NCBI RefSeq assembly: GCF_947568905.1
Contig: NC_079165.1
Location: forward strand, 61,318,001 to 61,382,000
Origin: Ostrea edulis
Taxonomy: Eukaryota
Length of the DNA stretch: 64,000 bases
Direction of reading: 5' to 3'
The notes under the pieces are model-generated. The model worked only from the letters and a program-made list of their open reading frames with translations. It ran no database searches and was not told where the DNA came from. This document shows, in pieces, positions 1-64,000 of this stretch (its first letter is position 1; the number at the start of each line of letters is the position of its first letter). Both the position numbers and the translations under genes were made by a program.

Positions 1-226
1 ATTTTAACTGATAAGGTCTTTTTGAAGAATTTTATTTAAGTTTCATTTCTACAAACTTTCGATTCAGAGATATGCATATTGCTAGGGACACATCCAGTTT
101 TGACATTCATTGCAAATGCAATATCCATTGCATCGCTTTGAGCATTTTCTTGAATTTTGATATGACATCACCAAACCTTTTGTGAATTTGTCATTAACTG
201 TCGGTCCGGTTTAAAATAGTCATCGA

Positions 227-464
227 TCAGTACCCCTTGCTTGTTGTAAGAGGCGAATAAATGGGGCGGTCCTTCAGATAGGACTGCAAAAACTGAGATC
301 CTTGTCACAGCAGGTTTGGCACGATAAAGATCCCTCAGTGCCATAAGCGCTGAACATAGGCCTAAATTTTGCAGCCCTTCACCGGCAATGGTAATGTCTT
401 CATGTGAGTGAAATATTCTCAAGAGAGACTTCAGTCAATATATAGGCTAATCAAACAATCAATC
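227..464 (+). mobile_element. 5'-truncated tRNA-type SINE (bivalve family; central core ccccttgcttgtYgtaagaggcga)
   Basis: Same sequence recurs at 43244-43472 (minus), 57807-58030 (plus) and as fragments near 5665, 6325 and 49535. Ends in a caatc-repeat tail. I recall the core as a mollusc Meta/MESC-type SINE domain (unverified). Confidence 0.75.
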
Positions 465-1800
465 ATACGCTATCAATGTTCTCTAAATAGTGGCATCGAA
501 TAGTGCTTCAAAAGTTTCATCGGCTTCCGGTTCGATTCCAGCATAAGGAACAACTTCCAATCCAGTGTTATGAAGTATCGTACATATTAAGATAGACATC
601 ATGAATAACTTAACCGTATTACACAGGAAATTTCTCGAGAGCCCGCGCTTCTGTCATTTGTCAGCATATACATCAAGGTTATTTGTGCGCTTGTTGTAAA
701 AACTAAAAAAAAAATATTTACGGATATTTTTGAACACGCGGGCGGATATTATTTTTTGATAATATTATAATTTGGATTTGTTACAAATAGAAGCGGCGAA
801 TCCGACGAACTAGATTACAAATTGGCATGGCCTTAGTATCATTAAAAAATTTAATAAAGAATTTATGATATTTGTCTTTAGTCGAAACAACTGGAATTCA
901 TTGCACTTGCTCTAATACATGTACATATACACAAAAAAATTGTTTTGGGTATTTTAATTAGCCATCTGTTATTCATCACTTTATTCATATTCCGATTAAT
1001 GCAAAACTCAATCCGATTTAAATCCGCCGAATTAGAATAAAAATAAAACGAGGACGAAAATTTCTCAATTTATACACAAATAATTGATGCTACGTGATTT
1101 TCAATTTTTAAAAATCATTGTAGTTATGGGGGTTTCGTTTTGTTGGAATGGGGGTGCATTCTTATGTATACTAAATATAATATCGAAATACATGTATTCC
1201 CTCTGCATTTAGTTCATTTTTATCAATGAAAAACATTTTAATGTACATGTATTTTAAAATTAGGAAAAATAAACCTTGTCGAAAATATCTTCAGAAAAAG
1301 AAATTTTTCCATCAAAAATGTTGTATCACAATGCATTCTGGGCATATAATTTTAAATGTATTTTAAGCGTTTGATTTAAAAGGAGTTCAAGTGGACTACA
1401 GATATTAAGCAAACCTCAAAAACACTAGATTGAAGACAGACACGATGTCTAGCACATGTGAAGTAGTGCAGGTATGATGTAATAAATAACAAATAATCAC
1501 AAATACTACAAATTTAAAAGACAACACGACTCTTAAATAACATTCTAACAGAGATCATCAATGAGACATGTCCGCCATGCAGAAAGTGACTAGATTTACC
1601 AATCTTACAACAATGTAGTAATTGTAGTATATCACCAGCAAAAAAATCCAACTGTTCTAAAGTTAGGATTTGTCGCATCTCATTCTTCTGAAGACATAAC
1701 AGAACTTTAGTGGTATCCTACGAAACAATGCGTTCAATCAATGTCCAAAACACGACATCAAACACATTTGTCCTGGAAAAGATGAGTCCAAGTTTCCATT

Positions 1801-3194
1801 TCATTCCCCTGAAGACATGTCATCCATTTCCTTGCTAGTCTCCGACACGACGGATATTTCTGTTGTTTGAACACTGTATACAAAGTCGTTCTTCGAGGAT
1901 TTCCTTTGGTAAAAAAAAAAAGTAAACATAAATTTGTTGGACGGTGGAACAAGTTTGAAAACTAATATTTTGGAATTTTATCTTTTCAATACATGAACAG
2001 AAGTTTCGTTCAATCAATATACAATATATTTGAATTCATGTATACTCACCTTTTCTTTTCCGCTGTCCTGCATCTGATAACGAGCAAGAATTTTTTCCGA
2101 AATCTTTCATTGGTTAAATTATACAAAAAGAAATTGATGGTGTAATTTGTGAACTGGAAAATATAGGAAGTGGACCATACAACGTCCATTTTCGCACTTC
2201 CGAGATCGGTGAGGTTTTTCTGATAAGAATCCACAATAAAATAGATACTTATGGGCAGTGTAGCAACGAGGAAATATACACTAGTGCACAGCAACATTCT
2301 GGTTAATTTCACGTCGAATCGATTCAGTTTCTTGTTTGTCTGTCTATTCTTGACAGTACTTTTTCGGAAATGTCTAGACTGTCGGAAAACGCGGATTATG
2401 GTTATGTTCATCACGATCATGAGTAGAAAGGGCACCACCGAGAGGACGGAGAAGTCAATGTATGTAAAGACAAACTCTTCAAAGTTAAAGTATTTGTCTG
2501 TCAGTGAATTGCACTCTATCTCTGAACCATCCATAGTTAAGCCGTTTGTCCAGAAATAGTGCAAATCAACCCCTGCCAGAATTATCATCAGAAAAACAAC
2601 TAAAACTGAACATCTCTTCACGGTGACTATCCGTGGATATCGGTATGGGAAATTAGTTTTTATGCAACGCTCCAAGACAATGCAGACTAGAATCCATGAA
2701 GATAGTTGCATGGACCAATAAATAAAAAACAAATTAAATTTGCAACCAAAATTTGTCAGCGCACGAATGTCTACTGAAAAGGTCTCTTTGATCCAGTACC
2801 TGCTAAGTCCAACACTAAGAACCAAGATATCACTCAAAGATAGAACAAACAGAAGAAACAATGGCGGCCTCTTGTGAAGCTTCATCTGCTTCAGAACGAC
2901 GATTGTTAACGTATTACCGATCACACCGACTACGAACAGCACTGGTGAAAGCACAACCCAAAGGTATTGGGAAATGTCCTCCAGGAAATCCGTGTAGGGA
3001 TCGGACCCCATTGAAATGTTCATAGACGATGTCATATTGGTAGAGGAATCAATTGGCCATTCAGTGGATGAATTTGAAAATAATTTCTGTCCAGAATCAG
3101 AATGAAACTGTGTCGTATTGTTAACAGGTGTCATTCTGTCGTGAAAGAGTCGGCCATGGTCAATGGAGAGTCCCTCGTACACCTTCCTCAGCAT
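1801..3194 (-). CDS. Class A (rhodopsin-like) peptide-type GPCR, FMRFamide/sex-peptide-receptor/GPR139-142-like group
   Basis: Exons 3194-2050 and 1903-1801 (AG|GTGAGT donor; T-tract-ccaaag acceptor; phase 2 keeps frame and adds RKSSKNDFVYSVQTTEISVVSETSKEMDDMSSGE*). Seven hydrophobic segments: GVIGN (TM1), LSLSD (TM2), LERC (DRY variant), NFFLY (NPxxY variant). N-glycosylation sequons in the N-terminus. Start Met uncertain. Confidence 0.9.
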
Positions 3195-3805
3195 GTGGAC
3201 AGATTGTCACACCAGGAAGATATAGCATACGCTCACTCATGGTGATCGTAATCTTATCGAATAACTTACCAGAAGTACTTCAAACGTTAGGCCTAGGCTG
3301 ATTGACAGTTGCACTATCTTTTGTTAACTCCCACTTGAACTACTGAACATAATTCTATGCACCGCGTGCAGTCCATCTAAAAATCAACTCCTCTACTGAA
3401 GGTTTATCTCTGAAATAAATTCATCATGTGTTGTGAATCGGCTGAAAAACAGTCTTGCAACAGGTACGACAAATTTGAAGATCTGCGTACATTTTATAGT
3501 ATTCCTTATTAGATTAACCTTGATCTCAGCGTGTTTTACCCAGTAATGCTCTGCGATAATGTATCAAAACATATCTGTGATCCCTGATACAACAAATGAT
3601 CTTCTTTTAATGAGCAAAAACCTAAGTTAATGCTGTCTAAGTTTTCTGAAAGTAAACAGTTTTTACCGCTTGATTTAAAAGATCAAATATGATGTAAAAA
3701 AATAATTAATACATGTGCCATTAAGATAAAAGGTTGGTTCATTAAACAAATACATATTACATAAGAATGTTGTGAGTAAGCAATAACTATGGCCCATAAA
3801 CATAG

Positions 3806-3880
3806 CATCGGACTGTATTTGTCCTGTCTTCATCGGACTGTATTTGTCCTGTCTTCATCGGACTGTATTTGTCCTGTCTT
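3806..3880. repeat. Perfect 25-bp tandem repeat x3 (catcggactgtatttgtcctgtctt)
   Basis: Three identical units read directly. Confidence 0.95.
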
Positions 3881-5613
3881 CTTTGTAATGTTTTCCACTG
3901 ATCATGATCATAGAAACGAAATGAAACCTTTTTAGAATGCTTCATCATCAGTGTGCAAAAGCCCGACTACTGATCATATCTATGTGTATGCAAGTGCGCT
4001 AAATTTATTTTCTGGAGTGCTATGAACTAATTTGAAACTTACTATATACTCATAAGTATATATTAGGAAACCCAATCGTTTGGCATTGTTAACTTACCTG
4101 CAACACTGCAAATCAACGTGCAGTAATCGAAAATTCGCATTGGCTAACATCTTAATTTTTTTTTCCTTTCTTATTCTTCATGGAAATGAAATTAAATTCA
4201 TATTATAAATATATATCGGTACTTTGAAAGTATTCATATTAATATGAATAAAACCAGCCAGTTATTTAAAGATTAAATTCCTATGAATTATTTTTAGTCA
4301 AATAATTATGAAATTATTTGAATATTTTTTCCCCATAGTTTTGCAACCAATACCACATGCAGTAATTGATATAGGGTCTAAAAACATCAAATTTGTGTTG
4401 ATAAATTGTTGAATTATGAGCTATTGCGATATAAGACTGTTGTCATTTTTGGGTTGCAGGAATATATATGAATTATTTAGTCATTTTAATTTTTCAAGGT
4501 TCTTTGGGGAAATACTATCTAATCCAGTTGATTTCATGTCATTAATTATCAATAATTTTTAGTCGTTTAGACATTAATAAATTCAGATAGATACTCTGCA
4601 AACTTCTTTTCTGGTGGACCAGTTCCATTTGGTGTTATAGGTTTGTTTGATACCTCTGCAAAATATTCCTTCCATATGTTGACTTTTTCTATTAAAGGAA
4701 TGTTTCTATCAATATGTTTTTAACAGTATAGACTGATGTGGAATTGAGGAACTCGTCCCAATATGTGTTTCACAACTCATTCTTACATTATAAAACCTTG
4801 ATAATCTGCAAGCTCATTTTTATTATTTGACATTTGTGGTCATGCTATTTGAATTTAAAGTCCACATTACACTTATTACATAATGATAAATACAGAATAG
4901 TGATGAGATTTCATTGTTTATAGATAGCGAAGTGTTAATTTATTTTTTAAAGATTAAGTAAATACATGTACATACATGTACCAATGGTAGTTGCATTGTT
5001 TGTTGTAAGGCTTATGTTTACGAATTGCGGTTGCTTGGACCAGAAAGCGTATTGATGTAAAAATCACCGAAAGGGAATTTAAAAAAAACCTTCGTTTCAA
5101 GATGCTTCTGTAGAAGCTCCAGTATTCACCTTTTGATCGCTGTATATGACACCAACTAATAATGTATAGACTGTGTGTATCTCGCACCACAAGATTTCAT
5201 TGTTTTTAGAATTTGGGTAATTTCTATATGTGATTTTTAAATGGTTTGAAATGTATAATGCAATACCTCCCTAACTTTTCCCCTAAAGGATTATTTTTTT
5301 TATATCCATCATTTGCAAAAACCTAGTGTCAAATAAGAAAAAAAAATTGTAATATCGCGTAATAATGATCTCATTATTACGAGATATTTTCTCGCTCTAA
5401 CGACTTACTATCTCGTTACATATCGAGTAATCATCTCGTTCTAAATACTTGATTCACTCAAAATTTGTTATCTCGACTCAGTTATCTGAGGTCCACTTTA
5501 TAAAGTGTCTTACGACTGAAGTTAGCAATTTATTTAATGCCCCACTTTTTTCAAATGCAATGTGAATATTGCTTTACATGTAAAAATACATGCAACACAA
5601 AATAAAGGCTCGC

Positions 5614-5615
<2 letters not shown>

Positions 5616-5654
<39 letters not shown>
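5616..5654. repeat. Poly-C tract (about 39 nt)
   Basis: Direct reading; homopolymer length may be unreliable. Confidence 0.9.
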
Positions 5655-7453
5655 TGATTCCACACGACTGAAAACTGAGGTCCCGTATTACGGTAGGTGT
5701 TGGTAAGAACCCTCTCTGCTGCTGCTTAAGAGCCTATTCTTTTTAGAGAAATGGATGTGGGCCATGTCTGTCCTCTAAAGAGAATGCAACATACGTAGGT
5801 GAAAATTTGTGACCCTTCACATGCAATACGCCCGTTTCGAGATAAGAGCTCTCCTGTGTAGGAGGTACATTTAGTAGAACTTAGAGTGCCTAGGGACAGA
5901 GTGAACCTACAGTCAGTGAGGGAAACGTTAAAATGTATTAAAAGCGGCTTCTATCTAAATAAGTAATTGTAGGAAATACAAAATACTATCGAAAGAAATG
6001 TTTTTCTAAAGTAGGAACATAAAAACAATACGATATTTGAAAGTAATATCCTAGATATAATACCAACGACCAACGAAATTACGTGATATAATAACAATTC
6101 CATGTATTTAATTACTCCCTGAATACTTATTACTTACTTAGTTTGTGTGTCAGTTGAATTCAGGTGATGAAACAGCGTATAGGAAGAATACTAAGTATAC
6201 ATTTACTTATGTAGTGATGAATATTCGTCCCACTCCCGCATGTAAACAAGTTGTTTCGCGCCTTACTATGTACGAGAGTTCTTCAAAGGGAAATAACTCG
6301 AACGTATCTCTGCATGAGTGAAAAATTCTTGAATAGGACGTAAAAGGATATCCACACAAAATAAACAATGCTATTGCATGCCTGCCTGCAAAGACATTGT
6401 AAATCGATTCTTTTTATTTTTCTTCTTGAAGTTACAACATATGAATTGTTTCTAACAACACTTGCAGATCCGAAAGACGTTATCATTCAGATGACATAGT
6501 ATGTCATCTTATGTTCACATTGTTATAATGATTTATTCATTCTTCAGCTTCTGGTGGTATATGATATACGGTACCTTTTTATGTCATTGAATATCATAAA
6601 CACAATTAAGGTATTCCATGTATAATGAAAGGATAATGAACAATTTTGAAGAATTTAGATCAACATAAAAGTTTATTGTTAAATAATGATGGAAGTGAAG
6701 CAGATGAAATTTACATGACTGGTAAATGATTAGAAGCTGACCTTTTTGCACTTAAGACTTTTTGGAAGAGTTGTCTGCCCTTTGTAAAAATAAGAAAAAT
6801 CTAATTTTCTAAAAATGTATGTGGTCAATGATTAATTTTATTTCATATTTTCATAAAAAGAAAGTGTATGTAACTTTTTACCAAGAGATAATTATGAAAA
6901 TATAATTTGTTTTTAAAATATTGTAATAAAACATGCTTTTCCCATATACTTCAATGTTAAATTCTAGGTGAAATAAATCAGGCAGTAAACAAAACTTTGA
7001 AAATTCCTATGGTGGATTATTTTTATTTGATGAACCCTTCAAAATGATACCATGATTACAAATATTCCACCATCCATTTATTAGATATGAAATATGGTCA
7101 TTACACATTGAATACCTTAAGTCATATACGGTCTTTCCATCTTCAATGATGTAATAATTTGATATGCTAAGTTAAATAATACCATATCTTTACATGTATA
7201 GATATGTTATATTATATTTACATTTCCAATGTTTGTACCTTCGATATCTTTAACATATGAAATGATAGCCATTTCCTCATGAATGTGAACAATGTTCTTA
7301 TGAATCTTGATAAATATACTTACAGCTAGTTTAACGGCTGGTAATATTCCAACAGAATCGAAGGTAAAATGTAAATATAAAAATCAAATTTCATTTTTGA
7401 AAATACATGAAATATTTGGCGTGAAATTTATTTCTTAGATACAAATAGATATT

Positions 7454-7635
7454 GGGCTCACGACGGGTGTGACCGGTCAACAGGGAACGTTTCTTCCTCC
7501 CAGACGCCCGATCCCATCTCTGGCGTGTCCAGGGGTCCGGATCCCACCTCTAGCGTGTCCAGGGGTCCGTCTTTGCCCTACTCTCAATTTTGTGTTTTCT
7601 TCATATAGGCTTAGAATTTATGAGATTCGTTATCT
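7454..7635 (+). mobile_element. Dispersed repeat: 3' end of a Penelope-like retroelement
   Basis: gggtgtgaccggtc..cctcc..gatcccacctct..ggggtccg motif shared with 53241-53363, 61218-61490 and 61905-62068. The 61.5-61.8 kb copy is attached to a decayed RT C-terminus. Confidence 0.6.
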
Positions 7636-7817
7636 TAAAATTTTCAGTGTAATTAAACGAGATTTTCTCCCATTTAACGAGAAAATTAACTCGTAATTAC
7701 GAAATCTTTCCTCATAATTCAGAGAAATTTATCTGTTGATTTCGAGATCTTTTCTCGTAATTGCACGGGGAAAAAAAGTTTCTTTGATACTATTCGGCTT
7801 TCGTACAAACGGAACTT

Positions 7818-8682
7818 TATGGAGACCAAACTACATGTGTAACATAAACGCAAATAAATGAGATATCATTAATTATTGGAAAATATCATTACTTCAGTTA
7901 TTGCGCACAGTAATTCAATTGATGCGCACATCAAATCAATTGTTGTGGGCAATGATTGAATTGGTGCTCGCAACAATTGAAATATTGCGGGCAATAATTG
8001 AATTGATGCGCACATCAAATTGATTATTGCTTTCATCAATTGAAATTTATGCGCACATCAATTCAATTATTGCTCGCAGATCTTTGCAATGATTTTGTAT
8101 AAGGAATTCATACAAGTGTTAATTCTTTTAAAGAAAGCAACAAGTGATTCAATTGTGTTTATGTTGAATTGAAGATATCTCTTATTGAATAAATGCTCTT
8201 TCTAAAAGCATTATTGTGTTCATCAATTGAATTAATGATATAATTTGATTGAAGAGGAATAATACTTGTATTACTGTGCGCATTAATTGAATTAATGCGC
8301 ATATAATCAATTGAAGAGAACAATAATTCAATTATTACACGCATTAATTGAATTAATGCGCGCTTTAGTTGCATTATTGCTCTCTTCAATTACATAGCAC
8401 GAATCATATCAATCATTGATATCACCAATTCAATTGTTGATATTATCAATACATTTGAAGAGAGCAACAATTTAATTAAAAACGCGCATCAATTCAACAG
8501 AATAATTAATGTTATTAACAATTCAATTAATGCGTGCTATGATTTAATTTGAAAATATCATTAATTATTTGAAGAGGTCTTTAATTGAATTGTTGCGTGC
8601 ATCAAATGAATTGATGATATCCTCAAATAATCAAATACATGTATATATTCAATTATTTGAGATTATGTTAATTTGGCCATAG
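7818..8682. repeat. Degenerate AT-rich array of aattgatgcgcacatcaatt-type units in both orientations; possible foldback element
   Basis: Units such as tgcgggcaataattgaattgatgcgcac and the reverse complement gcgcacatcaattcaattattgctcgca. Weak terminal match tatgg..ccaaa / tttggccata. Confidence 0.55.
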
Positions 8683-9275
8683 AACATGCAGTAGATTGAA
8701 AAAAGAAATGATTGACAGATAGTACGCAACATAAAGGTAGGTAATTGACATGTGCTTTTATGGTATGCACCATTGTCTTGGTTATCAAAACTCCGCAGGG
8801 AATTAGGTATTGAAATGTTTGCAATGGGGGGGGGGATTGTACATGGCGGAGGAGTTCCTGATTCTTGGAAACCAAAGGCAGTCTCCAGAAATGTTTCAAT
8901 GGCGGAGGGGTGCTACAAAAGTTTGCACCTTTTCAGTCCAAAAAGGGAGTTTGAAGAGGCAAAAATAGAAAAAATGCCATTTTTGTTAAAAATGTTTAAT
9001 TACCGTAAGGGGGCTACAACTTCCATAATCCCCTCTAGATCCGCCACTGAAAATTGATGTGAACAGTGTGATACAAATAAGCACTCGAGATAGGGGTGAT
9101 TCAAAAAGATCTCCCCTGAAACAGACAAAGTGCTATGTAGATCCGGGGTGAGAAACCAAGAAAGTGAATTAAGTGACTGCAGACAGAAGAAATTGGAATG
9201 GTGGTCGTATTGTACATGTAGATCAAGAACATTAATTCTCTCAGTTTTTAAAAGAAAGGGATAGATATATATATG

Positions 9276-9278
<3 letters not shown>

Positions 9279-9322
<44 letters not shown>
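9279..9322. repeat. (GA)22 microsatellite
   Basis: Direct reading. Confidence 0.95.
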
Positions 9323-9325
<3 letters not shown>

Positions 9326-12281
9326 CATGTAACCACTTATGATGAATACAATATAAATATATAAATGGTCTTATTGGGACTCTTATTCAGTTTGATTTTT
9401 GAAATGACCTCACAATACTTTGCCAAATGGTCTATCTACAGTACGTAACATGTTTGCACTATAAACATAAGATTCCTCCAACTGCTGGTTAATTTGTAGG
9501 TCTTTTCCCCCTGCTTTTGTTAATTAAAAAAAACTCCATAGTACATCAACATTTTATGAAATAAAAAAGTTAATTTAGAAAATGTCTTTGATCCTTTGCA
9601 TTCTTGGTATAATGCTTTTACACATTAAATACAAATGGATTTCTTTTATGCATTCAAGTATGGTGTATTTTTTAAATGGACAAACTCTTGGAATAATGTG
9701 TTGCATAAGAAAACCAATCACTACTCATTACGCTCATTGCTTACCCACATTGTGAGAAAATGATTCATATATTGTGTCCCCTGGACTTTGGTCACATCAA
9801 GGTCCATTCAAAAGTTAAAATATAGGTACAACCTAATTGTATCCATTATCAAACACACGGTCAGAGTATTCAAGCAGGTTCATAACTATAACACTTGCTT
9901 AGTCATCTGAAGAATTTATTCAATTCAAACTTCAGCTCGCCGTAGCAGCCCACTATACATGATATTCAATTATCTTGATGATTTCACTTGAAACCTACGA
10001 TTTACACGACTGATACTATGATAAGCTAATAATTTGACATCTCCAATCATACAACCTTTCATCATTCACGATCCCTGATTAACAACTAGGTGTACAAGTA
10101 ATCAGTAACCTGTCCGTCATCTCCTAATGGGCGGTCCTTAATTAGAGCTACATGTAAATCAACTGTCGATGTAATAATTTTTTATTCTGCCCCAAGAGCA
10201 GAAAAAACATAAGACTCTGTCTACATGTAATTAATAATAAGAAATGCTTGCAAAACATATTCTCCCTTCCTCCACATTGCACTACATACTAAATGTCTAC
10301 ATGTATATGTGGTAAAATGCAGCGACCCCCCCCCCCCCCCCCAAAAAAAAGACTTATAATCTCGTTTTAAAGAAGGAAGGCAAAGAACTACTTGTAGAAC
10401 AATACATGCTTTATTTTAGTCTCTTCTAATGATATATTGTTACTCATGTTGTACAGCTACAGGTAGTACAATATTATACAAATTATGCCAAAAAAAAGGT
10501 ACTGAAAATGCAGGTAATGACCTTGGACATACTGACCTTCTCAATCTAATTAAAATAAGACTTCTTAGATCCGTGCTGTATACTCTACATTGTAGCAATT
10601 GTGAGCGTATCTTAGGATCTGATATTAATTAGATTGTGACCTTCTATGCAGTAAAGATAACCTCCTCTGCACATTGACGTGCATCAGTCTACATACTCTC
10701 GTTATGTAGAATGTAGGATACCGACCAACATGTGAAAAGTGATATACCCCACCCTCTATAGAAAGAGGCACAATTAATTTCCTTCACAAGTATTCATCAG
10801 TCTGTGAATATCAATATAAATTTTTCATATAAATGTGATTAATTTCCTTTCATCAAGGAAACATTGGGTTATAATCTTTTTGTAAAACCTCTTTTCATGC
10901 TGTTAAAACTTTCTGGAAACATGTTTTCTCATCCAAAAATTAAATAAGAAGAAAATATCTTGGAAGGATAAACGCATATTTTATTCTCATTCGAATTATA
11001 TGCAGTCATTCATTGACTCAAAAATAATAAAATCATTTTCACATATCATGACATCCTTCATACAATACTGTATTGCTAAATTGAGCAACACTATGTCATA
11101 GCATTCGTCAAGTGTACCATAAAACCTTTATTTAACAATGTTTATATATACAATGTGTTTGTATACTCTCAAAAACACAATATGATCAATGTGGTGTCAA
11201 TTAAGAATGTTTAACAGCGACATTTCTGAAAATTGAAAATGATGAACCACATGGTTTTAGGTCAACAAAACAGTGAACAAACTATAACTAGGTCAATTCT
11301 TTGCATGGACAGGGTGGAAATCAGTAGATGAAACCGTCTAGTTATGCGATAAACAAGAGCAGAAAATTGGAACATGCGATATTCTTGTACGTACATCAAA
11401 GCCGTTTCTTTGGCAAGAATTATCATTTGCTCCAATGCATGCATCATCCAGATGTACCCTAAAATCTACAGTTATGCCTGTGAAACACATAGCTGAACTT
11501 GTAAGTTTCAATAAAACAATTTTGATTTTCTAATACTCAATTGGCAGAATATTTTTTATTGAGACTGTCACACAAATACTACTTTGGTACAAAAAAGAGA
11601 TACAATGTCTTTGTCTTGCTCACATTACTAGTATATAAAACACACTGACATTATCATTTAGTAGTGAATACAGGCTTTTACATATCTTGCTCACATTTTC
11701 AATCAATTAATCCAATATAATATCTACTTTTTGGGCAGTTACTTGTACATATTCCATAACCAGCAACATATCATCTGTCATGATAAAAAAAAAAAAAAAA
11801 AGAATTTCTCTCTCCCAAGAAAAACCTTCACAAATATTTTTACTCATATATACACATACAACTTTAAAATTCATATTCAATATCAAACCAATAATGCACA
11901 CAACATGCTAAAGACAATCACAAGAAATGACAATGACTCTGTATCACCTCCACAAACACATTCTCACCAAATTTAGAATTACTCATACTTATTCACAATA
12001 GTACACTTCACAATACCATCACCTAACATACAGTTTTAAAAACTGAAAGCACCGACAACAACTCTTGCTTTAAGAATATCAAAACAATTGCCAAATATTA
12101 CTAAAAAAAAATTTCTTTACATTCAAAATTAATATCCTTTTACTTTACTATTTTCCTCAATGACCAAACATGTTTGGCATCTCTGTAGCACTTTAATGTG
12201 ATTACTATGGAAACAGACAAGCCTCCCACACAGATCTGTTTGGTGCTGCCTTCTGATCTCCCCTTTTCCCCCTGTTTTTGA

Positions 12282-15200
12282 CTAGAATCGATTAGGACTG
12301 TATTCCTCTGGGAACTTGAACTTGTGTGAACCCTCTCCCATCACTTTGGGTAGTGTACCAGCATTAGGAATGACATTCCAGGACAGTGTCAATGTTACAT
12401 TTTTATTTCCCCTAAAAAGTAAACAGGAAATATTTTGTATCCTGGTGGTGAAAATTTTTTACACAAAGAAGGATAACTCTCATTATTGATTAGTATAGGA
12501 AGTTGTATTGCACTAAAATATACCACCAAATTCCCTCGTTTTACAATACAATTATGTATCTTTTCACTGAATATTGTATATTTTTAAAGTACTATAAAAG
12601 CCATGATATAAAGTTGCATAAGAATTTTAAATATATTTTACTAACTTCAATCCATTTCCGTAGTCCCAGAAATAGTATTTTGTATTGATACTTCTATAGT
12701 CCAGCATGGAGTTCTCTCCTCGTCTTATAATTTTGTCCCAGATAACAACTTGGTTCAATTTCTGTTATAAAAATAGTTTTCATGTATATTTCAAAATCAA
12801 TCTGCATGCATCATATGTTCTCAGATGCAAAGATCATCATTATATTAATATTGAGCACCATTTCAATATTTATACTAAATATACATCTTAGTCCATTTGC
12901 AACAGCATCTTTTAATGGTGATACTTACATGATCCTTTGTTTCATATTCTGCAGTAAGGTATAAAAATAACTGTTTAACATTCCAGTTGAAAATTTTTGT
13001 TAAATCTACTTTTAATTAAGGTAAATTATGTTCACATGTGTATTGCAACAAATGTTGAAATTTAGACAGAAAAGAATAATTTGCACAACTATGGTAAAAT
13101 AAATAGGTCATGAAAGTTTGCTTTACCATTTAATGCAAACTTTCCCTTCATAATCAGTCAGGGGCATAATGCAATCATGTTATTAGAAAAATAATGTATG
13201 CAACCCCCCTCACTTTACACCACGTGCACCACAGACTTTCTCTGGTGCACCAAGACAAAAACAAATGTTTCAAAACCTTCCTTAATCCAGGAAAAGTATT
13301 CAAAGTCTTCGGAAAACTGGAGGAAAATGTTAATTTGTCGATAAAAATTTCACCCAAATTCATAATACCTCATAATAACAAGTAAATTCTACTAAGCTTC
13401 ATTCCGCCATCAACAATTGTTGATTGGAGTCTGTGTACAACATCTTTTACATCCTGGAATCCCAGAATGCAATATATATGGACACAAAATACAAAAAACT
13501 GAAGATCGAAAAAATAACGATAATGCGTTATTTTTAAAAAATAGAATTGCTTGTGTAAAATAACTTATTTATGTTATGTTATCAATGTGCATTTTGCCCC
13601 TGACTGATAATAAATACTGTAGATTGGGAAATTCACAAGATGGTTTTAATTTCACTATGTTCAGGATTTAGTCATTTTTAAGTGAAATTAAATCTATATA
13701 TGTATTATCAAAAATATTTCAATGCTTTCATAATCAAAATTTTAAAAGCAGACCTATAACACGAAATAAAAACCATTGCGATTATGCTCTTGCAACAAAT
13801 TGTGAAATTTAAACACCATGGAATGAAAACAACTTCTTACAAAAAAAACCAAAAAACAAAAAAAAACTTCTTACAGTAGCCAAAACCAAGAATATATTCT
13901 ATTGATTTATGTAAAACTATCCAACAGATATGTATTAAATGGAAGAAATGTAGATAAACAAAGGTTACTTTTTATCATTTCATACACTTAATTCAAGTCC
14001 TGACTACACACAAAAACCTTAGATGGTCTTCATCATACATGGACATGTAAGTGGTAAAGTGTTTAATACACGTGTATACATTTTTATATATAAAAGGATA
14101 TCAGTCGTCATGTCAAACACAATAAAGCCTAGGTCACTCTTTTCTCTATTTGCACTGTAGTCTGGAACATTTTTCCTGAAAGTAATGGTAAAATAATTCA
14201 TTGAAGTGCGACTTTGGGCAAACATTGAAGTAAATGAAGCTTCTTAAACATAAATTTTGCAATATATCTAAATTCATACGTAGGTTTATTGAATACTCTA
14301 TGAGTCTGCAGTGTTAATCATTTCTGCTTTTGGAGTTTCCAATCTATAAGCCTTCTCCATCATAGACAATTTCTGTCATCAACTTCATGTGTACATCATG
14401 ATCATAACAAATGGTTTGGTTCTTCCATTTGTAGAATGTGTGTATGTTTCTGATTTGAATTCATTCTTACTTTTTGTGCTTTAACAGGTCCAGCACAATC
14501 TCTATATTTAGCTATATAGCTTTATTAAGCTAATTGAAATATCTTGATTTAGCAATTTCAAATCTTTTATCAAAATAATTTCTAAAAGCAAAAAATTGAA
14601 TTTCCCCGAGTGAAAATATTTCATCCTTGAAGTCCATACAACACATTGTAAACAAAAATAATTCCAAAACTTAGTGCCTTAGGAAGAATTTGATTCACTT
14701 TTGTCAAATGTTTACGATTATAAAGTTGTTAAGCAACAGTTATCCAATCTTCAGAATAGAATACAAGCCAATGAGGATCAACAGAATAAGGGATTGGCAA
14801 TCAGGTTACATATTGTAAAGTCATCATACTTATCAACGTTTCAAAGCATACAGGGTAGTGGACAGTTAACATTCCCTTTGCATGAAAAATCTTAAAACGA
14901 CTTAGTATTGTTATGAAGTTTCGCTTGAATAGTGTTGTGGATAGTTCAAAGTATGAACACATTAAAATATTGTAGCAGTGTGTTTTAACTTGTATATATT
15001 ATATGATACCGTATTTTAATAAACACGAATAGTGCATATGGAATTAAAAGCACATTTTATGATTTAAGTCAAATTCCCAGATCCACCCCTTTATTTACTT
15101 AGTGTAATAGGTGAGCGAAAAGGTTCACAGGTCTTGCTATTTCATTGGCTATAGAACTGAGTTTTATTCAGTTAGAATCTCTCGAGTTTTTGGTCAGTTG

Positions 15201-17980
15201 TGGTTTTGATTTGAGCAGTTTTGGTATCTTTGTGCTGATTTGGCATTTTGGATTTGACAGACATTATTAGACCTTCAAATCCAGACCTGACAGTAAGTAC
15301 TAATTTTATTAATATTTATCTTCATAATATGTATATATAACTAATATCACTGTTTGAGAGAAGAGTGAAAGTTTAAATATTATGAAGAACAGTAAATATC
15401 AATTTAAAGTTATTTCCTCTCAGTATATGCTTATATTATATATATAGTTATTATAGTGTATATAGTATTGTAATGATATATTTGTTATAAATACAGTATA
15501 ATTTGTCCAAACCGGCCTCTGAGTACTCCGGCGCTCTGTCAATTCCGGCCATAAAATACAGTCCCTAACATTTCTTTAACAAATCCTATATTAATAATTC
15601 CCTGTACTCTGGATACTGCGTATTCTGTATATCGGCCGGCTTACACCGTCCCAACTGCTATCAATTAACTTTAATTATCCTGTGTAAACCGGCCCCTCGA
15701 TGATACACCACCCTAATTGTTGCGGTCAATTGTATTCGGTGTACACAAGGTCCCAACTGCTCGTAAATAGCTCCAATTATCGCATTTAAACCAGCCACCC
15801 CACGATGACCAACCTGTCGGTATTCGGTCGATCACACACGGTGTACACAAAGGGTGTCTCAAGGGAAGCCACAGGTAAGTAAAAGAGTGCAACTGGCGAT
15901 GAGTCGTGATCAGTTTAAAATAAAACCTTATTTTTAGGGGGTGCACTTTTCAATTATGACAGTACCACGCACGAGGTAATGGCGCCCTCCCCCTAACAAC
16001 AGATGCGAGAACTGACATTAAAAGACAAAGTTCAATTAATCGATGAATTCGATACATTCTTGGAATGAAACAAAATCGGCAACAATCCCGTTATGTTTTC
16101 CAAAAGCAGGGTTTCCCCTCGTGGACTACGGCGAGTCAGACAGTGATGATATGCAGTTAGTTAGCACAACTCGCCATGTCCGGTCGATCACTCGGCATTG
16201 TATTAGTTTCCGTTTCACAAATTGAGACAGTTGAAAGCGATACATTTACAATGAAAGCTGGGAAAGACAAATTTTAAACGAACACAACACAAACTTGACG
16301 AACGTACATAATGTAGCACTTGATAACGGCGATGATGTAGACGAAATCGACAATTTACCAACAGAAAATTGCGCGAATAATTCCCAGATTTTAAACTGCT
16401 TAATAAAAATTGAAACTTTTTCAAATGAGCACGACAATAAAACACTGACATTTACATTTTTACATTTTGAATTCTTTTGTGATAAATGTATATTAAAACG
16501 TTAGCAATCATTACACACGTATGCATAGATAGTGAATACAAGGGAAGCAACTCTCATTCTTGTCAACATTCTGCACTCCGGACTCTGTGCAAACCGGACA
16601 ATTTCTTTGGAACCACACATAGCCGGTTTAGACAGATTATACTGTAGATTAGAAGCATCCAGGCAGCATTTCAATAATACTCTGTTGCATGCATTGGGCC
16701 TTGTCCCATAGATAGGTAATAAGATATTACCTTTTATTATATTTAAAACATGTAATTTCATAGTGTTACATTATTTGTAATGCAACTGTAAATATTTGAG
16801 TAAAGTATATTTTACTATATTTGAATTAAGGGAGATAACTCTTAAGGTTGAAATGTACTCTCTATTGATTGTAAATCGCTGTGATATTCATTGTTACTAT
16901 TTTGTCTTTTAGGGCCATTTTTTTGTAATGGACATTTTGTAATCAACATTATGTAATCATCGTCATCATCCTTATTCGTTTTACCATGCAATAAATGACT
17001 GCATTGTGAACCCTGAGCCAGGAGTTGGTTATTTCTACATTTACAAACCACCACCCCTGCAACAATAATATTATGCGACTTTTTGACTATACCATTGCAC
17101 ATAGAAATTCAATCTAAACTAGCTTAATCAAGCTATTTCAAATAGCTTTATAAAGCAATATAGCTTAATAAAGCTTTTTTCAGGTTGGGAACACTTCCCC
17201 TATAGCGAGATCTTCTCCCTAAAATGCAATTATCCTTCTTTAGTAAGAAAGTGAACATTACCATTAACAGTGATTTGGTATTTTAATTGAAAATAATGAC
17301 AAATTCCATGCAATACTGAATATGTGTGACACACTCAACATGACACGAATTGTCTTTATAAAATTGACACACAGTCAAGAAATTTCATATCAACGTTGCT
17401 GCGTAAGAGGGAAGGAGGCTGAAATCCAATACACATGGTGAGTATTTTTGTTTTGATTAATATATTTGCAGAAGTATCAGACATTTTAGCCCTTTTATTC
17501 TTTTCACGTGAAGAAGAAATGTACTCCTTTGGCGTTTTTCTCGGTTGTACGTGATGTATTTACTCTCTAAAGAGAGATAATCGCGTTTTTGAGAGAATAT
17601 TTCGCTATAGGGGAAGTGTTCACAGCCCGTTATTATGCTATATTGCTTCATAAAGAGATATAGCTTAATAAAGAGATTGTTTGGACCTGTTTTTAATACA
17701 GTGCCATTAAAAGATAATTTGCAAAATACTGTGACTTTTACACCTTTTTTTAAAGCGACTGTAAGCTAAGCTAAACACGGGGAATAAGGAAACATATGCC
17801 AACGGCACGACATCGGGTTGCAAATTTTAATACTTACACAATTGCCTTTCCTGTACCAAGGTAGACAGAGGTTTTGTGTGAATTAAAAGCTGTTGTCAGA
17901 AAACAGCAAAAGGTTAAAGCTGCCATCACGCTAAGCGTGAAGGCAAATATTGTATTCAATCTGGATAGAAATGTGTTCAT
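12282..17980 (-). CDS. SPCS3: Signal peptidase complex subunit 3 (SPC22/23), 179 aa
   Basis: Exons 17980-17838, 14175-14102, 13005-12929, 12761-12646, 12411-12282 (143+74+77+116+130 = 540 nt, in frame). Translation [106 protein letters not shown] closely matches known SPCS3. Confidence 0.97.
13006..14101 (-). other. Minor-spliceosome (U12-type) intron with AT-AG termini, SPCS3 intron 2
   Basis: 5' end ATATCCTTTT, U12-like branch site TACCTTAAT about 10 nt upstream of the 3' end, no polypyrimidine tract, ends GTAG. Junction fixed by protein continuity ([11 protein letters not shown]). Confidence 0.85.
13154..13607. mobile_element. MITE with TIRs tcagtcaggggca(t/a)aatgca and TAA target-site duplication
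   Basis: Inverted ends at 13154 and 13607; TAA at both 13151-13153 and 13608-13610. Confidence 0.8.
15494..16450 (+). mobile_element. Possible decayed Tc1/pogo-like element
   Basis: Starts ta|cagtataat, with GC-rich ccgg subterminal motifs and broken acidic reading frames. No second TIR found. Confidence 0.3.
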
Positions 17981-18244
17981 TTTCGGTATATTACAGCGGA
18001 AGTGTTCGTCAGCAAAGTCGCCTAAAAATCGACTCGTTATTCCGGTTTAATCTGCAAGTTTCCCTATTAAATAAAATATTTTTACTTAAGATACAAAGTA
18101 TAACCCTTAAGAAATCTTCAAATGTTATATGGATTCGATTTTATTTTAATGGGAAATATACGTCGTAGAATCTAACGTGTAAATTTCGGGAAAATGTGTT
18201 CCATCTAGCAGTCATGTGACAATAACTTAATCACATGATTAAGG
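17981..18244. promoter_or_regulatory. Bidirectional promoter SPCS3/PRCP with two M-box/CLEAR-like motifs
   Basis: Divergent ATGs only 264 bp apart. GTCATGTGAC at 18211-18220 and TCACATGA at 18231-18238. Confidence 0.65.
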
Positions 18245-21200
18245 ATGGCGGCACACAGGAACTTATTTTCTATAGTGGTTCTTAGTTTATGTTTGTGTTT
18301 TGCCCACTGTATACTTGTGAGGACTAAAAACTTTCAAAGAAATAAAGAAGTTTTTAGATTCTATAGACCACCATCTGAATATAACTATAAGACAGAATAT
18401 TTCGCTCAAAAGGTAAACGTGAAAACTTAAATTGAGATCATGATATTTAGTTAAGGTAGTACTCTACATCGTCATAATGGCTGACTTCCTTTAAAAACAT
18501 GGATGAAAATATCGATATCAGCAATATTTGGCTTTTCCTTTTCGATTTCAATACCTAGCCGAGTAGCTCAGTAGGTTAGAATACCGACTGCTAACCTGTA
18601 GGTCGGAGGTTCGATTCCAGCAGGGTTTTTCAATTTTTTTCAGATTACCTTCCACTAAAACCGTATTTTTTGACAAAATAAAGTAAATTTGAAAATTTTC
18701 AACTTCAAAATATTGTTGTACATATCTTCCACTTTTTATCTACGTCAAATTTCTCTGGTGTAGCACACATCCTTAATGTACTTTGTGCAATTTTAATCTG
18801 ATCTTCTAATTTCTGTTCAAAAACATAAAGATGCTGTTTTTATGCCCCCGAGATCGAATGTATTGTTTTTGTTCTGTCTGAAACTTTAACCTTGCTAATA
18901 ACGTTTGAACAGTAACTTGCACTAGAGTTTTGATATTTCACATGGGTATTCCTTGTGACAAGACCTTTTCGTGGGTACCAACATTTTTAACCCAGTGACC
19001 TTGGCCTTGGAGTTTGACCTACTTTTTGAAAACTTTAACCTTGTTTTTGAACAGTCACTCACTGTCAGTGATCAAGTCCAGTCTAAAGACTATTTCTACC
19101 TACGTAGCTACTTATAGCTACGTAGGTATTTAAACCTACTCCAGGTAGCTATTTTTACCTACTTTTTCCTTTACTTGCATTTCGTAGCCAAATGCAGGAA
19201 CGGCGCAATATGGTGTGTACCAGATTTCTTGATTCACTTACACTGATGATGAATACCACAAAAATATTGGACAAAAATGATTACTTTCTAACCTTTCAAA
19301 TTTGCATCAATAACAGCACCCAGTTCCATTTTCTAGGAGCTTAGGATCAAAGCTACATGCTAAAAAGTGTAGAATGTATGTTGTTGAATGTTAAGCTATT
19401 CTAGAATTGATCGTTGATAAATGCAGGCACATGTTGTATGATGCATGAAATTAATTTATACAATTGAAATCTGTCATTTGTAGGTTGATCACTTTGGTTT
19501 TCATAACAAAGACTCATACCAGCAAAGATATCTCATAGCAGACCAATTTTGGGATCCAAATGGTGGGCCAATTTTCTTCTACACCGGAAACGAAGGGGAC
19601 ATTACCTTATTCTGTAATAACACAGTAAGTCGATAAGAAAAGGTTAAAAAACTATGATATATACAGTAAAACAAAGCCACAGAGGACAAAAAGAACTGGA
19701 AGATTGTATTTGGTGCATTGTGGAATAGAAATAGTTTGATTACTCGCATTGTTTCAAAAATAAGATATTTTGGAGGTACCGTACAGATTATTTGATATCT
19801 AAAACAGTTTGTATTAAAATACAATGTTTCAAGATTAACATTTTTAAAAATGTTAATTGCATTTCATTTCTCCGCAGTTTCAAATATATTGTATGGGTAT
19901 TGGTTCTCTCGTAGTGTTAGTTGATGCATGTATATATACAAAGAGTTAGAAATTTAAAATGTATTGAGAATAAAAAAAAACATATGGTGTCTTATTTTGT
20001 GCAATTAAGATTTACCTGTTTACAAAATGTACAGTTTATACAATGTATAAACATTTAATTGAAAAATTACATGTAATTCAATTGCTTAGATATATTACTA
20101 CAATAGTATTTTGATCACTCATTTTCCAGGGGTTCATGTGGGATATTGCACCAGAATTTAAAGCTCTGTTAATATTTGCTGAACACAGATATTATGGTAC
20201 ATCAGTTCCTTATGGACCAACTGCTTTCAAGGTACAGTACATTCATGCCTAACTGTAATGTATTTATCATTATACTACTCAGGTGACATTAATGGCCTTC
20301 ATATTTGGTGTCAAGTGCCAAAGTAGGTGTACAAGTCTACAAGAGAGAGACTTGCATTGAAAATGCTTAACAAATCTGGAATTATCCTTCCTGATTTTCT
20401 ACAAAAGTATTTGGCCTCATTGCACTTTTATGCTTTCCTAATGCATTTGTATATACCGGTACATGTATTTATTTCATATCGCAAGGGGGTGCTCTGCTTA
20501 TTACCAGTACATGTATTTATTTCATATCGCAAGGGGATGCTCCACTTATTACCGATACATGTATTTATTTCATATCGCAAGGGGATGCTCTGCTTAGTGG
20601 TGCTCTTGTTGAGTCTATCTTGCTTTGTTCAAATTTTGACCTGTGTTGGTTGTAGAACAACAATTTGGGGTTTAAAGTTGATGAGCTTCACTTCTCCTGA
20701 ACATTAATTTGATAAAACAGTAGTGGGTGAGTATTGTAGATATACTACACAGTGTTTTGATTTAATTACAATTATTTCCATGCTTATGACATTATTTCTG
20801 CTGCAAGGATCCCACAAAAATGAACTACCTAACATCTGAACAAGCCCTGGCAGATTATGCTGTTCTCATCAAGCACATAAAGACAACCACTCCCGGGGCT
20901 GGTAGCAGCAAAGTTATCGCATTTGGAGGGTCATATGGAGGGATGCTTGCTGCTTGGTTCAGGATGAAATATCCAAATGTTGTTCAAGGGTAAATGAAAA
21001 TAACTTGTCTATAGTGATATATCTCACACAAATTTAATCTGGTTAAATACACTCATTATAAATCCATGGTATATGATATAGAGCTGTTCCACACCAGTAT
21101 AAACCTGTGAAACATCACGAGCTAAATTTAGAATTTTTGGTACTGTAGGTCCCTCGCTGCTTCAGCCCCTATCTGGACTTTCTTAGAGGATGCTAACTGT

Positions 21201-24200
21201 GATGCCTTTGATTACACTGTCACTGAAACCTTCAGAAAATCCTCCCCAGACTGTGTAAATAACATTAAGGCTCTATGGAAGACACTCGGCACCACAGCTT
21301 CGCAAGGTATGTCAAGCTTCCTTGAAACTTGTGTACATTGCATAATCAAAATTTTAATAGAATGCATGCTTTCAAGATCAGTAAGGGAGGGCATACAATT
21401 TATCCACTTTACAGCTACTGGATGATTCATGCAATGTATAGTAATTTGTAATAGGACTGAAACGATATGCCCCATTCACGATATGATACATATTCAATTA
21501 TTGCAATACTTTATATGCCACGATTCAATACTTTCAATACGATACAATTACAGAGGAAACCAATATTATCAAAGAAAAATTTAATTACCAAGATTCACAA
21601 ACATAATTTTAAAAGTAAGATGTTTCTAAATTGCCAAACGGTAAGATGCCTTTTGGCTCTGTAGTTTAAACTGATAAAGTTCATTATTATTTTCGTAAAA
21701 CTCAACACAAACAACAGTCTGAACATTATTCGATGCTATTTTGTCCCTCGTGCAGGTAAAAATGATAAGTACAGGTGGAGCCTGATGTATTTTACTGAAC
21801 CAGTTTGTAAATAAATGTATCAAACCAAATATCGAGGCAATGAATCGAACATTGAATCGAGTGTTTTTATTGAGCAGTATTGATTTTTCGGTGAATCATT
21901 TCAACCCTAATTTGTAAATAAGGTGAAGCTTCATAAAACACCTACCAAACAGTGATTTGAATTATCCCCCTTTGTGGGTTTTCATTCTTTACCCACCAAA
22001 AAATAAGAAATTACAACTAGGAATTATAGATAATCATTAAGTTTTCATAAAAGTTTATGGGTTGCCCCACTTTAGCTTGAGGCGAAGTGTAAGTACATGT
22101 ATTGTTTTCATTACATTTTTGCTGGCAAGCAATGACTATATTAGATAGATATACTAAATTTATGATGCATACAAAACATTTTGATCTTTCTTTAGTACAC
22201 ATGAAAGTAATTCTATGTAATCTGGCACACAGCAGCTGGACTCTCAAAACTGTCAGAAATGTTCCATCTCTGTAAACCTCTGAAGACAATGGATGATTTG
22301 GATGCCCTCAAAGGCTGGATACAATCAGCACTTGTTTATCTTACTATGGTAGATTATCCATACCCGTCCAGCTTTTTGGCTCCATTACCAGCATGGCCTG
22401 TCAAGGTATGATCCTGTAATGCATATAACCATTTTTTTGTCTAGATAATGTGAATATGTATGTACTTGTAATGTACAGTACAGTAAAAATCCTCAATACT
22501 GGCCAGCTTTCGATCAGACTGCAAAAAATGGCTTGTTTAAAGGGGCTGCTTGTAAATGTGTACTGAAAATCAACACCACCTGAAGAGTTATGTCCCTTTT
22601 CCGAAGCTTGTGTACATACTGTTTACTATTATTGCTATTGATACTGATTTTCTGTTGATGATTGTTGACTTTTAAGAAACTTTACTAAGGCTTCTAATAA
22701 TATGCTATTCCTAAAAAAAAAAGCGTAGTTTACAGCTTAATTTCTTCAGTAAGGTGCTTACTGTAGAAAGACTCTAATTTACAACAACTGCTGTTGTACT
22801 TTTATAACTTGTAATTGCGTGAAGCAGTCAAGAAAAGTGATTCATTACCTGGTAGGTACTTCTCAATCATCCTACATCTAGCTGCTTAAATTGCCCTCGG
22901 TGTATTTTAAAAATTCCTAATGAAGGTAGTATTATGAAAACCTAAATAAAATATCGATCCGCTCCTCTTTCTTCATCTTGTCACTCGTGTAGCAACAAGA
23001 TGAAGAAAGAGGAGCAGATCGGGGATCTGATTTTAATCAGATTGTGTGTATACCATTTATATCTGATTTCAAAGTATGTTGCATCACATCTTTTTAAAAC
23101 TCTCAGGATCTATGATGATTTGTGAATAATGATTCATGTTAAAAAAAGGAATGATTTAAATACTTTTGTCACTTGTTTATTTCCTTCAGGTGATAAATAA
23201 ACAAACAGTAGCACTATGCTCTTGGACTGTGTATCAGTAATTTAAAACCTCTAGCCATAGGAATAATTGTGTCTGGTTCTGTGAGGGATTATTTCCTATG
23301 TTTGTCATTTAAAATAAAAGGACGAATGTTCGGTTTTCAGAGATAGATGATTCGAGAATTTCTGTATAAGCAGCCAATTTTGAGGAGGATCTTTTTTTAA
23401 GGGGACTGGTATTGAGGGAATTTCAATGTACTACCAAATAACTGCAGAAAAATGTTACCTACAAACTGTGCTTAATTTTGAAAATACAGAATGAAGTACA
23501 CATATGATGTATTCTACATGTCTGTTTCACGATGGTTAAATTTCTATTGTGTGAGGATAAACAAGCTAGAGTTGAGATTATATGAAATACAAAGGATTAT
23601 TTTCTTACCAGGCAGCTTGTCGTCCCCTGTCTACTCCGTTGAGTGGTGACAATTTGATCATGGGTGCAGTGAAGGCAATGAATGTCTACTTCAATTATAC
23701 TGGTACCACTCCGTGCTTTGACATAGGAACCGAAGCAACACCTGACCTGGGAATCAGAGGATGGGGCTACCAGGTACTATGATGTTGTGGACTTGTCAGC
23801 AAATACAGCTTTTATCTGATAGGACTAGTCTGCACGTACACCATGGTACCATTGATAACAGTATCAAATAGTCCTTTTGATGTCTATTAATTTCAACCAC
23901 ATGTGAATACATGTGTGGTATTCCTTTGCTATATATAGATTTTCCAAAACAAAATAGCTTCAATTTCTAATTTTTGGAAGGTTACAGGTCATAACATGAG
24001 ACATTGGTGCACAAGAGGAGCATCAATCAGAAAAAAGAATAAGTTAGGGTTGTAATAAAAATCTATCAGTAGCATAAAAAGGAAGGCTAGTTCATTATTT
24101 TTGCAATAACAAATCCACAACAACCTAATTAATAGCTAGTTATCAAACTCGAGTCTGCATCCTGTTCAATTTAAAACTTCATTTTCATGCACTCTCCTGT

Positions 24201-25954
24201 TATTTCTTCAAAACCAGCCATCTCAAATGCACATTTAGATACAAATTCTTTCAGAATGATGATATCATGAAAAGATTATTTACATAAGTGCAGCCCAGTC
24301 GTTGAGAATTCAGAAGCACCCTGTCTGTAGGTCACAGCATCATCATGGTGTATGACTGGTGGCAATTGTCATACTTTTAGAATTACCTGTTCATCTCAAA
24401 TGAATTTCATAGGATGTGATCATATGGCCACTCCACTTCATATCCAAGTGAAGTTTTTAAATTGGTTATTCATTTCTTAATTATGATGCAAAACTAAGAG
24501 TATATACATGTATCAGGTGCATGTTGATATCAGCTTCACGTAGAGGATTTGGTTTATAAATAATTTATTCAATATAGAACAGGATTGGGCCACAGACTTT
24601 GAGCCTATAAATATAAAGAGGGTATTGTTGTTCATACGAACATTTACTTATATTTTTATTCATTGTTTTGTACACTGATAAAATGAATAGATGATATTAT
24701 AACATTCTGTTTTCTAGTATCCAGTTTTAGCATTATGAGTACATGAGGGTATGAAATATTGTAAATGTGATCCTTAATTTTTCAGTCTTGCACAGAAATG
24801 GTGGCTCCCAGTTGTTCCAATGGGAAAACCGACATGTTTGAAAAATCCGACTGGAACTTTAAATCATACTCTGAAGGCTGTCTAGAAACATGGAAAGTAA
24901 AACCAGACATTGACTGGTTGGAAACGCAGTACTGGGGCAAAAACCTATCATCTGCCTCCAACATAATATTCAGGTCAGTGACTGATGAATGTTAAGCTTG
25001 CTTACCTTTTTAACAGGCTTATTATTCTTTTTTTAAAACATGAAAATAGATCGATCAATCAATCATTCAGTTCATTTTAGCATGAATAATTTTTTTATTC
25101 AAAACAAAGTAGACTGGCTCAGGAAAGGTTTATGCTAAGAGTTTCAGCAGCGATACTTTTATTTACATGCATGTTATCAAGTATATGTATATGTATTTCA
25201 TTAGTTTTTATTTTCATGTTTTATTTTTAATATATTAATGTTATTATGTATGCCCCATGTAATTGGGGATTCAGAGGCATATAGTTTTTGGTCTGTCTGT
25301 CCGTCTTTTTGTCTGCAAAGACTTTAACCTTAGCCATAACGGTTGAATGTATGGTGATAAAGCTTTTATATTCATATATATATTCCTTTCTTTTCATGCC
25401 AGAATTTCTGACCTCATGATCTTGACTTTGGAATTTGGCCATACATGAGCAGGAGTGTTTCACAAACACATCTTGTATTAATATGTATTTTTTATATCAC
25501 AAAGTATATATAAGGAGCATAGGGACATTAACTGAGGCTCTTACTTGTAGGATTATGTATAAAATTGTACAGTAATGAATTTCAGAAACTGAAAAGAGAA
25601 AAATATTCAATATATTTGGAAGAGAGTGAATTGAACATCAATAAAACTAATGAATGACTTGATCATGTCTAACACAATATTAGAATTTGTGCCATAAGCT
25701 GTATATCACTATAGAGATGTCCAAATTATAATCTTAAAAGTGTGATCTGTTGATTTTTTTTTTTTAGCAATGGTCTGTTGGATCCTTGGTCCTCAGGAGG
25801 AGTGCTGAAAACTCAGTCTGACTCAGTTGTTGCAGTAGTGATACCTAATGGTGCTCACCATCTTGATTTAAGAGGCGCAAATAAAAAAGATACACCTGAT
25901 GTAATTTCTGCACGAGAATTGGAAAAGAAATACATAACCAAATGGTTAAACTGA
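18245..25954 (+). CDS. PRCP: Lysosomal Pro-X carboxypeptidase (peptidase S28), about 486 aa
   Basis: Exons 18245-18412, 19484-19624, 20130-20231, 20808-20989, 21149-21306, 22233(or 22236)-22405, 23612-23773, 24786-24973, 25768-25954; all GT-AG and in frame. Signal peptide; [25 protein letters not shown] (Ser), SNGLLDPW (Asp), GAHHLDLR (His). Confidence 0.96.
18455..18772. mobile_element. TTAA-flanked non-autonomous element (Kolobok-like) carrying a tRNA-like Pol III unit
   Basis: TTAA|GG...CC|TTAA with imperfect TIRs. Internal A box tagctcagtagg (about 18564), B box ggttcgattcc (about 18608), then TTTTT. Confidence 0.65.
18838..19045 (+). mobile_element. Helentron-associated (HINE-type) repeat fragment
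   Basis: ttttatgccccc start, gtctgtc microrepeat, aaactttaaccttg..gtgaccttggccttggagtttgacc core. Related copy at 25245-25440. Confidence 0.6.
19067..19238. mobile_element. Small MITE-like element with an internal perfect 14-bp palindrome
   Basis: agtgatcaag / cttgattcact inverted ends; tacctacgtagcta-ctta-tagctacgtaggta at 19097-19128. Confidence 0.45.
20461..20596. repeat. 48-bp tandem repeat x2.8 in PRCP intron 3
   Basis: acatgtatttatttcatatcgcaagggg.. units start at 20461, 20509 and 20557. Confidence 0.9.
21452..21909. mobile_element. hAT-type MITE
   Basis: TIRs taggactgaaacgat / atcatttcaacccta; perfect 8-bp TSD atttgtaa on both sides. Confidence 0.85.
22955..23021. other. Near-perfect 27-bp-stem hairpin in PRCP intron 6
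   Basis: cgatccgctcctctttcttcatcttgt - 13-nt loop - acaagatgaagaaagaggagcagatcg, one mismatch. Confidence 0.9.
25245..25440 (+). mobile_element. HINE-type repeat fragment
   Basis: tatgcccc..ggcatatagtttttggtctgtctgtcc..actttaacctt; similar to 18838-19045. Confidence 0.55.
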
Positions 25955-26409
25955 CCACCAAAAAAACTCAATTGTATCAAATGCATTTAAGAGTTGTCTA
26001 CCTTATACATGTAGTATAAGCTACTTAATATTGTAAATTTCTAGTCTTTTAAGTTCACCTATGCTTTTCTTTATATATTAAGCTCATCTGTCAGAGCCGA
26101 AAGCTCAAGTGTGCTTTTTTGATAACATTTTGTTTGGCGTATGTCCATCTGTAAACTTTTAACATTTATGACTTCTTTTCCAGAACTACAGGGGCAATTT
26201 CAACCAAACTTGCCATACATGATCATTGGGTAAAGGGAATTTATAATTGTTCAAATGAAGGGTTACACTCTTTTTAAAAGGGAGATAATTAAGAAATAGT
26301 AAAAATATTGTAGCATCTTTGTAACCACTGGACCAGAAAAGACAAAACTTATATGAAAGCTTTCTTTATGAATGTTGTTTGTTGTTGTCGGTTCCTTTTT
26401 ATTTCCTTG

Positions 26410-26850
26410 CAGAATTACGGGTATTGTCCACATTAATGGGCCCCTTTCCAGGTATCTGGCTTGCTGCACGCATGGCAGATCTCACCTCAGATCTCCATTC
26501 TTTCTGGCCTGGAGGTTATAAAACTTTTATCGTACTCATACTCAAACTCAGCCATTTTTGTTTTGGGTATAACTCTGAGCAAGCTTTGAAACATACTCGA
26601 AAAATCTTGAGCATGTACTCCATTTGAGTGTGAGAATGATTTTATAAAAGTTTTATAACCTTCGCTTTTGAGTATGTGTACAATTTAGAGAACATAGTTT
26701 GAGTCTGAGTATGAGAATGTGTTAAAAAAGTTTTATAACCTCCAGGCCTGGTCTTGAGGGTCGGCAGTAGAGAGCTTCCATTCTCTACGATCTTTCTCCG
26801 TCAGCTCTCTCCAAGATAGCATTGGCCGACCAACTCTATGTCTCCCAGGA
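26410..26850 (-). mobile_element. RTE-type LINE 3' remnant split by a MITE
   Basis: Minus-strand translation GRPMLSWRELTEKDRREWKLSTADPQD (right of the MITE) continues as KEWRSEVRSAMRAASQIPGKGP (left of it). Confidence 0.6.
26506..26748. mobile_element. MITE with 23-bp perfect TIR ggcctggaggttataaaactttt
   Basis: TIRs read directly; TSD not resolved. Confidence 0.85.
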
Positions 26851-29800
26851 ACTTGTATGTTTAGATAATCAAAATTGTTCAGATCATGGCCCTTGGGGGT
26901 AGGGTTGGGCCACATTAGGGGATCAAATTTTAACATTCAAGTTTCAAGTTTGTTCAAATCATGGCCTCAAAGGATGAGATGGAGCCACAATAGGGGGACA
27001 ATATTTTATATTGGAATATAATTATATAGGGAAAGATCTTTAAAAATCTTTTTCTCTAGAGCAAAGGGCCATGATTTGTCATATTGATGTCCAAGCATCC
27101 ACAGATCGTGCAGATTCAAGTTTGTTTAAATCATGGCCCTGGACTTTAGGATAGGGCTTCAATGGGGAATCAAAGTTTAACATGGGGATAAATGGGGAAA
27201 ATCCTTTCAAGTTGGTAGTGGGTCATCATGTATACAGATTGTGTATTATGAAGTACCAATTCCTTGTCATTGAAATGTTGTTTTGCTGATCACCTGACAT
27301 TCATTACTCTTAATCAGCCATTGGACAGGAAATTTTTCCATCTGAATCCTCTCCCACCTATGAAAAAGGAACTTAAGATATATCTGCTATTCAGATGAGC
27401 TGGTTAGATTTGACTGATGAATTGTTCAAATTTAGTGTTTGCGAAAAGTATGCTTGTCCTGCTCATAAATCTGACAATGCCAATATTTTATTAATAAAGA
27501 CTTAAGAAATGTAAGTGATTTACAGCATGCATGGGAGTCTGTTATTAATAGAAATTTTTAACTCTTAATCAATCCATGGTCTCTGGACTGAATTTTATGG
27601 TATGCATGTTGTGGTGTCCTGATTGCATGATTCTACAGTTGTTTTCATTCATGTGCACAGGGAGGATTTAAACTTGTACCAGAATTTTATCGAAAATTAT
27701 GCCTCCATGGAAAATAGATTTTTTTAGTAAGAAAGTACACATACAATCATGATTCCAGCAACTGTGGCATTTTATTTGCCTAGACAAAATTGATGTCTTC
27801 TCTAGAGCTATTCCATGGTTCATGTGGGGGAAAAAAGTTTCTTTTGTCATAAATGATCGTCAGACTTCATAAAAATTTGAAGATGGCTTTATGCCCAATC
27901 TGTATATCAAAAATAATCCTCCGGATGCCTGGTAGATGTTCTGCTACATAAAATGTTAATGAATCTCTGGTACTCAGGTGAGCTATTTGGCCCGCTGACC
28001 TGAATTATGAAATGTGTGTTGATTTGAAACTGCTCATGCAATATATTTTATTGAAACAAAGAACTTACACATCATGTATGCTTTTTGATAAAAAGATCTT
28101 ACTTTACTGTTTTTGTCCACTTAAACTATCTGGTCTATGGATAATAAAAAATGGTTTTGATTTATAGTATGTACATGTATGTATATTTACATATTGGCTG
28201 TGATGTTGTTTATAGTAAAACTCTGTATTTTTGTACATTTTTTATTCAAAATGATCTATTAATACATGTACATTCCCCAAAACAGTACTGCAGCAATGAA
28301 TATATACAGTAGTATATAGATAAGCATAATGCAGAGAGTTCGGTTGTACTGTTTAGTGTTCTTGAAAGAACAGTACAGATATTTGATAGTGCATGTATTT
28401 AAAAAAGTCTCAGAATTCAATGTTCGAAATGAATGTTAATTTTTAACAATTTTACAAGGATTTATGTGCAACTTTAAACATGATTATGCTGAAAATAAAT
28501 TTGAACACATCATCCATTGTGGAGTCCTGTATAAAGTGGTCAAAGAAAGAAGTAGCAGTATATCTCTTATCAATTTTGACAAATTCCAGAACTTGTGTGA
28601 TTTTCTTTGACATATGGTCAGACCACAGGCAGAAACAAGTGGAGAAATCTCTCAAATGTATCTAGGAGGATTGTCCTAAAAATTCATAAACATTAAATTT
28701 TAACACAGTATCAAGAGTTATCTGAGGAAGCTTTGCATTGGGAGAAAATGGGTAGTTCTTGTTGGTTATATCTATTATTTAGGCAATGTATTTTAAGTAA
28801 CCAGGGACAAAATGTTTGAAATGTATGGTGCCGAAAGGGTTCAGGAAGCATCACATTTTATTACATTGTGGTGTATTGGGAGTGATTTTCTTATAAAAGC
28901 ACTGAAATGGTTGAAAAAAATACAGAACATCATTTAATGTATCGAAAGAGCATATTGAGTAACTGTCACATTTCAAGATGTTTTCCATGCAAGTCATTAA
29001 CGTAATTTTAATTTCAGGAAGGGGGCGGGGTATATAAATGAGTAAGTAAACCACACAATAGTAGGTTATTCTACTGTGCATTGTTTATCACAAGGTTAAA
29101 AGATAGGTCGTGCAAAAGAGCCATTCTGAAATGACATTAATGATTCCACAGAACATCTGCACTTTCTAAATTTAGTATTCCTGAAAGAATCCTTCATTGA
29201 ATATATACATGTATGATAACTGGGATATTTTAAAATTATGATAATGGACTCCGTTTTATGAAATGTCACGGTGAATTGTTTGATGCAGACATTTTAAGTT
29301 TTTTACAGCATCCACAAGATGTCTTGCAAGTTCGTACATTTTGTTACCAACAGAGTGAGACCATGCAGATACAATGTACATCGACAGTTCATTTTGACAT
29401 ATTATCAAAGTTTTTTTATTAAGAAGCAATGAAACATAAGAGAGGGATTAATATAAGCCTATTGACTCATTTCGCAATCCTTGTCTCGTATTTGCATTTT
29501 ATGATATTATGTTTACATGAAGAATGAATAAAATATTGTTTAAACTAAGATTAGTAATGTACAGTGTACTTTAAAAAAGGACGGGAACATCCTCATTAAG
29601 AATGTTTAAAAGATTCATATGTTTACAGGTCAGTGTTTAACTGTTGTACTAGGTTTTTCTATACAGGTCAGTGTTTAAAAGATTCATGTTTACCTTCTTC
29701 TAATGATGTGTGATATGGCAATTATAGCCTCTTTTGCTCCATTTCACACTACTGTAATTGGTTATACTTCACTAGTATATCGTTACTGTATTATATATAA

Positions 29801-31922
29801 CTGTACTATACCAATTAGATGTTTCTCAAGGTTTCAATAAACTAAACTAATCTATTGATAAAACCAATTCCATGTTTGAAAACTTTCAAAATTTTGTACG
29901 TTACTGATTTTGAAATTTCCATTGTGATTAAATAAACCCAATTCATTTTATCACATCAAATATATACACTCCAGAAACTTGCTTGTCCAAAACATATTTT
30001 GGACAAGACACGCGTCTTGTATATATATAGAGAGAGATATGGTGTAAGGAATATCCTTGCTAACTCTCAGCCTGCCTAGATAAATATGGCTCCAGTGCTT
30101 GGACTCGGAACCAAAGAAACAACAGGGTTGTTGTTCTGATGCCATAAACCTTTCTCTCTCTCTGTCAAGGCTCCCTAAAATCATAGCATTATCAAATGTT
30201 ATTTCTTTTTGTTCAGAGTCTAAAGGAATCCCCCCAATCTTGTTACATCCAATTGTATACTTGCTGAATTGCAGGAGCAAATCAGGATCTAATTGTTTAG
30301 ATTGAAATCCATTCTAAAAGTTCCTGGATTCACTCATTGGCAATGACAGGATTTCTTTCAAAACTAAGTAGTTCCACCCTCATGTGACATCATAAGATTT
30401 TGCAAAATCAATGATTTATTTCAAGTTATGCATGATAGGAACATAATTTTGTTGAAATCTTTTCCAATAGTTATTGTGAAAACTCTTGTTGAACATAAAA
30501 TATTTCAAGTCTAAGTTATATATTAATAATCAATGATGTTTCAAAATATCGCATGAAATTCAATTTAAGACCTGGACAGAGGCAAGCAGGATAGCAGAAC
30601 AAAGGATAGAATGAAGAGGAAATTGAAATGGAGAGGCCCTATTCTCCACGGAGAAAAGGAAATATTGAATCCAAGGGCAATAACTCTGTTTCATTGAACT
30701 CTATCCAGTCCATTATGCGATAGATTTCATGTATTTTTCAGACATTTTGTACATTTTTGTAAAGAAAAAGTTTTATGAATACTATATCATTATGGAACCA
30801 TTTTATGTTGTTTGTTTTTTTTTTTTTGGTTGTTGAAATTTTGACAATGCTGTTTAAAGGAAAACTAATTTTCTGACATCGATATAAGATTCTGTTTTAA
30901 ATACATGTACTGATGTACGTCTTGCATTTTAAAAGTGCGATGACTCATAGTTTTTATTTGATAATCTATTAGTTTTAACTCTTACTAATGAATTGAAATA
31001 AATACACTTTCTATACTTTTATTCTCCATTTTCAGTGAAATTCAAAATTTGGGCTTTTTTCATACTCATGCCAACACACCCACCAAACAGAAATTGCACA
31101 GATGCACGCCTCTGAAGCTGTGTGACCTACAGTATATTTCAGGAAGACAGTGCCATAATATTGAATATTCCCCTTTTAGGAAATTTTGTGCCAGAAGGAA
31201 ATCTCCAATTTTCATCAAGTGGGTATTTATAGTAAATTGTCCTAGCTTTGAAAGTACAGATATGAAGTTTCAGTGACTCAAACTTGCAGCAATAAAGCAT
31301 AGTTATGCTAGATTTAGCTGTCAGAATCAATTCTTTTCATTTATTTTTGACCGATTCTGACATTTTTTTTATTGCAGAATGAACAACCCACAACAAAGGA
31401 TATTTATTTGTTTATTTACATTACATTGTACATTGATCTGAAACGAGGTTACTTATATAAAATTGTATCATTTTTAAAATACCTGAACACAAAATGAAAT
31501 ACAGGGTATCTGTGGTTCACTCCACACACTTTTTAAAAAAAATTTCATTTATATAAACAAAATAAATCACATACTGTATTTGAAAAAAATCCTTTAATAT
31601 TGCTGATTCCTGAAACGGGAATCCTATTACATATACAAATGTGACTTTTCATCACTAACCAATCAAAATAAACAAGACATAATATACATTGTATTACATG
31701 TATATAAATTGTGTCCAAGTTCAGCCTTACATGTATCTTAATATCAAAGGCAAGGTACGCAGCAATGCCAGGAAAGAAACAAATTAACATTCATGATGTT
31801 TAAAATATTGATGCTGATCTTCCAGTTGAAAAATATTTCTTGAACTTTGATAGACTTTGCTGTTCCATTATGAACATAACCGAGAAATGACTATAAATAA
31901 ATGACCTAGATTATACAGCTAT

Positions 31923-37709
<5,787 letters not shown>

Positions 37710-37893
37710 GTTTTCAGTCAATCGGTGGATAGAACCGGTGACACGCAATACCGGAAGTAAAAGAATTCCCAACCCACCATTATTACATGCGCCACCTACC
37801 GAGGAAATCCTATCTTATTTATAAAGCAAATGATCATGTGACTTGACAGAGATAGAGGAGATCCTCTTATCACATTTCGAACTTTTAAAGGCA
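37710..37893. promoter_or_regulatory. Bidirectional promoter UFM1 / secreted-protein gene
   Basis: Divergent ATGs 184 bp apart; ETS-type ccggaagt at 37751-37758; tcatgtga at about 37834. Confidence 0.55.
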
Positions 37894-38077
37894 ATGGAGT
37901 TAAACAGATTACTACTTGTGTTTACTTTATGTTTAATTTCAAGGACCCTTGCTTTTGAAACTAAAAAACTATCTCAACCCCTCCAAAAAGACATTTTAAC
38001 TCTAAAATCAGAGGAACCAGTACGGATACCCAGTGAAACCAGAATCCGACAAGCAGACGAAGAGGAGGGTGAATATG
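37894..38077 (+). CDS. First exon of a secreted protein (signal peptide plus acidic pro-region); downstream exons unresolved
   Basis: MELNRLLLVFTLCLISRTLA-FETKK..RQADEEEGEY G|gtatgt, phase-1 donor. Compatible with phase-1 exons at 38920, 40860-40895, 42788-42853 and 43527. Confidence 0.65.
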
Positions 38078-41000
38078 GTATGTATACTTTGTCACTTACT
38101 AAGGAGGGCGCTTATTTTATCTAATCTACAATGGAAAAGAAGCTATGACTATTCTCCAATTTTTATCAATTATCATTATTTTTTTAATGCCAGGACATGG
38201 ATTGTCTATATAGAATATTTTCATATTATATAATGTTCTTTAAAAAGTCATTAAAATATGACAAATCGAATAAATTTATGTGAATGAAATAGAATATATT
38301 GAAGGAAAACCTTATAGTTAATATGATGTGAAAATCAGGTAGTTTATAAACATTTCTTAAAAACAGGAAATGTAGGCCTACTAAATATTAAATTTATCAG
38401 ATCGTTTTCTATGCATGTAGAAAATCATAATCTAGGGATTTAATAGACTAGTACAGTTTCATGCGTAAATATTTTTTCTGCAACTGATACTTTGAGAAGG
38501 TGTTCAATTAAATAAATATTATAGATATACTTCACGTTGTTTCACTGATTGTAAACTTTCTAATATATAGTGTGCACGCACTGACTATTTACACAATATC
38601 AGAACTCAAAAGTTGGTGTAAGCCGGAGACATTCGTACTTGCACGTTTAATCTATTGCACTGCTGATAGCGGTTCGACTCACTGGGTCAAGGGGTATCTA
38701 AATCTTTGATAGGTTATATACATTGTAATGATATAGTTTTCTGTGTTTTTTCTTTACCCTAATTAAGCACCTCTTCCCTGAATGTGCTGAGAAACTCCTA
38801 CACTGAAAATTGCTTTGTCACTATTCCTAAGCATTTCGATCCAACATTCAATATGTAAATCTAGACAAAGGGGGGAAATAGAAAGCACGTTAATTAGCTT
38901 TAGTATCGTCAATTCACAGGCGACGATTTGAGACATCTCTTATTTTTCCTGAAGTATTCTGTTGCCAATTCTTTCCCATTAAATGTCAAAATAAATAAGT
39001 TGAAAGGAAGAATGTTTTTGGGTAGCACTTATTACGGATGCGCTGTGGGTCTAGGCCTGAGAAGTGCTGGGTCATGTCGAGGTTTTTTGGGCTCTGTCGT
39101 TGTGATGCCGTACCTGGAGCCTGCTGCCTCCATTTACGACAGAACGGGTATCGAATTGCGGGTCTATTGTTCCGGCTAACCCTTGCGGACTTTGCCATTC
39201 ACAAAACTAAATTACATTTACACATTAGATGGATGTGCATACGATATATTGCATTAATCAATTAAAATGATATTATTCAAAGAAATTACAATAACTTGGA
39301 TATAAACAATCGATTTCCTTGCTGTATTTCCGTTTACTTTTTAAAGGTGTAATTGTCCATAAAGAATTTAGTTTTTGGCCAAACTGAATATTTCTGCGTA
39401 TTTAGTTCCTAATAAGCTTATCACACCAGATGCTGCTTTCTCACGATATCGTACAATAGTAATTGTCCTTGTGAGAGTGGGTCCTATTAAAATGACAGAA
39501 GTGGACAAAAAGTTCTAGACATTTTAAGGACACTGTCCCCAGATCCAAGATCTAGATTCGGAGGGTTTTGTTCTCAATAAGTATTCTATAAATATTAATG
39601 TCAAGTTTACTGCCTTGAAAATATGTTTTGAAATATATTGAAATCTTTGTTTTCATTCAAATTATCGTCAATATTATATGTTGTCGTTAATGCCAAATTT
39701 ACGCTCTTGAAAACAAATTTTGAAATATATAGAAAATCGGATTTTCGACTGAGCTACTAAACATAAAAATACTTTTAATTCCACTAAAACGTTAATAAAC
39801 TCCCCAAGGTATGGTTATTTTAAAATCTTTACAAGGAAAGTAAATATGATTGATTCCACTGACATATGGGTGGTATTACCTTTCATTAATTATTTAAACT
39901 TCTCACACTTCAGAAATTCTTAAACACATAATTTGCTTTACGACAAAGTAACATGCAAGACTTGTAATAGAAAGACTTTGACAGAATAATGGATTAAGGG
40001 CGATTTATATGCTTCATTTGGACGGACAGACGGGAGACGCACTTTCTCTCTGGTCTCCATTTTCTAATGAAAGCCGCGGGAAGTCCATTCATAGAACGAA
40101 ATATGTGGAGTAGAAATGCATGAATTAGAGCTTTTATTGTGCTTTCTGTTAACATGCAGATTCAACGAAGGCGTCCATGAGAGTGTCATAGTTTACAAGT
40201 GTTAAAAGAAACAGCCGGATGAAGATGTCAAAATATTCATCCCTCTACAAATATTATTACAAATGATTTAGATTTAAATAACCGTGAACAATATTCTATC
40301 TTTCTGCAAAGTTATATGAATACGTCCTGAAGCTTCTTCAATTAGTTCAAGTGATCCTGTCCATAACTAAAGTGTAAAAATCATTAATTGGAATCCGTCA
40401 CAGAGATGAATGGGGTATAAATCGAGAGCCCCGTCCCCATCGCAGAGTGTGTGCACAGCCCGCTCGTGTCGCCTGCTCGCTGCATGGTAACACAGGATAT
40501 CGTTATTCGCCCATTGTTTTCCTGTAGATAAATAAACATATTGAATTAGAAAGCTAATATTTTGTTTGTTAAGCAAAAATCGTCCGTCTGAAGAGGCACG
40601 ATCGCGGTACCACTACCCAACTGTCGCGATGAAAAGAGACGACCGTCACCCACAGACCTGGGAAACAATGTATTGCTTACGCCGTACCAGCTTTAGATGT
40701 GTTATTAATGAGATTAGAGCGATAGTGTATCGAATTAACAAGTTTCTCAACTTGTAACATCTCCAAACAGCGATTACCCCAGATCTTGTCAGTGATTGGG
40801 CTTATTTACGAGGCAACTATTATGCTGTTTGAATTTTAATTTATGCATGTCGATATCAGAGGGTGATTCGCAACTTAATAACACTTTAAAGCATGGTATG
40901 ATTGTTTGAGGTTATAACTATAACAAGTGTGTGAATTATCTTTAAGAATTGATCTCGCTTTGAGATACTAGAAGACCGAAGACTGTCCAAAAACCATCTG

Positions 41001-42023
41001 CACACTTTGATTGTAAATTTATGGAATATAGTTTACACTGCATGTGCAATGTGCTGTATGGTTGCATGTATTATGTTGAATATCTGCAAGAAGAATCCAG
41101 ATTTATATTCTCGTGTAGTATAATTGTCCGCATGTATTGAAAAGTCTGTGGGAGGAATTCATAAAACGAAACTCGCGTTATTGATCTTAAATTGCATTCT
41201 TTTTTAATTGCATTCTCTTTTATTCTTATTTGAATATATAATATATCAGTCATTACACATTAGTTTGTCCGGAAGCATATTCAATGGTAACATAAATGTA
41301 TAAATTACATTCTAAAAAAAATTCCCACATCTTGGATATTACAAGATCTGCATACCTCAAAGGGAATTTTTATATGCAAAGTATCTCTTTCGTTTCATTC
41401 CACAAATTTTTATTATCAAATTATGCAAATTAAAACTCGATTATGATCTGATATTTCACCTCTTAAAATTTAAAGCTCACAAAATATATATACCAGCACT
41501 TGATGCCCCATTATTTACAGTCTTATCTGTTTTAACATAAACAGTATACGTGTATGGTGTAAACAAAATGAAATATGCGTGTATTTTTGTGGGATTTAAT
41601 TTTTATTCAAAGACATTCAACTTTCATGCAAATATTTCTTATTCTCACCATGTGCATATATAGCGTTGAGAAGTATATGTACATGTATGACATTTGTTGC
41701 AATAAATAAATGAATCAATAATAGCTACTAATTAAAAAAACCAACAACAACAACGAAAATTTTGAATTGTATACATTTTAATCGCGGGGGGTGTTTGTCT
41801 TCCTGCTCGTGTTAGCGCTATCGACGAACTCTGAACTGATAGCAACTCAATGAGATTTCGATCTCCCAACTAACTTGTGTAATAAACTAAACGACATTTA
41901 TTCGATAGATAAATGAATACATGTAACCTTTATGTGACCAGGGGAAGTCATGGTTCAAAATCTATCTATATAAAGAAAACCCACCCGAAAACCATTTACA
42001 GAATAATGCAATGACTTCTACAG

Positions 42024-42541
42024 ATATGCAGTGAGACGATTTAATTTCTTCCCACCGTCCATTGTGCATTACCACTAGAACGAGTCGTGTAATGGGCCAA
42101 ACATAATAGTTCGAATATGATCCCGGATGTCACTTTGTTGGAACATGGGAAAGTAATTGTGTTCCAGTTTTGGGCCCCTTTCATCGTGAGACAATATGAG
42201 ACCATATTGCAAGGATGTCCAGTTGCCATAAAAGTGAATATATTCAGACTGCAAGCTTTAATATCAAATTCATTGAATTTAGCAAAGTCATTCCATACAG
42301 AGTGACGTGCAAAGAAAATCAAACTTCCACTTGTGCATGGCGTACTTAGCTGCGCTTTTGCATGGATATATAATACCGAGGGAACCAACTACGACTTTGG
42401 TCAAAGCGTATCTGTTTTACGTGGAATCCTGGTACTATCTAAACGGAAAAGATGTTCTCCAATGCTTAGGTGTACCGAACCCACACTCGTGCGGCTTATG
42501 GGTGCATGTTAACCAACGGACGGATTCCAACTGCGCTTCTC
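42024..42541 (+). pseudogene. Dead sushi-A and sushi-B exons (cassette copy 1)
   Basis: Alignable to 47401-47904. Cys to TGA, Trp to TAA/TGA, frameshifts, and the sushi-B acceptor mutated to cttccac. Confidence 0.85.
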
Positions 42542-42787
42542 GTACGTGATACAAGTTACTAATCTTGAAGAGCAGTTGTAAAAACTCTTTTTAAAAATTC
42601 TACAGCCTTTAAAGCTTCACTTTGCCAAACTGCAGCATCATGTCAATCTCCCATCACATGCACTTGTATTTCTGATCGTCCATTTTTTAAACATCTGTAG
42701 AATACAGTATCAAAATGGTGCCAGAAAATATGTGTATTCAGAGAAAAGATTTTAACATCTGATGTGACTTATATTATCTGCTTTCAG

Positions 42788-43720
42788 CTACAGTCGATGA
42801 CGTACTTTCACCACCATATTTGACGAGTTTCGGGGCTGAGAGAGAAACAAATGGTATACGATTTTATGATTTTACTGTCAGTACAAATATAACGAGAACG
42901 TTTTTGTGACGTTTTGTTTTACGTAGCAACTTTTATAGCAAAACTCTACTTCAGAGGCTTTTCTTGCATTAATAAAAGTATCCTTGAAGTACGCTGAAAG
43001 TAACAGTTATCGATTCGTTTGTCTTTGTACCGTCATGGATTGTGATTTATCCATTGTAGTCCACTCATTAGCGTCCAATACATGTAGGACTCTAAAGCTT
43101 ATATTCAATTAGTACAGCGTGAATCTAGAGGGTCAATCCAAATTATTCTTCACTAAGATCAATTAATTGGTGTATCTTTATAATCTATGGTGATCTTTAT
43201 GATGTTGGCCTTCGTCCTATGACAAAAAATCGCTATCTAGTGAGATTGATTGATTTTATATTGTTTAACGTCCCACTCGAGAATGTTTCATTTCATATGG
43301 AGATCGACGTCACCATTGCCAGTGAAGGGCTGCAAAATTTAGCCCTATGCTTGGCGCTTACGGCCTTTAAGCAGGGAGGGGTCTTTATCGTGCCATACCT
43401 GCTGTGACACGGGACCTCGGTTTTTGCGATCTCAATCCGAAGGACCGCCCCATTTAGTCGCCTCGTACGACAGTATCTAGTGACAAAGCAATTCCTATCA
43501 TATACCTGTACTGTTTTCTTTTTAAGATTCGGAATCGGAAGCAGAAGACAGTGTATGCTTACAACCAAAAAAGCCAGGACCATGTAAAGCAAGAATGAAG
43601 AGATTCTACTTCAATCCCGCTAACAAAGGCTGTGAAGAATTTTTCTATGGAGGGTGTCAGAAAAACGACAACAATTTCAAGAGTCTTGAGGAGTGCAGAA
43701 ATAAATGTATTGGCAACTGA
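42788..43720 (+). CDS. Linker exon plus intact Kunitz/BPTI terminal exon (copy 1)
   Basis: Exons 42788-42853 and 43527-43720, both entered in phase 1. CLQPKKPGPCKARMKRFYFNPANKGCEEFFYGGCQKNDNNFKSLEECRNKC, six Cys. Confidence 0.8.
43244..43472 (-). mobile_element. SINE copy
   Basis: Reverse complement of 227-464. Confidence 0.8.
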
Positions 43721-44649
43721 GGATGCTGATCTGGATCATAAAGATATTGTCTCCCTCTCACATTTTTGTTTATAATTTCGACATTTTTTGGAAACTCCGA
43801 AATGGGCGTAATTCTGAAATAAGAAAATTTTGTCTTCATAACACTGAGAGGTATATGACTGACAATTTAATGAAGATTATTAAATGCAGTATGAGTTCAC
43901 ATTGAAGAGTTTTAGAAGAAAGATGAAATATATCGTGGGCACAAATTGATTTACCGAAAATTGAAAAATAAATAGCAGACATAAATTTGCAAAATCATAT
44001 TACATATTTTCCTATAGACACAAATTAGGTACCTTTCACGTACAAAAAACAACAACAATACATTGGCATATAATTATTGATATGTTTGGTTCCATGAGGA
44101 CTTTTCATAAAAAATCTAGTTTAAAAGTTTCTTTCAATGCATTTAGTATTCCTAGAATTATGTTTACTGGATTTCCTTAGAAATCGACATATATTTGTGA
44201 TTGTGCAAAAATTCATGCGCTTGCAAGTTATTTAGTCACCCCTATTTCACCAATCGTAGAAGTGTTCATCCAAGTGCACAACAGACACAATTCTAGGCTT
44301 TCCGCGATCTTCTGTTTGCACCCGAGTAGCAAACAATATATAAGGTGTGTGTTTAATAGCTGGATTCCACCATGTGGACTTTGTTTTTTCTTAGTTGATA
44401 TTGTTAAAATTATTGTTATTTGAATTATGAAATAAATATCGAGATACAGAAAGGGTGTTGTGTTCAGCAAATTTATCTCCGTACAGCAGAGTTTTGGATA
44501 GAATGTAATCATTCTTGTTCATTTCTTTTGTTGCACCTGCATAAAAATCTTTGTTGCTATTGGATATAAAATCTTAAAAGTCAATGTACAGATAGGTAAA
44601 ATTTTGAAAATTCGAACGTTGTAAGGATTCTGCATCTAATATTTCTCAA

Positions 44650-45100
44650 CTGTTAGGAATGGTATTTTACAGAAATGTTTAGCTTTTTAGGGGAACGTGT
44701 TCCAGTGATCACGAAGATGTCACTCTCACTCATTTCAAATCATTGCTCTCCTTTGTCATCAATATCTTCTCCATGTTCAATTGACCCGTTACAATGTTAT
44801 ACCCGATGCTATTCTGACTTTTGCATTAAAGTATCCCATTACAATTAAGATGGCATGCTGTGATTGTCTTGTAGATTTTCTAAAAATCTCTTTTTGTCTC
44901 CGTGGGATCAAGTTTATTTTGAAGATGGTTATATATATTTGTAAAATATAACACATAGACCTCTCTCAGACAGGCAATTCATTTATATCAGGGACTTTTT
45001 AGTTTTTAAGTTTTCATCTATACCAATGTATATAATCTCACTGGATGGAACCATTCTTTTCATTAGTCAAATACATGTGCTTACTTTGCAGCTTTCCGGA
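44650..45100 (-). mobile_element. Decayed RTE-type LINE endonuclease remnant
   Basis: Minus-strand ILIVMGYFNAKV..HG..KGEQ..VITGTRSP resembles the APE motif IVMGDFNAKVG..LVITGT.FPH. Confidence 0.45.
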
Positions 45101-46179
45101 GCTGTTTTTGTACTAAAAAGCTTATTCAACTTGAACAACACAAAGCTTATCTTTCCATTTATTGATCTACTTGGATTATTTCGCCCATGATTAATACAGT
45201 TCTTGTATAGAAATACAAGTACTGTCATTTAGAGTGCACAGTGACGTCAGCCGATGGACGACATTCAGTTGACGTTTATCGACAATCATCATGATCAATG
45301 TCGTCTGCATTTGTGTAGCAATTTCAATGTCCATATATTGGTATTCAGTCTCAAAGATACTTGCAAGGATGCAAGTTTGAATAAAGATATGGATATTTTT
45401 GGGCTGGTTTAAACTATATAGTCTAGCCGAGTTAAATTTGATAATACTGATCTACTCCACAATGCGTTTACACTGGTACAAATTTCAAAACCACATACAT
45501 GTACACGTTAATCAACCCGAATACAGTTTAGTGTGCACGTGAAATGGAATGGATACCACCTATCACTATAAAACTTTAACGTAACGTTTCCAGATGTGAT
45601 TAGAAACTATGGACAGGAAGTATGCACCATTGAAATATTGATATATTTTTTGGCATTTAATTCTTTTTAGCATGTTGTGAGGTGGATCAATTTAATCCAC
45701 TTAATCCAGGCTAAGTTGTTCAAGCTAAATTCATTAAGTGTGAACTAATCCCAAGTAATTGGATAGCACATTTGGAATAGGTCAGGTGAGAGAATACCCT
45801 GTTTTGCAGGATCCCACGTCACTAGCATGTATCCTATACGGAGGTACGATCTTATTCTTTATACTGCATGTCCCCTTTCTGGAGTGATAAGAACGGTGTC
45901 AGCCTCTTTTTATATAGTGTATTACCGGTATGTACTGGTTCATTCGTGCACGAGGGCATTTTACTACACATGTATTGGTGTTTACAGATCTAGACCGTTT
46001 CTTGGATTTGGTCAGTTGCTGGTAAATCGCTGTTCAGTCAATTAACAAATATTTTATACACTTATTCAAAATGCTGTCAGAAATGAATGGTTTTTAAATG
46101 AGCATGTTGAAAAAAAAAATAACCATTCTACATATACTCTACGTTCTTATTTTGTAAATTAATCTCATCTTATTACACT

Positions 46180-46538
46180 TGTGACGGTCAAACATGGTTC
46201 GATCACCGGTGGGCAGAAAGCTCAGTTGGTAGAGCACCTGACTAGAGATTCAGGGTGCCCGGGTTCGAATCTTGGTCTGGTTCGTTGCATTTTCTCCCTT
46301 CCTGTTACATCTGTTGCCGTAAATAAAGTAGAATAGCTTCTGGGACTGACAGATGAAAATGCCTGCCAGGGGATAAAGATCCTGGGTTGAAATCTTCAAT
46401 AGGTGAAGAGTTTAAAGGGAGGAATGTGACGGTCAGACGGGTTCGATCGCTCAGTCGATAGATCACCCAAATAGAGATTCAGGGATCCAGGGTTCGAATC
46501 CTGGTCTGCTCCGTTGCATTTTCTCACTTCCTTTTACA
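46180..46538 (+). mobile_element. TRIM (miniature LTR retroelement) with tRNA-like LTRs, Helenus-type
   Basis: LTR1 46180-46309 and LTR2 46425-46538 (TG..CA); PBS-like tctgttgccgt; PPT aaagggaggaa; A and B boxes in the LTRs; 4-bp TSD cact on both sides. Confidence 0.85.
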
Positions 46539-47400
46539 CACTGTTAAAATTTGAATTATCATAACATATAAACATCGTCACTTGATTTCCTTTCGTTTTC
46601 AGTATTAGATTTTACATTAGATAAAATTAAAATGAAATACATTGTACATTTTTGTAAATGAAACAAAAGTACTCAGTTAACTTTACATATACCTAATCAG
46701 TTATTACTCTTCTTTTAGCATTTTGAAATCAAGTGCTAGATGAACTTATAGCTATTCAGATATCAATGGTAAGTTAAAATGTAAACATTTTAATCGCATG
46801 GGCGTGTTTTAATTTCCCGTGTTGGTGTTATCAGTACACTCTGCACCGATGGGTTTATATCAAAGTCAATGAGCTCTCGATTTGGTAAACCTCTTAAACG
46901 ACATTTACGTACAAGGCCTCATTAAAGAAATTGATTCAATGAATTGCAAATAGCAATGGTTCAAAACCCGAGACAGTCAATTAGAAATATTAACTACTTC
47001 CTGTGGAACAAGTGAGTCTAACATTTATTTAAGATTGTTAAAAAAAATCTCTCGTGTTTCATAATTGGCCTTGCGAAGTGTCTTAGGGAGGAAAATCATA
47101 TCATGAAAGGTGGTGTAATTCTTTGAAATTTTATTCTTATTTCTGAACATCAAGATGGATACCGATGTGGCTTTTAAATCAATGTTAAATCCATATCTGG
47201 ATTAATTTTCATCCATAATTCAAATTTTGCACACATTGATATCATCTACCTCTTAGAATTGACCACCTGGTTTCTAAGGCTCAAATGTTCATTCACCGCC
47301 AACAGAACGTGGCGGATGACGACCGACGGGCTCATATTGTAATTAGTCACTCATGCACTAAATATTCTACTTACTGATTATGGTAATGACTTATATGCAG

Positions 47401-48293
47401 ACACACAATGTGGGGATCTACCCGTCGTGCATTGCGGTCACTACACAGGCACGAGTCACGCGATGGGCCAAACTTGGAAGCTACAATGTGATCCCGGATG
47501 TCGATTAGTTGGATCAGGAGATATTACTTGTTTGGCAGTTCCGGATCCATTTCACCATGTGGCAATATGGGATCATATGCAAGGGATGTCCAAATGCGAA
47601 AAATGTAAATATCTCTCTATTATATGTATCTTATGAATACCTTCTGAAATCTTAAGATCGGGTTAGATTAGAGTTACGTACAGTAAAAATCAAACTTCAG
47701 CTTGTTGTGGCGTCCCACCTGCGCCTGCGCATGGATATACTGTAGGAAAAAACTATGACGTGTATCAAAACGTAACCATTAAATGCGATCCTGGCTACCA
47801 TCTAAACGGAAGTGATACTCTCCAATGCTTACCTGTAGCCAACCCTAAGGTTTGCGGTGTTTGGGTGTATATTCCTGAATGGACGGATACTAAATGCCTA
47901 CCTCGTGCGTGATAGAAGTTACTTTTTTTAAAAGGAAAGTAAAGAGCAATTTAAAAACTTTTAAGCATTGTTTTCCAATTTCCTACATATTTGATTATTT
48001 CTTTCAAATCAAAAAGCATCCCAATAACCTCGAACTACTGCAGGTGTATTTCAAGTCGCTCGTTATGTACTATGCAACTACTAGCACATTTTAAAAAAAA
48101 ACAACAACAAAGCATTGCTGTATATAGTATTTAGATTACCCATCACTAAAATTTTGTTTGCTAGAAAATATAACTTCAATATCTAGAAAAACAATTTAAT
48201 ATCACCATATTTATATTATCTTTTCAGTTACTGTCGACTCAAAACGTTCACCATCACATTTGATGAGCTCTGAGGTTGAAAGGAAAACAACAG
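47401..48293 (+). CDS. Sushi-A, sushi-B and linker exons (cassette copy 2); no Kunitz exon found
   Basis: Exons 47401-47604, 47701-47904, 48228-48293 (204/204/66 nt, all phase 1-1, open). CGDLP..CDPGC..ITC..W..C and CCGVPPAPAHG..CDPGYHLNGS..C..W..C. Confidence 0.85.
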
Positions 48294-49925
48294 GTAGCCG
48301 ATATTTTCGTAGAAAAATAACAAAGCAGTTACATTAACTGAATCTTTAATTGAACAGAACAGAGATGATCAGAAGGGTTGATAGTATCACTTACTATGGC
48401 AAGTTCGTGAACAGTATGCCGGTGTGAGGCGTTGCGGTTCATATCATCATGCATTTTCAAAACTGAAATTTATTTTCTACATCTACATTCTACTTTCATT
48501 TCTGTCAGAGTTCCCAGCCAATCAAACAAGCGCACTATATTTATCAAGATTCATACGCGTATTGTTGACAACTGCAGTGCATTCAATAGGATATGGTTAT
48601 CATTACAATTTGTAAACATATCTAAGACAAACACACTGGAAATGTAAATGTTTGAGTGATATCTATCTATCTATCATTTAAGTGATATCACTTATTCGAC
48701 TCATTGAAAGAGGAACATGAAATATCACCTACTCGCGTCGTTGACGTGATACATGTTTCGCAAATCTGCGTCATTACTTAATCGTTTAATTGGTTGTATA
48801 ACTAAACTGAAATACCAAAACGGTGCCTCATATTGACGACAGTGAATCTATTACAAATTTTACAAGTTTGATACTTTCTGTCGTTCTCCTATTTAACATA
48901 AGTTTGGTGTAACCCAGGTGGCAATCGACCACGTCATGCATTCAGATTGCAGAAAATCCTTCTGGATATATCTGAACTAGATAATCACTTTAAACTGTAT
49001 GTAATTCCTTCAGTACTTTAGCATTTTCCGTAAGATTTCAGTAAAATTTTAAGATTTTAAAGGAACTTTAACTTGCTTGTTACGGTCATAAGAAGGGGTT
49101 GACTGGGGCGATTCGAGTGACCCACAAAGACAGAGGTCGCGTGCTTGTGCAGAATGCTGAGCATAGATAATTTTGCAATTCTTCATCAGTGACGTTATCG
49201 TTTTAAGAAATATTCCTTATTCCTAATAAAAAGAAGAAAAACAGAGATTTGTCTTAAAAACTCTGTACATGAAACTGTTGATGACGAAATTAATCCAACA
49301 AGTCAAGTAAGTATTACTTGCACGACTTGTTTGAATAAATATTGTCATCAGTTGCGTTATATACATCTGTATGGCGCATATAAATATTAGGTATGAGCTT
49401 CAAAATGATAACATGATTACAAAATTTCCCCATCCCTTTACTAAATATGAAATCTGATCGTTATACATTGAATACCTAAAGTATGAGCTTGTTATTCTCA
49501 CCGTGGGATGTCGCAGCCTATCAATATTGTATGATTCATTCATTCATTGTATATTGTTTAACGTCCCACTGGAGATTTTTTTATTTATATGGAGACGTCA
49601 CCGGCAATTTGAATTTCATAGTCATAACGAAAAGAGGTAGAGAATAATTATTGACTATACTCGATCTACGCTTGGATAATTTACAAGGATGGTACTAGTA
49701 ACAATGAAAGTTTGTGTTATATTCTCGACAAAATGGCATGGAGAGTGGCTTTTAAATTACATTAACAGGAAACACGCAGGAGAAAAGCATTTAATTAAAT
49801 GGTGTCATCAATTTTAGAGTGAAAGTGTCCATGTGCTTCCTGTGTACTGATAAAATGCTCCCTATTGCAAATATTTGTCTCCCTTAATTCAAAATGAACT
49901 CATTGAAATTTATTGAAATCAATAA

Positions 49926-51182
49926 GAAACAAGAGATGTTTGTAAACCATGTATGCCCCCCATGGTGCAAAATTGAAAAGGGTTATACACATGCATTATT
50001 AATTGATAGTAGTATCACCAATTCGAAATATTGAGCAGACAATATCTTCCAATGTCAGGGGTGGATTGACCATGTGACCGAAAAATCAATATGGGTCATC
50101 TACTCCTTATGCTGTACCAGTGTACCAAAATTGGTGTCAATCAAGCAAATAATTCTTAGAATATAGGAGACAATATATTACTTTGTCCAGTTTAACCATT
50201 GACCTTTGACCATGTGACCTCAAAATCAATAAAGGTCATCTTCTCTTGAAGATGTACCAGTGTACCAAATTAGATGTCTGTCAAGCAAAGGTTCTCAAAT
50301 GTCCAGTTTGACCCTTGACCTTTTACCATGTGATCTCAAAATCAATAGGGGTCATCTTCTCCTGAAGATGTACCAGTGTACCAAGTTTGATGTCTGTCAA
50401 GCAAAGTGTTCTCAAGATATTGTGCGGACAGTATATTCCCATGTCCAGTTTGACCCTTGACCTTTAATCATGTAACCTCGAAATCAATAGGGGCCATCTT
50501 CTCCTGAAGATGTACCAGTGTATCAAGTTTGATGTCTGTCAAGAAAATGGTTCTCAAGATATTGAGCGGATAGCATATTCTTTTGTCCAGTACCTTTGAC
50601 TATGTGACCTCAAAATCAATAGAGGTTATTTTCTCCTGAAGATGTACCAGTATACCAAGTTTGATGTCCATCAAGCAAAGGGTTCTCAAGATATTGAGCG
50701 GACAGTATATTCCTATGTTCAGTTTGACCCTTGACCTTTGAACATGTGACCTCAAAATCAATAGGGGTAATCTTCTCCTATAGATGTACCAGTGTACTAA
50801 TTTTGATGTCTGTCAGGCAAAAGGTTCTCTAGACATTGAGTGGTCAGTCTATTCCTATGTCCAGTTTTACCTTTGACCATGTAACCTCAAAATCGACAGG
50901 GGTCATCTACTGTTTGGGATGTACCAGTGTACCAAGTTTGATGTCTGTCAAGCAAAGGGTTCTCAAGATATTAAACGGACAGTGTCTTCCTATATCCGGA
51001 GTAGATTGACCCTTGACCTTTAAACCTGAAAAACAATAGGGATCCTCTTCTACTCATAACCAACTCACATATGAAATATCATTACGATGAAGTGAATGGT
51101 TTTCAAGATATTGAGCAGACAACATGTGGCCTACCGACCGATCGACCGACAGGTGCAGACCCTCTTATTTAAAGGGGGATAA
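49926..51182 (-). mobile_element. HINE-type element with about 7.5 tandem units of 116-142 bp
   Basis: gatgtaccagtgtacca motif at about 50111, 50251, 50367, 50509, 50641, 50783, 50918; gaccgatcgaccgac microrepeat and ccctctt..aaggggg hairpin end. Confidence 0.75.
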
Positions 51183-51239
51183 CAAGATTGCTAGAGGTTA
51201 ATAAAGCTGATTGTTCAGTGCAGGAAAGTGCACCAATTC

Positions 51240-51655
51240 TGTCACTGTAAAGCAGCTGTCCATGTGTCATCGTATGTGAACAATTTAATAACTTGGGAGT
51301 GAGTAACTTTTTAAAGAATTGTTTGTGGGTTTCTCAAAAATTAAAAGATCATATGGTGAAACTGTTGTAAACACGATTATCCAGGAGTTGACTGATTAAG
51401 GAACCGTGACGCAAAACATGAGAGATCAAGGATATGGCGATGCTGATGAATCTTCAGGTGTTCAGACCACAATAAGACAAGCTGTTCCTTTTGCAGAATA
51501 TGTTCATTGTGATGTACACTAACTTAACCTAGCTGTTCTGAGAGCATTTCGAATCCCTGAAAATTTTAGCATAATGAATGTTATTCAACAGATAACAATT
51601 TCATCTTTCCATTCTCCTAAGCATGACTTGGCTTTCGGAAAATTTCTGGAAAAGG
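51240..51655 (+). mobile_element. Decayed hAT (ZMYM1-like) transposase fragment
   Basis: QLSMC..ELFVGF..MRDQGY..GVQTTIRQAVPFAEYVHCDVH*LNL..SPKH, with stops. Confidence 0.6.
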
Positions 51656-51716
51656 TCAGATAAAAAAAACCCACCAAAATGCAGGACTGAAGAAAGATCA
51701 CGCTAATGTGTGTTTT

Positions 51717-52806
51717 CTATGGCAAGTCCTTTTACTATTTATTCGAAAAATGAAATATCTCTTTAGATTAAAGAGATATCTCTTATCTTAAGGAGATATA
51801 TCTTTAAAATGAGATATATATCTCAATCTTAAGAGATATTTCTCTAAAAAAGAGATATCTCTTTCACGTAGAGAGATATCTCGTTTACTTTTAGAGATAT
51901 ATCTTACACTTTGAGAGATATCTCTTTTACTTTGAGAGATATCTCCTTCACTTAAAGAGATATATCTCTAAGAATTCCTAGAGAGATATCTCTCAAAGTA
52001 TAAGAGAGATCTCTTTAATGTTGAAAAAGAGATATCTCTCAAGCAGAAAGAGATATCTTTTTCCAATATTTTTTATTAGTTTGAATACTCCCTTAACTGG
52101 AAACCGACCAAATCAAATCTTAGCATGATGGCTGTTATCCCGGGGGAAGATTTTGCGTTTACTGCATGTAAAGTGTATATAGGTAACAAAAAACAAAGAC
52201 AATAAATTGATAAAATTTGTGAGCAAAACTAGATTTAACCCCTCGGTAACTTGATAATGTTACCCCAACCACCTCTTCAACCTTTTTCGCCAGTTTTACA
52301 CTAGAAGTATTTTGATTGGTTAAAAAATAGGGTTACATCATATTAATGGCGATGCAATAGGGAGAAGTCATTATGATCACCAGGGGAAATTTAAGTTAAA
52401 GAGATATCTCTTATTGAAAATTTAAAGAGATATCTCTCTAACTTAAAGAGATATCTCTTTTTACATTGATAAAGAGATATCTCTTTACGCTAGAGAGATA
52501 TCTCTTTCTCTTTGAGAGATATCTATCTAGTTTTAAGAGATATCTCTCAAAGAGAAAGAGATATCTTTCTAGCGTAAAGAGATATCTCTTTTGTTTAAAG
52601 AGATATCTCTTTTGTTTAAAGAGATATCTCTTTTGGTTAAAGAGCTCTTCTGGTTAAAGAGATATCTCCCTAACGTAAAAAGATATCTCTTTAACTTTTA
52701 GAGATATATCTACAACCAATAGAGATATCTCTCTAGTGTAGAGATATCACTCTTATCTAAAGAGATATATTATTTTACGAATAAATAGTAAAATGGCTTG
52801 CCATAG
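51717..52806. mobile_element. Foldback-like element with long TIRs and agagatatctct arrays
   Basis: Ends ctatggcaagtccttttactatt.. / ..aatagtaaaatggcttgccatag; TTTT on both flanks; both arms filled with palindromic repeats around a unique core of about 300 bp. Confidence 0.85.
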
Positions 52807-53240
52807 TTTTCACATGGTTCAGCAGTGGTAACACTTTGAATCTATTCAAGTCTGCCTTCACTGTTATACTTGAAGCGCTAAATCATCTAGATGGCGACAA
52901 AGACAACAAAACAAGACCTCGGTCTCTTTCAACGCAGACTTTCGGATTTGTTGTTGATTTCGCAATGGAACATCTACTCTATACGTTGTCTATCAACAAT
53001 TCTACATAATCAGAGCATATCGTCAGAATCATACAGTTATTTCTAGTTTCAGGCAAATTTAAAAAAAAATGAAGAAGATTGAGATAAACTGTTTACCAAT
53101 ACTTTTATTAGTTGGTATCAAACCCAGTGTTCATAGAGGTGCTATTGAAATATAAAGGAATCGGGCGAATATTCCTGCTCAGACACTCTCGGAATACTGG
53201 TAGGGGGATTATTTTGCTCCCTGTATTTGATAAGTCTATG

Positions 53241-53363
53241 ATTCCTCCTAGGTACCTGATCCCACCTCTAGTATATCCAGGGGTCCGTATTTGCCCAACT
53301 CTCTGTTTTGTATTGCTTATAGGAGTTATGAGATTGATCACTGTTCGTTATCTTCACCTTTCA
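53241..53363 (+). mobile_element. Penelope-like 3' repeat copy
   Basis: Matches 7454-7635 and 61905-62068. Confidence 0.65.
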
Positions 53364-54302
53364 TGGAGGTACGATCTGAAATGATTTTTTATTACATCAA
53401 ATATTTATGAATCGTTCCCTTTCTGGAGAGAATAAAAGTGATGTCAATATCTTTTATACATTGCTGCATACTAATATTACATGTGTGTACCGGTTTATTC
53501 TTGTACGATAGCATGTATTAGTGTTTACAAACCGTTTCTTGGATGCTATTGTTATTGTAAATCAATATTCAGTCAATAAACAAACGTCTTTTTTATTTAT
53601 TGAAAATGCTATCAGAAATGAATGTTATAAACGATAACACCCCACCCACCCCAAAAAAAAACCACACGTTAGTTCGTTGAAAATTTAAAAAGGACAACAC
53701 TTCACGTTCATATCATGCAAGTTAAGTTGCACTAAATAAATTCGAAAATTCTTAGCACACACATTCAAGAACTTGTTGTCCTTTGATATTCAGTTTTATT
53801 AGTTTTACCATGAACAATATAACTACATTCGTATTTGATGTAAACAAAATAAAGTTAAAGAGCGTTTTATAATGAATTTTACAATGAAGCAAACACGCCC
53901 AACTCTTTACCATATGTACATGTATTACTCTTGTTTTAGAATTTGAAATTAAAATTTTTGTTTTAGATAATCTTATGATAAACGAAGCTAGCCATAGTAA
54001 GAGCTTACCTTTTTGTGTATCTATTTCAAGAGTTTATCACCGACATTCAAACGTCATAAGCTCTACGTAAAGTGTCACAAATGTATGGTACCCAGGGTGT
54101 TAGCAGTGAGGACTGACGCCTGTCGCGACTCTGTTTTTAAATCCGAAAGACCCGTGACCAGGGTGCCTATTGATAATACACAAGCTACCACTAGTACAAT
54201 GTGAAATCCATGACCTCTCTCTGGGTTATTTTTCATTTACAAACTAAGTTTTGTAGTGAATCATTTACTAAATATACATGTACCATTTACTGATTATTGC
54301 AG

Positions 54303-55883
54303 ACATACAATGTGGGGATCTACCCGTCGTGCATTGCGGTCACTACACAGGCACGAGTCACGCGATGGGCCAAACTTGGAAGCTACAATGTGATCCCGGA
54401 TGTTACTTAGTTGGATCAGGAGACATTACTTGTTTGGCAGTTCCGGATCCATTTCACCATGTGGCAATATGGGACCATACGCAAGGAGTTTCAAAATGCG
54501 AACAATGTAAATATATTTATACGGTTTCTGACGTTTTAAGATCAAGTTTACGAACCAATATCATACAGACTTACATAAAATCAAACTCGAACTTCCAGCT
54601 TGTTGTGGCGTCCCACCTGCGCCTGCGCATGGATACACAGTAGGAAAAAACTTTGACGTGTTTCAAAATGTAACCGTTAAATGCGATCCTGGCTATTATT
54701 TAAACGGAAGTGATATTCTCCAATGCTTACCTGTGCCCAACCCAAAGGCTTGCGGTGTTTGGGTGTACGTTACTCAATGGACGGACTCCAACTGCGTTCC
54801 TCGTACGTAGTACAAAAGCGATTTGAAAACTTTTAAGCCGTGTGGTTCGATTTATAGCATTCTATCAACCTTTAAATCCTGTAAATTAAAGTATTTGAGG
54901 CCGATCTAGAAAATGATCTAGAAAATGATAAAAATTCAGTATTCTGAAAATCAATTTCAGTATAATCATATACTTGTATTATTTATCTCTGTTCTCAGTT
55001 ACTGGTGACGCGAAACGTTCACAACCATATTTGATGGACACGGGTGTCGAACAGAAAAGCACAGGTAGACCATATTCCCGTAAGAAAATAACAAAACACT
55101 TACTTTAACTGAAACTTTTTAAATTGATCAGTACAAAGATTATCCGAAGGTTGTATATTGCAACTTGATATAGAAGTCATGTAAGATATATCAGTTAATC
55201 GTTTGAATATCACTTCCTCCTTGATGTGATATCGCTTAAACAAAGCTGTGATATCACTTAATCGTTTAAATGATAATAGCACTAAATGTAAATTATAAGT
55301 ATTCGAAACAGCACCTCATGAAAACGTTCAGCTATAAAATCAATGTACAAATTCAATGTTTCTGTTATTCTCCTGGTAACTAATGGTTGTTCTAAGTCAT
55401 TCAAATTCAGCCACAACCATACAGAAAATCTCTAGATGTACTGGAATTGGATATTCACCTTTAAAATATTCATATTTCCTTTAGTGTTTTTACATTTCTT
55501 TAAGGTGTTGAGCAAAGTTTGCAAGGAAAAATCCTGTAAACGTTTCCAGACAAACTCCTATAAGTAGAACTTGACAAAGTCCCGCAAGAAATTTACTTCT
55601 CAAGAGACCGATTGCGGTAGCCTAGTGGAATGAGATTACCAAACCCGCGGATGTGTAATCCGAACGCAGTTTATTCAAGAATGATCATAGGAATAAATGC
55701 CTAGGTGTTACGTGACTGGCTAATATCAAGAGTGAAATTGTTTGGAATTGGAAGAACTAGTATATAAGTTTAAATTAATTGTCGGGAGGAAAAATTATCG
55801 CATAAAAATCGAGAGAAAAATGATAGCGGAAATTACCATGGTGTTTAAAATGAAGGATGTAATTCATTGCAGATTCTTATGTG

Positions 55884-55921
<38 letters not shown>

Positions 55922-56467
55922 AGAAGTAAAAATATGACCTATAAAAGCAACGGTGCCCTATATAATTATTGTCGGTTTTTATTAGCGTTTGGAATGAACT
56001 TTCAAAAGTTGGTAATCATTTGTCTAAAATTAACATAGTTGATTAGTGAGAGGGCCAAAGGTTAATATTGAGGTCTATGGGCAACCTCTGCACTCTTTTC
56101 GCTAGTAAAGACGCTCACTTCGCAACTTGGAGGTTACGGGTTCCAGTCATTGTTTGGGTTTTTGGGGGGGGGATCTTGGTATTTTCAGGATGATTTTTAA
56201 ATTTAATTGTAAAACATTATACACATATAGCATTTAAATTATTTGAAATACCACACATCCATGTTTTTCTCTTTAAAAGATTTGGAAGCAGAAGACGACA
56301 TATGCTTGCAACCAAAGAATACAGGTCCGTGTAAAGCAAGAATGAAACGATTCTACTTCAATTCCGTGAAGAAGATCTGTGAAGAGTTTATCTACGGGGG
56401 ATGTAAGAAAAACGACAACAATTTCAAGAGTCTTGAAGAGTGCAAAAACAAATGCATTGGCAACTGA
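54303..56467 (+). CDS. Sushi-A, sushi-B, linker and Kunitz exons (cassette copy 3, complete); 5' end unresolved
   Basis: Exons 54303-54506, 54599-54802, 54999-55064, 56280-56467, all joined in phase 1. Kunitz CLQPKNTGPCKARMKRFYFNSVKKICEEFIYGGC..C..C; AATAAA at 56485. Candidate signal exon at 53069-53114 (MKKIEINCLPILLLV). Confidence 0.88.
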
Positions 56468-57480
56468 CTACGTTGATCTGGACTAATAAAAGTGTTATTT
56501 TCTTTTATTTTATTTTTTTTCTAGAATTCTCTTAATTGGGTGTGACTTCCTTTCTAAATTAACCTACATGTATAGCCCGATGAAGTACATGCATCTCTTT
56601 TGGCTGTAGTTCAAGTTCACGTTGAGGTTTTATTTAGCAATATACAGGAAGCGTGTTGTGTGAAATATCTTTTCTAAGTGTTATTGTCTGTAAGGATTTG
56701 GACACTTGTACAAGAAATATGGCACTTATGACCACATATTTTGTTACAACTTCATAAAGTGATTGCACCTGGTGCTAGAAACAATATCTTTCCACAACTC
56801 AGTTGCCTTGGCTCTGTATAGAAAAGTTAAAAAGATGTAGGTCATTATTTATCCAATCACAAACCCCTCGGGTTTTGTTTGTCTTGTCAATATCAATTTT
56901 GAGTCTTTTATTTATATCAGTCAAAAACACGAGACACTTGTTTTTACAAGTAAATTGTTAATAAATAAAAATAAATGGGGAAATCACATTATATCTAATG
57001 ATATAAAGGATGGTGAAGTCAAGACTAGAAAATTGATAGACAATGGAAAACAAAATTAAATTTCGGTATAAGTGTTAATAGGTCAAACATATGGAGCACT
57101 AGTAAAGCTACCCATTACAACAGGATTAATATTACAGTTTCAGGTAAGTTATCTAGAACACTATTATTCAATAATAATTCTTAAAGCTACTGAGTTCAGT
57201 TACAAAGACACTTTAGACACGACTACACCCCCCCCCCCCTCCTTCCCCCTCAGGCAATGCAATGTTCATAGCAAAGTGGAAAAATCGTCTTCATTACACT
57301 TCAATATTCCTTTAACCAACCTTCGGTGGATTTGGTTGAATGAAAAGATAAGAAAGTTGTTTGTCACCCCTCTTTTGCAAGGCAAAAAGGTCGTTATCGT
57401 GTCAGCACCTCAATGTCAGCCGACAAAACTCCAACGTTTGGATAAGAGCGATGCATCTTACAATATGTGACGTCTCAATT

Positions 57481-57788
57481 GTTTAATGGTTGTTTGTTTT
57501 ACGTCCCGTCGAGAATTTTCCACTCATATTGAGACGTCACCAGTTGTAGGTGAAGTACCACAAATTTAGACCTATGCCTAGCGCTTAGGACCTTTGCAGT
57601 GAGGGTTCTTTAAAGTGCCAACGCCTGCAGCGATACGGGACCTCCGTTTTCAAGGTCACATACGAAAGACCCGTGATTGCCAAACGTTTGGCGAAGGAAC
57701 AATTTCTACAGAGGTCTTTATGTACGTCTTAGGCCATGGCACGAGCGGGACTCGAACCCACGAAGATAACTACCACTGAGCTACCGCG
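57481..57788 (-). mobile_element. SINE with tRNA-derived head (related subfamily)
   Basis: Minus-strand A box tagctcagtgg and B box ggttcgagtcc; 3' half resembles the other SINE copies. Confidence 0.7.
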
Positions 57789-57806
57789 TGTATAAATATG
57801 ACCCCC

Positions 57807-58088
57807 CAGTACCCCATGCTTGTCGTAAAAGGCGACTAAATAGAGCGGTTCTTCGGATGAGACCGCAAAAACCGAGATCCCATATCACAACAGGTGTGGC
57901 ATGATAAAGAACCCTTCCTGCTCAATGGCCATAAGCACCGAGCATAGGTCTAAATTTTGCACCTCTTCACTGGCAATGATGATGTCTCCATATGAGTAAA
58001 TCATTCTTGAGAGGGACGTTAAACAATCTATTTATCTATCTATAGATATATCTATCTATCTGTCTATCTATAGCTATATCTATCTACT
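57807..58088 (+). mobile_element. 5'-truncated SINE with (tatc)n tail
   Basis: Matches 227-464. Confidence 0.8.
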
Positions 58089-58194
58089 AGAATATCGTTT
58101 TTGTATATGGGTATACACTATACAGTGTCTGGTGCCAGAAATTCCCCTTATTTGCCATATTCGATTAGCACCGCAATTCTTTAAGATTTCATTC

Positions 58195-58458
58195 GAGTGA
58201 TATCAGCACCAGAAGACAGTGTATCTGGATTTCCACTAGAGTGATATCAGCACCAGAAGACAGTGTATCTGGATTCCCCACTAGAGTGATATCAGCACCA
58301 GAAGACAGTGTATCTGGATTTCCACTAGAGTGATATCAGCACCAGAAGACAGTGTATCTGGATTCCCACTAGAGTGATATCAGCACCAGAAGACAGTGTA
58401 TCTGGATTCTCACTAGAGTGATATCAGCACCAGAAGACAGTGTATCTGGATTACCACT
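58195..58458. repeat. 44-bp minisatellite x6
   Basis: gagtgatatcagcaccagaagacagtgtatctggattNccacta units start at 58195, 58239, 58284, 58328, 58372 and 58416. Confidence 0.95.
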
Positions 58459-58531
58459 TTCAGCATGTATTCTCTTATGCCGTCGCTCCTTGAACATGAG
58501 CAACTTAAGTAATATACAAATGATAAAAACA

Positions 58532-61034
58532 TTACAGCGTTTGGTTTATTTCACAAATAAATGGATGCTTCTCTCCGCAATCAACATCCCCCCACGTCAA
58601 ATCATCGTCTGGATACTGCAACAGAAGACAGTCCTGGTTGCTACCTACGTTATTTGGTTGCCCCGGCTGCCAGTTGCTATAGGTAATGGGGTATGGAGTT
58701 CCAGTATCTGTCCATTCAAATATGCCTTCTGCTCTGTCGTCCGATCCACTTGTGTAGAACCCATTGTTGGCCACAACACTCAAATCTGTTATGAAATGTG
58801 ATATGGTAAATGATTCATATTTGTAACATACATGTACCAATTTATTGTGAATTATTCGGACGATGGATCTCCGTATAAAAAAAAACTAATGCTCTTAAAA
58901 ACGAATACACTGTACCTGCCATCCATAACTCTAAAACACTACTTCACCTTCGGATAGTTTGATGACTTTGACGATATAGGCTTGTTCCTCACTGGATTTA
59001 ATGGAAACCAGGTGGGAATACGGATTCTCCTTTTTACACGCGACCTGGGCCTCATACCAAGTACTCGGTGTTGTATGGAATGTGTAGTACGCGGTGGAGT
59101 TAGAGGTCATACGAGAGTGAACATTTGATGGGTACTTTGGAATGCCTTTCAAAACAATAAAACGTATAGTAAACTCTAATATAATCATTGCTTCTATTTT
59201 TAATAACGTTGCAATTGATAATTCTTATAAAATTATCATCAAAAGATACATTTTGTGATTTCTTACTAGAACACAGATAAGGACTTACTTTTGCATGAAG
59301 AATTGAAAACATAGAGGTCGTCTATTGCTATATCCCCGTTTCTTTTATAGTAGGAGTACCCAGAACTGTAGTGGTATACCTTATGGCTGTCTGTTTTTGC
59401 CTCAAAGACCAACTTCATATGAAGAACACATGTCAAAATATTATCTAATTCATAAGCATTCAAGCAGTAATGTTCCATAAGGAAAATCAATTTTCGACAT
59501 TTAGCAATACACTGTATATCCCTAGCGAGCTTTCAAAAATATTCTTACACTAAGAGGAGAAGAAGTATATTCTGAATCTAAATTAATCTTTCCAAGATGC
59601 CAATCCTGATTTAGGTTGCCCTTCTGAGAAAAGACTGGATTTCCTAAACCTCCGTGGATCTATAAAAAAAAAAGGTTTACTCACATTACATAATCTTGGG
59701 TGTGGACTATTTTCCGAAACGTATGTAGATGTGAAACGTTATGATGAATATATACACCACGTTACACTGAACATACAACTGAACTTCTAGTTGGTTGTGG
59801 TATATGTAATAAATAAAGGCTCTCATACACAATACATGTAACGTACACACGATGTACAATTTCTATAACATTGATATGTAATTAACTTTTAGAAAATCGA
59901 AGTAATAAACATCCCAAACCTTCGCATATACATTCAACTCTTTAACATCTGCACCGTGGAGATTATACCAGAAGAGAATACAGTATCCATGAGAGGACGG
60001 AAACTCAGGGGAGATAAACCTTGCAGTGGACGTTGTTGATGACGAGTGTCGTGTGGCATGGTCGTAAGCATCAAGAAACATATAGTGTCCTAAAAGTAAT
60101 AGAAATAATTTTATCAAAACTTGAATGAAAATCGTAAAATGATACACTTTATACTTATCATATGACAACATATTCAATCTATATCCAATACATGTGTGAC
60201 GAAAATATGAGAAGGATCTGAAATTGTTTTACTACTAGTAACCTGCATTGTACGGATGGTACATGTATCTTACCATGTGGATTCCCGTACGTGTGATCCT
60301 GTTTTGGTCCTGTTGTAGATGCTTGCGTCCCATGACCAGACGACCAGTCCATATCGTCTGATTTATCTTGGTGAAACCCACATTGACTCGATGTTTCAAA
60401 ATCGCAAAAAAGAATCGGGGAACCATCAGAGGATGAACCTAATATTAAGGAAGTCCAACAGAATTGTTATGGTCAATGTAAACTCAACGAAAACGTGAAC
60501 GGATGTCAGTTAGCGATTACCTTGTTGAGACGTAGTCGAGGCAGCTGAGGCATGCCCACAAATCTGCGCTTTCCTTGTAACGTCATGGAGTTCATTTTGA
60601 AGACGATCCCTCTCTTTGAACCAATTCTGTCTTTCTGTTGTTATAGCATTTTCTGTTGTCTGGATGTCCATAACATATTTTGCAAGTGTGGCATTGTCTT
60701 TTGTTTTTCTTTCGCGAATAGCGGTCAATTCCAACGACTTTGCGTTCAACTCTGCTTGTATCCCCTTCAAGTCGGCACGCACAGCCTGGAACGTCGAGTT
60801 GATAGTTTCTACCCAAGACGAAAGATTCCGCTGTTCGGTTTGAACTGATGTAATGTCACTACATGGACAACTTCGTTGACTTCCTGCGCTGGTCAACGAC
60901 CTTTTTGCACTGCCCTCACAGTGATGTACTTGGATATTATAAAGACATGAACCACTAAAGCCACAACTTGATCCTGCAGAGTTTTGAATTGGTAGTATGT
61001 GTATTATGAACAATAGCGATATACAGTTCTTCAT
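58532..61034 (-). CDS. Secreted coiled-coil - MAM - C-type lectin protein, about 511 aa
   Basis: Exons 61034-60521, 60438-60274, 60089-59920, 59659-59549, 59412-59289, 59145-58948, 58785-58532 (1536 nt, GT-AG, in frame). Signal peptide; heptad-rich region; MAM (CDFE..CGF.Q..DDMDW..GP..DHT.G..CILFWY..GDIAIDD); CTLD (W.EA..C..HLVSI..FEW..YSNW.PGQPN..C..W.D..C..FICE). Confidence 0.92.
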
Positions 61035-61217
61035 ACTGATAATATCTGCTATATTAAAATCTTCTGTGTACGAGAGATAAGACTAACTGACCTCTTTTAT
61101 AGATAAAGTTCGTTTGCAACGACCGAGAAATACACTTAAAATTGAATATTTCATTTCTCGGTGTCTTAGAAATTATTATATATATTTCAATCAAGTTAAG
61201 CAAGTTAAGGTATTGTT

Positions 61218-61790
61218 ACATGGAAAGGTAAAGATAACGAACAGTGATCAATGAAAGGTGAAGATAACAAACAGTGATCAATTTCATAACTCCTATAAGC
61301 AATACAAAATAGATAGTTGGGCAAACACGAACCCCTGGACACACCAGAGGTGGGATCAATCTCATAGCTCCTATAAAGAATGCAAAATTAAAAAGTAGGG
61401 CAAACACGGACCCCTCAACATACCAGAGGTAGGATCAGGTGCCTAGAAGTAGTAAGCATCCCCTGTCTACCGGCCACACCCGCTGTGAGCAGTATATCTG
61501 GATCGGGTAAACGTAGTAATCCGCAGTCAAATTCAGTGTGTAAATAACGGCCTCAATTGGTATGAAACATGGCAGACAGCATTTTACCCAAATGACATGT
61601 TGTATTGGTATATTAAATCTTTTTTACCACCATAACCTTTGTGAATTGCTGACTTTAAACAAGACTGTTGAAACTCCTGTAACATCAACTTGTGCATCGA
61701 ATCAGTTAAGAGAGATAAATACTATATGCAGGTGATAATGGAATGTTGGTACATTAATATGGGAAGTTAACGATGGAGAAGTTGAAAGAA
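61218..61790 (-). mobile_element. Penelope-like retroelement 3' remnant (RT C-terminus plus tandem 3' repeats)
   Basis: Broken minus-strand frame FNFSIVNFPY*CTNIPLSPAY..KLMLQEFQQSCLKSA..DL..QYN..ML, followed by partially duplicated 3' units. Family assignment is from memory. Confidence 0.6.
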
Positions 61791-61904
61791 GATGCAAGTC
61801 GTCGACTATTTAGTCTGTGATTACTCTTCAAATTATGCTCCAAGTCAGGATAAAGACCATAAAAACGCTCACGTGAGTCGCAAGATTGCATGATCATATA
61901 CATG

Positions 61905-62068
61905 TATGCAAGGTGAAGATAACGAACAGTGATCAATCTCATTACTCCTACAAGCAATACAAAATATATAGTTGGGTAAACACGGACCCCTAGACACATC
62001 AGAGGTGGGATCAGGTGCCTAGGAGGAGTAAGCATCCCCTGTCGACCGGTCACACCCGCCGTGAGCCT
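61905..62068 (-). mobile_element. Penelope-like 3' repeat copy
   Basis: Reverse complement of the 53241-53363 repeat. Confidence 0.65.
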
Positions 62069-62506
62069 TATATCCTGTATATCTAGTTTTCACAAACTTA
62101 AGTTCAGGACTGATGATTATTATGCCAGTTTACTTGGCTTGTCTAGTATTCCTGGTGGGGATGGGGCCTTCTCCTGAATGATTCACTGTAAAAGGAACGC
62201 ATGGTGGGATGGACCTGTTATTCTTAATTGAATCAAGATTATTTGATACATATCAAATAGTCCACAATTAATTAAGATTGGCTAATACAGTTCGTACCGT
62301 TTACGAATTAAACCTGGTTCGAACTATCTTGCCTCTTACAATTCCGCCTAACGGGGAACGAGTTAACTTTTCATTCTGCTCAAACCTCTGGAGTGCATTC
62401 GATTATAAAACTCTTCAGACACGAGTGTCGTCGGTGAGCATGTGCAATAAAGCAATCTGAATTGATGTAATCGAATGCCGAGTGTCGGGCTCCAATGTAA
62501 ACAAAT

Positions 62507-63987
62507 ATGGCCGATAAAGTGGGCATAGTGTTAGCTGTTGATTATTTCCTTGATGAAGAGGACATAGATGAGGATGATGAGGATATTCTCCCACATTATT
62601 TTGTTAACGTTATCAGAAGAGAACGTGTACCATCGATAAAATCTTTCTACGAAGAAGTGTTACCAGATTTTTCTTTTCTTGATTTTAGTAAACATTTTCG
62701 GCTAACAAAACAAACATTTACCCGTTTATTTCGGGAGATAGAACCTAATATTGCGAAGGATGTTCGAACACAAGGCAGACAACCGATATTAACAGAGAAA
62801 CGAGCCATGGTAGGCCTGTGGTATTTATGTAATACAACTTCCATGAGAGAAATTTCTTTACTGTTTGGGATTTCACAGTCAACAGTTTTTGATTGTGTCC
62901 ATGACTTTTGTTATGCTTTATGCTCAGTCCGGAATCGAATTATTTCTTGGCCAGACCCCCAGCGTCAACAAGAAATTTCTGACCACTTTGAAGCTGAGTG
63001 TCAAATACCCGGTATAGTGGGAATAATTGATGGTAGTCACATCACTCTAACCAGTGTTCCTAATGGAGATCAAGATTATATCAACCGAAAAGGGTATCCT
63101 TCACTGCAGTTACAACTTATTGTAGATCATATATTACTTATAACAGACAGCTTCGTTGGATGGCCAGGGTGTACCCATGATGCCAGGGTATTCAGAAACT
63201 CAGATATCCACGACGAGTTGGAAAATGGAATTTTAAATCCACAGTTTTTTATCATTGGTAAGATATTTCTAATTCTATGAAATGAACAAAATTTTCTCCC
63301 GTATTAACTCTATTAAGCACCCATTCCCTATTCAAATATCAGCTTTAATAGGCTATCTTCATTTGCAATATGTAGTATTACGGTTACCACTTTTTCTATA
63401 CTGTTGTTTGTTTGTAAAATTACAATATCACTTATTTTAACCACATGAAAGATTTCAACAAAAATATACCTCATAGACTTAGAATTTTCTAGGCACCAAA
63501 GCCAATCAATAGAGTTGAACAGAATAGCCAGTTTTTCTGTACAGTTTTGTAACATAAAATTCAAGGCAGGGAAATACATGTCTAAATACTTTTTTATGAA
63601 AACATTGCAGGAGATTCTGCCTACCCACTGAAACCTTACTTGATGACTCCTTTTCGTGACAATGGAAGGTTAACTGTCCCCAAGAGACATTATAACAGAA
63701 AGCTGTCAACATCACGTCAGAGTGTAGAAAGAGCTATTGGCTTACTGAAATGTCGGTTCAGAAGACTTACAAGCCTACCCTGTTTGAGTGTAGAACGTGC
63801 TTGCAAACTCATAACTGCATGCTGTGTGCTTCACAACATGTGTATTCTGTCAAATGACTCTGTTAATGACATGCTGGATGACCTCCCTCCATACAATTAC
63901 ATCAACAACTATGGACCACTTTATGGAAATGCCCCCCTTGGTGTACATTTCCGTAATCAAATTGTTCAGTATCTGCAAACACTGTAA
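62507..63987 (+). CDS. PIF/Harbinger DDE transposase (HARBI1-like), 375 aa
   Basis: Exons 62507-63257 and 63611-63987 (G|gtaaga..gcag|GA, in frame). F..HFRL.K.TF N-terminal motif, IIDGSHI, DARVF, GDSAYP, SVERAIGLLKCRFR, CCVLHN. Confidence 0.92.
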
Positions 63988-64000
63988 AATTTGAACATTG

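What the first reader, a model, noticed from the sequence alone, without database searches (positions are those of the whole stretch)
42024..56467. Triplicated sushi-sushi-linker-Kunitz cassette showing complementary domain loss
Seen: three homologous cassettes with matching exon layout (204/204/66 nt in the intact copies 2 and 3; 66-nt linker in all three) and homologous intron sequence. Copy 1 has several stops and a dead acceptor in both sushi exons but clean linker and Kunitz exons. Copy 2 has intact sushi exons and no Kunitz exon; the interval holds only transposons. Copy 3 has both. All junctions are phase 1, so the exons can be freely combined. Inference: an ancestral sushi2-Kunitz protein split into a Kunitz-only secreted inhibitor (possibly using the 37894 signal exon) and a sushi-only form, or copies 2+3 form one sushi4-Kunitz chain. 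I do not recognise this architecture as a named gene; an extracellular defence or shell-matrix protease-control system is a hypothesis.
Basis: partly seen in the sequence, partly recalled or inferred. Interest (0 to 1): 0.72.

Follow-up and report, generated by a model that had tools for sequence, protein, structure and literature searches.

The report
Oyster sushi-Kunitz inhibitor gene, two endings
The three repeated cassettes are real, but they form one flat-oyster gene already in RefSeq, which makes either a short secreted Kunitz protease inhibitor or a longer one carrying up to four sushi modules.

Summary
Window 42024-56467 carries three homologous sushiA-sushiB-linker(-Kunitz) cassettes with phase-1 exons. 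Copy 1 has dead sushi exons but open linker and Kunitz exons. Copy 2 has no Kunitz exon. Copy 3 is complete.

It is not an unrecognised system. The window is Ostrea edulis, and RefSeq annotates the whole span as one gene, LOC125678592, with ten protein isoforms. X1-X9 run signal exon, A2, (B2), L2, A3, (B3), (L3), K3, giving 303-444 aa. X10 (147 aa) runs signal exon, L1, K1.

A spliced 453-nt contig in an RNA-like public run joins 38077 to 42788 and 42853 to 43527. It skips the dead sushi exons, which confirms the short form.

K1 and K3 are under strong purifying selection (dN/dS 0.12, p = 3e-7). So are A2/A3 and B2/B3 (about 0.3).

The signal exon and this sushi type occur only here in the genome. 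Short signal-linker-Kunitz mRNAs exist in at least three other oyster taxa. Gastropods have 1-5 sushi modules plus a C-terminal Kunitz domain.

Best reading: nested tandem duplications gave one promoter two alternative 3' modules. No sushi-only product is supported. Function is inferred: a secreted inhibitor of trypsin-like proteases (P1 Lys). Interest is modest.

The parts
37853..38077 (+). First exon: 5' UTR (at least from 37853), ATG at 37894, signal peptide and acidic region (61 codons + 1 base, phase-1 donor gtatgt). A TATA-like 'tataaag' lies about 30 nt upstream of 37853.
   Evidence: Sequence. The N-terminus of all ten RefSeq isoforms matches it. The X1 contig starts at 37853. The exon is unique in the genome.
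42024..42227 (+). A1: dead sushi-A pseudo-exon in intron 1. It has 4 in-frame stops and indels; its AG and GT dinucleotides are kept.
   Evidence: It is 72% identical to A2/A3, close to the intron level. Depth in RNA-like run X1 is zero.
42331..42540 (+). B1: dead sushi-B pseudo-exon with frameshifting indels and an acceptor changed from CAG to CAC.
   Evidence: It is 71-75% identical to B2/B3. Depth in X1 is zero.
42788..42853 (+). L1: 66-nt linker exon, open, phase 1-1. Used in the short isoform.
   Evidence: The X1 contig joins 38077 to it and then on to K1. It is present in P0176.
43527..43720 (+). K1: terminal Kunitz exon with stop codon. The 3' UTR runs to at least about 44246, with AATAAA at 43967 and 44431. 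P1 is Lys (GPCKA).
   Evidence: Pfam 73.2 bits. X1 contigs 1 and 6 cover it. dN/dS against K3 is 0.12. Poly(A) signals.
47401..47604 (+). A2: sushi-A exon, 204 nt, phase 1-1.
   Evidence: Present in RefSeq X1-X9.
47701..47904 (+). B2: sushi-B exon, 204 nt. A cassette exon, skipped in X3, X5, X8 and X9.
48228..48293 (+). L2: 66-nt linker exon that joins to A3.
54303..54506 (+). A3: sushi-A exon, 204 nt.
   Evidence: The AlphaFold model (pLDDT 83.5) matches solved sushi/CCP domains with TM 0.72-0.80.
54599..54802 (+). B3: sushi-B exon, 204 nt. A cassette exon, skipped in X4, X6, X7, X8 and X9.
54999..55079 (+). L3: 66-nt linker exon (54999-55064) with an alternative donor 15 nt downstream that adds GRPYS. 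The exon is skipped in X7.
56280..56467 (+). K3: terminal Kunitz exon with stop codon. AATAAA at 56485 and 56960. P1 is Lys.
   Evidence: Pfam 76.1 bits.. Closest solved relative is the first Kunitz domain of TFPI.
45969..46089 (+). Unique intronic patch, homologous only to 53512-53634. It is a remnant showing that the copy 2/3 duplication included upstream intron.
   Evidence: 76% identity. One search finds only these two places in the genome.

Best explanation
Window 37853-56467 (+ strand) is one Ostrea edulis gene, RefSeq LOC125678592.

It has one promoter and one signal-peptide exon. Nested tandem duplications created two mutually exclusive 3' modules.

- Proximal route: the donor at 38077 splices to L1 (42788), then to K1 (43527), and the transcript is polyadenylated after K1. 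The product is a 147-aa precursor of a bare, secreted, single-domain Kunitz inhibitor. The A1 and B1 exons of that old cassette are dead and are skipped.
- Distal route: the same donor bypasses copy 1 and splices to A2 (47401). The transcript runs A2-B2-L2-A3-B3-L3-K3. Because every exon is phase 1-1, B2, B3 and L3 can be skipped. The products carry two to four sushi/CCP modules followed by a Kunitz domain.

K1 and K3 share the same reactive loop (GPCKARMKRFYFN, P1 Lys). I therefore infer that both product classes inhibit trypsin-like serine proteases, and that they differ in whether sushi modules tether or target the inhibitor.

Shown here: exon anatomy, the spliced short mRNA, the annotated isoforms, and purifying selection. 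Inferred: secretion, protease specificity, the role of the sushi modules, and RNA support for the long forms (taken from RefSeq models only).
For: - Ten RefSeq isoforms are built exactly from the window's exon peptides.
- Run X1 has a 453-nt contig at depth 227 that joins 37853-38077, 42789-42852 and 43526-43688 across GT..AG introns. It has zero depth over A1/B1, and the joints are absent from DNA runs X2, X3 and X5.
- K1 vs K3: pS 0.51, pN 0.09, dN/dS 0.12, Fisher p = 3e-7. K1/K3 are 84% identical at the nucleotide level, against about 70-75% for the pseudo-exons and introns of copy 1.
- A2/A3 dN/dS is 0.34 and B2/B3 is 0.30 (pooled p = 0.001). These exons are 94% and 88% identical, against 77-80% for the introns.
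- The signal exon has one copy in the genome, and the A and B sushi types occur only at this locus.
- Collinear short mRNAs of 147-150 aa occur in other oyster taxa.
- Kunitz: Pfam 73-76 bits and the six-Cys pattern; TFPI Kunitz-1 is the best solved match.
- Sushi: four Cys plus Trp are invariant across 13 domains, and the fold matches IL-15Ra, CD55, CR2 and Crry sushi domains.
Against: - I could not lay reads on the 38077>47401 or 48293>54303 junctions. The cap was one call of at most 6 kb, so the long isoforms rest on RefSeq models, selection and splice-site integrity.
- Run X1 is only guessed to be RNA. It is labelled as a different organism from the DNA runs, and its contig differs at 13 of 453 positions, so it may be another population or a sister species.
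- No long form from any other oyster turned up in the 204-649 aa search.
- No biochemical or expression data exist.
Confidence: 0.85

Rival explanations
1. The short mRNA is the only real product. The long sushi isoforms X1-X9 would then be prediction artefacts, or belong to a separate gene whose first exon is unrecognised.
For: - RNA evidence obtained here covers only signal-L1-K1.
- Related oysters yielded only short mRNAs.
Against: - A2/A3 and B2/B3 are under purifying selection and are far more conserved than their introns.
- All splice sites and phases are intact.
- There is no second signal exon anywhere in the genome.
- The nine combinatorial isoforms look like skipping of phase-compatible exons.
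- X1 holds about 5% of the sampled words of 47380-56500. That is roughly what about 1.1 kb of exons at about 97% identity would give; this is my estimate, not a test.
Confidence: 0.08
2. One reading: an ancestral sushi2-Kunitz gene split into separate Kunitz-only and sushi-only genes by complementary domain loss.
For: Copy 1 lost its sushi exons and keeps a working Kunitz exon, while copy 2 has sushi exons and no Kunitz exon.
Against: - No stop-bearing terminal exon or poly(A) signal follows L2.
- L2 is spliced to A3 in all nine long isoforms.
- Both product classes share one first exon.
- Copy 2/3 homology ends 90 nt after L but extends upstream of A, so copy 2 probably never had a Kunitz exon.
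Confidence: 0.04
3. Copies 1 and 2 are simple decaying duplicates and only copy 3 functions.
For: A1 and B1 are clearly dead.
Against: - K1 has dN/dS 0.12 and is found in a spliced mRNA at high depth.
- L1 and K1 form RefSeq isoform X10.
- A2 and B2 are open, conserved and used in the RefSeq models.
Confidence: 0.03

Closest known systems
RefSeq gene LOC125678592 of Ostrea edulis (XP_048773112.2 to XP_056010667.1, plus isoform X10)
   Same: It is the same locus. All ten predicted proteins are exact concatenations of the window's exons.
   Different: RefSeq gives no function and names the isoforms inconsistently (SVEP1-like, CSMD1-like, CSMD2-like, TFPI-like, uncharacterized). It does not record the dead A1/B1 exons, the duplication history or the selection pattern.
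Vertebrate tissue factor pathway inhibitor (TFPI alpha/beta)
   Same: It is a secreted Kunitz inhibitor. K3 aligns best to TFPI Kunitz-1, with the same GPCKA..MKRF.FN loop and CEEFIYGGC core. From my own knowledge, not tested here: TFPI also produces isoforms through alternative 3' terminal exons.
   Different: TFPI has two or three tandem Kunitz domains and no sushi modules. Here there is one Kunitz domain per product, preceded by 0-4 sushi modules. There is no evidence of a role in coagulation.
Gastropod sushi(n)-Kunitz proteins: Haliotis cracherodii 233 aa, Gigantopelta aegis 237 aa, Littorina saxatilis 455 aa, Batillaria attramentaria 637 aa
   Same: The layout is the same: signal peptide, acidic 'QDAEE' stretch, 1-5 extended sushi domains carrying the C-PVP-P...W motif, a linker, and a C-terminal Kunitz domain. 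The motif CLAVPDPFHHVAIW is identical in Littorina and in Ostrea A-type domains.
   Different: All are uncharacterized. Each has a single 3' end as predicted. No Kunitz-only isoform or nested dead cassette is known for them.
Complement-control-protein (CCP/sushi) repeat proteins (CR1, CD55, CD46, IL-15Ralpha)
   Same: The A3 model superposes on their sushi domains at TM 0.72-0.80. The four-Cys plus Trp core is present.
   Different: The oyster domains carry two extra cysteines each and a longer C3-C4 loop. Pfam aligns only positions 1-45 of the 56-position model. No complement-related partner is known.

Membership tests
Kunitz/BPTI (PF00014) | Profile score above the gathering cut-off | tested here: met
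   K1 scores 73.2 bits and K3 76.1 bits against a cut-off of 21.
Kunitz/BPTI (PF00014) | Six cysteines spaced C-x8-C-x15-C-x7-C-x12-C-x3-C | tested here: met
   The pattern matched both K1 and K3.
Kunitz/BPTI (PF00014) | Canonical reactive loop with a basic P1 residue after the second Cys | tested here: met
   Both domains read GPC-K-A, as in BPTI and TFPI Kunitz-1. Which residue is P1 is assigned from established knowledge of BPTI.
Kunitz/BPTI (PF00014) | Measured inhibition of a serine protease | not testable with these tools
   Needs recombinant protein and enzyme assays.
Sushi/CCP/SCR (PF00084) | Profile score above the gathering cut-off | tested here: met
   B2 scores 33.8 and B3 31.6 bits. 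A2 (21.1) and A3 (20.7) are only at the cut-off of 20.7.
Sushi/CCP/SCR (PF00084) | Four conserved Cys and the conserved Trp | tested here: met
   C3, C29, C43, C65 and W56 are invariant across 13 oyster and gastropod domains.
Sushi/CCP/SCR (PF00084) | Beta-sandwich CCP fold | tested here: met
   The AF2 model of A3 has pLDDT 83.5 and six strands. The top Foldseek hits are IL-15Ra, CD55, Crry, CR2, CD46 and C4BP sushi domains at TM 0.72-0.80.
TFPI (the RefSeq name of isoform X10) | Two or three tandem Kunitz domains | tested here: not met
   X10 has a single Kunitz domain. 'TFPI-like' reflects best-hit similarity only.
CSMD / SVEP1 (the RefSeq names of X1-X3, X5, X7) | CUB, VWA, EGF or pentraxin domains alongside sushi repeats | tested here: not met
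   The precomputed Pfam domains of all long isoforms are PF00014 and PF00084 only.

The most novel reading that the evidence does not exclude
A whole A-B-L-K cassette was duplicated in tandem behind the shared first exon and ended up inside what is now intron 1. There it was kept only as an alternative last-exon module. One promoter can therefore switch between a free Kunitz inhibitor and a sushi-tethered inhibitor with the same reactive loop. The sushi modules would target the inhibitor to a surface such as shell matrix, a pathogen or a complement-like factor. This would be subfunctionalisation at isoform level within a mollusc-wide but unnamed sushi-Kunitz family.
Probability: 0.3. Interest if true: 0.45.

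Novelty: new member of a known kind. Interest (0 to 1): 0.3.

Why it matters
The locus is a clean example of how tandem exon-block duplication inside a gene can produce an alternative 3' end and combinatorial domain isoforms rather than new genes.

It also brings to light a conserved, unstudied mollusc family of sushi-Kunitz secreted proteins. Protease inhibitors are recurrent candidates in oyster disease tolerance and in shell-matrix proteomes, so the two product classes are reasonable targets for expression and inhibition assays in O. edulis.

The gene and its isoforms are already in RefSeq, so this refines annotation and evolution. It is not a discovery of a new system.

Tried and rejected
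- **Single-exon search of the 1.84-billion-protein library (B3 as query).** Giant multi-sushi proteins dominated the results. Only P0021 was informative.
- **Word search with the B3 exon (37-119 aa range).** No candidates were found. This says nothing about related species.
- **Look-up of the 41-aa in-exon ORF of a relative's Kunitz exon, to get its genomic contig.** Not on record.
- **Genomic contig L016 of a related oyster.** It is collinear with intron 1 at about 80% identity but ends roughly 30 nt before the position of A1. I could not tell whether relatives keep sushi exons.
- **P0157 and P0158 (207 and 212 aa).** They looked like C-terminally extended variants, but they are TGA-read-as-Trp artefacts of 147-aa products.
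- **Literature searches.** Searches for the gene id, for O. edulis plus Kunitz, for sushi plus Kunitz plus shell matrix, and for TFPI plus oyster found no description of a sushi-Kunitz protein.
- **Exon joining.** All spliced proteins used were returned by the database tools, and the dN/dS work was done exon by exon.
Full report
**1. Observation**

The window is eukaryotic, about 33-38% GC with no N runs. I searched it with the copy-3 peptides by tblastn.
- Sushi A is found at 54290-54499, 47391-47597 and, with stops, 42074-42226.
- Sushi B is found at 54586-54789, 47691-47891 and 42334-42528.
- Kunitz is found at 56261-56467 and 43532-43720.
- Nothing else in the 64 kb matches at E<0.04.

Reading the junctions gives these exons.
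- Signal exon: 37894-38077.
- Copy 1: A1 42024-42227, B1 about 42331-42540, L1 42788-42853, K1 43527-43720.
- Copy 2: A2 47401-47604, B2 47701-47904, L2 48228-48293.
- Copy 3: A3 54303-54506, B3 54599-54802, L3 54999-55064, K3 56280-56467.

The intact sushi exons are 204 nt and the linkers 66 nt. Every internal junction is phase 1, and both Kunitz exons end in a stop codon.

A1 has four in-frame stops and indels. B1 has frameshifts and a CAG>CAC acceptor.

Pfam confirms Sushi and Kunitz_BPTI. DNA runs from two further studies cover copy 1 with only scattered SNPs, so the decay is not an assembly error.

**2. What it is**

A single-exon search of the representative protein library returned P0021. 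Its sequence is signal exon, A2, B2, L2, A3, L3, K3.

Cluster look-ups and word searches identify it as Ostrea edulis LOC125678592 and give ten isoforms. I mapped exact exon peptides onto them.

| Isoform | Length (aa) | Exons |
|---|---|---|
| X1 | 444 | sig-A2-B2-L2-A3-B3-L3-K3, with the 15-nt alternative L3 donor (adds GRPYS) |
| X2 | 439 | sig-A2-B2-L2-A3-B3-L3-K3 |
| X3 | 376 | sig-A2-L2-A3-B3-L3-K3, with GRPYS |
| X4 | 376 | sig-A2-B2-L2-A3-L3-K3, with GRPYS |
| X5 | 371 | sig-A2-L2-A3-B3-L3-K3 |
| X6 | 371 | sig-A2-B2-L2-A3-L3-K3 |
| X7 | 349 | sig-A2-B2-L2-A3-K3 |
| X8 | 308 | sig-A2-L2-A3-L3-K3, with GRPYS |
| X9 | 303 | sig-A2-L2-A3-L3-K3 |
| X10 | 147 | sig-L1-K1 (named 'TFPI-like') |

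Copy 1 therefore lies inside intron 1 of the long forms and supplies the alternative terminal exons of the short form. The signal exon has a single copy in the 895-Mb genome, and the A and B sushi types occur only at this locus.

All spliced sequences came from the databases.

**3. RNA evidence**

Run X1 is guessed to be RNA and carries a different organism code from the DNA holders.
- One 453-nt contig at depth 227 lies on 37853-38077, 42789-42852 and 43526-43688.
- It crosses two GT..AG introns.
- Depth is zero across A1/B1 and across almost all of the intron.
- A second contig continues the 3' UTR to about 44246.
- DNA runs X2, X3 and X5 cover the stretch continuously and lack the joints.

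This is a spliced signal-L1-K1 mRNA.

The contig differs from the window at 13 of 453 positions. Within K1 the reactive loop changes: P1' Ala>Leu and Met>Thr. X1 may therefore be a divergent population or a sister taxon.

I could not test the long-form junctions, because the cap was one call of at most 6 kb. X1 held 5% of the sampled words of 47380-56500. That is about what 1.1 kb of exons at 97% identity would give. This is my arithmetic only.

**4. Selection**

All comparisons were made exon by exon with the Nei-Gojobori method.

| Pair | pS | pN | dN/dS | Significance |
|---|---|---|---|---|
| K1 vs K3 | 0.51 | 0.09 | 0.12 | Fisher p = 3e-7 |
| A2 vs A3 | 0.119 | 0.043 | 0.34 | pooled with B2/B3, p = 0.001 |
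| B2 vs B3 | 0.244 | 0.083 | 0.30 | pooled with A2/A3, p = 0.001 |

Nucleotide identities tell the same story.

| Comparison | Identity |
|---|---|
| K1 vs K3 | 84% |
| A1 vs A2/A3 (pseudo-exon) | 72% |
| B1 vs B2/B3 (pseudo-exon) | 71-75% |
| Copy-1 intron vs copies 2/3 | about 70% |
| A2 vs A3 | 94% |
| B2 vs B3 | 88% |
| Introns, copy 2 vs copy 3 | 77-80% |
| L2 vs L3 | 73% |

The linkers evolve at about the intron rate but stay open. Copies 1 and 2 are thus not simple decaying duplicates.

**5. History (inferred)**

Copy 1 is the outgroup to copies 2 and 3, so a whole A-B-L-K cassette was duplicated first. In the upstream copy only L and K were retained.

Later, a segment containing A-B-L was duplicated internally.
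- Copy 2/3 homology runs from a unique patch 0.7-1.3 kb upstream of A (45969-46089 vs 53512-53634, the only two places in the genome) to about 90 nt past L.
- Nothing in 48384-54287 resembles the L3-K3 intron or K3 itself.
- Copy 2 therefore probably never had a Kunitz exon.

That interval now holds a 1.25-kb element with more than 40 genomic copies and tandem arrays.

In a Kunitz tree, K1 and K3 of O. edulis are sisters (support 96/99) relative to other oysters' Kunitz domains. This points to a lineage-specific duplication or to gene conversion. I cannot separate the two.

**6. Relatives**

Collinear 1.0-1.1-kb mRNAs encode signal-linker-Kunitz products of 147-150 aa in at least three other oyster taxa. 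They are 82-98% identical to one another and about 81% identical to O. edulis in the first exon.

Gastropods encode the same layout with 1 (Haliotis, Gigantopelta), 3 (Littorina) or 5 (Batillaria) sushi domains before a C-terminal Kunitz domain. Littorina and Ostrea share the motif CLAVPDPFHHVAIW. The sushi-Kunitz architecture is therefore old in molluscs, and the bare Kunitz form is derived.

**7. Mechanism and function**

Shown:
- one first exon and two alternative terminal modules;
- cassette-exon skipping among phase-compatible exons.

Inferred:
- Secretion, from an N-terminal hydrophobic signal that ends around TLA/FE.
- Inhibition of trypsin-like serine proteases. The P1 residue is Lys in a BPTI/TFPI-like loop that is identical in K1 and K3, and the best solved match is TFPI Kunitz-1.
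- A targeting or binding role for the sushi modules. The A3 model has a CCP fold, with TM 0.72-0.80 to IL-15Ra, CD55, CR2 and Crry.

No paper mentions the gene or a sushi-Kunitz protein. The shell-matrix or defence role therefore stays a hypothesis.

**8. Verdict**

The gene and all ten isoforms are already in RefSeq.

- the dead exons in intron 1;
- the evidence for selection;
- the duplication order;
- the spliced-contig confirmation of the short form;
- the link to a mollusc-wide family.

Interest is modest.

Noticed in passing
window 43244-43472 (also inverted at 57821-57995; fragment at 49538-49595): A very high-copy short repeat sits in the L1-K1 intron. Summed contig depth in the DNA runs jumps from about 30-100 to between 10^5 and 10^6, with many variant joints. 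It looks like a MITE or SINE.
   Followed up: partly
window 49900-51190: A 1.25-kb dispersed element has more than 40 copies at 82-87% identity across the genome. It contains a 132-142-nt tandem array at 50184-51025.
   Followed up: partly
window 51755-52058 and 52396-52768: Two arrays of a 21-nt partly palindromic unit (AGAGATATCTCT core) form long inverted self-matches.
   Followed up: no
window 43589-43596 (K1 reactive loop) in run X1: The expressed K1 sequence in run X1 differs from the window at P1' (Ala>Leu, two bases) and at the next-but-one residue (Met>Thr). This suggests variation in the reactive loop between populations or sister taxa.
   Followed up: partly
L029 and L030 (proteins P0157, P0158): Two database proteins of 207 and 212 aa are the 147-aa short product read through its TGA stop as Trp. 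This is a gene-calling artefact on assembled transcripts.
   Followed up: yes
RefSeq names of LOC125678592 isoforms: Isoforms of this one gene are variously named SVEP1-like, CSMD1-like, CSMD2-like, TFPI-like and uncharacterized. None of the defining extra domains of those families is present.
   Followed up: yes
window 55888-55919: A run of 32 A lies in the L3-K3 intron. It may be the tail of a retroposed element.
   Followed up: no
I did not examine it.
   Followed up: no
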